Origin: a virus
Length of the DNA: 64,000 nt
IMG/VR virus record: IMGVR_UViG_3300027971_000044
Span: 17,487 to 81,486 of that record
Reading direction: 5' to 3' (one strand)
Shown here: piece after piece, positions 1-64,000 of the stretch
Position numbering within the stretch: position 1 is the first letter of the stretch
Layout of the letters: every line of letters begins with the position of its first letter
Translations under genes and position numbers: made by a program
The notes under the pieces: model-generated
The model's input: only the letters and a program-made list of their open reading frames with translations
Database searches by the model: none
Told to the model about the DNA's origin: nothing

Positions 1-2
1 GA

Positions 3-953
3 ATAGTTACAACATCAGGTGGAAATACAATTCACACTTTTAATGCTAGTGGTAATTTTGAAACTTCATATTCTGTTGCAGCTAAAGCAACTGGTGGTGC
101 AATAAATACAGACGGAAGTTATTTTTATCATGTATTTAATGATTCAGGAACATTTACTCCTACTCAATCTTTAACTGCTGACATTTTAGTTGTTGCAGGT
201 GGCGGTGGAGCCAGTATGGGAACAGGTGCTGGTGGCGGTGGAGCAGGTGGTTTTAGAGCTATAACATCTCGTGCCGTAACATCAGGAACTGCATACACAG
301 TTACCGTTGGTAGTGGCGGTGCTCCTGCTGCTCCTGACACTGTTCGTAGTGAAAGCGGAAATAACTCATCTTTTTCTGGAACAGGATTTGCAACAATTAC
401 CGCTACTGGCGGTGGCGCAGGTGCTGCTGAAAGTTCAACCACTCCTGCTTCTGGTGGTTCTGGAGGCGGTGGTATGTATAGCACATCTGGAGCATCAGGA
501 AACTCTGGTGGTTATACCCCTGTCGAAGGTTATGCAGGTGGTAGTGGCATAGGTGCAGCTTCTGGTTTTTATGGCGGAGGCGGAGGCGGTGGAGCAAGTT
601 CTGTAGGTGGAAATGCTGCTAGTCTAAATGGTGGTGCAGGTGGTGCTGGTGCAACTACTCCAATATCTGGTGGTGCAACTACTGGTGCTGGTCAATTAGT
701 AAACGGAAATTATTATTTTGCTGGCGGCGGAGGTGGTGGTACACAATTTACCGTTTCAAATACTACCGCTGGTGTTGGTGGTAATGGTGGAGGTGGAGCA
801 GGATCAGCAGATAACACAGGTGGTTCATCTCGTTTGGCACCTGGAATTTCTGGAACTCCAAATACAGGCGGAGGCGGTGGCGGAGCTGGTGGCGATAATT
901 CACTAGGAGGAGCTGGCGGCTCAGGAATAGTAATTATTCGTTACGCAGTATAA
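3..953 (+). CDS. Gly-rich fibre/adhesin-like protein, C-terminal part (5' end outside window)
   Basis: The frame of ORF 216..953 is open back to position 3 (IVTTSGGNTIHTF...KATGG...YFYHVF...DILVVAGGGG) and ends GGSGIVIIRYAV. Same layout as the C-terminal half of 7954..10539. Confidence 0.85.
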   Translation: MVTTSGGNTIHTFNASGNFETSYSVAAKATGGAINTDGSYFYHVFNDSGTFTPTQSLTADILVVAGGGGASMGTGAGGGGAGGFRAITSRAVTSGTAYTVTVGSGGAPAAPDTVRSESGNNSSFSGTGFATITATGGGAGAAESSTTPASGGSGGGGMYSTSGASGNSGGYTPVEGYAGGSGIGAASGFYGGGGGGGASSVGGNAASLNGGAGGAGATTPISGGATTGAGQLVNGNYYFAGGGGGGTQFTVSNTTAGVGGNGGGGAGSADNTGGSSRLAPGISGTPNTGGGGGGAGGDNSLGGAGGSGIVIIRYAV

Positions 954-958
954 AACAA

Positions 959-987
959 TAGACTTATCATTTAATAAATGGTAAAAT
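959..987 (+). promoter_or_regulatory. sigma70/SigA-type promoter
   Basis: TAGACT-N17-TAAAAT with extended TG; AAGGAG RBS before ATG 1023. Confidence 0.6.
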
Positions 988-1022
988 ATAAATAAGTAAG
1001 ACAACTAACAAAGGAGAAAAAA

Positions 1023-1406
1023 ATGGCACACTTCGCAGAAATCGACGAGAACAACATTGTTACTCGTGTTCTAGTAGTAAATGACGCTGATGCAGCTGAT
1101 GGACAGAACTTTCTGGCCAACACTTTGAATCTAGGCGGAACATGGATACAGACTTCATATAACACTTCAGGTGGCGTACACGCAAACGGCGGTACCCCTG
1201 TAAGAAAAAATTATGCAGGAATTGGATATTCATACGACTCAGTTCGTGATGCATTTATCCCACCAAAGCCTTTTGCTTCATGGTTACTAAATGACGCAAC
1301 ATGTCTTTGGGAAGCTCCAACAGCAATGCCTGTTGAAGAGGGTAAAATGTTCAGATGGGTTGAAGAAGATTTAAACTGGCAAGAAATAGTAATACCACAG
1401 GAGTAA
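1023..1406 (+). CDS. conserved phage protein (MAHFAEID... type), possible fibre partner or chaperone
   Basis: 127-aa ORF with strong RBS; Trp/Pro-rich C-terminus (PPKPFASW...WEAP); lies among Gly-rich fibre genes. Function is inferred. Confidence 0.75.
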   Translation: MAHFAEIDENNIVTRVLVVNDADAADGQNFLANTLNLGGTWIQTSYNTSGGVHANGGTPVRKNYAGIGYSYDSVRDAFIPPKPFASWLLNDATCLWEAPTAMPVEEGKMFRWVEEDLNWQEIVIPQE

Positions 1407-1412
1407 TTTAAA

Positions 1413-3089
1413 TTGACTAGAGCAAGGGATGTAGCAAACGTTCTATCTACCGCCACATCTCTGGCGACAGATACTGAAACGGCTGCCGCCATCTCTAGTC
1501 ATAATTCTTCTACAACAACAGTTCACGGTATTTCAGATACAGCAGCATTAGCAACACAGACTTATGTTCAAAACAATAAGGGAATAAATAAAGGCAATAC
1601 TGCCTCACGTCCTGCATCTCCTGCAAATGGAGATTTATATTATAATACAGAAACATCCACTCTTGAAGTATATGATGGAGGATGGTGGATTCCAAATACC
1701 GCTCCAGGAATTCCTACATCACCAGTTGCAACAAACTCAGGATCAGCACGGGCATTTAATAATGGTAGAGCCTCAGTAGCTTTTACTCCTGCAACAAGCG
1801 GCGGAAAAGCAACATCATTTACAGTTACTTCAACACCAGGCTCATATACAAATACAGGTTCATCTAGTCCTATTGTAGTTACTGGTTTACAATCAAGTAC
1901 AGCATATACTTATGCGGTTACAGCAACTGGACCACTTGGAACATCTTCTGCATCATCTGCGAGTAGCGCAGTTACTGCAACAACTGTGCCACAGGCACCT
2001 AGTATAAGCGCTGTAGGAGCATCTCAGTCAGCTACAATTACAATTACAGCAGGGGCAACTGGTGGTTCAGCAATTACAGGATATTCAATAGTTTCAAGTC
2101 CAGTAACTACTACTCAAACAACATCTAACACAACATATACTTTTACAGGACTTACCGATGGTACAGCGTATACGTTTACTGCAACAGCAACAAATACAAA
2201 TGGAACATCAGTATCAAGTGCTGCAAGTAGTTCTGTTACCCCAGTATCAACTGCAGTTTCTGGAGGAACATTATCATCTGACGCAACTTATTATTACAGA
2301 ACATTTACTGGAACTGGAAATTTAATTATTTCTGGATCAGCATTAACATGTGATTATTTAATTGTAGCAGGCGGCGGCGGTAGTATGGGACAAGGCGCAG
2401 GCGGCGGCGGCGCAGGCGGACTTAGAACATTTACATCACAAAATTTAAATGCAGGTACTTACACAGCAACTATCGGCGGCGGTGGTGGACCAGGAGTTGG
2501 ATCTTCAACTACAACTTCTGCTTATAATGGTCAGAACTCATCTTTTAATGGCGCATCAGCAACTGGCGGTGGAGTAGGAGCGGGTCGCAACACTGATGGT
2601 ACCGCAAACGCTTATGCTGGTGGCTCTGGTGGCGGTGGAGGAAATGGCCGTTCAAACTCTGGTGGAGCAGGTAACGCAGGATCTTACACTCCAGTAGAAG
2701 GTTATAAGGGTGGAGATGCATCAGGAGATAATCCTCCCTATGGTGGTGGAGGCGGCGGCGGAGCAGGAGGTGCTGGAAGCAATAATGATGCTTCTGGAGG
2801 AAATAGAAATGGTGGGATTGGTGCAACATCAGCATTACTTAATGCAATGGGTGCTGCTACATCTACAGGACAACTAAGTGGTGGAAATTATTATTTTGCA
2901 GGTGGCGGTGGAGGACTTGCTGACTCTGCTTCATCTTCAGGAGGCCTTGGTGGCGGAGGAATCTATAGCACATCAACTGGTGGAACAAATGGAACAACAA
3001 ATACTGGCGGAGGTGCTGGTGGCGGAAACAAAGCTGGTGGCTCAGGTATAGTTATTGTTAGATATCTTAGATCGGCAGTAGGTGGATAA
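1413..3089 (+). CDS. Gly-rich/FN3 fibre-like protein (MTRARD N-terminal type)
   Basis: TTG start; GNTASRP...GDLYYNT motif; two FN3-like repeats (VTGLQSSTAYTYAVTA); Gly-rich domain ending GGSGIVIVRY. Confidence 0.85.
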   Translation: MTRARDVANVLSTATSLATDTETAAAISSHNSSTTTVHGISDTAALATQTYVQNNKGINKGNTASRPASPANGDLYYNTETSTLEVYDGGWWIPNTAPGIPTSPVATNSGSARAFNNGRASVAFTPATSGGKATSFTVTSTPGSYTNTGSSSPIVVTGLQSSTAYTYAVTATGPLGTSSASSASSAVTATTVPQAPSISAVGASQSATITITAGATGGSAITGYSIVSSPVTTTQTTSNTTYTFTGLTDGTAYTFTATATNTNGTSVSSAASSSVTPVSTAVSGGTLSSDATYYYRTFTGTGNLIISGSALTCDYLIVAGGGGSMGQGAGGGGAGGLRTFTSQNLNAGTYTATIGGGGGPGVGSSTTTSAYNGQNSSFNGASATGGGVGAGRNTDGTANAYAGGSGGGGGNGRSNSGGAGNAGSYTPVEGYKGGDASGDNPPYGGGGGGGAGGAGSNNDASGGNRNGGIGATSALLNAMGAATSTGQLSGGNYYFAGGGGGLADSASSSGGLGGGGIYSTSTGGTNGTTNTGGGAGGGNKAGGSGIVIVRYLRSAVGG

Positions 3090-3562
3090 TGGCCAATAAA
3101 GACTTTAAAGTAAAAAATGGGTTAGATATCCAGACACCCCTTGCTGTTTCTATGGGCGGAACTGGACAAACCTCTACAACTAATACATTAAACTCTTTGC
3201 TCCCGTCCCAATCTGGAAATAGCAATAAAGTATTATCAACAGACGGAACTAATACAACTTGGGTAGCACAATCAGTTGGATTTCCTTCATCTTCTGTAAA
3301 CTCAAATGTAACTCTTGTTTCTAATAACAAGTATTTTGTTGATACATCAACTTCCAGAACTATAACCTTGCCTTCATCACCATCTGTGGGAGATGAGATA
3401 TATGTATTTGATGCATCAGGATCTGCGGGAGCGTATAATATAACTGTGAACAGAAACTCAAATTATATAAATGGGTCTTCGTCAAATTTAATTATAGATG
3501 TTAATGGTGGTGCTGCTAGTTTTACATATACTGGCGGTAGCTACGGTTGGAAGGCAGGATAA
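3089..3562 (+). CDS. short fibre adaptor protein (MANKDFKVKN type)
   Basis: C-terminal YFVDTS..TITLPSSPSVGD...DASG...NITV.RN...ING...IIDVN...YGWK domain, resembling tail-fibre repeat units; paralogous to 5391 and 10539. Confidence 0.8.
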   Translation: MANKDFKVKNGLDIQTPLAVSMGGTGQTSTTNTLNSLLPSQSGNSNKVLSTDGTNTTWVAQSVGFPSSSVNSNVTLVSNNKYFVDTSTSRTITLPSSPSVGDEIYVFDASGSAGAYNITVNRNSNYINGSSSNLIIDVNGGAASFTYTGGSYGWKAG

Positions 3563-5337
3563 TGTCAGACATTAGACTATCAGGATTTTCACTTCCTTAT
3601 ACAACTGGAACTACAGGCAATAGGCCTGCTAATCCAGCAGAAGGAACACAATATTTTAATACAACAATTGGCGGACTTCAAGTTTATGTAAATGGGCAGT
3701 GGTCAACACATCAAAAACCAACTGATATTATTGCTCCATCTGGGGCTACTGCTACAAATCAAGGATCTGGGCGGGCATTTAATAATGGTCAAGCATCTAT
3801 AGCATTTACAACTTCAGAATTAGGAGGTCCAGCATCTAGTTATGTAGTTACATCTACTCCTGGATCTTATACTCAAACAGGAACATCTTCTCCGATAGTA
3901 GTAACAGGACTTCAATCTAATACATCATATACGTACACCGTTGCTGCTTCAAATTCATACTCATCTGCTACATCTGCAGCTTCAGCAGCAGTTACCGCAA
4001 CTACTGTGCCACAGGCACCAACAATAAATTCAGTAACAAATGGAAATTTACAAGCATCGATTGCATTTTCTGCAAACGCTACAGGCGGATCATCTATTAC
4101 AGGATTTACAGTAACATCAAGTCCAGGTGGACTTACAGCAACTGGTGCATCGTCACCATTAGTTGTAACAGGTTTAACAAATGGTACAGCATACACATTT
4201 ACTGCAGTTGCAACAAATACAAATGGAACATCAACGGCAAGTTCAGCATCTTCATCGATAACTGCAGCAACAGTTCCAGGTGCTCCAACTATTGGAACCG
4301 CAACTCAAACAGGAGCAACAACTGCAACATTAACATTTACAGCTCCTGCAAGTAATGGTGGATCAATTATTACAAGTTATACTGCTACATCATCTCCAGG
4401 AAGTATTACCTCTACATTAAATCAGGCGGGATCTGGAACATTTAATATTACTGGATTAACTGCTACTACTTCTTATACATTTACAGTAACAGCGACAAAT
4501 GCTGCTGGAACTTCTTCTGCTAGTTCTTCTAGTAATTCAATTACAACACCTTCTGCTGGAACAGAAATAGAATATTTGGTTCTAGCTGGAGGCGGAGGCG
4601 GCGGAGTTGATTATGCAGGCGGCGGAGGTGCTGGAGGATACAGAACAAATTATGGTGGAACAAAAATATTAATAAATAATTCAAGTCAATATACAATTAC
4701 AGTTGGCGGAGGCGGTCAGGGAGGAAGTAGAAATAACGGTGACAACGGGGGTATTGGAACAGTCTCAGGAATTTATCTTTCTGGTTCTCCAGTAATTGAA
4801 TCTGCTGGTGGCGGATACGGATCCAGCTATTTTGGAAATGGCGGTAGCGGTGGTTCAGGCGGCGGAGGCGGAGGAGGATACGGTACACAAATTTATACTA
4901 CTGGAGGTTCAGGTAATACTCCAGCAACAACTCCTTCTCAAGGTAATAATGGAGGGGGAGGATATGGACCAAGCGGATATGGTGGGAATAGATACGGCGG
5001 AGGTGGCGGAAGCCCAACAGGAGCAGGAACTAGCGCAACTTCAAATTCTCCTGGAGTAGGAGCATCTGGTATATCTAATTCAATAAGTGGATCAGCGGTT
5101 ACTTATGGTCGTGGTGGAGACGGATGTACTAGTCAGCAAGCACAACCAACTAGAGGAACCACATCAAATCGTGGTGAAGGAGGCTCTGGCGGTGGAGAAA
5201 ACATTACAGGAACTGCTGGAAGTAATGGCATTGTAGTAATTAAAGCTAGCGTTCAGGCATCTTCTACAACTGGATCTCCATCTAATCCAAGTACTGGAGT
5301 ATACGTATTTAATAATAGTGGTACTATTACATTCTAA
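3562..5337 (+). CDS. Gly-rich/FN3 fibre-like protein (3 FN3-like repeats)
   Basis: ATG 3562 overlaps the upstream stop (TAATG); FN3-like repeats, then a YLVLAGGGGGG domain. Confidence 0.85.
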   Translation: MSDIRLSGFSLPYTTGTTGNRPANPAEGTQYFNTTIGGLQVYVNGQWSTHQKPTDIIAPSGATATNQGSGRAFNNGQASIAFTTSELGGPASSYVVTSTPGSYTQTGTSSPIVVTGLQSNTSYTYTVAASNSYSSATSAASAAVTATTVPQAPTINSVTNGNLQASIAFSANATGGSSITGFTVTSSPGGLTATGASSPLVVTGLTNGTAYTFTAVATNTNGTSTASSASSSITAATVPGAPTIGTATQTGATTATLTFTAPASNGGSIITSYTATSSPGSITSTLNQAGSGTFNITGLTATTSYTFTVTATNAAGTSSASSSSNSITTPSAGTEIEYLVLAGGGGGGVDYAGGGGAGGYRTNYGGTKILINNSSQYTITVGGGGQGGSRNNGDNGGIGTVSGIYLSGSPVIESAGGGYGSSYFGNGGSGGSGGGGGGGYGTQIYTTGGSGNTPATTPSQGNNGGGGYGPSGYGGNRYGGGGGSPTGAGTSATSNSPGVGASGISNSISGSAVTYGRGGDGCTSQQAQPTRGTTSNRGEGGSGGGENITGTAGSNGIVVIKASVQASSTTGSPSNPSTGVYVFNNSGTITF

Positions 5338-5343
5338 ATAATT

Positions 5344-5356
5344 CAATGCTATAATT
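5344..5356 (+). promoter_or_regulatory. extended -10 promoter element
   Basis: CAATGCTATAATT, identical to 18951-18963; intergenic. Confidence 0.6.
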
Positions 5357-5390
5357 AAGTAATAAACAACTAGGGGAAATGTGAACTTAG

Positions 5391-6374
5391 ATGGCAAATA
5401 AAGACTTTAAGGTCAAGAATAAACTTGTTATATCAGGTTTAACTAACGCTAATGGCGTTTTGCTATCTGAAAATAATTCTGTTGATTCCCACACAAATTT
5501 AGCTACACAATATGGCGGAACTGGAACAACAACCTCTCCTACTTCTGGCCAAATATTATATTCAACTTCGGGCTCTACATATGCCCCAACTACTTTAGCA
5601 TCATTAATTCAAGGATCTAGTTATCAAGCAGATGCTCCTTCTTCCCCCGACATTGGCGATATATGGATTGAATCAGATTCTACTTCAGACTCATTTGACC
5701 CCAACATTATTCGCCGTCATACATTTACAGCAACGGCGGGACAAACAAATTTCGTAGCATCAGTAGCATTTATAGATGGATATGAGCAGGTATACTTCAA
5801 TGGTCTTCTACTATTAAAGACAACAGATTATACAACATCTTCTAGCACTACCGTTATTCTTAGTTCCGCCGCAGCAGCAGGCGACATTATAGAGATAGTT
5901 ACAATAACAAATTTAAACTCAACTAATACATATACTCAGTCTGAGATTAATACTATTGTTACAACTCAGGTAAATAATTTAATTGATAGCGCTCCATCTG
6001 CCCTAAATACACTTAATGAATTAGCGGAGGCATTGGGCGATGATGCAAGTTTTGCTACAACAGTTACTACATCTTTAGGAACTAAAAAGACAGAAGTATC
6101 TGCATCAATATCAGCCAATACAAATTTAGTGGCAGGACGTAGATATTTTGTAACATCTGCTTCTGCTCTTACTCTAACATTACCCTCATCACCTTCAGTA
6201 AATGATCAAATAGATGTATTTGATGCTTCTGGAAACGCTTCGACGTATAATATAACTGTGGCCCGTAACGCCAAGTTAATTAATGGTAATGCGGGAAATC
6301 TAATTATTGACGTAAACGGCGGATGGTTTACTCTTGTCTTTACAGGTAATACATATGGATGGAAGGTAGCATAA
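5391..6374 (+). CDS. fibre adaptor protein (MANKDFKVKN type, long form)
   Basis: Same N- and C-terminal domains as 3089; extra GDIW, ATAGQTNF and APSALNTLNELAEALGDD fibre motifs. Confidence 0.8.
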   Translation: MANKDFKVKNKLVISGLTNANGVLLSENNSVDSHTNLATQYGGTGTTTSPTSGQILYSTSGSTYAPTTLASLIQGSSYQADAPSSPDIGDIWIESDSTSDSFDPNIIRRHTFTATAGQTNFVASVAFIDGYEQVYFNGLLLLKTTDYTTSSSTTVILSSAAAAGDIIEIVTITNLNSTNTYTQSEINTIVTTQVNNLIDSAPSALNTLNELAEALGDDASFATTVTTSLGTKKTEVSASISANTNLVAGRRYFVTSASALTLTLPSSPSVNDQIDVFDASGNASTYNITVARNAKLINGNAGNLIIDVNGGWFTLVFTGNTYGWKVA

Positions 6375-7954
6375 TGGCCGATTTAAGAGCATCAGGATTA
6401 GGTGGGGTTCCAAAAGGAACAACCGCAAGTAGACCATCATCTCCATCAGTTGGTGACGTATTTTATAATGGCGATTTAGGTTACTTAGAAATGTATACCG
6501 CACAAGGATGGTTTGCATCTTCACCAGTTCTTCCAGGACAGCCTACTTCAGTAGTTGCTACAAACTCAGGAACATCTAGAGAATTTAATAATGGTAGAGC
6601 ATCTGTAGCATTTAACGTTGGAACTAATGGCGGGCTTCCAACATCATTTACAGTTACCTCTTCTCCAGGATCATATACAGCATCTGGATCAACTTCTCCA
6701 ATATTAGTTACAGGACTTCAATCATCAACACAATATACATATACCGCTACAGCAACTAATAATTTTGGAACATCATCTGCATCATCTGCGAGTAGCGCAG
6801 TAACTGCAACTACTGTTCCACAGGCACCAAGCGTAAGCGCTGCATCTAGCAACGCACAAGCAACAATTACAATCACACCTGGAGCAACAGGTGGTTCTGC
6901 AATTACAGGATACTCAATTGTTTCAAGCCCAGCAACTACTACTCAGACAACTTCAAATACAACTTATACATTTACAGGATTAACAAATGGAACATCTTAC
7001 ACATTTACTGCAACAGCTACAAATGCTAATGGAACATCGGCATCAAGCGCTGCAAGTAGCTCTATAACACCACTTAACGTTATGAGTTATTTAGTTGTAG
7101 CAGGAGGTGGCGGAGGTGGAAGCCACATCGGCGGAGGCGGTGGTGGAGGAGGAGTAAGAAGTGGAACAATTCCAACAGTCCCTGGAACTTACAATATAGT
7201 TGTGGGGTCAGGAGGAGTAGGCTCATTAGATACTAATGGTACAAATGGTACTAGTGGATTAAACTCGTCGTTTGGCTCAATTACCGCAACTGGTGGAGGT
7301 AAAGGAGGTTCAGGACTTGCAAATGGCACTAGCGGAGGTTCTGGCGGAGGATCAGGACATGGTCCAACTAATGGAGTAGGTGGATCTGGTAATGTCGGCT
7401 CATATTCACCAGTAGAAGGATATGCTGGAGGAACTGGAACACAGAATGGAATGCATGCAGGTGGCGGTGGCGGTGGCGCAGGCGGAGTAGGTGCAAATGG
7501 TAACTCATCTGGGTTTGGAGGCAACGGAGGAGTTGGAATAGAAAATTTAATTCTTGGCACTTCTTATTATTGGGCAGGAGGCGGGGGTGGAACAACTGGA
7601 GTAGGACAAACTGGATTAACTGCAGGTAGCGGCGGACTAGGAGGCGGAGGAGGAGCTTCTATTGAAGGTTCTCCAAACACTGCAGGAATAGGTGGAGGCA
7701 GCGCATTAAATAATGGTGGCAATGGAAGTTCTGGAGGCTCTCCAGCAGCAAAAGCTGGAAATGGAGGACAGTACACTGGCGGTGGCGGTGGCGGTGGTTC
7801 TCACGCAAGCGGAGATGGTGGTGAAGGTGGTTCTGGAATAGTTATTATTTCTTTACCAAATGCAGCAATTTCAACTACAGGGTCTCCGATATTAACAAAT
7901 CCAGACGGAAGATATGTTTATAGATTTAACAATACAGGAAGCATAACTTACTAA
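6374..7954 (+). CDS. Gly-rich/FN3 fibre-like protein
   Basis: TAATG-coupled start; GTTASRP motif, two FN3-like repeats, Gly-rich domain. Confidence 0.85.
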   Translation: MADLRASGLGGVPKGTTASRPSSPSVGDVFYNGDLGYLEMYTAQGWFASSPVLPGQPTSVVATNSGTSREFNNGRASVAFNVGTNGGLPTSFTVTSSPGSYTASGSTSPILVTGLQSSTQYTYTATATNNFGTSSASSASSAVTATTVPQAPSVSAASSNAQATITITPGATGGSAITGYSIVSSPATTTQTTSNTTYTFTGLTNGTSYTFTATATNANGTSASSAASSSITPLNVMSYLVVAGGGGGGSHIGGGGGGGGVRSGTIPTVPGTYNIVVGSGGVGSLDTNGTNGTSGLNSSFGSITATGGGKGGSGLANGTSGGSGGGSGHGPTNGVGGSGNVGSYSPVEGYAGGTGTQNGMHAGGGGGGAGGVGANGNSSGFGGNGGVGIENLILGTSYYWAGGGGGTTGVGQTGLTAGSGGLGGGGGASIEGSPNTAGIGGGSALNNGGNGSSGGSPAAKAGNGGQYTGGGGGGGSHASGDGGEGGSGIVIISLPNAAISTTGSPILTNPDGRYVYRFNNTGSITY

Positions 7955-10539
7955 TGAGCAGAATCAGAGATATAGCAAATTTATTCAGCGCAAATACGTC
8001 GGCAGCGACGGACTCTGAAGTAACTACTGCTATCTCTGCACATAACTCTTCAACAACAACAGTACATGGTATTTCTGATACTGCCGCCCTTGCTACATCT
8101 ACATCTGTAACATCTGCAATATCAACACATAATACAACTGCTAATGGACATGTTAAGAGAGGCAATACTGCTTCTCGTCCCGCTTCACCTACAACTGGTG
8201 ACATGTATATGAATACACAATTAGGCTACCCAGAATTTTATGAAGGAACGGCATGGATTCCAATTGGAGCAGATCCAACTGCGCCATCATCTGTAGTTGC
8301 TACAAACTCAGGATCTGGGCGGGCATTCAATAATGGTCAAGCATCTGTTGCATTTACAGCAGGAACAGTACCAGGATCTAGCTATACAATAACATCTTCC
8401 CCAGGTTCTTATTATAATACTGGCTCATCATCTCCCATCCTTGTATCAGGATTGCAATCAAATACATCTTATACTTTTACTGCCACCGCATCAAATGTTT
8501 ATAACACATCTGTTGCCTCATCTGCGAGTAGCGCAATTACTGCAACTACAGTGCCTGCTGCACCAAGCGTAAGCGCTGTTGGAGCAAATCAATCAGCTAC
8601 ACTTACATTAACAGGTGCAACAGGTGGCTCTGCAATTACTTCATGGTCAATTACATCAAGCCCAGCAACTACAACACAAACAGCTTCATCTTCACCTTAT
8701 ACTTTTACTGGACTTACAAATGGCACATCTTATACATTTACTGCTACAGCAACAAATGTTAATGGTACATCAGCAGCAAGTAGCGCAAGCAGTAGCATAA
8801 CTGCAGTAAACCCAGACTTTGCTGTTAATTATTTAGTCATAGCAGGCGGCGGTGGCGGCGGAGGCGGAGTAAATAATGGCGGTGGTGGCGGAGGTGCTGG
8901 AGGATTACGTTCAACCGTAACAGCAACAGGCGGCGGAGGCTCCCTTGAGTCCCCAATAACTGTTTCAAGTAACACTGCTTACACAGTTATAGTCGGAGCA
9001 GGCGGCGGCGGCGGTAGCGGTAGCTCATTAGATAGTACCCAAGGTACAGATTCTGTATTTTCTACAATTACCTCAACAGGTGGTGGCAAAGGTTCAAATG
9101 TAGATAGCGATGGTGGCTACACTGCTAGTGGTGGCGCAGGTGGTTCGGGTGGCGGTGGTTACGGTAGCAACCCACGATCAGGTGGAACAAGAACTGCAAG
9201 CCCCGTACAAGGGTTTAATGGTGGTGGTGTAAGTGGTAGTATTTGGGATGGCGCAGGTGGCGGTGGCGGTGCTGGTGCTGTTGGCGGGGATGGTGTGGCA
9301 GGAACCTCATCACCTGCTTCAACATCAGGTTCTGGTGGTAACGGTATAGCAGTTGCAATTTCAGGTTCATCTATTACTTATGCTGGAGGCGGCGGCGGTG
9401 CTTCAAGATATGGTTCTGACGGTGCAGGAGGCTCAGGAGGCGGAGGTGCTGGTGGCGCAGTAGGATCATCTGGTGGTTCAGGATCAGAAAACTTTGGCGC
9501 AGGTGGTGGCGCAGGTGGAGGTGGCACAGGCGGTGCAGGAGGTTCAGGTATTGTAATTATTCGATACGCAGGACTTACACAAAAAGCAACAGGTGGAACT
9601 GTAACCAATGATGGTACAAATACAATACATACATTTACTTCTTCAGGAAGCTTCTATACTGGAATTATAAGTTCTGTTAAAGCAACAGGCGGAAATATTT
9701 CAACTGATGGTACTTATTGGTATCACGCATTTACTGGCACAGGAACATTTACTCCTACACAATCTATAACTACCGAAATTTTAGTAATTGCAGGCGGCGG
9801 CGGCGGTGCTTCTAATACTTCAGGAGGTTCTTCAGGTGGTACAGGCGGAGGAGGTGCTGGTGGATTAAGATTACTTACTTCTCAATCTTTAACAGTAACT
9901 GCCTATACTTGCACCGTAGGAAGCGGTGGCGCAGGATCAGTATCATCTGGATTCAGTGGTTCTAATGGACTTAATTCATCAATTTCTGGTTCAGGATTTA
10001 CAACTATTACTGCTTCAGGCGGCGGCGGCGGTTCGGGAACTGGATCTGGTAATGGTCTTGCAGGAGGCTCAGGAGGAGGCGGATATGGATATCCATTAAA
10101 TACACATAATGGCGGTGCTGGTAACTCAGGTGGATATGCTACAGTTGAAGGTTACGCTGGTGGTAGAGGTTATACAGATGGCGTAAATTATACTACTGGT
10201 GGTGGCGGAGGAGGCTCAGCCGCAGCAGCAACACAAAAACTTAATAGTAACGGTGCTGACGGTGGGGCTGGAACACAGCTGACTGCTTGGTCTACAGCAA
10301 CTGGCACTGGTGTTTCTGGTTATTATGCTGGCGGCGGAGGCGGCGGCGGAAGCATAAACGGTGGTGTTGGTGGAACTGGTTCAGCAGGTGGTGGTAATGG
10401 AAGCGCAATTGGCGCTAATGCTTTTAGTGCAAGAGTAAACACTGGCTCAGGAGGAGGCGGTGTTGGTGGTGGTTCAAGCGCTTTCTACCGAGGCGGCACG
10501 GGTGGTTCAGGAATTATTATAGTGAGGTACCCAGTATAA
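7954..10539 (+). CDS. Gly-rich/FN3 fibre-like protein with two Gly-rich domains
   Basis: N-terminus MSRIRDIAN is paralogous to 1413; two tandem AGGGGG...GGSGI(V/I)I(I/V)RY domains. Confidence 0.85.
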   Translation: MSRIRDIANLFSANTSAATDSEVTTAISAHNSSTTTVHGISDTAALATSTSVTSAISTHNTTANGHVKRGNTASRPASPTTGDMYMNTQLGYPEFYEGTAWIPIGADPTAPSSVVATNSGSGRAFNNGQASVAFTAGTVPGSSYTITSSPGSYYNTGSSSPILVSGLQSNTSYTFTATASNVYNTSVASSASSAITATTVPAAPSVSAVGANQSATLTLTGATGGSAITSWSITSSPATTTQTASSSPYTFTGLTNGTSYTFTATATNVNGTSAASSASSSITAVNPDFAVNYLVIAGGGGGGGGVNNGGGGGGAGGLRSTVTATGGGGSLESPITVSSNTAYTVIVGAGGGGGSGSSLDSTQGTDSVFSTITSTGGGKGSNVDSDGGYTASGGAGGSGGGGYGSNPRSGGTRTASPVQGFNGGGVSGSIWDGAGGGGGAGAVGGDGVAGTSSPASTSGSGGNGIAVAISGSSITYAGGGGGASRYGSDGAGGSGGGGAGGAVGSSGGSGSENFGAGGGAGGGGTGGAGGSGIVIIRYAGLTQKATGGTVTNDGTNTIHTFTSSGSFYTGIISSVKATGGNISTDGTYWYHAFTGTGTFTPTQSITTEILVIAGGGGGASNTSGGSSGGTGGGGAGGLRLLTSQSLTVTAYTCTVGSGGAGSVSSGFSGSNGLNSSISGSGFTTITASGGGGGSGTGSGNGLAGGSGGGGYGYPLNTHNGGAGNSGGYATVEGYAGGRGYTDGVNYTTGGGGGGSAAAATQKLNSNGADGGAGTQLTAWSTATGTGVSGYYAGGGGGGGSINGGVGGTGSAGGGNGSAIGANAFSARVNTGSGGGGVGGGSSAFYRGGTGGSGIIIVRYPV

Positions 10540-11156
10540 TGGCTAAATTAATAAGAGTATGGGATGGAAGTGCTTGGCAAGAAGTCGGCACCGCTATTCC
10601 TAATGGCCTTACAACAGATGGAACCCAAACATTAACTAATAAAACAATTAATCTTGCCAGTAATACTTTTACTGGAACTACCGCCCAATTTAATACGGCA
10701 TTATCTGATGCCGACTTTACAACTTTGGCGGGAACCCAAACATTAACTAATAAAACTATATCTGGTGCATCTAATACTTTAACTAATATTGGAAATGCCT
10801 CCCTAACTAATTCAGCAATTACCGTTAATGGGTCCGCCGTTTCTTTGGGCGGAAGCGTAACAATAGTTACAGGTCCAGCATCATCTGCGGTATCATCTAA
10901 TATAACAATGGCGGCTAACAATAATTACTTTGTAAATACTTCAGCGGCAAGAACACTTACTCTTCCTGCCAGCCCTACCCTAGGAGACACTATTGCAATA
11001 TATGATGCATCAGGGACGGCGGCAACAAACAATATTACAATAGCAAGAAACGGCAGCAATATTAATGGAGTAGCAGATAATGCTATAATAGATGTAAATC
11101 AATCAAGTTCAGTATTTATATATACAGGCGCAACAGTTGGGTGGAGGTTCGATTAA
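10539..11156 (+). CDS. fibre adaptor protein with TQTLTNKT repeats
   Basis: Same C-terminal domain as 3089 and 5391, different N-terminus. Confidence 0.8.
   Translation: MAKLIRVWDGSAWQEVGTAIPNGLTTDGTQTLTNKTINLASNTFTGTTAQFNTALSDADFTTLAGTQTLTNKTISGASNTLTNIGNASLTNSAITVNGSAVSLGGSVTIVTGPASSAVSSNITMAANNNYFVNTSAARTLTLPASPTLGDTIAIYDASGTAATNNITIARNGSNINGVADNAIIDVNQSSSVFIYTGATVGWRFD
10620..10756 (+). repeat. 26-bp exact direct repeat
   Basis: GGAACCCAAACATTAACTAATAAAAC at 10620-10645 and 10731-10756 (GTQTLTNKT). Confidence 0.9.
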
Positions 11157-12673
11157 TGGCAATTAGAAAATCAGGTATATCAGGTATTCCTTTTGGAAAT
11201 ACAGCAGCACGTCCTGCTAGTCCATCATTGGGTCAGCCATATTTTAACGGCGAAGTTGGAAGACTTGAGCTATACTCATCAAACGGTTGGCAGAACATTG
11301 TTCAGGAAACTCCTGGTATATCTAGCGCATCTGGAACATATAATCAATCTACAGGTTCTGGAACATTTACAATTTCAGGAACTAACTTTGTTGATGGAGG
11401 AATTGCATATGCAGTTGGAACAAACGCAACTGAGTATCAAGCAACTACAACAACATATAATTCAATTGTTCAAATGACTGCTTTATTTACTGGTCTGTCA
11501 CCAGATTACGAGCCATATGATATTAAGGTTACAAATCCTTCAAATTTATTTGGATTATTACCAGACGCATTTTATATAAATGATTCACCAGTATGGAGCA
11601 CATCCTCTGGTTCATTAGGAACCTATACTGGATCTAGTATTCAATTGGCAGCAACTGATGATGAATCAAATACAATTACGTATTCTGTAACATCAGGGTC
11701 TTTGCCCGCAGGAGTATCTTTATCATCTAGTGGTTTAATCTCAGGAACAGCAACATCTGCAGGAACATTTACATTTACAGTATCAGCTTCTGATGGAAGC
11801 AATACAGCAGTAACAAGATCTTTCAGTATTATTGTTTATCCAACAATTTCTGGAGGCTCTTTAACTTCTGATTCAACCTATTATTATAGAGCCTTTACTG
11901 GAACTAGTAATTTAGTAGCTTCTTTGGGAACATTAAATGCAGATGTTCTTGTAGTTGGCGGAGGCGGAGGCGGAGGAAGTTGTATCGGAGGAGGAGGCGG
12001 AGCGGGAGGATATAAAAATCAACAACTTGCAATAACAGCTGGAACGCACACTGTCACAATAGGAGGCGGAGGAACTGGAGTTGCAGGAAGAACCAGCCAA
12101 TCTACCAATGGCCTACCAAGTAGTATAGGATCTTTAATTTCTAGTCTTGGTGGTGGAGGCGGAGGAAGTTATCAGACTTATGCTTTAAATGGCGGTTCAG
12201 GAGGCGGAGGAGCATCGTACGGCCTTGGGTCAGCTTATTCTGCCAAGGGTCTTGGTACAAGCGGTCAAGGTAACGACGGTGGTGACGGTAACAATAATGT
12301 TAGCGATATGTCTGTTGGTGCAGGCGGCGGAGGAGCAGGAAGTGTAGGTCAAATTGGATCTTTAAATAAAGGTTCTTCAGGCGGAGGCGCTGGGCAAGGA
12401 GTTCAAAGTTCAATCTCAGGATCTGCTATAACTTATGCAGGCGGAGGAAACGGCGGAGGACATAACGGTGGTTCAGGTCCAGGTCTTGGCGGACAAGGTG
12501 GACCAACAACTGCAGGTTGGAAAAATACTGGTGTTGAAACTGGAAGCAACGGTGTTGTTAATACTGGTTCAGGAGGCGGAGGCGGATCTTATAATGGTGG
12601 TGACCCCCGTGGAGGTGACGGAGGATCAGGAATAGTAATCGTCCGTTACACAAAAGCATCTGTAGGCGGTTAG
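11156..12673 (+). CDS. Gly-rich fibre-like protein with Ig-like domains
   Basis: TAATG start; Ig-like GSLPAGVSLSSSGLISGT motif instead of FN3; Gly-rich C-terminal domain. Confidence 0.85.
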   Translation: MAIRKSGISGIPFGNTAARPASPSLGQPYFNGEVGRLELYSSNGWQNIVQETPGISSASGTYNQSTGSGTFTISGTNFVDGGIAYAVGTNATEYQATTTTYNSIVQMTALFTGLSPDYEPYDIKVTNPSNLFGLLPDAFYINDSPVWSTSSGSLGTYTGSSIQLAATDDESNTITYSVTSGSLPAGVSLSSSGLISGTATSAGTFTFTVSASDGSNTAVTRSFSIIVYPTISGGSLTSDSTYYYRAFTGTSNLVASLGTLNADVLVVGGGGGGGSCIGGGGGAGGYKNQQLAITAGTHTVTIGGGGTGVAGRTSQSTNGLPSSIGSLISSLGGGGGGSYQTYALNGGSGGGGASYGLGSAYSAKGLGTSGQGNDGGDGNNNVSDMSVGAGGGGAGSVGQIGSLNKGSSGGGAGQGVQSSISGSAITYAGGGNGGGHNGGSGPGLGGQGGPTTAGWKNTGVETGSNGVVNTGSGGGGGSYNGGDPRGGDGGSGIVIVRYTKASVGG

Positions 12674-12676
12674 CCT

Positions 12677-14449
12677 ATGTCATATCAACTTAAAGTAATT
12701 AAAGACTATCCTATCGGCTTCTGGCCATTGGATGAGTCTTCTGGCACCACCGCCCTAGATATTTCTGGATGTGGCAATACAGGTACATACACTGGCGGAA
12801 TTACAACAGGATTAATTCCACTTGTTTCAGGCGGAGCAAATGGATCCCTTATAACTAATACTAAATACATAACATTACCCGTAACTAAAGATTATTATGG
12901 ATCTACCGCCGATGGCGGATTTGCAGATACAAACTCATCAGATAATGCATTCTCATTAGAGGTGTGGTTCTATCCTAAAATTACAACAACTGGCCTAACA
13001 ACTATATTTGCAGACTCTACAAAAAATGTTGGAATCTTCTATGAAAAGGGAAACATAGTATTTAAACTTGAGGCGGAAAGACTTGATTATACTTTACCTA
13101 ATATCAGCCAATCTCATCATATTGTAGCTACATACTCTGTTACAGAAATGTCATTATATGTAGATGGCAAATTTGCTGTAAGCAAACCTTTAACTAATTA
13201 TAACTTTACCAATGCCACAATTACATTAAAATTGGGGCCAACCCCAAATGCATCTGATTCTTTTATTGTAGATGCTCCAGCAGTATATAGATATGCTTTG
13301 GGATTAGATAGAATTGTAGAACATTTTGAATACTCTGGTACCACTTCTCCCCTTCAAATTTCATATCCAGATGGTGGAACATTATTTGAAATATATGATG
13401 ATAGCGTAAGCAAGCAATTTAATTTTGCATATCCCGCCAACCGCCCATTAGAATATTTTGCTACAGAGTATTTATCCTATAACACAGAAGAGAAATGTTT
13501 AGAGATTAAGAAAACGGCCTCTGCAGCCTCTAGGAGCGTAGTTGTGACAGACGCCATAGCAATTCCTGCAGGATTCGATCTGGACTCCTCTAAGATAGAG
13601 TGGAACGGCGATAACGGGGTCTCTGTAAGAACTTCTATAGATGGAACAACATGGCAAGCATGTGCTAATGGGAAAGCCATTCCTCAATTTAGATTAGGAG
13701 CATTTAGTTCTGAAAGAACCCTTTATCTTGAGATAACATTTACCTCATCAGATACAACTAAATTCCTTCCACGACTTTATAGCCTTCTAGTGTGCTTTTA
13801 TAAAGATCAGGTTTTATATTCCCCTAGCAACCCAGACTACATTTATACAATAGAGGCGACATCTGGATTTGCTTCAAAAGATATGACTCTAGGAAGAATT
13901 AGATACCCTATTTTGTCCCGCCAAAAGCTAAATGGGCTGACAACAGCAGAAGGGGCGGGATTCAAAATTAACACCGCAGAATCAATTAGAACAATAGAGT
14001 TCTTCTTAACCCTATCAGATTTATCAACAAATTCTATTTTGTTAAGCGGAGCAAATGGAAACTTTGTATCCGCAAGATATTCATGGATAACAAATGGAAC
14101 TCTTACTAAATCTAATATATCTGCTATTTATGTAAATGGAGTAAACCAGACATCCCAAACAAATGTAGCCTCAGTATTTACAGCAAATGAGCTTTACCAT
14201 GTGGTAATAGTAACAAGTGGGCCAATTACAGGAGCAATCCTATTTAATCACACAGCAACAGGGGGTCCTTCTAGCCTTTATCAGTATATCTCTTATTACC
14301 CGTCCGCCTTTAATTCAACCCTTGCCTTGTCTCACTATAATATGCACATAGGTAGATCAGCCACAATTGCAGACGATTCGTCCATAACTTTGACAGAAAA
14401 CTCTGTAGACTTCTACGACAATGACTGGATTGTGTTGCAGAGTATATAA
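12677..14449 (+). CDS. LamG/concanavalin-like domain virion protein
   Basis: PIGFWPLDESSGTTALD, FSLEVWF and HHIVATY...LYVDG motifs. Confidence 0.75.
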   Translation: MSYQLKVIKDYPIGFWPLDESSGTTALDISGCGNTGTYTGGITTGLIPLVSGGANGSLITNTKYITLPVTKDYYGSTADGGFADTNSSDNAFSLEVWFYPKITTTGLTTIFADSTKNVGIFYEKGNIVFKLEAERLDYTLPNISQSHHIVATYSVTEMSLYVDGKFAVSKPLTNYNFTNATITLKLGPTPNASDSFIVDAPAVYRYALGLDRIVEHFEYSGTTSPLQISYPDGGTLFEIYDDSVSKQFNFAYPANRPLEYFATEYLSYNTEEKCLEIKKTASAASRSVVVTDAIAIPAGFDLDSSKIEWNGDNGVSVRTSIDGTTWQACANGKAIPQFRLGAFSSERTLYLEITFTSSDTTKFLPRLYSLLVCFYKDQVLYSPSNPDYIYTIEATSGFASKDMTLGRIRYPILSRQKLNGLTTAEGAGFKINTAESIRTIEFFLTLSDLSTNSILLSGANGNFVSARYSWITNGTLTKSNISAIYVNGVNQTSQTNVASVFTANELYHVVIVTSGPITGAILFNHTATGGPSSLYQYISYYPSAFNSTLALSHYNMHIGRSATIADDSSITLTENSVDFYDNDWIVLQSI

Positions 14450-14475
14450 ATTTGTCCAACTTTGTGACAAAAAGC

Positions 14476-14504
14476 TGGACTTGTGTATGAAATAATGGTA
14501 AAAT
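14476..14504 (+). promoter_or_regulatory. promoter, probably leaderless
   Basis: TGGACT-N17-TAAAAT with TG extension, 8 nt before ATG 14513; no SD. Confidence 0.6.
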
Positions 14505-14512
14505 AAATTACT

Positions 14513-14854
14513 ATGGATATTAATCGCATAAATACCAAAGTCCTTGAAGAAGAATCTACTCTTGGGATATATGTTTGGGAAATGCCAGACGGCAGATGGA
14601 TAGGAGATGACGATGGGAACTTTCTTTCAGTCACGTCCAAAAAAGGAAATAGATCCAGAATCGATGCTTTGGCTAGAGAAGTTCGCTCATTCGGTATTTA
14701 TGAAGGCGGGCCTAAATTTCTTTCTGCAAGAAGAAAAATTGACGATGAAGAATTCCAACACCAAAAGCAAAGACTTGACTGGGGACTAGTCCCAGACCCA
14801 CTAGATATTGGAAGCTATAAAGACGATATGAAAAAGTTAAGGGGTATAAGATGA
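14513..14854 (+). CDS. hypothetical protein upstream of portal
   Basis: 113-aa ORF overlapping the portal start (ATGA). Confidence 0.75.
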   Translation: MDINRINTKVLEEESTLGIYVWEMPDGRWIGDDDGNFLSVTSKKGNRSRIDALAREVRSFGIYEGGPKFLSARRKIDDEEFQHQKQRLDWGLVPDPLDIGSYKDDMKKLRGIR

Positions 14855-16434
14855 GCGTAGAGTTTATTGACGATGAAAGTTCTGAAAACATAATTGATAT
14901 TTCAAACACAGCAGACTGGTTCTCCTTAAAAAAGGATCAAGTAAGCAATGACCCATTTGCTGCTGGGATAGATGAATTAAAAAAAGTTAGAGGATTAGGT
15001 TCCTCATTTAAGCGTAAGGTAAGCAGAGAGTTTTCTAAATCGCTTACTGGTGTAGAAGGAACGGGAACACAGCAAAACCTACTAGCACAAGCTATTACAG
15101 GATATGCTATGTTCGACTTAGTAGAGCCAACATATAACCTTGAATACCTATCGGTTGTATACGAAACATCAACATACAACTATGCAGCAATTAATGCAAA
15201 GGTTGCAAACATTGTTGGACTAGGCTATGACTTTGTAGAAACAAAGAAAACAAATGATGCACTAGATGCACTCACAGATGATAAGTCTCTTGAAAGAGCA
15301 CGTAGAAAAATAAGCAAGTTGCGACAAGATATTCACGCATGGCTAGACACTACAAATGATGAAGACACATTTACTCAAACTTTAATTAAAACCTATACAG
15401 ATTTAGAAGCAACAGGAAATGGCTATATTGAAATTGGTAGAACAACTGGCGGAAACATTGGATACATTGGGCATATACCAGCAAAAACAATGCGTGTACG
15501 TAGACTAAGAGATGGCTTTATTCAATTGCTATATGGCAAGGCTGTTTACTTCAATAACTTTGGAGACACAGAAACAGAGAACCCAATTGCTGGACAAGAA
15601 GATCGCCCTAATGAAATTATTCATTTAAAGAAATATACCCCTATGAATAACTACTACGGCATTCCAGACATTATTGCAGCACAGGTAGCACTTGCAGGAA
15701 ATGAACTATCTGGCAGATATAACCTAGACTACTTTGAAAATAAAGCGGTCCCAAGATATATTATTACAGTAAAGGGAGCAAAGCTTTCTCCAGAGTCAGA
15801 GAGAAAATTGCTTGAATTTTTCCAGGTCGGATTAAAGGGAAAGAATCATAGATCCCTATATATTCCACTTCCAGGAGATACCCCAGACTCAAAGACAGAA
15901 TTTAAGATGGAGCCAGTGGAGGCAAATCCACAGGAATCTTCATTTAATATTTATCGTAAATCAAATAGAGATGAAATCCTATTGGCCCACCGTGTCCCAA
16001 TTAATAAGATTGGAACTCCAGAAGGCGTAAATTTGGCAGTGGCAAGAGATGCGGATAAAACATTTAAAGAGCAGGTTTGCCGTCCAGCCCAAATGATTTT
16101 AGAGAAGAAAGTAAATAAAATATTTGAGGAAAAGACAGATGCCCTAGCACTTAAATTTAATGAATTAACTTTAACTGATGAAGATACTCAGTCTAAAATT
16201 GACGAAAGATATTTAAGAATGCAGGTAATTACCCCTAATGAAGTTAGAATTAGAAAGGGAATGATTCCTCTAGATGGCGGAGATCAGGTTATTGAACTTA
16301 AAGGTCCAGCAAAAGCCGAGCAGACAGCGGTGGCTGGAAATACTAGACAAAGATCTCAAGATCGCCAAGCAAATACCCCAGATATTTCTGGTGAGGGAAG
16401 AAATGCTAAAGGCGATGGCAGACAGGTTGACTAA
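14851..16434 (+). CDS. portal protein
   Basis: DLEATGNGYIE, NEIIHLK...YYGIP, YFENKAVP and ITPNEVR motifs typical of HK97-like portals; position in the head module. Confidence 0.9.
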   Translation: MSVEFIDDESSENIIDISNTADWFSLKKDQVSNDPFAAGIDELKKVRGLGSSFKRKVSREFSKSLTGVEGTGTQQNLLAQAITGYAMFDLVEPTYNLEYLSVVYETSTYNYAAINAKVANIVGLGYDFVETKKTNDALDALTDDKSLERARRKISKLRQDIHAWLDTTNDEDTFTQTLIKTYTDLEATGNGYIEIGRTTGGNIGYIGHIPAKTMRVRRLRDGFIQLLYGKAVYFNNFGDTETENPIAGQEDRPNEIIHLKKYTPMNNYYGIPDIIAAQVALAGNELSGRYNLDYFENKAVPRYIITVKGAKLSPESERKLLEFFQVGLKGKNHRSLYIPLPGDTPDSKTEFKMEPVEANPQESSFNIYRKSNRDEILLAHRVPINKIGTPEGVNLAVARDADKTFKEQVCRPAQMILEKKVNKIFEEKTDALALKFNELTLTDEDTQSKIDERYLRMQVITPNEVRIRKGMIPLDGGDQVIELKGPAKAEQTAVAGNTRQRSQDRQANTPDISGEGRNAKGDGRQVD

Positions 16435-16451
16435 CCCCACTCAACTGTTAT

Positions 16452-16480
16452 TTGCCTTTTTATCTATAAGTCGCTAAAAT
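16452..16480 (+). promoter_or_regulatory. promoter, probably leaderless
   Basis: TTGCCT-N17-TAAAAT, 7 nt before ATG 16488. Confidence 0.65.
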
Positions 16481-16487
16481 TAAGCAT

Positions 16488-17822
16488 ATGAATATTGAAA
16501 AGTCTTTATGGACTAGCCATGGCAATGACATTAACTTGTCTGTTCCTTTCACTAAAGTTAACCGTGAAAATAGAACTGTCTCTGGTTTTGCAACACTCGA
16601 CAATGTAGACCAAACTGGTGACGTTGTAACTTCTGAAGCAAGCGTAAAGGCATTTGAAAGCTTTCGTGGGAACATCCGTGAAATGCATGGATCTCTTGCA
16701 GTTGGAAAGATGGTTTCTTTTAAGCCAGAAACTTTCTATGATCCAACAACCAAAGAGTTTTATAACGGAGTTTATGTAACAGCATACATTTCAAAAGGCG
16801 CACAAGATAGCTGGGAGAAAGTTCTAGATGGAACTCTTTCAGGATTCTCAATCGGCGGGAAGATTAAAGAGTCAGATAACGAAGTTAATAAAGCTACAGG
16901 TAAAACTGTAAGATTTATTAAAGACTACGAATTGATGGAGCTATCAATTGTAGATTCTCCAGCAAATGAGCTATGTAACATTCTTTCTATTCAGAAAGTA
17001 AATGGACAATACATTGCAAAGGGTATAGCAGTAGATGTTGTAACCGAAAATATTTTTTACTGTGAAGACAGTAATTCTGTTTTTATCTCAACAGATAAGA
17101 CATATGACTCACCAGTATCTGGTAAGCCAGCACAACTAATTGGTTGGGTTGAGAGTTCAGATGTTAATAAAGCAAAAGAGATTGATAAGATTCTTGATGC
17201 ATATAAGCATTCAAGATTTACGTTGCCTGATACACAAAAAATTGCAAAACAGGCAAACGCAGAAGGAGGTAATGAAATGTCAGAAAACACAGAAAACGTA
17301 GTTACTGAAGATGTTGCAGTCGATGCAGCAGTTGAAGTAGCCGTTGAAGAGACAGCAGTTGTTGCAGAAGATGCAGCTCCAGCTGAGGCTCCTGCAGAAG
17401 CAGTAGCAGAAGACGTTCCTGCCGAGACTCTGGAAAAAGCAGCCGAAGTATCAGAAGATAAGGTTGATGAACCTGATTTTGCAAAGATGTTAGGCGATCT
17501 AAAAGGCTTTTTCTCAGAAACTCTAAATAAGGCATCTGAAGCAAATGCAGCACAAGTTACAACAATCCAAGAGACTGTTGAAGCTTTCAGCAAGAGCGTA
17601 GATGCTAGAATTTCAGAGTTGGCAGAACAACACACAGTACTTTCAAGTGCTGTAAATGATATCAAGAGCACGATTGATGGTGTACAAAAGCGTGTCGACG
17701 CAGTAGAATCAGAGACTGCAATTAAGAAGTCTTCAGATCTTGGCCGATCAGAAGAAGTAACAATCAAAAAATCCAAATGGAACGGTTCTTTCCTCGGTTC
17801 CGTGAACGAAATATTTAACTAA
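16488..17822 (+). CDS. prohead protease fused to scaffold domain
   Basis: VSGFA..DNVDQTGD, REMH, GFSIGG and ELSIVDSPAN (HK97-type protease), followed by an acidic Ala/Glu-rich coiled-coil C-terminus. Confidence 0.88.
   Translation: MNIEKSLWTSHGNDINLSVPFTKVNRENRTVSGFATLDNVDQTGDVVTSEASVKAFESFRGNIREMHGSLAVGKMVSFKPETFYDPTTKEFYNGVYVTAYISKGAQDSWEKVLDGTLSGFSIGGKIKESDNEVNKATGKTVRFIKDYELMELSIVDSPANELCNILSIQKVNGQYIAKGIAVDVVTENIFYCEDSNSVFISTDKTYDSPVSGKPAQLIGWVESSDVNKAKEIDKILDAYKHSRFTLPDTQKIAKQANAEGGNEMSENTENVVTEDVAVDAAVEVAVEETAVVAEDAAPAEAPAEAVAEDVPAETLEKAAEVSEDKVDEPDFAKMLGDLKGFFSETLNKASEANAAQVTTIQETVEAFSKSVDARISELAEQHTVLSSAVNDIKSTIDGVQKRVDAVESETAIKKSSDLGRSEEVTIKKSKWNGSFLGSVNEIFN
17277..17822 (+). CDS. 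nested in-frame scaffolding protein
   Basis: AGAAGGAGGT SD at 17261-17270, 6 nt before in-frame ATG 17277 (MSENTENV). Confidence 0.7.
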   Translation: MSENTENVVTEDVAVDAAVEVAVEETAVVAEDAAPAEAPAEAVAEDVPAETLEKAAEVSEDKVDEPDFAKMLGDLKGFFSETLNKASEANAAQVTTIQETVEAFSKSVDARISELAEQHTVLSSAVNDIKSTIDGVQKRVDAVESETAIKKSSDLGRSEEVTIKKSKWNGSFLGSVNEIFN

Positions 17823-17836
17823 GGTAGGTATAAATA

Positions 17837-18886
17837 ATGAGCAATGAAACATTAGAAAAAGCAATTGCAACTGGCACAACAGCCCGTGGTACATTTGCTT
17901 CAACAACTGGTGGTTCTGGAGTACACACAGCTAGCGAGTCTGGCAATGGTGGTCTTCTTAACCCTGAACAGTCTGCCCGCTTCCTTGACTATATGTTCGA
18001 CGCAACCGTAATCGGTAAAGTTGCACGTACAGTTCGTATGAAGTCAGACACAGCCGAGATTGACCGTATGTCCGTTGGTGAGAAGCTTATGAAGCTTGCA
18101 ACTGAAGGAGATAACGATGCTGCTAATAGTGCAGTAACTTTCTCAAAGATTTCTCTAACAACAAAGAAACTCCGCATGGACTGGGAGCTTTCAACTGAGT
18201 CTCTAGAAGACAACATCGAAGGTGCAGATCTAGAAGATCATATTGCACGTTTGATGGCAACACAGGCAGGAAATGACATCGAAGATGTTATTCTTAACGG
18301 TGACACATCTCTAACAGGAGACGCTCTTTACAAGTCATTTGATGGCGTTGTAAAGAAGGCAAAGGCATCAGGTCGCGTCGTAGACGCAGCAGGTGCTGAA
18401 GTTTCTCGTGAAGTATTCAACAAGGCACTTAAGGCTATGCCACGTAAGTACAAGCAACGTCGTGCAGACCTTCGCTTCCTTGCTGGATCAAACTTGATTC
18501 AGGACTTCCTATACAAGAACAGTATTGGAACAAACCAGACAATTCCACAGGACATCGCTTCAAGCGTAATCCGTGGCGGAGTCGCACCACTAGGTGGACC
18601 TGCAGGATACGTAGCACCATTCGCGTTCGGTATTCCGATCATCGAAGTTCCGCTACTTGCAGAAGCACAGACTGGTACACACTCAGGAGCTTCAGGTTCA
18701 CACGGAGATATCCACTTGTCATTCCCAAATAACGTAGTTATTGGTGTCAAGCGTGATGTAACTGTTTACCGTTTCTTCTGGCCACGTAAGGACTCAATCG
18801 AGTACACAATGTACACTCGTGTTGGCGTCCAGATCGAACAAGCAGATGCTTGGGTTGTCGTAAAGAACGTTAAGGTTGCTTCTTAA
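17837..18886 (+). CDS. major capsid protein
   Basis: Follows protease/scaffold; GGLLNPEQ..RF and ELSTESLEDNIEG motifs; strongly biased codons; followed by a terminator. Confidence 0.9.
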   Translation: MSNETLEKAIATGTTARGTFASTTGGSGVHTASESGNGGLLNPEQSARFLDYMFDATVIGKVARTVRMKSDTAEIDRMSVGEKLMKLATEGDNDAANSAVTFSKISLTTKKLRMDWELSTESLEDNIEGADLEDHIARLMATQAGNDIEDVILNGDTSLTGDALYKSFDGVVKKAKASGRVVDAAGAEVSREVFNKALKAMPRKYKQRRADLRFLAGSNLIQDFLYKNSIGTNQTIPQDIASSVIRGGVAPLGGPAGYVAPFAFGIPIIEVPLLAEAQTGTHSGASGSHGDIHLSFPNNVVIGVKRDVTVYRFFWPRKDSIEYTMYTRVGVQIEQADAWVVVKNVKVAS

Positions 18887-18907
18887 TTAATTAAGAAATA
18901 GCCCCAG

Positions 18908-18937
18908 AAAGGCCCCCAATTAATTTTGGGGGCTTTT
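18908..18937 (+). terminator. intrinsic terminator
   Basis: GCCCCCAA-TTAATT-TTGGGGGC followed by TTTT. Confidence 0.85.
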
Positions 18938-18950
18938 CATTTTAATTTAA

Positions 18951-18963
18951 CAATGCTATAATT
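18951..18963 (+). promoter_or_regulatory. extended -10 promoter element
   Basis: CAATGCTATAATT directly after the terminator; AAGGAG RBS downstream. Confidence 0.6.
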
Positions 18964-18987
18964 GAAGAACCTAACAAAGGAGAATAT

Positions 18988-19395
18988 ATGTCATTTGAGA
19001 CATTGAAAGTAGCAGAACTCAGAAAAGTTGCAGAGGACTTTGCAGTTGACACTGATGGACTAAAGAATAAGGCCGATATTGTTGCCGCTCTTACCGAAGA
19101 GGGAGTAACTTGGTCTGTTTACCAAAAGACTATTAAGGATATTGAAAAAGCGGCAGACGAATTCAGCGAAGATGCAGAAGAGATTCTTCCAAGATTTAAT
19201 CCTGATGCTCAGCCAGAAAATACATTGCTAGTCAGAATGACTAGAGAGAATTATAGATATGATATTCTTAACTATACATTTACAAAAGAGCATCCTTTTG
19301 TCGCAATGACATCAGAAGACGCTCAAGAAATTTTTGACAAGGAGGAGGGTTTCCGCTTAGCAACTCCAAAGGAAGTTCAGGAGTACTACGCTTAA
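18988..19395 (+). CDS. protein with N-terminal Rho-N/HeH-like motif
   Basis: LKVAELRKVA...GLKNKADIVAAL. Confidence 0.65.
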   Translation: MSFETLKVAELRKVAEDFAVDTDGLKNKADIVAALTEEGVTWSVYQKTIKDIEKAADEFSEDAEEILPRFNPDAQPENTLLVRMTRENYRYDILNYTFTKEHPFVAMTSEDAQEIFDKEEGFRLATPKEVQEYYA

Positions 19396-19405
19396 CCTTT
19401 ATTAA

Positions 19406-20386
19406 ATGGAAATTCTAGTAGGTTCAAATTCACCAGTAACGCACAAAGTGTTTTGGCAGGGGCAACTAACTGACTCAGACAGTCTTCCAGTTGTTCGGCT
19501 ATATGACATTACAGAAGATCCAGCAATATCTCCACCTATAAATCCTGGAACAATACTTGCAACATTAACGGCTGTAAAGTCGGAAGTAGATGCGGGTACA
19601 TATGTTGTGTATATTCCAGTATCATACACTACCAGACAAAGACAGCTTAGATTGAGTTGGTCATACACAGTTGGCTCAGTTTCTACAGAAAAGAACCATA
19701 AGATTTATGTGCAGACTCCATATACAGATTTGAGCCAAGCAATTGATTCTTTAGGGTTGGGATCTGATTTTTCAGATCCTAATTCTAAATCATATTTTGA
19801 ATTATGCAGTGCTGAAAGATACGCTAGAAAATTAATTGAAGCATATACTCAGCAACAGTTTTACTTATACGATGACGTGCAGATTGCATATGGATCAGGG
19901 TCAGATGTCTTGCCACTTCCTTATAAATTAGCAGAACTGCATGAGCTATATCAAAATGATATCTTGCTTTTAAATACTTTAACTAATGTTAATAATTGGA
20001 ACTACAACACAATCATTTCAGAGAGCGGATTTGGAATAAGAATTAATAGAGCAAATATGCTTGATAATACTGTGTATACAGCAAACGGCATGGTTCCTCC
20101 TCCAACAAATGATGTATGGAATGGGGTATTTAAACAGGGAGTAACATACAGAGTTCAAGGCAAGTTTGGATGGGAAGAAGTTCCTGATGAAGTTGATCTT
20201 GCATGCATTGAATTAATGAAAGATTATTTTTCAAAAGATAAGGTTTGGCGTAATAAGTACATGAAGTCAATTCAAACATTTGACTGGAAATTCGAGTACA
20301 ATTCTGGTACATATTCAGGAACAGGCAATCTCTATGCAGATCAACTACTTCTTCCGTATGTTATCAATAAAATGGTTGTGATCTAA
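19406..20386 (+). CDS. head-to-tail adaptor
   Basis: ARKLIEAYTQQQF and GKFGWEEVPDEVDLACIEL motifs; position after the capsid gene. Confidence 0.7.
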   Translation: MEILVGSNSPVTHKVFWQGQLTDSDSLPVVRLYDITEDPAISPPINPGTILATLTAVKSEVDAGTYVVYIPVSYTTRQRQLRLSWSYTVGSVSTEKNHKIYVQTPYTDLSQAIDSLGLGSDFSDPNSKSYFELCSAERYARKLIEAYTQQQFYLYDDVQIAYGSGSDVLPLPYKLAELHELYQNDILLLNTLTNVNNWNYNTIISESGFGIRINRANMLDNTVYTANGMVPPPTNDVWNGVFKQGVTYRVQGKFGWEEVPDEVDLACIELMKDYFSKDKVWRNKYMKSIQTFDWKFEYNSGTYSGTGNLYADQLLLPYVINKMVVI

Positions 20387-20811
20387 TGTATGATCTTGTT
20401 GACTCCGTTATGCCTATGTTCTTGGATGTCTACAGACAGTTTGATTTACAAGATCCAGATACAGGTTCTATAAAAAAAGAATGGCAGTTTGATAGAACAG
20501 TTCCTTGCAGCGCTAAAGGTATTATCAGTAACTCTTCTTCCAGCAGAACTGGAGATAGACAAGTAATGTCTAATAAATATACTAATGATCAAATTTTACA
20601 AATTAGAACATCAGAAAAAATAACTTTAAGAGAAAAAATTACAAATATTAGAGACTCAGAAGGAACTGTAATTTGGGAAGAATTAAATTTTCCAACTAAC
20701 ACTCCTACAGTTTTTGAGTTAATGGGAACTACTCCAATGACAGATCCACTGGGCGGAGTTCTAGGATATAACTCTACTGTCAAGAGATCGGAAAACCAGA
20801 CAATTGGATAA
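20386..20811 (+). CDS. head-to-tail stopper/closure protein
   Basis: Size and synteny; TAATG coupling. Confidence 0.6.
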   Translation: MYDLVDSVMPMFLDVYRQFDLQDPDTGSIKKEWQFDRTVPCSAKGIISNSSSSRTGDRQVMSNKYTNDQILQIRTSEKITLREKITNIRDSEGTVIWEELNFPTNTPTVFELMGTTPMTDPLGGVLGYNSTVKRSENQTIG

Positions 20812-21586
20812 TAGCTCACTACTAGTCACGGCTGCCAGCGGTCTTCAAAAAGGCATGGCGGGAACTAAAGGCACCGTTTTAAGAGATAGCACAGTAGCAC
20901 AAATATCTGCTGCAATATATTATCACGCACAAGTAGTATCTAAACTAACAACAAATAAACAATTTCAAAAGAAATTTCAGTCTGTAATATTTAAACAAAT
21001 AGAAGAAGACTTTGGTCTATATGTAGACTCACAATCAAGAATGAATCCTAAGTCTTTGCATCATGTGTACGAGTGGAAAAAGACGGGAAACAAAAATTCA
21101 AGATTATTTAAGCTAAAGGTATTGTCTACAGACGGACTTTCATTTAAAATTACATCTAGCTTTTTGCCTTCTAAATCTGCCGTCCCAAATCAATTTGGAA
21201 AGAGAAGACACGTATTTATTAATAAAGCATCCGTGATGGAAGCTGGAATACCTCTAGTAATCCGCCCTAAGTTCGCAGAGCGCTTAGTATTTGAAACTAG
21301 TACTGGAGTAGTATATATGCCCAAAGGGGCTTCTGTGACCGTTACAAGGCCTGGTGGAGGCAAAGCTACTGGAAGGTTCCAAATAGCTTACGCACAATTC
21401 TTTACTGGCAATCTAGTAAATACAGCAATTAAAAGATCTGGCTTCCAACAACTATTTAATTCATCACTAACTAAAGCAATGAGAGTCCCATCAGATGTTA
21501 GAAAAGTTAAATATTCATTTAATGCTAACACATTAAATATGAATGCAGAATCAGCAATTGCTTCAGCATTTGGAGGTGCAGTATGA
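20804..21586 (+). CDS. neck/tail-completion-region protein
   Basis: Basic 260-aa ORF between the stopper and tail terminator; TTG start. Confidence 0.55.
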   Translation: MDNSSLLVTAASGLQKGMAGTKGTVLRDSTVAQISAAIYYHAQVVSKLTTNKQFQKKFQSVIFKQIEEDFGLYVDSQSRMNPKSLHHVYEWKKTGNKNSRLFKLKVLSTDGLSFKITSSFLPSKSAVPNQFGKRRHVFINKASVMEAGIPLVIRPKFAERLVFETSTGVVYMPKGASVTVTRPGGGKATGRFQIAYAQFFTGNLVNTAIKRSGFQQLFNSSLTKAMRVPSDVRKVKYSFNANTLNMNAESAIASAFGGAV

Positions 21587-22092
21587 CAGACTATAAGGCA
21601 GATATAATGCTTGATTTAAGAAAGTACCTTTGGTCTGAATTAAAAGCTAATAATATTTTTACAGCCACGGACTATTATTCAGACAATATAGGTCAAGAGA
21701 TTGTTCCAATTATTCCAGTTCAACAGTCTCCAGAAATGAATCAATTTTTGAGCGGGAAGAAGCACATAGTCTATGACAAGATAGGGTTATCATATGAAGA
21801 CAACTGGGCTATATGCTGTGAGCAGATTCTGTTCACTATATATTCAATAGATGTTTCAGATATAAATGAGGTTAGAAACCTAATGACAGATTTATTCAGA
21901 AGAATGGATGATTCAGCTAGGGATGCAAATGCCTATTCTGGCATATCCAAGAAGTTTAAATTCTTCAGCATATTTGTTGCTGATATTTCTCCAACAGCCC
22001 CATCCGAAGAATTGGCAGGATTCCTATCAGCAGATGTAATCCTTGAGGTTAAATACGCAAGACACCTAGGCCTTACTGGACGCTTTGCTTAA
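21583..22092 (+). CDS. tail terminator-like protein
   Basis: Directly before the major tail gene; acidic, 169 aa. Confidence 0.55.
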   Translation: MTDYKADIMLDLRKYLWSELKANNIFTATDYYSDNIGQEIVPIIPVQQSPEMNQFLSGKKHIVYDKIGLSYEDNWAICCEQILFTIYSIDVSDINEVRNLMTDLFRRMDDSARDANAYSGISKKFKFFSIFVADISPTAPSEELAGFLSADVILEVKYARHLGLTGRFA

Positions 22093-22093
22093 T

Positions 22094-22122
22094 TTGCCTT
22101 TGGGCGCATTATACTCTATTAT
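22094..22122 (+). promoter_or_regulatory. promoter of major tail gene
   Basis: TTGCCT-N17-TATTAT; same -35 as the protease/capsid promoter. Confidence 0.55.
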
Positions 22123-22209
22123 TGTACATAGAGGGAAGGGCCTAGCCAGCCAAGATTTAATGATTTACAACAATATATATATATTTTTATAAATAGGAGG
22201 AAAATAACT

Positions 22210-22920
22210 ATGGCACAATCCGTAGGTAATGCTAAAAATATTCTAGTTGGCGCATCTCCATTGTTCTTGTCGAATGTTGACATTAACGATTCAGATTATA
22301 TCGCTAACGCAGAAGCAGGCGTAGCAATCTCATCAGGTGCAACAACAGTTGGAGTTCCAGCTTTTGCACCAGGAGCATCATACGCAACTACGCTTAATAA
22401 CGTAAACCAAACAGCAGGACTTTTTGGATACCGTAACGTTGGTTTTACTAACAATGGTCTTCAAATCACATATAACCCAACATTCGATTCAGTAACAGTT
22501 GATCAGCTACTTGATACAGCTAAGCTGTTCAAGTCTGCAATGGAAGTTATGATCGCAACAGAAATGTCAGAAGGTACTCTAGAGAACATCGTAACAGTGT
22601 TCGGACAGAGCTCAAGCACACTTTCAGCAGTAACTGGAACATCTACAACTACCAAGCAAGAACTTGGTCTAGCAGCAGGATCACTTGGTGCCGCTCCAAC
22701 AGAGCGTCAACTAATTGCAGTAGGACAGGCTCCAACAGCAGGTTCAACTTCATCTGAGCGTGTATATTATGCACGTCGTGTTTTGTCTGTACAACAGTCA
22801 CAGCACTCTCTTGCACGTACAACTGCGACCACATTCCCAGTGACTTTCCGTCTTCTACCAGATGCTAACTACTCTGGCTCAGAATACGGCAAGATTATTG
22901 ACCGTGTATTAGTAGTATAA
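22210..22920 (+). CDS. major tail protein
   Basis: NILVGA and VGFTNNGLQITYNP...VDQLLD motifs; AGGAGG RBS; biased codons; terminator follows. Confidence 0.85.
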   Translation: MAQSVGNAKNILVGASPLFLSNVDINDSDYIANAEAGVAISSGATTVGVPAFAPGASYATTLNNVNQTAGLFGYRNVGFTNNGLQITYNPTFDSVTVDQLLDTAKLFKSAMEVMIATEMSEGTLENIVTVFGQSSSTLSAVTGTSTTTKQELGLAAGSLGAAPTERQLIAVGQAPTAGSTSSERVYYARRVLSVQQSQHSLARTTATTFPVTFRLLPDANYSGSEYGKIIDRVLVV

Positions 22921-22935
22921 TAAATTCAATTTATT

Positions 22936-22971
22936 AATGAAAACCCCCAGGAAACTGGGGGTTTCTCATTT
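22936..22971 (+). terminator. intrinsic terminator
   Basis: AAACCCCCAG-GAAA-CTGGGGGTTT hairpin, then CTCATTT. Confidence 0.85.
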
Positions 22972-23027
22972 GTGTCGATAATATCTATATGTTATAATAA
23001 TTAAGACTAGATCCTAGGAGGATTAAA

Positions 23028-23360
23028 TTGGCAACAACAGTATATAGCGTAGAAGAACTAACGCTTCAAAATGGCTCAACGGTTAAGCTTAAGCCATTGA
23101 GTATCAAAGAGCTAAGAAAATTTATGCTCGTATTACAGGCAGCAAGCAATTCAACTACAGAAGATCAAACACTTAATGTATTAATTGATGCGGTTGCAGT
23201 AGCACTTGAAAAACAACTACCAGATTTGGTAGCAGATAGAGATGCATTAGAAGATGCACTCGACGTCCCCACAATCAATCGCATACTTGAGGTATGTGGT
23301 GGGATTAAGATGGACGACCCAAACCTTCTAGCGGCAGCGGTTCTGGCTGGTCAGAATTAG
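23028..23360 (+). CDS. tail assembly chaperone (G-like)
   Basis: TTG start with AGGAGG RBS; lies between the major tail and tape measure genes. Confidence 0.85.
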   Translation: MATTVYSVEELTLQNGSTVKLKPLSIKELRKFMLVLQAASNSTTEDQTLNVLIDAVAVALEKQLPDLVADRDALEDALDVPTINRILEVCGGIKMDDPNLLAAAVLAGQN

Positions 23361-23695
23361 ATTTAGCCGCTTTAGAAGGTGAAGTTTTTCTTCTAGGTCA
23401 CTGGAAGAATTACGAAGAACTAGAAGAAAGTCTTTCGATGCCAGAGCTTATTCAAACATTGAAGTCTTTTAAGAAGCAAAAGTCGGAAGACAGAAAGTTT
23501 ACGGCAAGTCTTAAAGGAATAGATCTAGATGTAACTGAGGAAGACGCAGGGACTCAAGCAAAAACTTTTGAAGATGTGCAAAGACAAGCTCTTGGTATAA
23601 ATGCTTCAGGTGATGATATAGTTTCCTTACAGGGAAGCTTTGCAGAACAAGCAGGGTTTGGAATTGGGGCAGGTCTAGGCTACATAGAGGAGTAA
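23028..23695 (+). CDS. tail assembly chaperone frameshift fusion (GT-like; -1 slip at 23318-23324)
   Basis: In-frame C CCA AAC heptamer; the -1 frame is open from there through WSELDLAALEGEVFLLGHWKNYEELEESLSMPEL to the stop at 23695. Confidence 0.8.
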
Positions 23696-23706
23696 CATAA
23701 AGATAA

Positions 23707-26700
23707 ATGGCTGATGAAAATATTGTAACTAATATAGTTGCTAATGCAGATTTTTCAGGTCTTATTGCAGATGTCAATAAGGTTGCAGCCTCTCTATCAA
23801 AACTCCAAGCACAAATAATTCAGTCGGACGCAAGACTTGCAAGTCAAGTCGCTACGATGAACAGATCCTTTGGTGAAAACCTAAGAAGAACTGGTCAGTT
23901 TGCAACACACTTTGTTACCTTAACATCGGATGTTGAAAAGTTTGGCACCAACCTAGACAGGGGCCAAATGAAACTGAAGCAGTATTTTCAGACATTTAGC
24001 CAGCATACAAAAACACAAGGCGGATTAATTAGAGACCTTGCTAAACAGCAAGTAGCACTACAAAATGCAATCATACAGCCAATGGGCAAAAATGCTCAAG
24101 GGCTTATGCAATATAGCGTACATATTCCACAAGGTCTTGATGCAATAAAAAATAAGACTGCTCTTGCTAAACAAGAACTTCAAATCATGAATAAGGTTAT
24201 TCAAGATGGTGGAGTTCAAATGATTAACTGGGGTAAAAATACTCAGTGGGCAGGTCGTCAATTAACAGTAGGACTTACAGTCCCACTAGCAGCATTTGGT
24301 AAAGCAGCAGCCGATGCATTTAGAATGGCAGACGCAGAACTAGTAAGACTTACAAAAGTTTACGGTGGAGTTGCAGCTACATCAGCAGCAGAGCTTGGAA
24401 AAGTAAGAAGAGAAGTTACTGAAACAGCAAGAGATATTGCAAAGGCCTATGGTGTTTCATTTAAAGATACTATTACTCTTGCAGCAGATATTGCGGCAAC
24501 AGGTAAACAGGGTAACGAACTGCTAGCTTCAGTTAAAGAAACAAGCAGACTTGCAGTACTTGGTGAAGTAGATAGACAAGATGCCATGAAGGCAACGCTG
24601 GCAATTCAAAATACGTTTAAACAAAATACAGATCAGCTATCTGAATCAATTAACTTTCTCAACGCAGTTGAAAACCAGACATCAACAAGCCTTGCAGATC
24701 TAATTGAAGCAATTCCAAAAGCGGGACCAGTTATTCAGGGAATGGGTGGAAGCGTAAAAGATTTAGCACTTTATCTTACAGCAATGAAAGAAGGTGGAAT
24801 TAATGCTGCAGAGGGAGCAAATGCTCTTAAATCAGCACTTGCTTCCTTGATTAACCCAACAAAAGTTGCAACAGCAAAATTTGCAGATATGGGAATAGAC
24901 CTAGGCGGCATAGTATCAAAAAATGCTGGAAATCTTACTGAAACAATTTTAGAGCTACAAAAGGCATTAGATAACCTAGATCCTTTGCAAAAACAACAGG
25001 CTATTGAACAGCTATTCGGAAAGTTCCAGTTTGCTCGACTTAATGCTTTGTTCTCAAACTTAGGAAAGCAGGGAAGCCAAACCCTTCAGGTAATGGATTT
25101 AATGAAAGCTAGCTCTCAAGAATTAGCAGGAGTAGCGGGTCGAGAATTATCAATGGTAACAGAGTCTGCTTCTGGAAAATACAGAAGAGCAGTAGAAGGA
25201 TTAAAGGCAGATCTTGCAGGAGTTGGAGAAGAGTTTTTAAAGATTCAGACATTCTTTATTAATGTCGTAGACGGAATTATTAAGTTTATAAACAAATTAC
25301 CAGACCCAATTAAATCTTTGTTGACATTTGTTACAGGATTTACAGCAATCATTGGCCCAGTAATTATGCTAACGGGTGTTCTTGCTAACTTCTTTGGATA
25401 TATTATTAAGGGAGCTTCACACTTCAGATCCTTATTTAAAGGCGGAGAAGGCTGGAAGATGCTTACGCCAGAAATTTTGGCAGCACAAAAAGCAGGATCT
25501 CTTGTTGAACAAACATTTTATAGTGATGCAAAAGCAGCAACAGTATTAAAAACAGCAATTGCAGGGCTTGTAACAGAATTTGAATTACTACAATCTAAAG
25601 CAATGACAGGTGCAGTATCTGCAGGACCAGCAATTTCAACCGTAGCTGGCAACCTAGTGTCACCTGGTGGAATGGGAAGAGTTGTCAATCCAGATCATCC
25701 TTTAATTAGCCCTGAAGATACACGCTCAATGTCACATCTTAATCCAGTTGCTGGAATGACGCTAGATCAAAAATCACAACAAACAATTTTTAGCACAGTA
25801 CCAGGAGCGCCAAAGGTTAATCAAAAGATTGGAAACAACCCACAGATGTATATGTCTGGAGATCTTCCAAAGATTCCAGGACTTACATCAATAGGTGGAG
25901 CATCTACAGGTATTGTTGCAGCTGAAGCTGCTAAATGGCATGCAATGACAGGCGCACTTGCAATGCAATCAGAAACAGAAATTGCATTACTTAAAAAAGA
26001 AGTTCAAACTACGGGCTTAATAACATCATCATTATCTGATTCGTATCAAGCATTACTTCCTACAATGACTAAACTTACAGCAAATGCAGCAACAGAATCT
26101 GCAGCTATTGTTGCAGAACTTCAAGCAGGCAAAATAACTGTAGATCAAGCAAGATCTAAAATTATTCAATTAAATGCACAAGTAGAGTCTATGATTGCAC
26201 AGGCATCAATAGATATTGCAGGGCAACAAGGAAGATCAATCGGCTTAACAACAGTTCCCCTATTAAATCAACCAGTTGTAAATGCTGCTGGAAAATCTAA
26301 TATGAAAGAGCTTCTTCGACCAGGAAGAACTAGAAGTCTTCTTAATAAAATTGCGGGCGGATTAGGAGTAAGAACATTTGGTGCTGGGTACAGTACAGAA
26401 ACAACAATTCCAAAAAGATTTGCAAATGGCGGAGTTGTATACAGAGGTGATGGAAGTGATGATCCAGAACTTCAAGGTCCACAATTTATACCAATGGGAA
26501 CAGACAAAATTCCAGCAATGCTTACTGAAGGAGAATTTGTTGTAACAAAAGAAGCAACTGCTGCAAATCTGCCAGTGCTTCAAGCAATGAATAACAACCC
26601 TGCTCCATTAAAAATAGATACATCTAGGGGTCCAGTAAGGGCTCATGCATCTACTTCGGTATCAATGATGGGGCATCACGTAAGAGATGCATACGGAGAT

Positions 26701-29700
26701 CACCTCCCAGCTGGGATGGATGATTTTATAACAGCTTACCCAGATCAAGAATTATTAATTAAAGATGGTCAAATTTTAGGACTTTATAGAGAAGAGAATG
26801 ATGCTCTAAGAGTTGGAAAACGCGGACTTACAAAACAAGAACTTATTAGAGCTTTAGACGTTCCAGAAAGTAGATTATTTAAACATTTACCAGGAATGGA
26901 TGCACACACACAATCTACTTTAAAAAGTGATTTATTACATTTTGCAAATCAATTACCAGAAGGGCAAATGTTTCATGATGATACATTATCAGATATTTTT
27001 GCTAAATCTAAAAAGAAAACATTTGTATCTTTACCTCCAGCATCAAAAGAATCTTTTAAATCAGTAATTCAAGCTGCTTCAAAGCCAAAATATATAACTC
27101 AGGGCTCTCTTGGTAATTTAATGACGGGTGATGAAGTTCAAATGGGTTCTAAAGAGGCTCGTGCTAAAGCAGCAGGATCAACAATGACTTTTACATCACC
27201 ACAAAGAAAAGATGCAGTTATAGTTAATGGAAGAACGCACGAGTCTGGACAAACAAGAAGTTTTAGAAAATCAATACAAGATGATCCAAAAGCAGGTAGA
27301 CCAAATCCAAGATTAATAAAAACTCCATTTGCAGAAAAAATGGCTCAAGCGGCAATGACCGCTAGATGGAGAAGATCTGGCGGAACAAGGTATCCATCTA
27401 AGGGTGGATTAATGTATATGGCAGACGGCGGAATGGTTCGAGGTTATGCAAATGGAGGAATGGCTCAGGCACCTCAATATTTTGTAGACGGAACAGATGA
27501 TCCAGTAAAACCAGGAAGGATAACATTTGGGTCTGCTTACTCACAACAAAGAGAAAAGGGATTCGTCGGTAAGGGAATGGCTAGTGGACCTATGGCTGGT
27601 ATGGGTATCGGCATGGGCATGGGAATGGCTGGCGGAATGATGGGCGGACAAGCTGGACAAATAATGCAAATGGCATCTATTCTTCCAATGATGGCTCCAA
27701 ATCTTTTATCTGGTATTCCAAAGATGCTAGGAAACATATCTGGAGGATTAAAAGGAGTTGGCGGAGCCGCAGGCCTAGCTGGAAAAGCTATGGGAATGTT
27801 TGCAAATGCAGGACCATTGCTTGCGCTTACTGCAGCAATAACTGTATCTTATTTAGCATTTAAAAAGTTTAAGCAAGAGCAAGAACAGAATAGAATTGAG
27901 CAGTCTAACTCGATTGGAATTACTGAAAAGTCTGCAGCGGAAGCGGGAATTAAATATAATAACCTTTCTAATTCTATCAAGGCAGTTAATGATCAGCTTG
28001 AACTGACTAGAGCAAAAGGAAAGAATGCATATGAATCTCTTAACTCTTCAGGGGTACAAGGTTTAACTTTAAGCATAAAAGAGCTTAGAGATAATATCAA
28101 ACAAGCTAAAACAGATCAAAAAGAGCTAGTTGCCACATTTACAAATATTGATGAAGGCACAAAAGGACAAAGACAACAGAAAGTCCTGGATATTGCTACA
28201 AATTTAAAAACTCAAATGGTTGCTGCTGGCATGTCTGCTCAAGATGCAACAAATGAAATTTATTCAATTATATCTGCATCAGATAAAGCATCCATGGCAT
28301 TTAATGCTATATCAAGTAAAGGTTTTAGAGAAATTATAGACGCAACAACTGCAGCAGATTCAATGATTACTAAGCTTGGTAAAAATATGAATACTCTAAG
28401 CGGAGAAGATCTTGGTAATGCTATTTCTAATACTGCAGTAGCTTTAGAAGGTAATTTTCAAAAATTGTTAAAGACTAAAGATGAAAATGGAAAAATCCTG
28501 ACTCAACAAGAGGCCATGTCAAAAATGTTAAGCGATATTAACTCAAAGCAAGGATCTCAAACAACAATTACTCAAGGACAGATTGAAGCCCTTAAAAAAA
28601 CACAACCAGAGTTAGCGGCAATACTTAATACTTCTGACAATGTTGCAGGAATGTATGCTAAATGGAGATTGCTTCTTTCTGGAGTTAGAACGGATTTAAG
28701 TCAAATAAGTTCAGAACAAGCTCAATCTCTTGCAACATTTGAGGCTGCATTAGATTCTGCTATATCAGCATCAGAAAAAACATCTTCAGGAAGTGGAGTT
28801 ACATTTAAAGCTCAGTCTTCAATAGCGGCACTTCAAAAGTTAATTGCTGCGGGCGGACAAAAAGCAGCAGTAAATGCACAAAAAACTCAAGACCAGATTA
28901 AAGAAGAGATTAAGCTTATTGATAAAAAGATTGATAAGATTAATGAAGAGGCAGATGCTAGAAAGAAAGCCCTTGCTGCAACACAGTCTAAGGAAAATCT
29001 AGCACTTGAAATTCAAAAAGCTCAACTTGAATACGCCGACAAAATGGCTGCTGGAGATATGGCTGGAGCGGCACAAGCACAATTAAAGATAAAGCAGCTT
29101 GTTGGAGAAAGAGAAACTCAGAAAGCTATTGATGCAATTGAAGAGAATAGAGCAAAGCGTGAAAAGGCATTAATTGCTGAAAGAGAAAAGCTTCAGGCTT
29201 TATCAGATAAAGCTGCAAAAAATCTAACTAATGCTCAAAATAATGCTGCTTCTGCAACTGAAAGAATGAACAAGATTGATCAATATCAAAACGAGTATCA
29301 AAGAATTCAAAAAGAAAAAAATAGAGTCGATATAATTTTAGACAAAGATCCTGTTAACAAAGAAGCTTTAAAAGACAGGGACAATCTAGTAAGAGGGCCC
29401 TTGAGCAACCTTGCAAAACAAGTTTCTGCAGATGCTAAGGGTTCAGACAAAAATCTTGCAACAGAGATAAAGAAAATATTTACTGGAACTTTAATTGATA
29501 AAGACGGTAATTCAACAGCTGGAAAAGTAATTTTACCTAGAACAAAAGTTGCTGGAGGCTATAAAGAGGGAGATGCAGATAAAGCCCTAGCAAAAGATGC
29601 CGCTATCTCTAAAGACGCAGCAGAAAAAATTATGGGTGGAAAGTCTCTTGGAGATCTTTATAATGCATATATGGGAATTGGACCAGCTGGCTCAACTACA

Positions 29701-30249
29701 TCAAAAACAGCACTTCCAATTGCTGAAGATAAAGCTAAGTACGGAGGCAATACAAATAAAGGTGGGCTTTCTCAAATTGCAAAAGAAACAATTGTTAGAG
29801 AAAACAAATTAAAGGTTGGACAATTTTTTGAATATGGCGGTAATACATATAAAGTAGCAGCTTCAAATTATATTGTAAATCAAGGCCCAACTCCTATTAA
29901 GAAATCATTAGGCGGACCATTTGCTGCTGGACAACTTATGCAAATAAATGATAGAATTAATCCGTTAGGTGCACAACAAGAAGGAATGATGATTAGACCT
30001 GATTTCTCAGGAGTAATTTATCCTAATGCCGCAACAATGCCACAATATAATATTCCTTCATATTCTACATCAAGTGGAATTAAGCAAGGCGGAGCAGGAT
30101 CAAGCAACTCTAATGTTACAATTAATGCTACACTTAATTTTGCAGAAGCTCCAAAGAACGGAAGACAGCTTTGGAAAGAATTTAAAGATATTGCTAGATC
30201 AGAGGGTGCAAAAGTTGGAGAGACAGTACTAGTGGGAGGAATGAATTAA
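23707..30249 (+). CDS. tape measure protein
   Basis: 2180 aa, Ala/Gln/Lys-rich and helical; NWGKNTQWAGRQL; TP901-like core; hydrophobic segments. Confidence 0.92.
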   Translation: MADENIVTNIVANADFSGLIADVNKVAASLSKLQAQIIQSDARLASQVATMNRSFGENLRRTGQFATHFVTLTSDVEKFGTNLDRGQMKLKQYFQTFSQHTKTQGGLIRDLAKQQVALQNAIIQPMGKNAQGLMQYSVHIPQGLDAIKNKTALAKQELQIMNKVIQDGGVQMINWGKNTQWAGRQLTVGLTVPLAAFGKAAADAFRMADAELVRLTKVYGGVAATSAAELGKVRREVTETARDIAKAYGVSFKDTITLAADIAATGKQGNELLASVKETSRLAVLGEVDRQDAMKATLAIQNTFKQNTDQLSESINFLNAVENQTSTSLADLIEAIPKAGPVIQGMGGSVKDLALYLTAMKEGGINAAEGANALKSALASLINPTKVATAKFADMGIDLGGIVSKNAGNLTETILELQKALDNLDPLQKQQAIEQLFGKFQFARLNALFSNLGKQGSQTLQVMDLMKASSQELAGVAGRELSMVTESASGKYRRAVEGLKADLAGVGEEFLKIQTFFINVVDGIIKFINKLPDPIKSLLTFVTGFTAIIGPVIMLTGVLANFFGYIIKGASHFRSLFKGGEGWKMLTPEILAAQKAGSLVEQTFYSDAKAATVLKTAIAGLVTEFELLQSKAMTGAVSAGPAISTVAGNLVSPGGMGRVVNPDHPLISPEDTRSMSHLNPVAGMTLDQKSQQTIFSTVPGAPKVNQKIGNNPQMYMSGDLPKIPGLTSIGGASTGIVAAEAAKWHAMTGALAMQSETEIALLKKEVQTTGLITSSLSDSYQALLPTMTKLTANAATESAAIVAELQAGKITVDQARSKIIQLNAQVESMIAQASIDIAGQQGRSIGLTTVPLLNQPVVNAAGKSNMKELLRPGRTRSLLNKIAGGLGVRTFGAGYSTETTIPKRFANGGVVYRGDGSDDPELQGPQFIPMGTDKIPAMLTEGEFVVTKEATAANLPVLQAMNNNPAPLKIDTSRGPVRAHASTSVSMMGHHVRDAYGDHLPAGMDDFITAYPDQELLIKDGQILGLYREENDALRVGKRGLTKQELIRALDVPESRLFKHLPGMDAHTQSTLKSDLLHFANQLPEGQMFHDDTLSDIFAKSKKKTFVSLPPASKESFKSVIQAASKPKYITQGSLGNLMTGDEVQMGSKEARAKAAGSTMTFTSPQRKDAVIVNGRTHESGQTRSFRKSIQDDPKAGRPNPRLIKTPFAEKMAQAAMTARWRRSGGTRYPSKGGLMYMADGGMVRGYANGGMAQAPQYFVDGTDDPVKPGRITFGSAYSQQREKGFVGKGMASGPMAGMGIGMGMGMAGGMMGGQAGQIMQMASILPMMAPNLLSGIPKMLGNISGGLKGVGGAAGLAGKAMGMFANAGPLLALTAAITVSYLAFKKFKQEQEQNRIEQSNSIGITEKSAAEAGIKYNNLSNSIKAVNDQLELTRAKGKNAYESLNSSGVQGLTLSIKELRDNIKQAKTDQKELVATFTNIDEGTKGQRQQKVLDIATNLKTQMVAAGMSAQDATNEIYSIISASDKASMAFNAISSKGFREIIDATTAADSMITKLGKNMNTLSGEDLGNAISNTAVALEGNFQKLLKTKDENGKILTQQEAMSKMLSDINSKQGSQTTITQGQIEALKKTQPELAAILNTSDNVAGMYAKWRLLLSGVRTDLSQISSEQAQSLATFEAALDSAISASEKTSSGSGVTFKAQSSIAALQKLIAAGGQKAAVNAQKTQDQIKEEIKLIDKKIDKINEEADARKKALAATQSKENLALEIQKAQLEYADKMAAGDMAGAAQAQLKIKQLVGERETQKAIDAIEENRAKREKALIAEREKLQALSDKAAKNLTNAQNNAASATERMNKIDQYQNEYQRIQKEKNRVDIILDKDPVNKEALKDRDNLVRGPLSNLAKQVSADAKGSDKNLATEIKKIFTGTLIDKDGNSTAGKVILPRTKVAGGYKEGDADKALAKDAAISKDAAEKIMGGKSLGDLYNAYMGIGPAGSTTSKTALPIAEDKAKYGGNTNKGGLSQIAKETIVRENKLKVGQFFEYGGNTYKVAASNYIVNQGPTPIKKSLGGPFAAGQLMQINDRINPLGAQQEGMMIRPDFSGVIYPNAATMPQYNIPSYSTSSGIKQGGAGSSNSNVTINATLNFAEAPKNGRQLWKEFKDIARSEGAKVGETVLVGGMN

Positions 30250-30731
30250 TGGCAAGCACAGTATATTTACCAGTAGGTTCACTTCTATATATTGACACCT
30301 CTACTACAGATACCCCGACATGGGTAAAGCTTTCAGAACATAACAGACAGCCAATGTCTATTGGACAAAACCGTATTCAAAAAGTAACTAGAATGAGCAA
30401 TGGAACACTTAGAAAGTTTTTTATTGCAGATAAAAGAGAATTTAGCACATCATGGAATATGCTTCCATCATTTTCAAATATGACAGTAGATGCAGGATAT
30501 GGAGCGGTAGATTTAAAATCATATTTTGAGGGAACTAAAGGACAAGGCGTATTTAAACTTAAGATAGTATATGGTAAGAATCAAACGACACCATTTGCGG
30601 ATAGAGAAGAAATATTTACGGTGTCTTTTACATCTTGCAGTTTTGAGGTAATAAAGAGAAACGTTAAAAATTTGTCAGCTGATCCAGCTCAAGAATTTTG
30701 GAATGTTTCTATTGCAATGGAGCAGGTATAA
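30249..30731 (+). CDS. distal tail-like protein
   Basis: Directly after the TMP; LSEHNRQP and RMSNGTLRKF motifs. Confidence 0.65.
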   Translation: MASTVYLPVGSLLYIDTSTTDTPTWVKLSEHNRQPMSIGQNRIQKVTRMSNGTLRKFFIADKREFSTSWNMLPSFSNMTVDAGYGAVDLKSYFEGTKGQGVFKLKIVYGKNQTTPFADREEIFTVSFTSCSFEVIKRNVKNLSADPAQEFWNVSIAMEQV

Positions 30732-32980
30732 TGATTACCTCAGTTCCATCTACGAATAATACTGTCGTACAGAATTTATTTAAGCAGCAATCATCAGTTA
30801 AGATAAACACAGGCTGCACAATAGAATATAACATGAACTCTATGCTTGATAACATTACTGTTACATACCCATCTACCATGGATCAATATTATGCTAAATC
30901 TGAAAATGGTAAAGTAAATACTTACAAAAAGCTTTTTCCAATAGATTCAATTATTAAACCTTTTCGTCCACTTTACTCTGGAGTAAAGTATTTGATTTGG
31001 ACAACAGCACAAACAGATACTCCAGCAAATAGTTTTTATTCACCCAAGACATTAATTTATCCAAGAGCAACATCCCCACAAACAGATGGATATGAGTCTG
31101 CAGTTGCAACACTATACCCAAGAGTTTACTATCCTGGAGTAACAACTGCATATAAATATTGGGTTACGCCAATAAATCAAAACGCAGATTTAACTGTTAC
31201 ATACTCTCTTGTTTCCGCAACAATTAAAGAAGCATCCTCTTCTGGGTCTATTGTAACTTATAAAACATTGAATAACCATGGGCTATCTTCTGGACAAACG
31301 GTTACTATTACTGGCCTATCAACATCTGCTTTTAATTTATCAGCAAGCGTAATTGCTTCTACTCCAAGCCCTACATCTTTTACTATTGCATCATCTGCAA
31401 CAGGAGCTTGGGCAAGGGAGCAATCAGCAACGGCAACATTATCTGCAGCAACAAAACCTGCCGTATCAAATAAAATTGTTGCAAGATTTGAAAAAACACA
31501 TGCCCTTCCAAGCAACTACACAATGACAATTACATATTCAGACGCAACAACAGCAACGGTTGGGCCATCTACCGTAGATGCATCAGGTCAGGTCGTACTG
31601 TATTACAACGGAACTACTTGGACTACAACAGAGCCTTCTTCATATGCTACTCCTAAACTAATTAAATCAATTCGGCTTCAAGCAACAAACCCAGGCGGCG
31701 GGAAAGTATTAGGTGTTATTGAGCTATCAGCAAGATGGATAAAGGATATATCATCGGATATAGTTTCACTTGATATACAAAAAGAATCCTCTGCCAGCTC
31801 AGAAGATATATTACCAGTCGGTAAAATTACTGCAAACAGCCTAAGTCTGGATGTAGTTAAATATAATCAATCTAGTCTTGAATATGTTTCATATAATAGA
31901 GCATCAGATTTTGATATAACAAAGTCTTACTTAGTAAAAAATGCTGAGCTTAAGCCATATTTTTCAGTATATCATTCTGCAGGAACATATGGATCTGCAG
32001 GAGAATTATACGATAAAGTTCCACAAGGGTCTTACTATATAGACTCATGGAGCATAGGAGATACTGGGGAGGTGTCTTTAAATGCTTTAGATGCTGCCAA
32101 ATATTTAATGGATACATTAGCCCCAGATATTTTATGCGAGTCATACCCAGTAACTAGCATTATAAGAAGACTACTAGACTCAGTAGGATTTACAAGTTAT
32201 GAAATTAGAACTGCAACAGATGATAAGTCTATCCCAGTTATTAATTACTGGTGGACAAACGGATCAAAAACAGTTTGGCAATGCCTTCAGGAATTATGCC
32301 GTGACATACAGATGAATGCATTTTTTGATGAAAATAATATATTACAGTTTGCAAGCCGTGATTATATATATAATAAAAGTTCGATAGACTGGGCTTTTAC
32401 TTATGATGCAGATGGAACAACCCTTCCTAATATAATTGATTTTAATAAACAAGAAATTCCTTCTGCAAATCAAGTTAAAATTTTATGGCAAAGTCAGTTA
32501 ACATCCAACTATGCTGGTAACTCAGGAGACCTGTGGACTGATGAAGTTTCTTACCTAAGCGCTGGTGGTTTAAGATCTGACATTGCTGCGGACACATCAC
32601 CAGAAAATACTATTCTAGCGGTAGATGTAGAAACACTAGATCAATATAGTAATGCAACCTTGTATAACTACGCGGGTTATGTTATGATTGATTCAGAAAT
32701 AATTGAATATGATGCAATACAGTATCAATACACACCAATTGGCTCATACACATCCCAAAATGTTTGGGTTGCTTCCTCGTCAGATGTAAATAAATATAGG
32801 CATTTATCTAAGCCAGGATATTCGGATATAAATAAGCCAGCAGAATCTGCATACTTTAGACCAACAGGATTATATAGAGTAAAGACAAGAGGAGCGTTTG
32901 GAACTACATCAGCGTACCACGCAGCCTCCTCACTTACTGGGCTAGCGGACTGGTCTCAAAGAAAGGCTACGTGGGAATAA
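30731..32980 (+). CDS. minor tail/baseplate hub protein
   Basis: TAATG start; VWQCLQELCRDIQMNAFFDENNIL hub-like motif. Confidence 0.7.
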   Translation: MITSVPSTNNTVVQNLFKQQSSVKINTGCTIEYNMNSMLDNITVTYPSTMDQYYAKSENGKVNTYKKLFPIDSIIKPFRPLYSGVKYLIWTTAQTDTPANSFYSPKTLIYPRATSPQTDGYESAVATLYPRVYYPGVTTAYKYWVTPINQNADLTVTYSLVSATIKEASSSGSIVTYKTLNNHGLSSGQTVTITGLSTSAFNLSASVIASTPSPTSFTIASSATGAWAREQSATATLSAATKPAVSNKIVARFEKTHALPSNYTMTITYSDATTATVGPSTVDASGQVVLYYNGTTWTTTEPSSYATPKLIKSIRLQATNPGGGKVLGVIELSARWIKDISSDIVSLDIQKESSASSEDILPVGKITANSLSLDVVKYNQSSLEYVSYNRASDFDITKSYLVKNAELKPYFSVYHSAGTYGSAGELYDKVPQGSYYIDSWSIGDTGEVSLNALDAAKYLMDTLAPDILCESYPVTSIIRRLLDSVGFTSYEIRTATDDKSIPVINYWWTNGSKTVWQCLQELCRDIQMNAFFDENNILQFASRDYIYNKSSIDWAFTYDADGTTLPNIIDFNKQEIPSANQVKILWQSQLTSNYAGNSGDLWTDEVSYLSAGGLRSDIAADTSPENTILAVDVETLDQYSNATLYNYAGYVMIDSEIIEYDAIQYQYTPIGSYTSQNVWVASSSDVNKYRHLSKPGYSDINKPAESAYFRPTGLYRVKTRGAFGTTSAYHAASSLTGLADWSQRKATWE

Positions 32981-34692
32981 TGAGTGCATATAGAGAGTAT
33001 GAAAGTTACATTCCTCAGTCAACTACCAATATTGGTGCCATACCAGAAATAACTTTTGTTTCAACATCATCAATTTCTGTAAAAATTTCTAAAACAAACA
33101 TGACGGTAGAACCAGCAAGCTATTCTGTAACATACTATAAATTAGATTCAGTCGGAGTTATTGTCTCTGGCACCTCTCAAACGGTAACAAAAACTGAAAA
33201 TCCATTTACAATAAGTGATCTTTCAACAAATCAATCCTATGGAATTTCTGTAAAAGCAAGCAACGGCAGCACGTTCGGCAATACTGTATATCGATCATTT
33301 GCAACTCCAATTGAGTATAATGTTGCAGGATATAAAGGCACTGTTGTAGATATTAATAAAGCCGCAGCCGCAAAATCATTTTTAAGAATGTCTAACAGCT
33401 CAACTAGTCCAAAAGAATATTCTGTTGCGTATAGAACATTTACTGCAATAACATTACCAACAACTACTTTCTCATATGCTGGACTACCTTCTTATATTCA
33501 AGAAGCAATAAATTCATACTCAACAAGCCATTACGCATTTGGTACAAAGATGTTCTTAGAGTCTATTATTGATAGAACAAAACAGTCTGCAGGGTTTGGA
33601 TTCTTTGTAGACGGTCAGGGAAATGACGGATATTATATCTTAATTGACAGCACAGAAACAGCAGGTGCCGTTAATAAAAAAGAAGTCAGGATATGTAAAG
33701 TAAAAGGCGGAGATATACGTGTATTAAATGACACTCAAAAAAATACAGTAACAAGTCTTAATGGGGTATACGGCGGAAGATCTTATGATATTGATGTTAA
33801 GGTTAAAGTAAATCTATCAACCGTAAAGATAAATGTATATATAAACGGATTTTTAATTACAGCAACAGACAGCTCTGGAGTGTATGAGGATGAAAATGGA
33901 AAAAGCTCTGTCAACCAAATATTAAAACCAACAAAAACAATTGCCATAGTTTGTAAATATGGAGAGGCTATATTTGATTATGTCTACGGAACGGACATTT
34001 TAGAAAAATCATATAACGACTCTGAATTTGTAAGCAACATGTACAGAGGATCCTTTTCCAACGACTATTTAAATACTGGGTTTGGAGATATTATATATAA
34101 TAACTCAATAGAAGAAGATAATCAATTAAAACCAGTGGGCCTTGATGAGTTTGGTACATCGGTTAGAGAAATTAGAAAGGTATCTTTAAGATATAATAGC
34201 GCACCAGCATACCCTATTAAATTTTCAACAGGCCTGAATACATCGGTAAAACTCCTTGGCTCAAAGCTTAGCAATTTTGGAGGAGAGGCCTATGTCCTTA
34301 ATAACAGCTCAGCGCTTACCCCACTAAATGATGAAAAGGCTGCAACTTTTTATTTGTATGGAGACACTATTGCCCCATCTGGAACCCTAGAGTATAATTC
34401 CGACATATTGTCTGATTATATAAATCAGGAGCCAGTAGTATTTGAGTCCTCGTGGCTACAGAACCTTTCAGATGTAGAGGCTTTAGGCACATGGATTAAA
34501 AATAATATTGTAAATAAAGGTAAGCTAATTAATTTATCAGTTTTTGGAAACCCATTTATTGCAGTTGGCGACATAGTCTCTGTCAAGTATTCATATCAGG
34601 GGTTAGACGGCACACAAAAATTTATAGTTACAAATGTTAGACATACGTTTAGCGAAGGTCTAGATACGGAGATCACATGTCGATCCTTATAG
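32980..34692 (+). CDS. minor tail protein
   Basis: TAATG start; N-terminal FN3-like segment; C-terminal FGNPFIAVGDIVSV tail motif. Confidence 0.7.
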   Translation: MSAYREYESYIPQSTTNIGAIPEITFVSTSSISVKISKTNMTVEPASYSVTYYKLDSVGVIVSGTSQTVTKTENPFTISDLSTNQSYGISVKASNGSTFGNTVYRSFATPIEYNVAGYKGTVVDINKAAAAKSFLRMSNSSTSPKEYSVAYRTFTAITLPTTTFSYAGLPSYIQEAINSYSTSHYAFGTKMFLESIIDRTKQSAGFGFFVDGQGNDGYYILIDSTETAGAVNKKEVRICKVKGGDIRVLNDTQKNTVTSLNGVYGGRSYDIDVKVKVNLSTVKINVYINGFLITATDSSGVYEDENGKSSVNQILKPTKTIAIVCKYGEAIFDYVYGTDILEKSYNDSEFVSNMYRGSFSNDYLNTGFGDIIYNNSIEEDNQLKPVGLDEFGTSVREIRKVSLRYNSAPAYPIKFSTGLNTSVKLLGSKLSNFGGEAYVLNNSSALTPLNDEKAATFYLYGDTIAPSGTLEYNSDILSDYINQEPVVFESSWLQNLSDVEALGTWIKNNIVNKGKLINLSVFGNPFIAVGDIVSVKYSYQGLDGTQKFIVTNVRHTFSEGLDTEITCRSL

Positions 34693-34710
34693 TCGACTAA
34701 ATGATATAAT
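34690..34710 (+). promoter_or_regulatory. palindromic operator plus extended -10 (leaderless)
   Basis: TAGTCGACTA at 34690-34699; TGATATAAT ends 6 nt before ATG 34717. Confidence 0.6.
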
Positions 34711-34716
34711 AATAAA

Positions 34717-35487
34717 ATGACACAAGACAATAATAGAGTTGACGGAAAATCAGTTGTTACTGGTCCTCCCATTGTTTTGCCAAAAAATTCTCCAGATCGT
34801 GTCTTTGTAAGACGAACAGTTGGAATAGATATTGATGAAGGGAATTCTTCTAATTTAGTTTCTCCATTTTCTATAGGAGTAGGTTCGGGAGGATCAGGCG
34901 GATCCACTCCAGCAGATCCAAATCTTCCAGTAGTAATAAATGATATCCCACAATTAACAGACATTGAAAATATTACTTATCAGCAATACTATGACACTTT
35001 TAATTCAATAAGAATTAAAGCAATTATTAAAATTAGAAACTCTAGCAAAAATAAAGCAAATGTAATTGGAGTAGATGCAAGAAATGAACCTAGGGGGCAA
35101 GCAGTATCAACTGCAACAGCAACTCCCATAGGATTTAAAATGCCTTCTCCCAATGTCCCATCTGTTAAATTTGATAGAACGGGAACCGCAGTAGCATGGG
35201 GCTGGGACAATGTAACTGGTCTTGGATCATATCAATCAGTTAGCTATGAATGGGAAATTAGATCCGCATCTAGTGTAACAAGCACAAAAATAAGTTCTGG
35301 GATTAAGTCATATGTATCTGATGCTACACTAGCAATAGGAAATAGCGGAGTAAATAAAGATTACAGGGTTAGTTCTGCACAAGGAGACACTGCTGCAACT
35401 GCTTCTGAAAGATGGCTAAGGGTAAGAGTTGTTATTGTTGCAACGGACGGCAAAACATATTATTCAGGATATTCTACACCACTCTAA
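34717..35487 (+). CDS. minor tail protein (hypothetical)
   Basis: 256-aa ORF in the tail module; beta-rich C-terminus. Confidence 0.65.
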   Translation: MTQDNNRVDGKSVVTGPPIVLPKNSPDRVFVRRTVGIDIDEGNSSNLVSPFSIGVGSGGSGGSTPADPNLPVVINDIPQLTDIENITYQQYYDTFNSIRIKAIIKIRNSSKNKANVIGVDARNEPRGQAVSTATATPIGFKMPSPNVPSVKFDRTGTAVAWGWDNVTGLGSYQSVSYEWEIRSASSVTSTKISSGIKSYVSDATLAIGNSGVNKDYRVSSAQGDTAATASERWLRVRVVIVATDGKTYYSGYSTPL

Positions 35488-35495
35488 GGGGAATC

Positions 35496-36419
35496 ATGTT
35501 AAAGGGAACATATATATATTACGAAAACGGACAAGAAGTATACAGATCCGAAAATGTCATTACCAAATATGGTAAAAGATTTTTAACAAGCTTTTTAGCG
35601 GGAAGAGATTCTTTTTCATCAAAGTCAATGGCGTTTGGTATTGATAGCACTGCCGCATTAGATACAAACACAAGGTTAGGATTTGAATTCTATAGAACTC
35701 CAGTCTTGTTTGGAAGCACCGACATACAAACATTAAATGATGCAACAACATATTCTATAGTTTATAAAGCAACAATCCCACAAGATGTTGCAGGATACAT
35801 TACAGAAGTTGGGCTATATCCAGAATATAAAGAATCTTTAAGCTCTTATGATAGCAAATTTATAGCAGATTTTGATAATCAATTAGACTGGACAAATGCA
35901 CCATCAATAACAACAACAAGTGCTAGGGTTGGTCAGTACCTTTTAAACATGTCATCTAACGGAACATCTGCAAAAGAGTATAAAACAAATGTACAGGCAA
36001 TAGACCTTTCGGGCTATAGCGTAAATGATACTTTAAAGCTAGCGTATGTAAAAAATGATGCTAATCTACAAAACATTATTATTAAATTTTATAGCTCATC
36101 TGTAGACTACTATTCAGTAACCGTAACTCCAGCCTCTGGGACTGGATATAAAATATCTTCTGATATAACATTAAATAATTTATTTTCAAATGCTAGCACA
36201 TTAAACGTTGATCCATCTAATATTAATCAAATTGCAGTAACCATAACACCAGTATCTGGCCAATCAACCTCAGTTGGGCTAGATGGTTTAAGAATTAATG
36301 ACGAAGATACTTTTGACCCAAATTTTGGTTTAATTAGTCGTTCAGTATTAACAACACCATTAGTAAAATTAGCTGGAAGGCAAGTAGACGTAGAATATAG
36401 ATTGGATCTAGGATTCTAA
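35496..36419 (+). CDS. minor tail/baseplate protein
   Basis: ATG after AAGGGG; NVITKYGKRF, LGFEFYR and ITEVGL motifs. Confidence 0.7.
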   Translation: MLKGTYIYYENGQEVYRSENVITKYGKRFLTSFLAGRDSFSSKSMAFGIDSTAALDTNTRLGFEFYRTPVLFGSTDIQTLNDATTYSIVYKATIPQDVAGYITEVGLYPEYKESLSSYDSKFIADFDNQLDWTNAPSITTTSARVGQYLLNMSSNGTSAKEYKTNVQAIDLSGYSVNDTLKLAYVKNDANLQNIIIKFYSSSVDYYSVTVTPASGTGYKISSDITLNNLFSNASTLNVDPSNINQIAVTITPVSGQSTSVGLDGLRINDEDTFDPNFGLISRSVLTTPLVKLAGRQVDVEYRLDLGF

Positions 36420-36420
36420 T

Positions 36421-39186
36421 ATGGCTTATGAAGATCTAGATGATTATAGCGTAGGCGCTGCAGGCAGCGATACGTTTGATATTGTCATCCCAGACTTAGA
36501 TCCATCTACAGCATATCCAATTCAATTCAGATGGCAGTTTGCAGATAAAACCGTAGGTCAATGGTCAGTGGCTAAAATATTAAATACCCCTGAAATTGCT
36601 CGTCCAGAATCAACAAACATAGTTGCAGTATGGAATGGAATAAATTTAGAAATTACTTGGGATGCGCCAAGTCTTGCAAATGGGTTTGTTATATATTTGA
36701 CATCTGGATCAACCACAGTTCCATTTGGTTATACGCTAGATAAAAGCAAAACAGCACAGAAAGCAATTATTACAGCACAAAATCTTAGAGATAGTTTTTC
36801 TGGAGTATTTGTTACAACGCTTACGGGACTTTTAAAGACCACATATATAGATACATCAACCAGCGGATCAGCATTTACAATTCCAGCTTACTCAGACCCA
36901 CTGGCTGGGGCGGCAATTTTAGATTCTAGTTGGGCAATTACTGCAGTAGATTTAGGATTTTCTGTTAGCTGGGATGCTATACCAACAACAGGAACATATT
37001 GGGAAACCGTTGTTTACAAGTCTTCAACAGCAAATGGAACATATCTTCCAGTCGGAAGCGCAACAAATGCTCCAGTTATAATTAAAGAATTAAATACAGT
37101 ATATATTAAAATTAGACACCGCCTAATAACTGGAGGATATTCAGCCTACTCAAATTATAAAGTTGGAGCAGCCTACGTTCCAATTGTATTTGATACAACT
37201 CCACCAAATGACGCAACTGGAGTTTCTGCAGCATGGTCTGGCGACGATATTGTTGTATCTTATACTATGCCAGACACAGACTCGGGTGCAAGATTTGAAA
37301 TTGTTTTAACAAATAGCGGAGTATCTCGAACATTTTTTAAATGGCCTTCATCTCAAACTGGGGCAGGATCTGTAAAGATAACAGATTCAGAGCTATTTGC
37401 TCAGTTTGGACAAAGATACACATCCTATACTGGCCTAATAAAATCTATTGATAGTGGAGAAAATAAAACATCAGGAGTTGCATTTACTGTTGCATCAAAA
37501 GTAAATGCCCTAGCAGCAATCGTTCCAACGTTTACTGTTACTCAAATATCAAATGGATACACTGTTGTATATTCCTTACCATCTGGAGCCTCTTATGCTA
37601 AAGTATATGAAGGAGCAACATCAGGATTTACTCCAAACGATTCTACAAATTTAGTTTATTCTGGATCAAGTCCAGGAGTAGTAATTAATTCAACATACTC
37701 TGAAGTTTTTATTAAGATAAAATATTTTGCTATAGACGGAAGCTCTTCATTATCATCAGCAGCACAAGCAGTTACCCCACTAGAAGCAGGAATGCTTTCT
37801 TTAATTGCCAATGAAGTTAAGATAAGCACAACAGGATCTATTCTTGCGGGAGATTCTGCAACAAGCGGTGGAAGAGCAATATTAAATAAAACGGGTTTGT
37901 ATGTATACAACACTGGAGGATCACCTTCAACTCAAATTATAGCTAACGCTACAGACGGAAGCCCTACTTTAATAACAACAAATGCAAAAATTGCAGACTG
38001 GATGGTTTATTCGGGTAAGATTGAAAATACATTACATGCAGGAACAACGCAATATACTGGGTTATCTCCAAGTGGTACGTACGCCTTCTGGGCTGGCTCA
38101 ACTACAGCGGGTGGAGATGCCTCTGCTAAATTTTCTGTAACTCCAGCAGGTGCAGTTATAGCAAGAAATATTTCTGTATATGGCGGAACCCTATCTGTCG
38201 GAGCAAATTTTGATGTAACTTCAAACGGAGTACTTACGGCAACATCTGCAAACGTAACGGGAACAATTAATGCTCAGGCGGGTGTATTTAAAGGAACAGT
38301 GGACGTTGGAAGTGCCACAGATACTGGCGGAGTATTGAGAGTATCCGCTGGATCTGGAACAATTTTAATTGGTACAAATGCTTTAATTAATGGAACAACA
38401 ACAGCTGCAATTACAGCATCAAGCGGGGGAACAACAAACTTTTATGTAAGAGCCTCAGATGGATATTTATTTAGTCAGTATGGAAAAATTGGCGGATGGG
38501 ATATTGGAACTTCAAAACTAAGTGGTGGAGGAGGAGCATCTGCTGTAGGATTACAAATTGATGCTACAGCTGGAGGATATGCGTTTTGGGCAGGAGCGGG
38601 AACCCCAGATACAAATACCCCATTTTCAGTAACAAATACTGGAGTACTACGTGCAACAGGCGCAATAATTAGCGGACAAATATCAGTAACGTCTGGAAAA
38701 ATTGGAAACCAAACGACGGGCTGGAATATTAATGGAACAACTTTAGAATCATATGGATATCCAGTTGGAACATCACCGCTTTTATTAAATTCAAGTACAG
38801 GAACAATTTCTGGCGGTTTAATAACTGGAGTAAAATTAATAGCATCAGCATTTGAATTTACAGCAGGATCAGATTATTTAAAATCCGACGGATCATTTCG
38901 TTTAGGAAATGGAATTTTATCATACTCTGGTTCAGAAATTCTTGTTGGTGCAAATCTTAAGTTTACCCCAGATACTAGAGTTGTTGATGATGATAATGAC
39001 TACGGTAATTCAAGCTCTGTTTCAGTAAATACAAATGGAGAATTAACAAGAGGTAGAGCATTTTATTATGGTTCTACAACAATTCCAGGCAGCGGTAATA
39101 CATCTAGAGCGGTATATAACCGTGCAACAAACTCATATCAAACAGTTAGTTTTGTTGCGGGAGATATATGGATGACGGTAGACTAA
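36421..39186 (+). CDS. tail fibre/central fibre-like protein
   Basis: FN3-like N-terminal half; beta-repeat motifs (GKIGGWDIG, FSVT..G); ends GDIWMTVD. Confidence 0.75.
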   Translation: MAYEDLDDYSVGAAGSDTFDIVIPDLDPSTAYPIQFRWQFADKTVGQWSVAKILNTPEIARPESTNIVAVWNGINLEITWDAPSLANGFVIYLTSGSTTVPFGYTLDKSKTAQKAIITAQNLRDSFSGVFVTTLTGLLKTTYIDTSTSGSAFTIPAYSDPLAGAAILDSSWAITAVDLGFSVSWDAIPTTGTYWETVVYKSSTANGTYLPVGSATNAPVIIKELNTVYIKIRHRLITGGYSAYSNYKVGAAYVPIVFDTTPPNDATGVSAAWSGDDIVVSYTMPDTDSGARFEIVLTNSGVSRTFFKWPSSQTGAGSVKITDSELFAQFGQRYTSYTGLIKSIDSGENKTSGVAFTVASKVNALAAIVPTFTVTQISNGYTVVYSLPSGASYAKVYEGATSGFTPNDSTNLVYSGSSPGVVINSTYSEVFIKIKYFAIDGSSSLSSAAQAVTPLEAGMLSLIANEVKISTTGSILAGDSATSGGRAILNKTGLYVYNTGGSPSTQIIANATDGSPTLITTNAKIADWMVYSGKIENTLHAGTTQYTGLSPSGTYAFWAGSTTAGGDASAKFSVTPAGAVIARNISVYGGTLSVGANFDVTSNGVLTATSANVTGTINAQAGVFKGTVDVGSATDTGGVLRVSAGSGTILIGTNALINGTTTAAITASSGGTTNFYVRASDGYLFSQYGKIGGWDIGTSKLSGGGGASAVGLQIDATAGGYAFWAGAGTPDTNTPFSVTNTGVLRATGAIISGQISVTSGKIGNQTTGWNINGTTLESYGYPVGTSPLLLNSSTGTISGGLITGVKLIASAFEFTAGSDYLKSDGSFRLGNGILSYSGSEILVGANLKFTPDTRVVDDDNDYGNSSSVSVNTNGELTRGRAFYYGSTTIPGSGNTSRAVYNRATNSYQTVSFVAGDIWMTVD

Positions 39187-42108
39187 ATGGCGTGGTATAT
39201 ATTTAAAGGATCTACATATATCCCAGGCTATGGATCTGTAGCAAGTTGGACAAAAATTAAAAATATTTATAGAAAAACTACCCCATCTTCTTATTCTGGA
39301 ACATCTGCAACAAACTTTACAGATGTATCTAAAGAATGGCGTAGGTCTTCAGGTTTTTATAGAAAAACTTCTACTGGATGGAGAAAAGTTTTTACAAAAA
39401 CTTCTACTGGTGTCACCTTTACAACTGGACCAGCAATTCACGTATATTCATCACCTTATCCATACGGTCCAAATAATGGCACAAGCGTTTCGTCACCAAG
39501 ATATGTAAATGAGGTTTTATATGGTAAAGATGGAATATGGACTCCAAGAAATGAAACTTCAATATCAAGAAGTTTTCAGGCCGCACTAGCCCCAGACGGA
39601 TCAAATAGATTTACAATTGATAATAACGACGTTTTTGATTTATCAACATCCCCCTCCAATCAAGATTGGGCAGATGAGACGTATCTTTATTATAGGATAT
39701 CTGTTCAAAATTATGGTGATCTGGTAACAGCATCAGCAGGTCCAATAAAATTAATTAAACGGGAATCTTCATTTAATAGTGAAAATTTAACAGGAACAAC
39801 AACAGTTGGAAGTACATTAACTGGAACATATAGCTTAGAAAACCGTTGGTATAACAAGCCAGAACTATATAACTCTTATATAAGATGGTGGAGAAGTACT
39901 AGCAATGATCCTAGTGGAACTTTGGTCAGAGAAGAATATTTAGGAGATCATTACAGTACAAATAATTCAACAAGCCTTCAAGGTTCTGATACATATACAA
40001 TTCAAGCGGCAGATGCAGGGTACTACATAGTATTTCAAGTAGTACCATATAATTCGTATAATAGACACTATGGGTATCAAACATATATGTCAACCCCATC
40101 AAATATAATTAGTGCTCCAATTACAATATCAAATGTAAACTTTACAGATAGTAATGGTCGTTCTGGTAAAAATGCTAAAGGAAATTTAGTTACTAGTACA
40201 GCAACCTACTTAAATTGGACTGTTGGTGGAGTAACACCAAGTACAACATTTAGAGTTAGATATCGTGTATTAAATAATCAAAATGGATTATACTATAATC
40301 CAAATGACCCAACCACATCTTTAGCTGCTGGAAGCGCTTGGCAAACCTATACAAAAAATTATAATGGAACGGGAGACATAAGTAGTATTTCTATAAATGG
40401 TTCAACGGCTACCCTATATGATGCTTTTACAATTAATTCAACTTTTAATGGATCAACATATGGTGGAGGAATATCAAGATGGTCATTCCAATATGAAATA
40501 AGCGTTGTCAATTCTTCTGGTACCAGATACTATTGGGTTTATCCAAGCGGTGTGTCTACGTCTCAAGCTAATGATTATTGGGATATTGATCCAACAACAA
40601 ACCCATCAATTTCTGCAAGCTCATCATCTATTGCTACAGGTGGCTCAGTTACATTTACAGGTACATTTAATTCATATCCAACATCATTAAGCTCATACCC
40701 TGAATCGTATAGATTAGTTTACGGAGACGGATCAAATTCAGGATGGATTACATTGTCCGCAGGTACTGCAAATCAAAATTATAGTCAATCACACACGTAT
40801 AATTCTGTTGGAACATACTATCCATATGTAGAAACTACTCCATCGTATACAACTAATTCTACAACCGTAACAGTAGCTAATGCTATAACAACACCGACAG
40901 GTCTTTCTGGGTATGCAAATGGATCTACGGCCACTCAATCAATTACTTTAAATTGGAATGCAACATCGGATGCAAATACTTATGAATTATTTTTTAATGG
41001 GAATGCAATTCCTCCAACAGATTACGCAGCCTATGCAGACTATAAAGGAATAACCACAAATACATATACAACTCCTGTAATATTTTCAGCTTCAAATACT
41101 TATTATTGGTATGTTAGAGGAAAGGGCAGCTCTGGAACATTTAGCACATGGAGTCCTGCCGCATCTGTTACAACAAATGCACAAGTTGTAAAACTTTCTA
41201 CTCCTTCTGGAGTATCTGCTACTACAACAAGAACAGATGGAGTGAACATTACATGGAATGCCGTATCTGGTGCATCTTACTATGGAATTTGGTATGGTGG
41301 TGCGCCAGGATACGATTATTTAGCAGACTTCGGAGGAAATAGAAATACATCACTAATAACTGGAACATCATATTTAGATACAAGTATTTCTTCAGGCTCA
41401 TCTAGAGATTATTATGTACAAGCTTATAAATCTGGAGATCCGACAGGAACAAAATCTGATTGGAGTAGCGTTGCAACTGGAACTAGGGCAGTTGCTTTGG
41501 CAGTCCCATCAACACCAACTGGGTTATCTGCATCTTCAAATAGAACTACCGATGTATTTATTAGTTGGAACGCAGTTTCTGGTGCAACATCTTATGAAAT
41601 TTACTGGGGAGGAACTCCACAAGATTACTATACTCCAGATTTTTATCCAGGAAGCTCTACTTATTATTTTGATAGTGGGCTTAGTCAGGGCTCTTATAGA
41701 ACATATTACGTCAGAGCTAGGAATGCATCTGGTGCATCATCGTGGTCTGGTGGGGTAGTTGGATATAGAGCCGCTCCCGTATTAACTCCAGCCACAGCAC
41801 CAGGAACAGTTGGAACTCCCACAAACGGATGGACTAGCGGAACAGCATATCCATTTAGCTGGAGTGCTCCAAGCGCTGGCACAGTTAGTGGTGGTGGGGC
41901 GGCATCAATTTCATACTATAACCTTTATGTGTATGAGGCAACCAATAGCTCTGGAAGCGGATATTATCAAATAAACTCGTATACAGTTTATGGAACAAGT
42001 TTTAATTATACCTCGCCTAATGCTTCGCTATACTATGCCTGTCAAGTTAGTGCTGTAAACACAGCAGGTCTTACAGGTGGTTTATCAGGATTTAGTGCTT
42101 TCAGATGA
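39187..42108 (+). CDS. tail protein with Ig/PKD and FN3 repeats
   Basis: PTGLSA...ISWNAVSGATSYEIY...YYVRARN repeats; YGDG...SHTYNSVGTY PKD-like motif. Confidence 0.8.
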   Translation: MAWYIFKGSTYIPGYGSVASWTKIKNIYRKTTPSSYSGTSATNFTDVSKEWRRSSGFYRKTSTGWRKVFTKTSTGVTFTTGPAIHVYSSPYPYGPNNGTSVSSPRYVNEVLYGKDGIWTPRNETSISRSFQAALAPDGSNRFTIDNNDVFDLSTSPSNQDWADETYLYYRISVQNYGDLVTASAGPIKLIKRESSFNSENLTGTTTVGSTLTGTYSLENRWYNKPELYNSYIRWWRSTSNDPSGTLVREEYLGDHYSTNNSTSLQGSDTYTIQAADAGYYIVFQVVPYNSYNRHYGYQTYMSTPSNIISAPITISNVNFTDSNGRSGKNAKGNLVTSTATYLNWTVGGVTPSTTFRVRYRVLNNQNGLYYNPNDPTTSLAAGSAWQTYTKNYNGTGDISSISINGSTATLYDAFTINSTFNGSTYGGGISRWSFQYEISVVNSSGTRYYWVYPSGVSTSQANDYWDIDPTTNPSISASSSSIATGGSVTFTGTFNSYPTSLSSYPESYRLVYGDGSNSGWITLSAGTANQNYSQSHTYNSVGTYYPYVETTPSYTTNSTTVTVANAITTPTGLSGYANGSTATQSITLNWNATSDANTYELFFNGNAIPPTDYAAYADYKGITTNTYTTPVIFSASNTYYWYVRGKGSSGTFSTWSPAASVTTNAQVVKLSTPSGVSATTTRTDGVNITWNAVSGASYYGIWYGGAPGYDYLADFGGNRNTSLITGTSYLDTSISSGSSRDYYVQAYKSGDPTGTKSDWSSVATGTRAVALAVPSTPTGLSASSNRTTDVFISWNAVSGATSYEIYWGGTPQDYYTPDFYPGSSTYYFDSGLSQGSYRTYYVRARNASGASSWSGGVVGYRAAPVLTPATAPGTVGTPTNGWTSGTAYPFSWSAPSAGTVSGGGAASISYYNLYVYEATNSSGSGYYQINSYTVYGTSFNYTSPNASLYYACQVSAVNTAGLTGGLSGFSAFR

Positions 42109-42311
42109 TAAATAAAATAGAGATAATAACAGAAAGAATATCAAATATTCAATTTCACATAGATCATGTTAATCACGTTATAGACAATCCAGGGATGTAT
42201 AATACGCCAAGTAATAAAACTGAAGTAAACTTAGTTCAATATTTACAAGATTTAACGTCTGCGAAGCAGGCGCTAGAAGCAGAAAAGGAAGCCTTGACTA
42301 ATCAAGGCTAA
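42105..42311 (+). CDS. small coiled-coil hypothetical protein
   Basis: ATGA overlap; 68 aa. Confidence 0.6.
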   Translation: MINKIEIITERISNIQFHIDHVNHVIDNPGMYNTPSNKTEVNLVQYLQDLTSAKQALEAEKEALTNQG

Positions 42312-42321
42312 ATGATATAAT
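42290..42321 (+). promoter_or_regulatory. promoter with inverted repeat over the -35
   Basis: TTGACT-N16-TATAAT; AGCCTTGA-CTAA-TCAAGGCT dyad. Confidence 0.55.
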
Positions 42322-42337
42322 ATGAAAGGAGGCAAAA

Positions 42338-42562
42338 ATGACAACTACTTTAACAAACGAAGAGAAGATTGCAATTATTGATTTACACCTTAAATCAATT
42401 GATTATTCCCTATATGGATTTGAGCTTGATTTAGCAGAAGCAAATGCTGTATTGAGTCCAGATACAGATTTAATATCTAGCATTACAACTAGAAAAGCGG
42501 CAGCAACTGCAAAAAGAAACGTTCTAATTGCAGAAAAAGAAACCCTAACAGAAGGAGCATAA
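42338..42562 (+). CDS. small hypothetical protein
   Basis: AAGGAGG RBS; 74 aa. Confidence 0.75.
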   Translation: MTTTLTNEEKIAIIDLHLKSIDYSLYGFELDLAEANAVLSPDTDLISSITTRKAAATAKRNVLIAEKETLTEGA

Positions 42563-42563
42563 A

Positions 42564-42758
42564 TTGGCAGATAAAGCTGAATTAGTTATAACTGCATTGC
42601 AACAACGCATTGGTGAGATTGTCTCAAACTATGAGACGCAAATTGCTATTTTACGTGCAGAGCTAACACAAAATATGATTGAAAAAGAAGACAAGCTTAA
42701 TGCTGTCAAAGAATATTCAGAACAAATGGAAACATTTGCAGAAGTTTCTGAAATTTAA
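42564..42758 (+). CDS. small coiled-coil hypothetical protein
   Basis: TTG start after AAGGAG. Confidence 0.7.
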   Translation: MADKAELVITALQQRIGEIVSNYETQIAILRAELTQNMIEKEDKLNAVKEYSEQMETFAEVSEI

Positions 42759-42771
42759 ATAGGAGAAATAA

Positions 42772-43218
42772 ATGGCAACAAATGAATTTATACCAGTTGT
42801 TTTTAATGACGGAGAACCGTTAGATCCTACCAAGCTTAATAATTTGGTTAGAAACATTAATAACGTTTATCAGTCAGCTTCAATTTCTTTGTCTAATCAA
42901 ACAATGTCTGGCGTAACAACTCTTCAAACACCAGTAATATTTACCTATAGATACAGTTTTCAGAATGTTAAAGCTGCCGCTTCAGCACAAACACATACTT
43001 TTAATTTTAATGGTAAATTTACTGATGCTGAATTAACTGCAAATAAAGTTTTTGTTACAACAGGAATAACAAATGCAATAGGAGATAACGATAATGTTAA
43101 TGTTGCTATAGGCGATATTAAAACAGGAGCACCAAAGATTTATTGCAGCATGACTGGATCTGGAACAAGAAATGTATCCGTAGATGTAATAGCTATCTGC
43201 ATGAGGGACATAGTTTAG
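42772..43218 (+). CDS. hypothetical (possibly virion) protein
   Basis: AGGAG RBS; FNDGEPLDPTKLN N-terminus. Confidence 0.7.
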   Translation: MATNEFIPVVFNDGEPLDPTKLNNLVRNINNVYQSASISLSNQTMSGVTTLQTPVIFTYRYSFQNVKAAASAQTHTFNFNGKFTDAELTANKVFVTTGITNAIGDNDNVNVAIGDIKTGAPKIYCSMTGSGTRNVSVDVIAICMRDIV

Positions 43219-43222
43219 CCCC

Positions 43223-43261
43223 TTGACAAGCCCCACCAATATGTTACAATTACTGTAACAT
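43223..43261 (+). promoter_or_regulatory. promoter of replication module with operator-like dyad
   Basis: TTGACA-N16-TACAAT (TG extension); ATGTTACA-N5-TGTAACAT over the -10/+1. Confidence 0.65.
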
Positions 43262-43262
43262 C

Positions 43263-43287
43263 AAAGTCACGTACCCGTGACTTTTTT
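43263..43287 (+). terminator. terminator-like hairpin
   Basis: AAAGTCACG-TACC-CGTGACTTT followed by TTT. Confidence 0.6.
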
Positions 43288-43304
43288 ACATATTAAGGTA
43301 GAAA

Positions 43305-44105
43305 ATGAGCAACGATTTAAAATGGATGCTTTCATCCGATCAGCAGTTTCCGTATCAAGATGATAAGATGATAGCCCTTTGGTTTAAAGTAATGAAATGG
43401 TTTAAGCCAGATGTCGTTGACTACCTTGGGGATACAGATGATCAAGCCTGTTATAGCAAGTATACTGAGGGACGCTCAGCTGAGTTTTTAAACTATCATA
43501 AAAATGATAGCAAAGATCTTATTGTTCCAATGATGCGACATGAAGCAAAGGGCGCAAGAGATTTTTATGCAAAGACAAGAGAGATGCTTCCAGACGCACA
43601 ACTTTTTTCAGCATTAGGAAACCATGATATAAGAGTATTTAATTATGTAGATGCAAAGCTTCCTGATTATATTACCGAAGTTACACCAGAGTCGCTCTGG
43701 AGTCTAGACTCATTGGGGTATGAATACATCTATTATAATGAATTGCCAAAGCGTCGCTTTGGAGATATTCACGTACACCACGGACTTTCTATTTCTGCTA
43801 CAGGCGCAGTAAGAAAAGATATGGAAGACCTACAGGTTTCCCTTATTCGTGGACACTCACACAGAATTGCTTCACATATGGTAACATATGAACTTAGAAA
43901 CGGCGGAGAAGGAGAAACCCTTCGCGGCTATGAAATTGGACATATGTGTGATGAAAAGAGTGATGGAATGAAGTATAGCCAGCACCATGATTGGCAAAAG
44001 GGATTTGCCGTTGCCCATATTGTAAATGATTATCCACATATTCAGATGATTCATATTGCACCAGATTACTCTTGTGTAGTTGATGGAAAGGTATTTACCT
44101 TATAA
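43305..44105 (+). CDS. calcineurin-like metallophosphoesterase
   Basis: SDQQ, LGDTDD, GNHD, HHG and GHSH motifs. Confidence 0.85.
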   Translation: MSNDLKWMLSSDQQFPYQDDKMIALWFKVMKWFKPDVVDYLGDTDDQACYSKYTEGRSAEFLNYHKNDSKDLIVPMMRHEAKGARDFYAKTREMLPDAQLFSALGNHDIRVFNYVDAKLPDYITEVTPESLWSLDSLGYEYIYYNELPKRRFGDIHVHHGLSISATGAVRKDMEDLQVSLIRGHSHRIASHMVTYELRNGGEGETLRGYEIGHMCDEKSDGMKYSQHHDWQKGFAVAHIVNDYPHIQMIHIAPDYSCVVDGKVFTL

Positions 44106-44290
44106 TGTGGTGTGGAAAATGTAGAGGCAGAGTCTTTGTTGACAGAGTTTTTTCTCAAAAATTACATGTAGAGTTATTTTGTATCATGTGCGGCAAACGC
44201 TGGATGTGCAATAAAGAGACGAGTGCTTTCGGAAGATGGCTAGAAAAAAAAGAAACAGCAACCTTAAAAAACTACGGTATTTTTTCTTAA
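44105..44290 (+). CDS. Zn-ribbon protein
   Basis: CGKC...CIMCG. Confidence 0.75.
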   Translation: MWCGKCRGRVFVDRVFSQKLHVELFCIMCGKRWMCNKETSAFGRWLEKKETATLKNYGIFS

Positions 44291-44718
44291 ACGATAAGAT
44301 ACACAAGGTAATTAAATCATCTCGATCAAAGGATGAGATAGTCGCTTGGTGCTACCCAGATAAAAAGAGAGTGATGTATTCTTACTCTCAAGTTGAAAAA
44401 TATATGGGTAAAGCTTATGCAATGAGGGATGTTTCAGCATTATTAAATAAACATACTGTTACTTTACATGATTATATTTTGGAGGGCAAGATAAAGGCTC
44501 CCCAAAAGATATATCCTATAGGAGATCCAGATAATAAGAACTGGTCTAAGTATATGTTTTGTGAGAAGGATATATTAGAGATACATGAGTTTATATTAGA
44601 TTCAGGTCATTCGGGAAATGTTCCTTCAAGAACAGAGCTCTTAGGGCTTCTCAAACACAACATTATATTGTATACTAAGACAGACAGCGGCTTCATCCCA
44701 GTCTGGAAGGCGGAGTAA
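44236..44718 (+). CDS. HTH DNA-binding protein (MerR/excisionase-like)
   Basis: YAMRDVSALLNKHTVTLHDYILEGKI. Confidence 0.65.
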   Translation: MARKKRNSNLKKLRYFFLNDKIHKVIKSSRSKDEIVAWCYPDKKRVMYSYSQVEKYMGKAYAMRDVSALLNKHTVTLHDYILEGKIKAPQKIYPIGDPDNKNWSKYMFCEKDILEIHEFILDSGHSGNVPSRTELLGLLKHNIILYTKTDSGFIPVWKAE

Positions 44719-44855
44719 TGACATTCAATGCACAGTACACCCTTGAAACGGGAGCAGCAAAGAAGCGCAAGAGAGAAGAGGAAGTTGCTTACTGGAACTC
44801 GTTAAACGGTCCAGTAGTAATTAAAAGCGTTAAAGGTGATGACGATGGCGAGTAG
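44718..44855 (+). CDS. small hypothetical protein (45 aa; not in ORF track)
   Basis: TAATG-coupled; MTFNAQYTLETGAAKKRKREEEVAYWNSLNGPVVIKSVKGDDDGE. Confidence 0.6.
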   Translation: MTFNAQYTLETGAAKKRKREEEVAYWNSLNGPVVIKSVKGDDDGE

Positions 44856-44955
44856 TCGTATTGTGATTTGCCCAATTTGTAAAAAGGAATTAGAAGTTAG
44901 ATCAGATTTTGCCCATATGACATTATCTAACCATACAAATAAGGAGCATAAGTGA
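44845..44955 (+). CDS. 36-aa C2H2-type zinc-finger miniprotein (not in ORF track)
   Basis: MASSRIVICPICKKELEVRSDFAHMTLSNHTNKEHK; fills the gap and overlaps both neighbours. Confidence 0.6.
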   Translation: MASSRIVICPICKKELEVRSDFAHMTLSNHTNKEHK

Positions 44956-45155
44956 CAACGAGAGTTAAGGTGGACTTATCGTTCACACGCAATCTAGGTA
45001 ACTACGAGAGCATTAAAATTGGTGTAGGCATTGAAGATGATCTTCGAGACGGAGAAAATGTAGATGCTGCTACTGAGAGAGTCTATAAGTTTGTTGAAGA
45101 CAAGCTTATTGAAAAGACTCGTGAGGTGGAAGAAGAATTAAAACGTGGCAAATGA
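44952..45155 (+). CDS. hypothetical protein
   Basis: GTG start after AAGGAG; FTRNLGNYESIKI. Confidence 0.75.
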   Translation: MTTRVKVDLSFTRNLGNYESIKIGVGIEDDLRDGENVDAATERVYKFVEDKLIEKTREVEEELKRGK

Positions 45156-45462
45156 GAAAGAGCCCTACGTCTTAATTGGATTGTACCTATCCTTGTATAA
45201 GGAAAGATATAACAAATCACTTACTGTAAACAAGTTTAGAGAGAAGTGGGCCATGAATGATGTTATAGAGAGCGTTGGTTTTCAACGTGCTCAGGAACTA
45301 TTAATATACTATTTCTCTACTAATAAGACAGGGCACCCATTAAATTTCTTTTATAATAACTTTGATAGAATTGATGCCTTAAATAAAGAAATTAAGAAAG
45401 ACAAGTTTAACCGTAGCATTCTATTGAATGAGACTAAGAAGATGGTGGAGGGCGAAGAGTGA
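45145..45462 (+). CDS. hypothetical protein upstream of helicase
   Basis: 105-aa ORF overlapping both neighbours. Confidence 0.7.
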   Translation: MANEKEPYVLIGLYLSLYKERYNKSLTVNKFREKWAMNDVIESVGFQRAQELLIYYFSTNKTGHPLNFFYNNFDRIDALNKEIKKDKFNRSILLNETKKMVEGEE

Positions 45463-46727
45463 ATACAGAAGCAACACTAATATCTGCTGTGTGCAAGAAC
45501 AAAGATATCAGCACACTACTGGCAGACAATGTAGATGAGCTTTTTACATCACATAGAGATATTTGGGAAAGCCTAAAGTCATACTATTATAAGTTTAAAG
45601 CAGTTCCTGAAGCAGGAGTTCTTATGGAGCGCCATAAAGACTTTGAGCCAGTAGAGGCTAAGGCAGAGACTGGTTACTATTTAGACATATTAAAGAATGA
45701 GTTTATCTCAAACAAACTTAAGACAATTATTATTCGTGGAGGATCTGCGCTTAAAGAAGATGCAGCATCTAGAGTTCTTGCACAAATGCAAAGCGACCTT
45801 GCTAATCTAAGCAGGTATACTAATAACGTAAGAGATTTAGATATTGTTGATGTTGAAAATGCTGCACGACATTATCAAGCAGTCAAAGATCGTTCATCTA
45901 TAATGGGCGGAGCCCCTGGTATTCTAACTGGATTTGAAGCAATTGATAAAGCATATCCAACAGGAATGGCACCAGGACATTTAATTGTTGCAATTGGTTG
46001 GCCAGGAAAAGGAAAGACATGGTTTACCGCTTACCTTGCATGCAAGGCATGGGAACAAGGATTTAAGCCAATGATTGTTTCTCTTGAAATGTCTCCAGAG
46101 AATATGCGTGACCGTATATTTACAATGCTTGGTTCTGGTATATTTCGTGCAAGTGATTTGTCAAAGGGCGATATTAATATTGATGACTTCCGCAACTGGG
46201 GAAACAAAAGGTTTGAGGGAAAGAATAGTTTTGTCCTCATTTCGAATGAGGGTGCATCAGAAGTTACTCCTGCAACTATTCAAGGTAAGATAGATCAGCA
46301 TAAGCCAGACTTAGTTATTCTAGATTATCATCAGCTATTTAATGATAACAAGCGTTCACACTCTGAAGTAGAAAGAAATAGAAATGTTTCTCGTGAGTTT
46401 AAAATGCTTGCAGTATCAAACAATATCCCAATTATTGACATTACTGCTGCAACAGCAGATGATATCTCTGATCAAGATAATCCGCCAATGATGAGCCAAG
46501 TTGCTTGGTCTAAAGCAATTGAGTATGATGCTGACATGGCGCTGGCCGTTCACAGATACCCACAAACTAATATGATTGAGATCGTCTCTCGAAAGAATAG
46601 ACACGGTCACGATTTTAATTTCTATCTAGACTGGGATATCAACCGTGGTATCGTCAAAGAAATTTATGAGAATCCATTCCAAAAAGATGAACCACAAACA
46701 GATAAAAAGATTTCAAGTAAGGGTTGA
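45459..46727 (+). CDS. dnaB: DnaB-like replicative helicase
   Basis: GWPGKGKT Walker A, SLEMS, VILDYHQL, IEYDAD and KNRHG. Confidence 0.92.
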   Translation: MNTEATLISAVCKNKDISTLLADNVDELFTSHRDIWESLKSYYYKFKAVPEAGVLMERHKDFEPVEAKAETGYYLDILKNEFISNKLKTIIIRGGSALKEDAASRVLAQMQSDLANLSRYTNNVRDLDIVDVENAARHYQAVKDRSSIMGGAPGILTGFEAIDKAYPTGMAPGHLIVAIGWPGKGKTWFTAYLACKAWEQGFKPMIVSLEMSPENMRDRIFTMLGSGIFRASDLSKGDINIDDFRNWGNKRFEGKNSFVLISNEGASEVTPATIQGKIDQHKPDLVILDYHQLFNDNKRSHSEVERNRNVSREFKMLAVSNNIPIIDITAATADDISDQDNPPMMSQVAWSKAIEYDADMALAVHRYPQTNMIEIVSRKNRHGHDFNFYLDWDINRGIVKEIYENPFQKDEPQTDKKISSKG

Positions 46728-46986
46728 GTTTGCTGACGACTCTGGTATACCTAGATTAAAATACCAGTACGAAAGCATGCTTACTCACGACATGAGGAGC
46801 AAGGGCTATGCAAGAGTACTTGACATAGATACTAACTTTTCGGTACAATTTGACGGACAAACGTGGGTGTTCTTAATGACACTTTACGGAGTATATATAG
46901 GAAAGAAGCAAGCATGGCTATCAGAGGGCATAACGCAAGGAAAGTTAATTCCACGCAGTATGCGCCAAACCATATCAAGTCTATAA
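46687..46986 (+). CDS. hypothetical protein
   Basis: Probable start MNHKQIKRF between helicase and primase. Confidence 0.65.
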   Translation: MNHKQIKRFQVRVEFADDSGIPRLKYQYESMLTHDMRSKGYARVLDIDTNFSVQFDGQTWVFLMTLYGVYIGKKQAWLSEGITQGKLIPRSMRQTISSL

Positions 46987-47912
46987 TTAAAAATCTAGGC
47001 TTAGATATTGTGGCAGAACCAGGTAATGAGGTTATGTTTTACTGCCCATTTCATTCTAATAGACATACGGCAAGCTGCTGCATAAACAAATCTACAGGGG
47101 TTTGGCTATGCTTTAATCCATCATGCGGAGAGTCTGGAACATTAGTAGAACTAGTAAGACGTGTATTGCACAAGAATGATTTTGAAGCCATTAGATTTAT
47201 AGGGGCTCAAGAAAAAGAAGCTCTAGATAATTTTGATGAGATCATGGCTGGTATATTAGAAGACAAGCCAGACTTTGAAGAGTTCTCAGAAGAGACACTA
47301 AAGGGTTTATATAATGGATTAGTTAATTCTGAAAAGGCTAAAGATTATTTTAAATCAAGAGGAATAGAGATGTCTTCAATGACACATTTTTCTTTGGGAT
47401 ACTCCGAAAAACAAAATATGGTTACTGTTCCAGTTCATAGCCCAGACGGCACACCAATTGGAATTGTAGGAAGATCAATTGAAGGAAAGTCTTTTAAGAA
47501 TAGTACAAACCTGCCAAAGAGCAAAACGTTATTTAATGTACATCGTGCCAAAAGAATTGGCAGCAATGTCATAGTTGTGGAGTCTAGCTTTGATGCAATC
47601 CGTGTGCATCAGGCTGGGTTTCCAAATGTTGTTGCTACGCTTGGAGGCTTCTTGTCAACCGAGCAGCATAAACTTTTAAATAGATATTTTAATAAGGTAA
47701 CCGTAATGACAGACGCAGATTTGGCTGGCAGAGAGCTAGGCTTGAGCATAGCCAATAGATTAAAGAATAAAGACCTCTTGTGGGCTTCGTACGAATATGG
47801 TAAGATATACCCACATGATGCAAAAGATGCTGGTGATATGACTGATGAAGAAATTAAAATCTGTATTAAAAATGCAGTATCAGACATAGAATACAGATCT
47901 TGGAACCCATAA
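46914..47912 (+). CDS. dnaG: DNA primase
   Basis: CPFH...CFNPSC Zn finger; TOPRIM VVESSFDA and DADLAG; KDAGD. Start position uncertain. Confidence 0.9.
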   Translation: MAIRGHNARKVNSTQYAPNHIKSIIKNLGLDIVAEPGNEVMFYCPFHSNRHTASCCINKSTGVWLCFNPSCGESGTLVELVRRVLHKNDFEAIRFIGAQEKEALDNFDEIMAGILEDKPDFEEFSEETLKGLYNGLVNSEKAKDYFKSRGIEMSSMTHFSLGYSEKQNMVTVPVHSPDGTPIGIVGRSIEGKSFKNSTNLPKSKTLFNVHRAKRIGSNVIVVESSFDAIRVHQAGFPNVVATLGGFLSTEQHKLLNRYFNKVTVMTDADLAGRELGLSIANRLKNKDLLWASYEYGKIYPHDAKDAGDMTDEEIKICIKNAVSDIEYRSWNP

Positions 47913-47965
47913 TAAAAACAAACTAAAGATGGATATACACCATCAACTATATGAAATGAGGAAAC

Positions 47966-48634
47966 ATGGGAATAGTAAAAGGGTTAAAAGACCTTAACAA
48001 AGTAATGGACAAGCCACAGTCTTCAGGTGGAGACGGTACAAAGGCTCGTTGGGTTAAGTTAGAGGATGCAGAAAGTGTTAAAGTTCGCTTTCTTCAAGAA
48101 CTTGATCCAGACTCACCTACCTATAATGAAAAGCTAGGTCTAGGATTTATTGCAGTAGAACACACAAATCCAAAAGACTATCGTCGTAAGGCTCTATGCA
48201 CAATGGACGATCAAGGCAAGTGTTACGGTTGCGAACAACACCGCAAGGACTATAAGGCAGGATGGAAGGGTCGTTCACGACTTTACATTAATGTTCTTAT
48301 TGATGATGGCAAAGAAGATCCTTATGTAGGAATCTTGTCTCAGGGTTCAAGTGGAAAAACAATCACACCAACACTTATCGAGTACGCTGGAGAGATGGGA
48401 AGCATTACTAACCTAATGTGGCGCATCAAGCGTACTGGTACAAAGACAGACACAAGTTACACAATTATCCCACTTGCAAAAGATGAAACACCATTTGATG
48501 GTTCATCACTTGAGCTTTATCAGCTTGAGGATACAGCAGTGCGTGACATGCCATACACCGAGCAAGAAGCATTCTTTGCTGGTGAAAACAGTAATGGCGA
48601 AGAGTCTACTTCATCAAGTAGCGTAGACTGGTAA
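47966..48634 (+). CDS. phage-type (gp32-like) ssDNA-binding protein
   Basis: VRFL, Zn ligands H...C...CYGC, IKRTGTKTDTSY, acidic C-terminal tail. Confidence 0.7.
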   Translation: MGIVKGLKDLNKVMDKPQSSGGDGTKARWVKLEDAESVKVRFLQELDPDSPTYNEKLGLGFIAVEHTNPKDYRRKALCTMDDQGKCYGCEQHRKDYKAGWKGRSRLYINVLIDDGKEDPYVGILSQGSSGKTITPTLIEYAGEMGSITNLMWRIKRTGTKTDTSYTIIPLAKDETPFDGSSLELYQLEDTAVRDMPYTEQEAFFAGENSNGEESTSSSSVDW

Positions 48635-48657
48635 TAGGTTAAGAGGCGGAGAGTTAA

Positions 48658-51600
48658 ATGAAATTTACACACTTACATGTGCATTCCTACTATTCTTTAA
48701 TGGATGGGCTTAACTCTCCCCTTGAACTTGTTCAGGCAGCAAAAGCGGCGGGGCAAACAGCAATAGCAATTACAGATCATGGAACATTATCATCACACCG
48801 TGAAATGCAAATTGCATGTAAAGAAGAAGGCATTAAGCCAATCCTTGGAGTAGAGGCATACATATCTCCAACAGATAGATTTGATAAGTCTTCAAAGACA
48901 GATAAATCTATTCAAGCATATAACCACATAATCCTATTGGCAAAAAACAAAAAGGGATTAGAGAATATCAATACTCTCCAAGAGCTTGCTTGGAACGAAG
49001 GCTTTTACCATAAGCCAAGAATTGACAGAGAGGTTTTAAATGATTATAGCGAAGGTGTTATCGTTCTCAGCGGATGTCTTAATGGACTCATTAGTAAGGC
49101 TATCGATAAAGGTAACATGGAGGAAGCAGAACTTCTTCTCAAAGGCTTTAAACAAACTTTCGGACAAGATTTTTACGTGGAAGTGCAATCACATAACCCT
49201 GTGGAGATCAACTCCGCCCTTCTAGAATTAGCAGACAAACTTAAAATTAAGGCGGTGGCAACAGGAGATGCCCACTTTGCTAAAGAAGAAGATAGAGTCC
49301 TAGAAGAGGCAATGCTTATATTATCAACATCCCCCAAGATGGATAAGGATGCTGACTTTGAAATGTCTAGACAGATTAAAGATATTAATGAAAGATTAAA
49401 TTACTTATATCCAGACCGTAGAATATCCTTTCAGGACTACAATTTATTTATTCAATCAAGGTCTGAAATTGAAGCTGACTTTAATAAGGCTGGAATTACT
49501 CGTACAGATATATATGATAATACTATGGAGATTGCTAAGAAAATTGGAGAATACGATTTTAACAGTGGTTTAGACCTACTCCCTGTACCCAAGACGGATG
49601 CCGACCAGAAACTGGCTCAGATGGCCTCTGAAGGCCTTAAAAGGCTAGGTTTGGCAGAGTCTCAAGTCTACATTGATAGGCTTAATGAGGAGTTATCTGT
49701 AATTAAAGATAAGTCTTTTGCCTCCTATTTCTTGGTTGTTGCAGACATGATTAACTGGGCAAAGGAAAATAATATTAGGGTAGGTCCAGGTCGTGGATCT
49801 GCCGCTGGCTCGCTGGTATGTTATTCGCTAGGAATTACAGATGTAGACCCAATTAAATATGATTTATTGTTCTTCCGTTTTATTAACCCAGAGCGTAATG
49901 ATTTCCCAGATATTGATACAGACTTTGAAGACCGCCGTCGTAAAGAAGTTAAAGACTATTTAAAGAAGAAGTTTAAGCACGTTGCATCTATTTCTACATA
50001 CACTTACTTTAAAGATAAGGGTGTAATTAGAGATGCTGCTCGTGTATTTATGGTTCCACTTTCAGATGTTAACCGTGCAATGAAATCTATTGATACCTTT
50101 GAGGATTTTGTTGATTCACCAAACACTAAAGAGTTTAGGGCTAAGTATCCTGAAGTGCTGTGGCTGGCAGATAGACTTCGTGGAAGAATTAGATCTGTTG
50201 GAGTACACGCTGCAGGTGTTGTAGTTGCAAAAGATGATTTGAGAAAGTATGCTCCTGTTGAATCAAGAGCTGATGCAAGTGATTTAGTATCAGGTAGAAT
50301 TCCTGTCGTCGCATACGACATGGACACGGTTGCGGATATAGGTCTTATTAAACTAGATGCACTAGGACTTAAAACCTTATCTGTAATTTCAGATACCCTT
50401 GCTTCAATTAAAAGGCGTTCAGGCAAAGATATTAATCTTTCCGAGTTAAGACTTGATGATCCAGATGTTTATAAGGTTCTAAGCGAAGGCTATACAAAGG
50501 GAGTGTTCCAAGCAGAAGCAACCCCATATACTAATTTGCTAATCAAGATGGGTGTAGATAAATTTGAAGATCTTGCTGCATCAAACGCATTAGTTCGTCC
50601 AGGCGCTATGAATACAGTAGGTGCTTCTTACATTAAGCGTAAACACGGTAACGAAGCAGTTCAGTTTATTCACCCAATTATGAAGCCCTTTACCGAGAAT
50701 ACATATGGTGTTATTATATATCAAGAGCAGGTTATGCAGGCATGCGTACACCTCGGTGGTATGACTTGGTCAGAGGCTGATAAGGTCCGCAAGATTATTG
50801 GAAAGAAGAAAGATGCAAAAGAGTTCGACCAGTTCAAGGATCGCTTTATTGATGGGGCTTCAAAACACATTTCTAAGAAACAAGCCGAAACGCTCTGGCA
50901 TACTTTTGAAGCGCATGCTGGTTATTCTTTTAACCGCTCCCATGCTGTTGCTTACTCTATGCTTAGTTATTATACTGCTTGGCTTAAGTTTTATTATCCA
51001 CTTGAGTTCATGTTTTCGATTCTTAAAAATGAAAATGACAAGGACAAAAGAACAGAGTACCTGATTGAGGCTAAGAGATTAAAGTTAAGTATTAAGCTTC
51101 CACATGTCAACGAGTCTGATGTATTCTTTTCCTTAAAGGAAGACTCAATTAGATTTGGTCTTGGAGAAGTAAAGTTTATTTCAGATAGTATCGCAAACAA
51201 AATTATTGACCAAAGACCATTTATTTCTTACTCAGAGTTTATTGACAAGGCTTCTAAAAAAGGTAGTGGAATCAATAGCCGTGCTATCTCTGCTTTAAAT
51301 GCAATTGGCGGAGCGGCATTCCCAGACAATCCAAGAAGCGGAAATGAAAAAGATAGTTACTATGAGTATTTAGGTATACCTACATTTAACCTAGAAGGAA
51401 TTCCACCACGTATTAAATCGCAAGCAAGACCAATTGAAGAGTTTGAAGATCTAGGTTCATTTGTTATGTTTGGTATGGTTAAATCAATTAAGCGTGGTAA
51501 TGGCTGGGCACGTATTGAGTTAGTAGATGAGACTGGATCTATTGGTCTATTTCATACAGAGCAAACTCAAATAGAGACTGGCCAGATGTATTTCATTCTT

Positions 51601-51927
51601 GTGGGTGATAATAGAATTGCTCGTTATGTAAAGGTTAGTGAGATTGATCCAACAGGGTCTAATTCATTTGTAGACTATTTATACAAAAAAGAATATGACC
51701 TTGAAGAAGACGAGTATGTTGTAGTAGACTTTACTCCGTATGTAACAAAAGCTGGCAAGACAATGAGCCATATAGTTCTTTCAAATGCACAAAAAGAATT
51801 AACTAGAGTAATTGCTTTCCCTACAATGTATAAGATGTCTTTAGCTAAAATGCGAGAAGGCATGAAGTGTAATGTTGTTCTATCCACCTTAGATGATGGA
51901 ACATTAATGGTAAAGGAAATAAAATGA
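48658..51927 (+). CDS. dnaE: DNA polymerase III alpha subunit
   Basis: PHP domain HLHVHSYYSLMDG, GPGRGSAAGSLV, PDIDTDF, YSFNRSHA. Confidence 0.95.
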   Translation: MKFTHLHVHSYYSLMDGLNSPLELVQAAKAAGQTAIAITDHGTLSSHREMQIACKEEGIKPILGVEAYISPTDRFDKSSKTDKSIQAYNHIILLAKNKKGLENINTLQELAWNEGFYHKPRIDREVLNDYSEGVIVLSGCLNGLISKAIDKGNMEEAELLLKGFKQTFGQDFYVEVQSHNPVEINSALLELADKLKIKAVATGDAHFAKEEDRVLEEAMLILSTSPKMDKDADFEMSRQIKDINERLNYLYPDRRISFQDYNLFIQSRSEIEADFNKAGITRTDIYDNTMEIAKKIGEYDFNSGLDLLPVPKTDADQKLAQMASEGLKRLGLAESQVYIDRLNEELSVIKDKSFASYFLVVADMINWAKENNIRVGPGRGSAAGSLVCYSLGITDVDPIKYDLLFFRFINPERNDFPDIDTDFEDRRRKEVKDYLKKKFKHVASISTYTYFKDKGVIRDAARVFMVPLSDVNRAMKSIDTFEDFVDSPNTKEFRAKYPEVLWLADRLRGRIRSVGVHAAGVVVAKDDLRKYAPVESRADASDLVSGRIPVVAYDMDTVADIGLIKLDALGLKTLSVISDTLASIKRRSGKDINLSELRLDDPDVYKVLSEGYTKGVFQAEATPYTNLLIKMGVDKFEDLAASNALVRPGAMNTVGASYIKRKHGNEAVQFIHPIMKPFTENTYGVIIYQEQVMQACVHLGGMTWSEADKVRKIIGKKKDAKEFDQFKDRFIDGASKHISKKQAETLWHTFEAHAGYSFNRSHAVAYSMLSYYTAWLKFYYPLEFMFSILKNENDKDKRTEYLIEAKRLKLSIKLPHVNESDVFFSLKEDSIRFGLGEVKFISDSIANKIIDQRPFISYSEFIDKASKKGSGINSRAISALNAIGGAAFPDNPRSGNEKDSYYEYLGIPTFNLEGIPPRIKSQARPIEEFEDLGSFVMFGMVKSIKRGNGWARIELVDETGSIGLFHTEQTQIETGQMYFILVGDNRIARYVKVSEIDPTGSNSFVDYLYKKEYDLEEDEYVVVDFTPYVTKAGKTMSHIVLSNAQKELTRVIAFPTMYKMSLAKMREGMKCNVVLSTLDDGTLMVKEIK

Positions 51928-52139
51928 CAGACGACATAGAAGGCCTAGTCACTTCAATTAATATGAACCAGGTTCTGGTTGCTATTCTTGAAGAGCATGG
52001 CAAATTAGCTGTACCGACATTAAGATTTTTAGATGTCAATGTTAGCAATAAGGAATTAGTAATAGATTATGACGAGACAGTCCCGTCATTTACTTTTAGT
52101 TTAAGGGAAAAAGATGCAGTCGGATCAGATTCTAACTGA
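51924..52139 (+). CDS. hypothetical protein
   Basis: ATGA overlap; 71 aa. Confidence 0.7.
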   Translation: MTDDIEGLVTSINMNQVLVAILEEHGKLAVPTLRFLDVNVSNKELVIDYDETVPSFTFSLREKDAVGSDSN

Positions 52140-52461
52140 GTATGGCCTAGACGCTCTGTCTGCTATTCTTCATGAAATTGCAATAGAAAAAGGATTTTGG
52201 GATGGAGAATATAACCACGACAAGATTGGTAACAAATTAGCTTTAGTTCATTCTGAAGTAACTGAAGTTCTAGAAGCAATTAGAAAGTCAAAGGGAAGCG
52301 AAAGTATTGTAGAAGAAATGTCTGATGTAATTATCAGACTATTAGATATTTATGCAGCAATGAGAAATGAAGAGCAAGTATTACATAGCCTAGATGAAAT
52401 TCTAGAAAAGAAAATTAATATAAATAAGGAACGCCAAAGGCTTCACGGAAATTTATTTTAA
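52114..52461 (+). CDS. MazG-like NTP pyrophosphohydrolase
   Basis: LVHSEVTEVLEA...EEMSDVIIR. Confidence 0.8.
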   Translation: MQSDQILTEYGLDALSAILHEIAIEKGFWDGEYNHDKIGNKLALVHSEVTEVLEAIRKSKGSESIVEEMSDVIIRLLDIYAAMRNEEQVLHSLDEILEKKININKERQRLHGNLF

Positions 52462-52490
52462 TGCTATACTATAGGAAAGAAAGAGTTTAA

Positions 52491-53495
52491 ATGACAATAG
52501 AAATAGATGGCATTTTAGCCAAGCTAGATCCAAAAACACGAGCACGAGTTCAATCCGCACAGGACATACAAGTTGAAAAGCAACTTACTCCTAGTATTGG
52601 ATTAAACTTTGCGTTGCGTGGAGGTTTGGGTTACGGCAGACAAGTACTCGTATGGGGAAATAAATCTGCTGGTAAGTCTTCTTTCTGCCTACAGATGATT
52701 GCTCTTGCACAAAAAAAAGGCAAGACATGTGCCTGGATTGATGCAGAAGCTTCCTACGACCAGTCTTGGGCAGAAAAGCTAGGAGTAGATTCCTCTTCTC
52801 TTATTTACTCACCAGCAAAAACTGTTAACGACATGGTTGATGTTGCTACAAAGTTAATGGACGCAGGCGTTGATATGATTGTAGTAGATTCAATCTCAGC
52901 GTTGCTACCTGCAATTTATTTTGAAAAAGACGGAAATGAAATGAAAGATTTGCAAGATACAAAGCAAATCGGCGCTGAAGCAAAGGATATGACCCACGCA
53001 GTCAAGATGTTAAACTATGCAAACAAAAACACACTACTTGTTCTCATCTCACAACAACGAAATCAATTTGGATCTATGCATGCTAGTCACATCCCCACGG
53101 GCGGCATGGCTGTCAAGTTCTTCTCTTCCACAGTTATTAAACTCTGGTCGTCTGAGGCTGAGGCTAATGCTATCAAGGCTGGCATTAAAGTTGGCGACAA
53201 AATTATTGAGCAAAGAGTTGGCAGGCCAGTTAACTGGATTATTGATTACAACAAACTCGGCCCCCCAAATTTATCGGGACAATATGACTTCTACTATCAA
53301 GGGAACATTCTTGGTGTAGATAGCGTAGGAGAAACTTTAGATGTTGCAGAAATGTGCGGCATCGTAGAAAAAGGTGGAGCATGGTACACAGTAAATGGAG
53401 AACGTTTTCAAGGACGTGCAAAGGCTGTAGCATATTTAAAGGAAAATCCAGATGTTGTAGACAGCTTAATAGGAGACATAAATGCCAAACATTAA
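52491..53495 (+). CDS. recA: RecA-like recombinase
   Basis: GNKSAGKS, WIDAE, VVDSISAL, TGGMAVKFFSS and GAWY; TGCTATACT -10 upstream. Confidence 0.92.
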   Translation: MTIEIDGILAKLDPKTRARVQSAQDIQVEKQLTPSIGLNFALRGGLGYGRQVLVWGNKSAGKSSFCLQMIALAQKKGKTCAWIDAEASYDQSWAEKLGVDSSSLIYSPAKTVNDMVDVATKLMDAGVDMIVVDSISALLPAIYFEKDGNEMKDLQDTKQIGAEAKDMTHAVKMLNYANKNTLLVLISQQRNQFGSMHASHIPTGGMAVKFFSSTVIKLWSSEAEANAIKAGIKVGDKIIEQRVGRPVNWIIDYNKLGPPNLSGQYDFYYQGNILGVDSVGETLDVAEMCGIVEKGGAWYTVNGERFQGRAKAVAYLKENPDVVDSLIGDINAKH

Positions 53496-53670
53496 TGAGT
53501 TTCTTAATAAGCCTGAGAAAATAATGGCCACAGAACTAGAAAAGTTTGATGGAATTAAACCATGCTCAAAGTGTGATAAGAATTCTGACGTATACTACTG
53601 GGATGCAATCAATATGACTATATCTTGGGAATGTCCAGACGGACATAAAAATTCCTTTACGGTTCAGTAA
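53482..53670 (+). CDS. small Zn-binding protein
   Basis: CSKC...CPDGH. Confidence 0.65.
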   Translation: MPNINEFLNKPEKIMATELEKFDGIKPCSKCDKNSDVYYWDAINMTISWECPDGHKNSFTVQ

Positions 53671-53978
53671 TGTCAGAAAGATCAGAAGTAAAACGTGATG
53701 GTGCCAAAGCACAAAAAAACAGTGGTCGCGGCGACTATCAAAAGGGTGATGCTAAGTGGAATCAGTTCCTTGTGGACTACAAAGAAGCAAAGGCATCATT
53801 CAATCTAAATAAAGATGTATGGGCTAAAATCTGTACAGATACTTTTAAGGTAAGCAGAGATATGCATCCTGCCCTTAAAATTATTATCGGTGAGGATTCC
53901 AAGGTTCGTCTTGGAATCATTGAGTGGTCAGTCTTAGAAGACTTGATCGCATTCTGGGAGGAAAATAATAATGGCTAA
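53670..53978 (+). CDS. PD-(D/E)XK Holliday-junction-resolvase-like protein
   Basis: E...NSG...KGD...VDYK pattern. Confidence 0.6.
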   Translation: MSERSEVKRDGAKAQKNSGRGDYQKGDAKWNQFLVDYKEAKASFNLNKDVWAKICTDTFKVSRDMHPALKIIIGEDSKVRLGIIEWSVLEDLIAFWEENNNG

Positions 53979-54381
53979 TCCAACAATTACAATCGTTGGT
54001 CGTGTAGGGCAAGATCCAGTTAAGCTTAATGGAGGCGGAGTTAGACTACGTATAGTATCTAATGACCGTGTAAAGAATGATTCAACAGGTAGCTGGGATG
54101 ATAAAGATACGTCATGGTGGACCGTTAAGGCGTGGAAGAGTTTGGCGGAACAAAGCATTGCTACTTTAAAGAAGGGTCAAGAAGTAGTTATTGTGGGTAA
54201 GATTTATGAAGAGACTTGGAAAGATAAAGAAGGAAATAGCCGCACATCTTATGATGTTAATGCAGACACAATTGCAGTAACAACATGGTCGCTATCAAAG
54301 AAAGAGTCTGCTCCAGCATTTGATAACTCATGGTCAGCACCTGCTAAATGGGATATTGCAGAAGCAGAGGTTCCATTCTAA
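53971..54381 (+). CDS. ssb: bacterial-type single-stranded DNA-binding protein
   Basis: ITIVGRVGQDP, AWKSLAE, LKKGQEVVIVG and C-terminal EVPF. Confidence 0.9.
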   Translation: MANPTITIVGRVGQDPVKLNGGGVRLRIVSNDRVKNDSTGSWDDKDTSWWTVKAWKSLAEQSIATLKKGQEVVIVGKIYEETWKDKEGNSRTSYDVNADTIAVTTWSLSKKESAPAFDNSWSAPAKWDIAEAEVPF

Positions 54382-54539
54382 TGAAGGAACTTATCTATAC
54401 AACTCTAACTGGAGTTGCAGTAGGTGGAGTATTTAGCATATTCAAATTGCCTATCCCTGCCCCGCCAGTATTTGCTGGCCTAATGGGTATCGTTGGATTA
54501 TGGATGGGATATGCGTTAGTTCAAAAGGCATTCGCATGA
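54381..54539 (+). CDS. XapX/DUF1427-like small membrane protein
   Basis: GGVFSIFKLPIPAPPVFAGLMGIVGLWMGY. Confidence 0.75.
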   Translation: MKELIYTTLTGVAVGGVFSIFKLPIPAPPVFAGLMGIVGLWMGYALVQKAFA

Positions 54540-54634
54540 CAGCATTCCTTATTGGATTAATGATTGGTTTTGTAATTGGATACCCCCTTGGGTTATTTAT
54601 AGATAAATGGGATAAGAGGATAAAAAATGGCTGA
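54536..54634 (+). CDS. 32-aa membrane peptide (not in ORF track)
   Basis: MTAFLIGLMIGFVIGYPLGLFIDKWDKRIKNG; ATGA overlap. Confidence 0.6.
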   Translation: MTAFLIGLMIGFVIGYPLGLFIDKWDKRIKNG

Positions 54635-54965
54635 GGATAAAAATACCCTTGAGTTAATTAGTGATATTACAGAGTTCAATGATCTGCATGAGTTCATGAA
54701 AGATGAGCACTTAGACAGAGCCCTTGCAATTGTGGTAAAATTATTAATGAATCCTGATGTTCCATCAGCAAAAGCACCACATTTAATTATGGAGCTTCAA
54801 GCAATGTCAACTAAGTTTGCAGTGCTTGCATCTGTATACTCTACAATTGCTAAGGACAAGGCTGGAACGGCAAATAATAATAAAAAGAATATATATTATT
54901 CTGTAAAAGAGTCCATAGACAAATTGGTTGATGCGCTTAAATATGTTGTGAGGTATAACTCCTAA
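54627..54965 (+). CDS. hypothetical protein
   Basis: 112-aa helical ORF with GAGG RBS. Confidence 0.7.
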   Translation: MAEDKNTLELISDITEFNDLHEFMKDEHLDRALAIVVKLLMNPDVPSAKAPHLIMELQAMSTKFAVLASVYSTIAKDKAGTANNNKKNIYYSVKESIDKLVDALKYVVRYNS

Positions 54966-55757
54966 ATGGGTAGAGATATAGTAAAGAATTTAAAGTTTAA
55001 AAAGCATACTGGCAAGTTCTTTGATCCAGAATTATTTGCTCAACTGCTTGATGAGTCTTATCGAAATACTAAACGTGCAGACGGAGAGATGACAAAGAAG
55101 TCATTTAGCCCAAGTTCTCTCGGGTACGGTCACGGCACATGCCCACGATATTGGTACATGGCCTTCTCTGGTGCAATGTTCATTGATGATAATGATGCAG
55201 TTGCAGTCGCCAATATGGCGCAGGGAACACAGGCTCACGAAAGACTTCAGAAACTTATCTCTACTATGCCTCAATTCAAAATGGAAGAAGAAGAGATTCT
55301 AAATGAATACCCACCCATCAGAGGCTTTATAGATTTAATTATGGAGTACGATGGTGAAACCGTAATCGGTGAAATTAAAACGGCTAAGCAAGAAGTATGG
55401 GATACAAGACAGTCTGAAATGAAACCTACTGCTAATCATATGCTTCAGCTTCTAACATACATGAAGCTAAAGAAGGCTAAAGAAGGGTTCTTCCTATATG
55501 AGAATAAGAATACCCAAGAGATATTAGTTATTCCAATTTCAATGAATGAAAGAAATACAAAGATTATTGAAGACACATTTATTTGGATGTGTGAAGTTTG
55601 GGATAACTTTAAAGATGGCGACCTACCAATGAGACCTGCTGGTGCTACAAAGTCAAAGATGCCTTGTACATATTGCCCAGTTAAAAAAGAATGCTACTCC
55701 AAAGAGACACCCGTTGGCACAGTTCAAATTGAAAAATTTGAGGTTCCTTCTGTATGA
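54966..55757 (+). CDS. Cas4-like PD-(D/E)XK exonuclease
   Basis: SPSSL..CPR, GFID...EIKT, QLLTY and CTYCPVKKEC (probable Fe-S ligands). Confidence 0.85.
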   Translation: MGRDIVKNLKFKKHTGKFFDPELFAQLLDESYRNTKRADGEMTKKSFSPSSLGYGHGTCPRYWYMAFSGAMFIDDNDAVAVANMAQGTQAHERLQKLISTMPQFKMEEEEILNEYPPIRGFIDLIMEYDGETVIGEIKTAKQEVWDTRQSEMKPTANHMLQLLTYMKLKKAKEGFFLYENKNTQEILVIPISMNERNTKIIEDTFIWMCEVWDNFKDGDLPMRPAGATKSKMPCTYCPVKKECYSKETPVGTVQIEKFEVPSV

Positions 55758-56032
55758 TCTGCGCTAATTCGGAATGTAAAAAGAATTTTAAGCCTAAGAC
55801 GCATAATCAAAAGTATTGTGCGGATGAGTGTTGCAGAATTGCTACTAATCGTAGGATCATGGAAAAATATTATGAGCGTAAAGCAATTAGAAATGGTGCT
55901 CTGCGACCTTGCTCTAGGTGTGGACATCAGCTTAGCAGATACAACAAGGGAGAGTTTTGTGCAACATGTGAAAAGAATATTAACCTGGAAAACAAAAGTA
56001 AGTTATTTAGGATGCTAGATGACATTAGCTAG
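55754..56032 (+). CDS. Cys-rich Zn-binding protein
   Basis: Multiple CxxC and CxxxC motifs. Confidence 0.7.
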   Translation: MICANSECKKNFKPKTHNQKYCADECCRIATNRRIMEKYYERKAIRNGALRPCSRCGHQLSRYNKGEFCATCEKNINLENKSKLFRMLDDIS

Positions 56033-56585
56033 TCTAAAAAAGATTCAAGCAAATAGAGTATTAGGTATAGATGCCTCAACTAACTCTATTGCTTTTTGCT
56101 TGATGGAAAATGATGTTCCATTAAAGTGGGGTAAAATTAATTTAACAGGCAATGACATATATGAAAAGATTCATGATGCTAAGATCAAAATGGCTTCAAT
56201 GCTTGATGAACTTAGATCAGATTATATTGTTGTTGAAGGAGCAGTATTTGTTAAGTCTGCAGATGCTGTAATTAAACTATCATATGTTTATGGAGTTGTT
56301 ATAGCAGAGTTGATGTCTACTGGAGCTAAGGTTATTACTATAGCCCCTTCTTCTTGGCAGGCATACATAGGAAATAAGAACCCTACAAAGGAAGAGAAAG
56401 CGGCTATTAGGGTAAAAAATCCAGGCTATGCAGACTCCTGGTATCAAAACCAACTACGTAATATGCGTAAGCAAAGAACAGTAAACTATTTTAATAATAA
56501 GTATAATTTGTCTTTAACAGATTTTGATGTGGCAGATTCATTCGGGATTGCACATTATTCAAACAGTATATTGACGGAACGATGA
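56019..56585 (+). CDS. RuvC-like resolvase
   Basis: VLGIDAS, IVVEG and DVADSFGIA. Confidence 0.8.
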   Translation: MTLASLKKIQANRVLGIDASTNSIAFCLMENDVPLKWGKINLTGNDIYEKIHDAKIKMASMLDELRSDYIVVEGAVFVKSADAVIKLSYVYGVVIAELMSTGAKVITIAPSSWQAYIGNKNPTKEEKAAIRVKNPGYADSWYQNQLRNMRKQRTVNYFNNKYNLSLTDFDVADSFGIAHYSNSILTER

Positions 56586-56728
56586 AATATTATCAAAGTA
56601 GAGATTGGCTACACCGTAGATATGTCTTGCAGAAAAAGACAGTCACAGAGATAGCTAAAGAGTGTAATGTATCCGCTATGACCATACAGAGATATCTAGA
56701 TCAGTTTGGATTGATTAAAAAGAGATGA
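56582..56728 (+). CDS. 48-aa HTH protein (not in ORF track)
   Basis: MKYYQSRDWLHRRYVLQKKTVTEIAKECNVSAMTIQRYLDQFGLIKKR; ATGA overlaps at both ends. Confidence 0.75.
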   Translation: MKYYQSRDWLHRRYVLQKKTVTEIAKECNVSAMTIQRYLDQFGLIKKR

Positions 56729-57420
56729 AATTTACTCATAAAGTTTTTCACATTGAGCAGCAAAATGACAGGGATCATCTGGTAAATAGTATTAATGATT
56801 ATCTTTCTTTATACTCTGATCAACTTGATACACCAACATTTAAAATTTCATCTAATGATGAATATTTAAAGTTTGCTAGCAACAACCCTGATTTTATTGT
56901 AGATCCTTCAGGCTATTCTTTAGACGGCGAGCAAGGGTGGAGGTACGGAGAGATCGGTATCTGGGCAAGCAATAGAACAGCATGGAAAAAATTTCTTGAA
57001 ACAGATTCAGATTATTTAATATTGATGGAAGATGACATTGTTTATAGTCGTAAGTTTATTGATATATTAAAAGACTCTATTTTACAAATGCCAGATGATT
57101 GGGATGTGCTGCACCTTTTTGCACCAGAAGATCAATTTTATAAATATAATCATACTAACGACTTCGGAGCTATTGATGTATGCTACCCATATCAAGATTG
57201 GTCATGCTTATGCTATATTATAACTAGAAAGGGGGCAGAGAGATTGCTTGAGTCATCAACTAGAATATCATTGCCGCTAGACTGGCATATGTTTAGACAG
57301 ACACACTTATTTAATATTTTTACATTAAAGCCAGAATCATCTACAGCCTGTTCTTTATTTCCTATAGAGTCAACATTTCAAACAAAGCAAAAGAGAGAAG
57401 CATTAAATGGGATACTCTAA
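56725..57420 (+). CDS. glycosyltransferase, GT25-like
   Basis: GEIGIWAS...W, ILMEDD, CYIITRKGA and PLD. Confidence 0.8.
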   Translation: MKFTHKVFHIEQQNDRDHLVNSINDYLSLYSDQLDTPTFKISSNDEYLKFASNNPDFIVDPSGYSLDGEQGWRYGEIGIWASNRTAWKKFLETDSDYLILMEDDIVYSRKFIDILKDSILQMPDDWDVLHLFAPEDQFYKYNHTNDFGAIDVCYPYQDWSCLCYIITRKGAERLLESSTRISLPLDWHMFRQTHLFNIFTLKPESSTACSLFPIESTFQTKQKREALNGIL

Positions 57421-57931
57421 TCCAGAAAACAAGCCATGGGCTCAACAAAAAATAATTGAGCTGCGCCCACAAACCGTACTAGATGTCGGTGCTGGGCAAG
57501 GAACCTATCTAGATCTTATCAGAGAAGGGTTGGGAGCGGGGGTAATAGTAAATGCAGTAGAGGTATGGCAACCATACATAGATCAATTCAACCTATTAAA
57601 TAGATACGATAAGCTATTTGCGATGGATGTAAGAGATATGACAAACTTTGAATATGATTTAGTTATACTAGGAGATATTCTTGAGCATATGTCTGAGCCT
57701 GACGCTATAAGTCTATGGGATAAGATTTCAAAACAGGCAAAATATGCAATCATATCTATTCCTATTATTCATTACCATCAGGATGCAATCAATGGCAACC
57801 CATATGAGGTACACGTAGAAGAAGACTGGACAGTAGAAAGAGTACTAGAAAAGTTTAGTCACATTGTTGAGCATAAAAAGTTTGAAGTAACTGGGACATT
57901 TATTGCAGAGTTTAACAATGACAATCCCTAA
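57407..57931 (+). CDS. class I SAM-dependent methyltransferase
   Basis: VLDVGAGQG and DILEH. Confidence 0.85.
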   Translation: MGYSNPENKPWAQQKIIELRPQTVLDVGAGQGTYLDLIREGLGAGVIVNAVEVWQPYIDQFNLLNRYDKLFAMDVRDMTNFEYDLVILGDILEHMSEPDAISLWDKISKQAKYAIISIPIIHYHQDAINGNPYEVHVEEDWTVERVLEKFSHIVEHKKFEVTGTFIAEFNNDNP

Positions 57932-58637
57932 GATTATCTGGCAAACATATAAAGATCCGTATGATAGCTTAAAAAACTATATGTACGACTCTATGCAAAC
58001 ATGGAGTGATTTAAATCCAGAGTACGAGCACAGGTACATGGATGACTTGCAGGCTGGAGAGTTAGTATTAAAGGAGTATGGACAGGACTGGTACGACATA
58101 TTTATAAATCTTCCAGTCGGTGTCATGCGTGGAGACCTTTGGAGGTATATGGTTATATATAAGTATGGCGGTGTGTATACAGACTTAGATACAGAATGTT
58201 TGCTCCCTATATCTCAATGGATGCTTGATGATAAAGATTTTATTGTATGTCCTGAAACAAGTAAACATTTTTGTCAATGGACATTTGCCTCAACAGCAGG
58301 CAATCCTATTTTAAAATCAGTATTAGATTTAATTAAAGATAAATTAATGTCTCCAAGTTACGGCTCAGATCATTTTGTACACACTCATACAGGGCCAGCG
58401 ATATGGACAAATGGAATTACAAAAGCCTTGGGGATAGAAGTAGAAAATATTATAGATGATTATCTATTGTTAAATTCTTCTGATAATGCTAAACTATATA
58501 AGTTCCATTGTTACGGAGGCGAACAATGGAGAATATTTCATTTTGAGTCTGTAAAGCATATTTATGGAAGCCAAGCATGGAATGATGGAAGCTATATTCA
58601 ATGGATTCAGGATCCTTTAGTGAGAGGTACACAATGA
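57918..58637 (+). CDS. glycosyltransferase, GT32/DXD-like
   Basis: IPKIIWQTY, DLWRY..IYKYGGVYTDLD and TGP..WT. Confidence 0.85.
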   Translation: MTIPKIIWQTYKDPYDSLKNYMYDSMQTWSDLNPEYEHRYMDDLQAGELVLKEYGQDWYDIFINLPVGVMRGDLWRYMVIYKYGGVYTDLDTECLLPISQWMLDDKDFIVCPETSKHFCQWTFASTAGNPILKSVLDLIKDKLMSPSYGSDHFVHTHTGPAIWTNGITKALGIEVENIIDDYLLLNSSDNAKLYKFHCYGGEQWRIFHFESVKHIYGSQAWNDGSYIQWIQDPLVRGTQ

Positions 58638-58966
58638 AATTAAGACCAGTATTTGAGGATGTTACTCAGTTTAATTGCAGTGATCTATATTTAAAATCTG
58701 TAGGAGCGCCAGCAGGAAATAAAATATGGTCAACGTGCCATGAAATTGCACACATGTTAATTGAAAAGAATATATCATACGGCAATTCAGCTTTGGATCC
58801 TGCCAGAATATTTTCAACAGCGGATTCAACAGAACAATTAAAAGTTCGTATTGATGATAAATTAAATAGAGTTAAGAATAATCAAGGCTATGCTGGGGAC
58901 AATGATATTGATGATTTGATTGGCTATTTAGTATTATATAAGATTGCAAAGGCTAAATCTGATTGA
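58634..58966 (+). CDS. DUF1599/Nmad1-like (nucleotide modification associated) protein
   Basis: KNISYGNS...VRIDDKLNR...DDLIGY. Confidence 0.65.
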   Translation: MKLRPVFEDVTQFNCSDLYLKSVGAPAGNKIWSTCHEIAHMLIEKNISYGNSALDPARIFSTADSTEQLKVRIDDKLNRVKNNQGYAGDNDIDDLIGYLVLYKIAKAKSD

Positions 58967-58991
58967 CATTTTAGTCGACTAAAAGTATAAT
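58963..58991 (+). promoter_or_regulatory. consensus promoter with 16-bp palindrome in spacer (leaderless)
   Basis: TTGACA-N17-TATAAT; TTTTAGTCGACTAAAA at 58969-58984; ATG 6 nt after the -10. Confidence 0.85.
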
Positions 58992-58997
58992 ATAGTA

Positions 58998-59534
58998 ATG
59001 AGCGAAATAGAATTATCAGAGCATTTTGATAGAATGAACAAGGTGGTTGAAGAACTTCTTAAAGGAAGTACGCCTACCCAGATTGCCACTACTACTGGAA
59101 TCCAGCGCAAAGAAGTCCTTGAGCTAATTGACGACTGGAAAGATGTAGTACATAATGATAGCAATATCAGAGATCGTGCCCGAGAGGCCATCTCAGGGGC
59201 CGATCAGCACTATGCCATGCTTATCAAAGAGGCGTGGAAAACAGTAGAAGATGCAGATCAATCTGGCCAATTAGGAATAAAGTCTGGCGCATTAAAGCTT
59301 ATTGCGGATATAGAGACCAAAAGAATTGCAATGCTTCAATCTATTGGCGTACTTGAAAACAATGAGATTGCATCACAAATTGCAGAGACAGAACGTAAAC
59401 AAGACATCCTTGTTAGAATTTTAAAAGAGACTACATCAATATGCCCTAAGTGTAAGATGGAAGTAGCAAAAAGGTTATCTCAAATAACTGGAGTAATTGA
59501 ATCCGTTCAAGTAGAGGAAGCCGATGTCGTTTGA
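58998..59534 (+). CDS. HTH protein, candidate terminase small subunit
   Basis: N-terminal HTH (TPTQIATTTGIQRKEV); overlaps TerL. Confidence 0.6.
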   Translation: MSEIELSEHFDRMNKVVEELLKGSTPTQIATTTGIQRKEVLELIDDWKDVVHNDSNIRDRAREAISGADQHYAMLIKEAWKTVEDADQSGQLGIKSGALKLIADIETKRIAMLQSIGVLENNEIASQIAETERKQDILVRILKETTSICPKCKMEVAKRLSQITGVIESVQVEEADVV

Positions 59535-61326
59535 TTTTACCGACCTTATCGACATGCTCGATGGAGAGGAGTTCGATGAAAAACCAGTCGATCTTAAAAC
59601 GTTTGTTAGAAGTCCAGAATACCTTGGGCTTCCAGAACTTTCCGACTATCAGTACACACTTATCGAAAAAAGTTCGCAGATCTATAAAGAGTCAACCCTC
59701 ATCAAATTATTTGGAGAAGAAGAAGGAAAGATAAGATTTAAACAAACTGCTAATGAAGTAGTGGCTCAATTAGGAAAAGGGTCGGGCAAAGATTACTGCT
59801 CAACCATTGCAACTTCGTATATAGTATATTTACTATTGTGCCTTAAAGATCCAGCCACATACTATGGCAAGCCTCCAGGAGACAGCATTGACATTATTAA
59901 CATTGCTATTAACTCTCAACAAGCAAGCAACGTGTTCTTCAAGGGATTTAAGACACGCATTGATAAATCACCTTGGTTTGCTGGAAAGTATAATGACAAG
60001 GCGTCAGAAGTTAAATTTGATAAAGCCATTACCGTACACTCAGGTCACTCGGAGCGTGAAGCTTGGGAAGGCTATAACGTAATTGTGGTTATCCTTGATG
60101 AAATTTCAGGATTTGCTATTGACAATACAACAGGTCATGAACAGGCAAAAACAGGCGCAGCTATATATGATATGTACCGTGCATCTGTAGATTCTCGTTT
60201 CCCAGATTTTGGAAAAGTAATTCTATTGTCATTTCCTAGATACAAGAATGATTATATTCAGCAAAGATATGATGCGGTGGTAGCTCAAAAAGAAACTATT
60301 GTACGTGACCATAGATTCAAAATGGATGAAGACCTACCAGATAACACAGAAGGCAATGAGTTTAGTGTTGAATGGGAAGAAGATCACATCCTGTCTTATA
60401 AGATTCCAAGAGTATATGCTCTTAAGAGACCTACGTGGGAAGTGAACCCAGTAAGAAAGATTGATGACTTTAAAGTAGCATTCTTTACAAACCCCTTAGA
60501 CGCCTTGTCTAGATTTGCATGCATGCCGCCAGATGCAGTTGACGCATTCTTTAAATCAAGAGAAAAGATTGAGAAGGCTTTTAGTAAAGGGCATCTTGCA
60601 GTAGATAATTTTGGTAGGCTTGAAGAATGGTTTATTCCAGATCCAGACAAGGAATACTTTATACACGTAGACTTAGCGCAAAAACATGACCACTGTGCAG
60701 TAGCAATGGGTCATGTAAATAAGTGGGTTAATGTTAAAGTTACCGATACATATTCTCAGCCCGCTCCTATTGTTGAAATAGATGCTGTTAGATTCTGGAC
60801 ACCAACAAAAGATAAGTCTGTAGATTTTACTGAAGTAAAAGATTATATTCTTTCATTAAAAACCCGTGGATTTAAGATACGAGTTTGTACTTTTGACAGA
60901 TGGAACTCTCACGATATGATGCAACAACTAAAACAATACGGCATCAATACAGAGATTCTGTCTGTCGCTAAAAAACATTATGACGACATGGCAATGATCG
61001 TGGCAGAAGAAAGACTGTCTGGGCCACATATACAATTGCTTATAGATGAATTACTTCAGCTTAAGATAATGAGAGACAGGGTTGACCACCCAAGAAAAGG
61101 TTCAAAAGACTTGGCGGATGCAGTTTGTGGAGCTATTTACAACTCTATTAGTAGAAGTAAATTTGACACAAATGAAGAAATAAATATACATACATATGAG
61201 TCCATGAGTTATGACAACGACTTTGGAACAAAAAATGATGGAGATACCAGCTCATATAATATGATAAGGGCACCAAGAATGCCTGAAAATTTACGAGATG
61301 CAATGGACAGGATGACGATAATATGA
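59524..61326 (+). CDS. terminase large subunit
   Basis: GKGSGKD Walker A, VILDE Walker B, nuclease motifs HVDLA, FDRW and DHP..GSKDLADA. Confidence 0.9.
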   Translation: MSFDFTDLIDMLDGEEFDEKPVDLKTFVRSPEYLGLPELSDYQYTLIEKSSQIYKESTLIKLFGEEEGKIRFKQTANEVVAQLGKGSGKDYCSTIATSYIVYLLLCLKDPATYYGKPPGDSIDIINIAINSQQASNVFFKGFKTRIDKSPWFAGKYNDKASEVKFDKAITVHSGHSEREAWEGYNVIVVILDEISGFAIDNTTGHEQAKTGAAIYDMYRASVDSRFPDFGKVILLSFPRYKNDYIQQRYDAVVAQKETIVRDHRFKMDEDLPDNTEGNEFSVEWEEDHILSYKIPRVYALKRPTWEVNPVRKIDDFKVAFFTNPLDALSRFACMPPDAVDAFFKSREKIEKAFSKGHLAVDNFGRLEEWFIPDPDKEYFIHVDLAQKHDHCAVAMGHVNKWVNVKVTDTYSQPAPIVEIDAVRFWTPTKDKSVDFTEVKDYILSLKTRGFKIRVCTFDRWNSHDMMQQLKQYGINTEILSVAKKHYDDMAMIVAEERLSGPHIQLLIDELLQLKIMRDRVDHPRKGSKDLADAVCGAIYNSISRSKFDTNEEINIHTYESMSYDNDFGTKNDGDTSSYNMIRAPRMPENLRDAMDRMTII

Positions 61327-61574
61327 GCACTTATCAAGAAAAAGCTAAAGAATGTAAATGTTGTGGCAAGCATGTTCCGCTTCCAACGGTATTAAAGGAG
61401 TATAATGGAATAGTGTTATGTCCAACTACATTTAACAACGTAATTGAATATAAAAGAATTTGGAAATCTACTGGCTATAGACCGATGGGTAATATTAGAA
61501 AGCATTTTTCTGAATATGTACAGCAAATAGTAGAAGAAACTATTGACAAGAATGAAGATGGCACGATACAATAA
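61323..61574 (+). CDS. hypothetical Zn-binding protein
   Basis: CKCCG...LCPT. Confidence 0.65.
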   Translation: MSTYQEKAKECKCCGKHVPLPTVLKEYNGIVLCPTTFNNVIEYKRIWKSTGYRPMGNIRKHFSEYVQQIVEETIDKNEDGTIQ

Positions 61575-61582
61575 GTCACTAA

Positions 61583-61656
61583 GCAACAGTAGCTTAGTTG
61601 GTCAAAGCCCCGAACTCATAATTCGGTAATCGTAGGTTCAAGTCCTACCTGTTGTA
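61583..61656 (+). tRNA. tRNA with CAT anticodon (elongator Met or Ile2)
   Basis: Acceptor GCAACAG/CTGTTGT; anticodon arm CCGAA-CTCATAA-TTCGG; T arm GTAGG-TTCAAGT-CCTAC; no encoded CCA; TTGACA-N18-TACAAT upstream. Confidence 0.85.
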
Positions 61657-61668
61657 CTAGGAGAGCAT

Positions 61669-61980
61669 ATGGATGATGATGAGAAATTATCAATGTACTT
61701 AGAAATGGGTGCAGTGGAGCTAGCGGGAATGGATGAGCATGGAGAATTTATCTTCCAGATTACAGAAAAAGCAAAAGATATTGCTCCAGAGTTATGGCAG
61801 GCTCATCAAGAGCATGTTGATAGATCATTAGTTCAATTATATGAGGCGGGCTTAATAAATGTTACTTATAATGATAACCTTGAAGCAACAATAGAAATGT
61901 CAGAAGAAGGACATGAAATGGCCAAAGATTTGGGCTTAGTAGAGATTAATATGCATGAGGAAGATATTCCAAACGATTAA
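61669..61980 (+). CDS. acidic hypothetical protein
   Basis: AGGAG RBS; 103 aa. Confidence 0.7.
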   Translation: MDDDEKLSMYLEMGAVELAGMDEHGEFIFQITEKAKDIAPELWQAHQEHVDRSLVQLYEAGLINVTYNDNLEATIEMSEEGHEMAKDLGLVEINMHEEDIPND

Positions 61981-61986
61981 TTTAAT

Positions 61987-62059
61987 GCCTTCGTAGCTCA
62001 GAGGATAGAGCAGGACTCTTCTAAGGTCTTGGTCGCAGGTTCGACTCCTGCCGACGGCG
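61987..62059 (+). tRNA. tRNA-Arg(TCT)
   Basis: GCTC/GAGC D stem, GGACT-CTTCTAA-GGTCT, GCAGG-TTCGACT-CCTGC; one T-C mismatch in the acceptor. Confidence 0.88.
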
Positions 62060-62063
62060 CAAC

Positions 62064-62134
62064 GCGGATGTTGCATATTGGTAGTGCCTCTGCCTTCCAA
62101 GCAGAAGGGGTCAGTTCGATTCTGATCATCCGCT
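62064..62134 (+). tRNA. tRNA-Gly(TCC)
   Basis: GCGGATG/CATCCGC acceptor, TCTGC-CTTCCAA-GCAGA, U73 discriminator. Confidence 0.9.
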
Positions 62135-62189
62135 CAAATAAAGAAATGCTATACTTATAGTATAGTAAACTACAATAAGGAGAAATAAA

Positions 62190-62732
62190 ATGGCAGAAGT
62201 AATTCACGCAAATGCAGCAAAAGTATTAGCAGCGGCTAAGAAGTATGCTGATGAGAAGTACACAGAAGGAACAAATAACGATACAGTTTTTGGAAAGCGA
62301 TACGGAATGAATCACCAACCATGGTGTGCAATGTTTGTTTCAGGATGCTTTGATGATGCAGGATTAGTTCACCTAGTTGCCGCTTCAACAAAGAAAGGCT
62401 TTGCATCATGTGATGCAGGAGCACAATGGTTTGCAAAAAATAAGAGAATTGTTCCAATTGGACAAGCACAGGCAGGAGACGTTGTATTCTTTAACTTTGA
62501 TAAAGAACCAACAGATACAGAGCATGTGGGAATTGTTATTTCAAATGATGGAAAAAATCTTATCACATATGAAGGCAATACATCTGGGGATACAAAGGGA
62601 AGTCAAGCAAATGGCGACGGTGTATTCAAGAAGAAAAGAGCATACAGTTTAGTTATGTCGGTTGCTCGCCCAGATTGGGATGCGGCAGCACCAAAACCTG
62701 CTACAGTAAAAGCAAGCGTAAAGAAGAAGTAA
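62190..62732 (+). CDS. CHAP-domain endolysin/peptidoglycan hydrolase
   Basis: PWCAMFV (Cys), EHVGIV (His), YEGNT. Confidence 0.85.
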   Translation: MAEVIHANAAKVLAAAKKYADEKYTEGTNNDTVFGKRYGMNHQPWCAMFVSGCFDDAGLVHLVAASTKKGFASCDAGAQWFAKNKRIVPIGQAQAGDVVFFNFDKEPTDTEHVGIVISNDGKNLITYEGNTSGDTKGSQANGDGVFKKKRAYSLVMSVARPDWDAAAPKPATVKASVKKK

Positions 62733-63136
62733 TGTACGAATACCACGTTAAGAAAGTAAATAATGTAGTAGACGGAGATACAATAGACGTAGATATTGAT
62801 CTAGGTTTTGACATATCATTTAGTTCAAGAGTCAGACTGGCTGGAATTGATACTCCAGAGTCTAGGACAAAAGACCTTGTTGAGAAAAAGCTGGGGCTTG
62901 AGGCTAAAGAGTATGTAAAGTCTAAGATTAAAGATGCTAAAGAAGTTGTAATTAAGACAGAGAAGATGGACTCATCAGAAAAATATGGACGCATCCTTGG
63001 ATGGCTATTCCTAGATGGATCTAAAGTCTCAGTAAATGAACAAATGATTGCCGATGGATATGCCTGGGGATACCTAGGGGATACTAAGGTAAAAGACTTT
63101 GAAGCACTTGCTAAGGTAAGGGCCAAAAAGAAGTAG
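62732..63136 (+). CDS. SNase-like (thermonuclease) protein
   Basis: VVDGDTID, VRLAGIDTPE and KYGRILG; TAATG start. Confidence 0.88.
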   Translation: MYEYHVKKVNNVVDGDTIDVDIDLGFDISFSSRVRLAGIDTPESRTKDLVEKKLGLEAKEYVKSKIKDAKEVVIKTEKMDSSEKYGRILGWLFLDGSKVSVNEQMIADGYAWGYLGDTKVKDFEALAKVRAKKK

Positions 63137-63162
63137 ACAAGATATAAATATTTTGCTATAAT
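63134..63162 (+). promoter_or_regulatory. promoter of hsp20
   Basis: TAGACA-N17-TATAAT with TG extension. Confidence 0.7.
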
Positions 63163-63224
63163 AATATATGGATCGCTCATTAGAGGGTCCATATATTAAT
63201 TTATTCGCTTGAAAGGGGAATATA

Positions 63225-63710
63225 ATGGTAACAACAACACTGGATTTTTTTAATGATCCATTTTTTATTGGTTTTGATCGCCAAATTAAAGATCTACAAA
63301 ATATAAGCAGAAATACTTCAAACTATCCGCCTCATAATATATCTAAGGTCAAAGGACCAGATGAGATGTATGTAATTGAGCTGGCCTTGGCTGGATTTAA
63401 TAAAGAGGATATTGAAGTAGAACAAGATAAGAATGTACTAACAATTAAAGGTGCCTCTAACGAAGACCCAAATAAAGAATATCTTTATAAGGGAATTGGA
63501 GCACGTTCATTTGTTAAAACATTTTCTCTTGCAGAATATGTAAAGGTTAATTCCGTGATTATTTCAAACGGAATCTTGATGGTAGGACTAACTAAGTTCA
63601 TTCCAGAAAGTGAAAGACCAGTTAAGTTCGATATTCATGACTTTGATTCAGCAGAAGGATTTGAAGATCTTAGAGATACTGAAGTAAAGACAAAAAGAAC
63701 AAAGAAATAG
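63225..63710 (+). CDS. hsp20: small heat shock protein (Hsp20/IbpA-like)
   Basis: NYPPHNI, IELALAGF, YLYKGIGARSF..TFSL and NGIL. Confidence 0.92.
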   Translation: MVTTTLDFFNDPFFIGFDRQIKDLQNISRNTSNYPPHNISKVKGPDEMYVIELALAGFNKEDIEVEQDKNVLTIKGASNEDPNKEYLYKGIGARSFVKTFSLAEYVKVNSVIISNGILMVGLTKFIPESERPVKFDIHDFDSAEGFEDLRDTEVKTKRTKK

Positions 63711-63720
63711 TATAATAGAA

Positions 63721-63801
63721 ATCTGCACCCCTTCATCGGGAAGTCGCAGATAGCGGGCCGTTACCCGCAGGATGGACCTGAGTAAGTCCTCAAACTGCTC
63801 A
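63721..63801 (+). ncRNA. candidate structured small RNA (two hairpins plus H-type pseudoknot)
   Basis: GC-rich intergenic island between two TATAAT boxes, with four complementary pairings read by eye. Confidence 0.5.
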
Positions 63802-63821
63802 CTATAATTAAAGGATAGGTA

Positions 63822-64000
63822 ATGCCAGTATACGAATACAAGTGCTCATATGATGATGCACATCCAACAATGTCAACTCATAGATCGATAACAGAAAGTG
63901 ATCCAGGCTATAGTTGTGTTGAATGTGATTCACAAATGACAAGACACTTTACACCATTTGGTATACAATTTAAAGGTAACGGATTTTATAAAACAGACAA
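63822..64000 (+). CDS. FmdB-like Zn-ribbon protein (3' truncated; not in ORF track)
   Basis: MPVYEYKC...CVEC...GIQFKGNGFYKTD. Confidence 0.8.
   Translation, partial: MPVYEYKCSYDDAHPTMSTHRSITESDPGYSCVECDSQMTRHFTPFGIQFKGNGFYKTD

Follow-up and report, generated by a model that had tools for sequence, protein, structure and literature searches.

The short region between the gene of a small heat-shock protein (hsp20) and that of a Zn-ribbon (FmdB-like) protein in the viral contig IMGVR_UViG_3300027971_000044 encodes a structured RNA: comparison with relatives confirms, at the level of sequence, that all helices of the element are conserved by compensatory change. By the same comparison, this RNA is a member of a large family present in freshwater viral contigs and absent from Rfam. 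Its 3' part, a compact H-type pseudoknot (hereafter the knot), recurs in many other phages, and appears to be a widespread, uncatalogued gene-end module that is not specific to the Hsp20-linked RNA. The region lies at the end of the window, i.e. of the whole stretch of 64,000 nt that was analyzed. It had been read in an initial annotation as an independently transcribed small RNA with a nuclease-resistant 3' end, or as a sensing leader for the FmdB-like gene, possibly also as a decoy for host defense proteins, and this interpretation as a whole is partly supported by the data presented here.

The element spans positions 63711-63801 and consists of a conserved -10 box, two hairpins (P1 and P2), and the knot (Table 1). 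The two TATAAT boxes, read directly from the window sequence, the helices P1, P2, and P3, the pairing between loop and tail, the connectors, and the TCAAAC loop were all found at the positions initially given for them. The description of the region as a GC-rich non-coding island also holds, since its G+C content is 57%, against 39% in the window and 33% in the hsp20 ORF. The start codon of the Zn-ribbon gene is 20 nt from the end of the knot; a full 62-aa relative of the encoded protein matches PF09723 with an E-value of 4.7e-5, below the Pfam cut-off.

Table 1. Features of the Hsp20-linked RNA and of its neighborhood, in positions of the window.
Feature	Position	Strand	Details
hsp20 gene, small heat-shock protein	63225..63710	+	stop TAG 63708-10; Pfam PF00011, E 5.9e-15, above curated cut-off
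-35-like hexamer AAGACA	63687..63692	+	inside hsp20 coding end; 18 nt 5' of -10 box; 10/12 matches in promoter scan
-10 box TATAAT	63711..63716	+	4 nt 5' of P1, 6 nt 5' of CTGCA of P1
P1 hairpin	63721..63751	+	outer ATCTGC 63721-26 / GCAGAT 63746-51; inner CCCC 63728-31 / GGGA 63738-41
P1 unpaired parts		+	bulged A63727; loop TTCATC; 3' internal loop AGTC 63742-45
P2 hairpin	63753..63768	+	GCGGG 63753-57 / CCCGC 63764-68; loop CCGTTA
Linker GGAT before knot	63770..63773	+	almost unchanged in 71 type A sequences
P3 (pseudoknot stem 1)	63774..63789	+	GGAC 63774-77 / GTCC 63786-89; closes loop C-TGAGTA-A
Pseudoknot stem 2	63779..63801	+	TGAGTA 63779-84 with TGCTCA 63796-801
Third pseudoknot loop TCAAAC	63790..63795	+	bridges stem 2; AAAC conserved
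Pseudoknot connectors	C63778 and A63785	+	1 nt each
AU-rich, G-poor spacer	63802..63821	+	second TATAAT 63803-08 (non-conserved); Shine-Dalgarno AAAGGA 63810-15
Zn-ribbon (FmdB-like) ORF	63822..64000	+	cut by contig end

The element does not correspond to a known type of RNA in the searches that we made. Rfam gave no match on it, either with the whole window at gathering scores or with positions 63711-63808 at E ≤ 10, and at this latter threshold no covariance model of a riboswitch family, including preQ1-I, overlapped these positions. ARAGORN and the Rfam tRNA model identified only three tRNAs, at 61583-62135, and none at the element. A terminator scan found no terminator-like site at the element, where TGCTC of stem 2 is directly followed by ACTATAAT, without a U-tract as in an intrinsic terminator. 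In these respects the initial annotation, which had excluded a tRNA and a terminator U-tract, was accurate. The Hsp20-linked RNA occurs once in the 81.5-kb contig, which led us to reject the idea of a repeated cassette.

Taken alone, the window sequence makes a weak case for structure. The z-score of the fold is -2.27, with 4 of 200 shuffles folding equally well, and when both strands of the 81.5-kb contig were scanned for the generic geometry of compact H-type pseudoknots, 42 matches were returned. We judge the element to be real because the comparison with relatives shows that pairing is kept through compensatory changes. Across the helices of 71 relatives, 94.3% of the cells are paired and 11 pairs show double changes, compared with 5.7±1.1 in shuffled data, where none of 500 shuffles reached 11. 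The outer helix of P1 is 94.1% paired, with two covarying pairs. The inner helix originally proposed for P1 (CTTC/GAAG) must be replaced by CCCC/GGGR, which is the conserved one: CCCC/GGGA is 98.6% paired in the 71 relatives, with two covarying pairs, and most of them have GGGG. Double changes affect 4 of the 6 pairs of P2 in the same relatives, one of these pairs being G-C in 31 sequences, U-A in 27, and A-U in 6. The RNA could be assigned to the + strand because P1 of one relative (GTCTGC/GCAGAT) carries a G-U pair on that strand.

The knot was studied in an alignment of 29 sequences, 27 of which were picked by the neighboring Hsp20 protein plus a loose knot filter. P3 is paired in 100% of the cells, with covariation at 3 of its 4 pairs and a loop-closing C-G in 29 of 29 sequences, while the first three P3 pairs vary freely in general samples of knots. 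Stem 2, a helix that RNAalifold chose unaided, is paired in 95.4% of the cells. Its central pair is A-U in 25 sequences and G-C in 4, a switch that together with the pairing of both stems confirms the H-type pseudoknot seen in the single sequence. When both letters of this pair were left free, the stem-validated matches listed had A-U 93 times, G-C 7 times, and G-U, G-A, and C-C once each. The next pair is C-G in 15 and U-G in 14 of the 29 sequences, and the outermost U-A pair of stem 2 is kept in only 39 of the 71 relatives.

The upstream -10 box is nearly invariant and lies at a fixed distance. Of 93 distinct upstream contexts, 90-92 agree at each of its six positions, and the variants TATTAT, TACAAT, and TAACAT preserve the TAnnnT pattern. 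This position would place the transcription start at the foot of P1. No conserved motif corresponds to the -35-like hexamer in the Hsp20-linked family as a whole, and diverged relatives have a full TAGACA-17-TATACT promoter within a longer spacer. The second TATAAT, initially regarded as the other boundary of the island, is present in only at least 16 of 103 distinct relatives, counted among the 40 listed first, and is not supported as a conserved boundary.

In 130 of the 141 instances of the family, the ORF upstream of the RNA clusters with Hsp20. Downstream genes are more varied: among 116, we found 49 SNase-like genes, 42 Zn-ribbon genes, and 25 genes of other clusters. The window fits the type A consensus, with a -10 box after the hsp20 stop, 5' hairpins, and the knot. 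The interval from the hsp20 stop to the knot measures 5-101 nt in 24 distinct relatives, and it holds nothing, the -10 box alone (in two relatives), or the -10 box with 1-3 different hairpins. P2 is swapped for another hairpin or missing in relatives, and type B has a sequence-conserved hairpin in its place. Hence, the knot appears to be the constant part of the family, P1 and P2 being seemingly dispensable in relatives. At least five relatives have a T-run and then a new promoter directly 3' of the knot, and look like self-contained small RNA genes. The internal loop AGTC of P1 is invariant in types A and B, although the search pattern itself fixed part of this invariance, which hints at a specific contact rather than at a generic stem-loop. 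The RNA can keep 98% identity while the Hsp20 protein retains only about 42%. Within the family, we rejected a small ORF that would begin with the ATG of GGATGG, since types B and D do not keep it, and a pairing of the type B hairpin loop with its linker, which shows no compensatory change.

A scan of bacterial genomes returned at least 120 stretches; among the matches listed, only one, in a Bacteroidia MAG-binned contig, has both the -10 box and the tail, and the remaining ones look like chance. A BLAST search of 1 kb against named phages matched only the SNase and Hsp20 genes. Our guess is that the host of the window phage is actinobacterial, because its terminase is 62-65% identical to those of Streptomyces phages. 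Four lake metatranscriptome runs, from RNA libraries that could also contain DNA, join the hsp20 gene, the RNA, and the Zn-ribbon gene; these runs were used as assembled contigs, from which the starts, ends, and strand of the RNA are not readable and in which uncovered parts are no evidence. Two contigs from two of the runs end at 63697, inside hsp20, and we took these ends as assembly breaks at a mosaic junction.

The same knot, of roughly 28 nt, was found in at least 120 viral stretches (three scans, each with at least 119-120 stretches), with up to four copies in some contigs. It is usually located at the ends of genes: 108 of 116 listed copies are intergenic, 92 of these 108 lie between co-directional ORFs, and only 4 have a convergent neighbor. 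An ORF precedes 113 of 141 listed copies, the knot starting at a median of 9 nt past the stop, and a start codon follows 67 of the 141, a median of 27 nt away. The 8 nt 3' of the knot are poor in G (2-17 G per position, n=140 listed copies). Searches by BLAST with short RNA queries produced only matches with E-values around 0.3, in which inspection revealed true knot copies. Lactobacillus and Arthrobacter phages have the knot, and in Lactobacillus phage KC5a it is followed by TTTTT. When 28 other knot-bearing loci were compared with Rfam, only tRNAs and one tmRNA were detected. Candidate hammerhead ribozymes beside the knot, whose cores had been recognized by eye at three loci (L423, L420, and L350), were not confirmed by Rfam, for L423 also at E ≤ 0.1, and are not claimed here.

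The explanation that we prefer, tentatively and with somewhat less than even confidence, takes the element as a module at the boundary of hsp20 and the following gene, with the knot as a mechanical roadblock that protects RNA ends. A sigma-70-type -10 promoter directly after the hsp20 stop would start an RNA whose first ~80 nt, as sequence and covariation show, fold into two hairpins and the compact H-type pseudoknot. Past the knot, with no terminator in between, this RNA runs on into the ribosome-binding site of the next gene, the Zn-ribbon gene, 20 nt on. The knot would be the functional core, a ligand-free roadblock that fixes and protects RNA ends in multi-gene phage transcripts. It could stop an enzyme that works in the 5'-to-3' direction, either RNase J or RNase E when the latter scans from the 5' end, and shield the Zn-ribbon message. 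Alternatively, it could stop 3'-to-5' exonucleases, thereby capping the hsp20 message and leaving a stable RNA of ~80 nt. We call P1 and P2 accessory because relatives drop or swap them; these 5' stem-loops probably contribute to 5'-end stability.

Some observations sit uneasily with a roadblock. A stem 2 of just 5-6 bp makes a weak 3' barrier. The letters of stem 2 and of the loop are highly conserved across phages of different phyla, which a roadblock does not obviously explain and which points to a conserved partner of the knot. The second hairpin of coremin-type elements (see below) has no counterpart in the Hsp20-linked family.

The own conserved -10 box could also mean that the element is a self-contained gene for a trans-acting small RNA of ~80 nt, with a 3' end made or protected by the knot and with host or phage targets or proteins; the decoy suggested initially would fall under this reading. 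The T-run and new promoter that make it a discrete unit in several relatives, the sequence-invariant unpaired letters of P1, and the conserved type B hairpin in the place of P2 argue in the same direction. We nevertheless consider this unlikely: the window lacks a T-run or a terminator-like site and has a Shine-Dalgarno sequence and an ATG within 20 nt, relatives lack, swap, or multiply the 5' hairpins so that only the knot is constant, the knot seems to be a generic gene-end module in unrelated phages, and no target or seed region was identified. The bases that follow the knot bear on another reading, in which it is a processing or termination signal, either a tRNA-acceptor-like substrate for RNase P, RNase Z, or the CCA-adding enzyme, or a pseudoknot terminator or attenuator. 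These bases lean towards A-C-C, the first being A in 104 of 140 listed copies and the next two C in 68 and 64 of them, with ACC directly after the knot in 25 of 142. Furthermore, 16 of 141 listed copies lie 4-13 nt 5' of a tRNA, where cleavage by RNase P would make the knot 3'-terminal, a scan demanding TTTT right after the knot returned at least 119 stretches, and a T-run follows the knot of phage KC5a. However, CCA is not conserved (ACCA follows 13 of 142 listed copies, and the next four bases after TGCTC in the window are ACTA), a T-rich tail is found in only 12 of 141 copies listed from the unforced sample, most listed intergenic copies separate co-directional genes and very few have a convergent neighbor, and neither ARAGORN nor Rfam finds anything tRNA-like in the element. 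A processing or termination signal thus seems improbable to us. We also compared the post-knot bases with the boxA consensus, which some relatives resemble, and dropped the idea of a boxA-like antitermination leader because the general sample lacks this consensus and shows A followed by a C/U-rich sequence.

The distance of 10-15 nt between the knot and the Shine-Dalgarno sequence is fairly fixed, as one could expect of a cis-regulatory 5' leader that senses a signal and controls downstream translation, be it a riboswitch, a heat-shock-linked thermosensor, or an operator for an RNA-binding protein as in phage T4 gene 32. The conserved loop letters are compatible with a sensor, and some relatives with SNase genes form a hairpin of -8 to -9 kcal/mol between the Shine-Dalgarno sequence and the 3' strand of the knot with the next bases. 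Yet the downstream genes are unrelated and the knot also precedes tRNAs; among listed intergenic copies, it is more closely tied to upstream stops (within 30 nt in 58 of 108) than to downstream starts (within 45 nt in 30 of 108). Pairing of the Shine-Dalgarno sequence is not in excess, with 0.461 against 0.493 in shuffled data (75 sequences, a weak control in which five letters were shuffled), and its pairing with the 3' strand of the knot has a probability of 0.12 in the window. Connectors of 1 nt would leave little space for a ligand pocket, and no riboswitch family matched. We regard a sensor as highly doubtful, and rejected the riboswitch or thermosensor as leading reading because downstream genes vary and Shine-Dalgarno pairing is not enriched. 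On these grounds, together with the short connectors, the ligand-sensing leader initially proposed for the FmdB-like gene is not supported.

Whatever its function, the knot-bearing RNA is an abundant, well-supported family that is missing from Rfam. We found no description in the literature of the Hsp20-linked RNA, or of a comparable widely shared exoribonuclease-resistance element in bacteriophages; programmed exoribonuclease resistance is known from eukaryotic RNA viruses. If the knot blocks bacterial RNases as in the roadblock that we prefer, it would account for the way in which phages adjust how stable individual cistrons are within a long operon, provide a portable stabilizer of 28 nt for synthetic biology in many bacteria, and reveal convergence or deep sharing between RNA structures of phages and plant viruses. 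The natural series formed by the knot alone, the promoter with the knot, and the promoter with hairpins and knot makes the parts directly testable.

Several known systems resemble the element in part. PeSL elements are cassettes of a promoter and a stem-loop that flank variable genes in T4-type phages. They share with the present RNA a conserved promoter and an adjacent RNA structure at a mosaic boundary, but are repeated many times per genome whereas the present RNA is found once in its contig. The frameshifters of the luteovirus type and the knot in the leader of gene 32 in T4-even phages are compact H-type pseudoknots with a first loop of 1 nt and an A-rich loop along stem 1, and in the latter an AU-rich stretch separates the knot from the ribosome-binding site. 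The present knot has the same topology, with a short stem 1 and 1 nt crossing the deep groove of stem 2. It differs from the frameshifters in having neither a slippery site nor an overlapping frame, and from gene 32 in its downstream gene, which varies and is not a single-strand binding protein; its sequence is unrelated to them. The 8,495 candidate structured RNA models named 'DNAVirus_X' were, as their report describes, mined from intergenic regions of IMG/VR (PMC10690425), and like the present family they are covarying intergenic phage RNAs outside Rfam from the same data source. Given its abundance, the Hsp20-linked family may be among these anonymous models, although no motif linked to Hsp20 and no gene-end pseudoknot is named in the main text of that report ('heat shock' occurs 0 times and 'pseudoknot' twice; PMC10690425).

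Among known elements, the knot most resembles the coremin xrRNA found in plant and other RNA viruses, but it does not belong to that class. Xrn1, the enzyme of coremin, is to our knowledge absent from bacteria. Coremin blocks both Xrn1 and scanning ribosomes (PMC10321173), and a flaviviral xrRNA blocks the bacterial RNase J1 in vitro (PMC5760640). Coremin, as xrRNA_C or its Watson-Crick variant xrRNA_WCC (PMC6546385; PMC10321173), is compact and H-type like the knot, with a single pyrimidine as first connector, and the bases of its loop are paired with the 3' end of a spacer that is conserved, rich in A, and about ten nt long. Both elements follow ORFs, coremin in viral untranslated regions, and coremin works without a protein, as the knot is predicted to do. 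The hairpin of coremin is described as having 3-4 bp and needing a loop-closing C-G, with U-A tolerated (PMC6546385), and P3 of the knot agrees with this, with its 4 bp and the closing pair reported above. The loops, YGAD or YGNNAD in coremin and C-UGAGYA-N of at least 8 nt in the knot, have in common only the leading pyrimidine and GA. Stem 2 has 3 bp, partly non-canonical, in coremin and 5-6 Watson-Crick pairs in the knot, and the spacers have the same layout with different letters (about ten nt ending in CUAC in coremin, a loop of 6-9 nt ending in AAAC and then UGCUC(A) in the knot). In those same accounts, coremin requires a second hairpin (hp2) directly after the spacer to resist Xrn1 (PMC6546385; PMC10321173). 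The knot family lacks it: 16 of 132 copies have a hairpin that begins 0-4 nt past the knot, compared with 17-23 of 132 at control positions, and the window has none. BWYV and PLRV are mentioned beside coremin in one of these reports (PMC10321173). More speculatively, the knot could be the phage counterpart of the xrRNAs of eukaryotic RNA viruses, i.e. a protein-independent, sequence-conserved mechanical roadblock that phages of several bacterial phyla use as punctuation, to set which parts of polycistronic transcripts outlast RNase J, RNase E, or 3' exonucleases. The Hsp20-linked RNA would then be a more complex form of it from which a stable small RNA is made in addition; we see this as possible, if somewhat doubtful.

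The window covers 64 kb of an 81.5-kb IMG/VR virus contig, and all large ORFs are on the plus strand. The element lies at the 3' end of the window, on that strand, between an hsp20 gene and an ORF for a Zn-ribbon (FmdB-like) protein. The GC-rich non-coding island of the initial annotation, with hairpins P1, P2, and P3 and a pairing between the P3 loop and the 3' tail, was recovered in all its parts (G+C of 57% vs 39% in the window). P3 (stem 1) and the loop-tail helix (stem 2) form a compact H-type pseudoknot of about 28 nt, hereafter the knot, found once in the contig. The fold z-score of the single window sequence is -2.27, and a permissive search of the contig, both strands included, gave 42 cases of this pseudoknot geometry. 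Hence, chance cannot be dismissed from one sequence and the case for the element rests on its relatives.

Features of the element and of its neighbors in the window
Feature	Position	Strand	Description
Hsp20 gene	63225-63710	+	Pfam PF00011; stop TAG 63708-10
Upstream TATAAT	63711-16	+	read in the sequence
P1	63721-51	+	outer ATCTGC/GCAGAT, bulged A, inner CCCC/GGGA, loop TTCATC, 3' internal loop AGTC
P2	63753-68	+	GCGGG/CCCGC
Linker GGAT	between P2 and P3	+	read in the sequence
P3	63774-77 / 63786-89	+	GGAC/GTCC, loop C-TGAGTA-A
Third loop TCAAAC	63790-95	+	read in the sequence
TGCTCA	63796-801	+	able to pair with the P3 loop
20 AU-rich bases	3' of TGCTCA	+	second TATAAT (63803-08) and Shine-Dalgarno AAAGGA
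Zn-ribbon (FmdB-like) ORF	ATG 63822, to contig end	+	cut by the contig end

We gathered 56 viral loci through the neighboring Hsp20 protein. BLAST placed the element just 3' of hsp20 in 29 of them, with 84-99% identity, and Hsp20 loci without a match (L029-L048) carry diverged, shorter versions. No such RNA was present in about 260 nt read 3' of hsp20 in three loci (L051, L056, L057), and L052-L055 are incomplete. Compared with window positions 63225-63812, five of the 29 loci with a BLAST match (L021-L025) encode an Hsp20 protein only about 42% identical, whereas identity reaches 96-98% over the RNA and the first part of the Zn-ribbon gene. The junction of hsp20 and the RNA is therefore precisely where a mosaic breakpoint lies. 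At another locus (L049, 2795-2945) the knot is upstream of hsp20, where it ends a longer RNA with a -10 box and a different 5' domain of ~95 nt, and a new TGCTATAAT promoter comes after it. Pattern-based scanning of IMG/VR yielded at least 119 stretches. Once six unrelated matches were removed by eye, those listed amounted to 143 instances and 96 distinct sequences: 70 of type A, built like the window, and 26 of type B, in which P2 gives way to, or is accompanied by, a hairpin of conserved sequence and an A-rich linker. The type B hairpin (e.g., L109:7125-7240(-), L385, L410) has a GTCG/CGAC stem and a G-rich Shine-Dalgarno-like loop; covariation was sought between this loop and the linker, and none was found. 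All scan totals are lower bounds, the samples are arbitrary subsets, and letters fixed by search patterns are invariant by construction.

Among 71 type A sequences, 94.3% of the cells are paired, against only 35-48% with slid partners, and both sides changed at 11 pairs, vs 5.7+/-1.1 in shuffles (0 of 500 reached 11). Unaided, RNAalifold arrives at P1, P2, and the loop-tail helix. The RNA is on the plus strand, since a G-U pair in P1 of one relative (L013) would become an A-C mismatch on the opposite one. The outermost U-A pair of stem 2 is kept in only 39 of the 71 sequences, so the 6 bp that this stem has in the window are reduced to 5 in many copies. The type A pseudoknot helix is near-invariant, in part because the search pattern fixed letters, and the useful evidence on the knot comes from 29 sequences chosen without that pattern (27 Hsp20 neighbors that passed a loose knot filter, and two named phages). 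At the central knot pair, 25 of them have A-U and 4 have G-C; at the one after it, 15 have C-G and 14 have U-G. P3 is paired in every cell, with three covarying pairs. A scan with both central letters free gave, among the stem-validated matches listed, 93 A-U (inflated by pooling with another knot-only scan), 7 G-C, and one each of G-U, G-A, and C-C; a G in the loop has a C as partner in 7 of 9 of these matches. Homologs with compensatory changes, by which the initial annotation proposed to judge the element, are therefore present, in the double-changed pairs as in the A-U to G-C switch of the knot.

The upstream TATAAT stands at a constant 6 nt before CTGCA; of 93 distinct contexts, 90-92 retain each of its letters, and the rare variants preserve TAnnnT. 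The island had been described as bounded by two such boxes: the upstream one is conserved, but the second, which at least 16 of the 103 distinct relatives have, is not counted as part of the element. Family contexts have no conserved -35 motif because this region is the lysine-rich end of hsp20; diverged relatives with a longer spacer have TAGACA-17-TATACT or TATAAT. Elsewhere, the window contains a perfect TTGACA-17-TATAAT promoter as well as an intrinsic terminator of the ordinary kind; the host therefore relies on signals of the sigma-70 type, and the phage employs normal terminators where it needs them. The -10 box of this promoter (58964-59000) ends only 5 nt before the ATG (58998) of the next ORF, which suggests a leaderless or nearly leaderless message. 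The canonical terminator (22940-22970), a C/G-rich hairpin and then TTT, is right 3' of an ORF, and another -10-like box comes after it at ~22993. Three phage tRNA genes (Met-CAT, 61583-61657; Arg-TCT, 61987-62060; Gly-TCC, 62064-62135) lie between the terminase and CHAP-domain genes, and the similarity of the terminase to Streptomyces phages only hints at an actinobacterial host.

The upstream ORF encodes Hsp20 in 130 of 141 instances among the matches listed; about 29 were seeded with Hsp20, leaving by subtraction roughly 100 of 112 found via the RNA pattern alone. The downstream ORFs (116 among the 143 instances listed) are more varied: 49 SNase-like, 42 Zn-ribbon, and 25 of other clusters. 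Loci from knot-only patterns that also encode Hsp20 provide a natural deletion series, where the knot is present by construction and the content of the gap is informative. Among the matches listed, the distance from the hsp20 stop to the knot is 5-101 nt in 24 distinct sequences. Gaps of 5-21 nt hold nothing recognizable, those of 22 nt only a -10 box (L522, and L523 with the Zn-ribbon gene next), those of 33-46 nt a -10 box and one hairpin, those of 58-68 nt two hairpins, and those of 88-101 nt a long domain or three hairpins. With 22 nt, the transcript would start at the knot. This series indicates that the constants are the knot and its Hsp20 neighbor, the hairpins being accessory and interchangeable.

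Judging from its sequence contexts, the knot is a module in general use among phages. The weak matches (E~0.3) to short BLAST queries were, on reading, exact copies of the knot consensus. Lactobacillus phage KC5a has a knot between head-protein and minor-capsid genes, followed by TTTTT, and Arthrobacter phage Molivia has one between the ssb stop, 7 nt upstream, and a tRNA, 1 nt downstream. Three knot-only scans of IMG/VR each returned at least 119-120 stretches, on contigs from many sample sets, some of which carry as many as four knots in a few kb. Six loci (L421, L433, L451, L464, L477, L490) have three or four, often before tRNA-Asp. In an unforced sample of 142 instances (141 distinct) among the matches listed, the knot follows an ORF of at least 50 codons in 113 (stop-to-knot median 9 nt, quartiles 6-19), precedes an ORF start in 67 (median 27 nt, quartiles 20.5-33), and is 4-13 nt before a tRNA in 16. 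A stricter count (ORFs of at least 80 codons, at least 400 nt of flank) found 108 of 116 knots among the matches listed to be intergenic, 92 between co-directional ORFs and 4 with a convergent neighbor. Of these 108, 58 have a same-strand stop within 30 nt upstream vs 30 with a same-strand start within 45 nt downstream. The association of the knot is thus closer with gene ends than with gene starts. Among the matches listed, 104 of 140 knots have A as the first base on their 3' side, C takes the second position in 68 and the third in 64, and G is rare across eight positions. Few knots of the general sample have a -10 box in the 30 nt upstream (3 of 135 among the matches listed), and the promoter is therefore a specialty of the Hsp20-linked subfamily.

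In Lactobacillus-phage-like loci (L302, L308, L313, L355, and others), a conserved TATGC box and then a second covarying hairpin lie between the knot with its T-run and the next gene, and the knot may there be part of a larger leader. Hammerhead-like cores (CUGAUGA ... GAAA) were seen by eye a few bases 3' of the knot at L423 (minus strand), L420, and L350; Rfam reported none at these loci (for L423 also at E<=0.1). One knot-carrying viral contig (L417, 2105-2185) has an Rfam tmRNA match of 61.4 bits among its tRNA genes.

These results show that the element is conserved, single-copy, non-coding, and structured, with a promoter-like box, and that it runs without a terminator into a ribosome-binding site. 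Transcription would start at ~63722, making P1 a 5'-terminal stem-loop. The knot is compact, its connectors being single nucleotides and its third loop A-rich, which is how knots that resist unwinding are built. By analogy with the coremin RNAs discussed below, and given this architecture, the position at cistron boundaries, and the contexts in which RNA ends would be made, the knot may be a roadblock against processive enzymes. RNase P would cut 4-13 nt 3' of a knot that precedes a tRNA, transcription would stop after a knot followed by a T-run, and a knot after a bare promoter would itself be the 5' end. It could be a 3' cap for the upstream message, as favored by the gene-end bias and tRNA adjacency, or block in the 5'-3' direction, as favored by promoter-plus-knot leaders and the coremin precedent. 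In the window, a roadblock would leave one of two products: a stable RNA of ~80 nt that is structured at its 5' and 3' ends, or a message for the Zn-ribbon protein trimmed from the 5' side to a point immediately before 63774.

The element had also been proposed to be a ligand-sensing leader of the FmdB-like gene. This is unlikely, since downstream genes vary, the identical knot also precedes tRNAs, and pairing of the Shine-Dalgarno is not enriched (0.461 vs 0.493 for shuffled letters, a weak control, over 75 sequences; 0.12 in the window). Termination by the knot is a minority feature in general, with a T-rich tail in 12 of 141 knots of the unforced sample among the matches listed, and the window element has no terminator-like site, in agreement with the initial annotation. 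That the knot is a tRNA-like end has some support from ACC 3' of it in 25 of 142 instances among the matches listed, but there is no conservation of CCA. The element could also be a small RNA that acts in trans, mainly because some relatives are discrete units with a T-run and a promoter after it. Parts of the stretch are found in 24 sequencing runs, 21 recorded as RNA (lake, river, freshwater), all as assembled contigs. In the four runs examined, a contig bridges hsp20 into the RNA (63205-63751) and others bridge the RNA to the Zn-ribbon gene (63738-63869, 63707-63989, 63766-64000). They are compatible with read-through transcripts and also with a DNA origin; assembled contigs reveal no ends.

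In line with the novelty initially suggested, Rfam 15, searched at the element and at other knot loci, has no family for either element or knot. The family may already be numbered among the 8,495 anonymous candidate RNAs that an IMG/VR-wide catalogue describes (PMC10690425). The closest described object to the knot is the coremin xrRNA (xrRNA_C), an exoribonuclease-resistant RNA of plant RNA viruses. Both have a loop-closing C-G, a single-pyrimidine connector, an A-rich spacer, and a loop-to-spacer pairing. However, the knot fails the coremin loop consensus, and coremin requires a second hairpin (hp2) that the knot family lacks by count, so we do not file the knot as a coremin member. The finding that Xrn1 is not stopped by frameshifting knots (PMC10321173) is by analogy a warning for the roadblock reading. 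A flaviviral xrRNA halts the bacterial RNase J1 in vitro (PMC5760640), and the roadblock principle can thus work on a bacterial enzyme.
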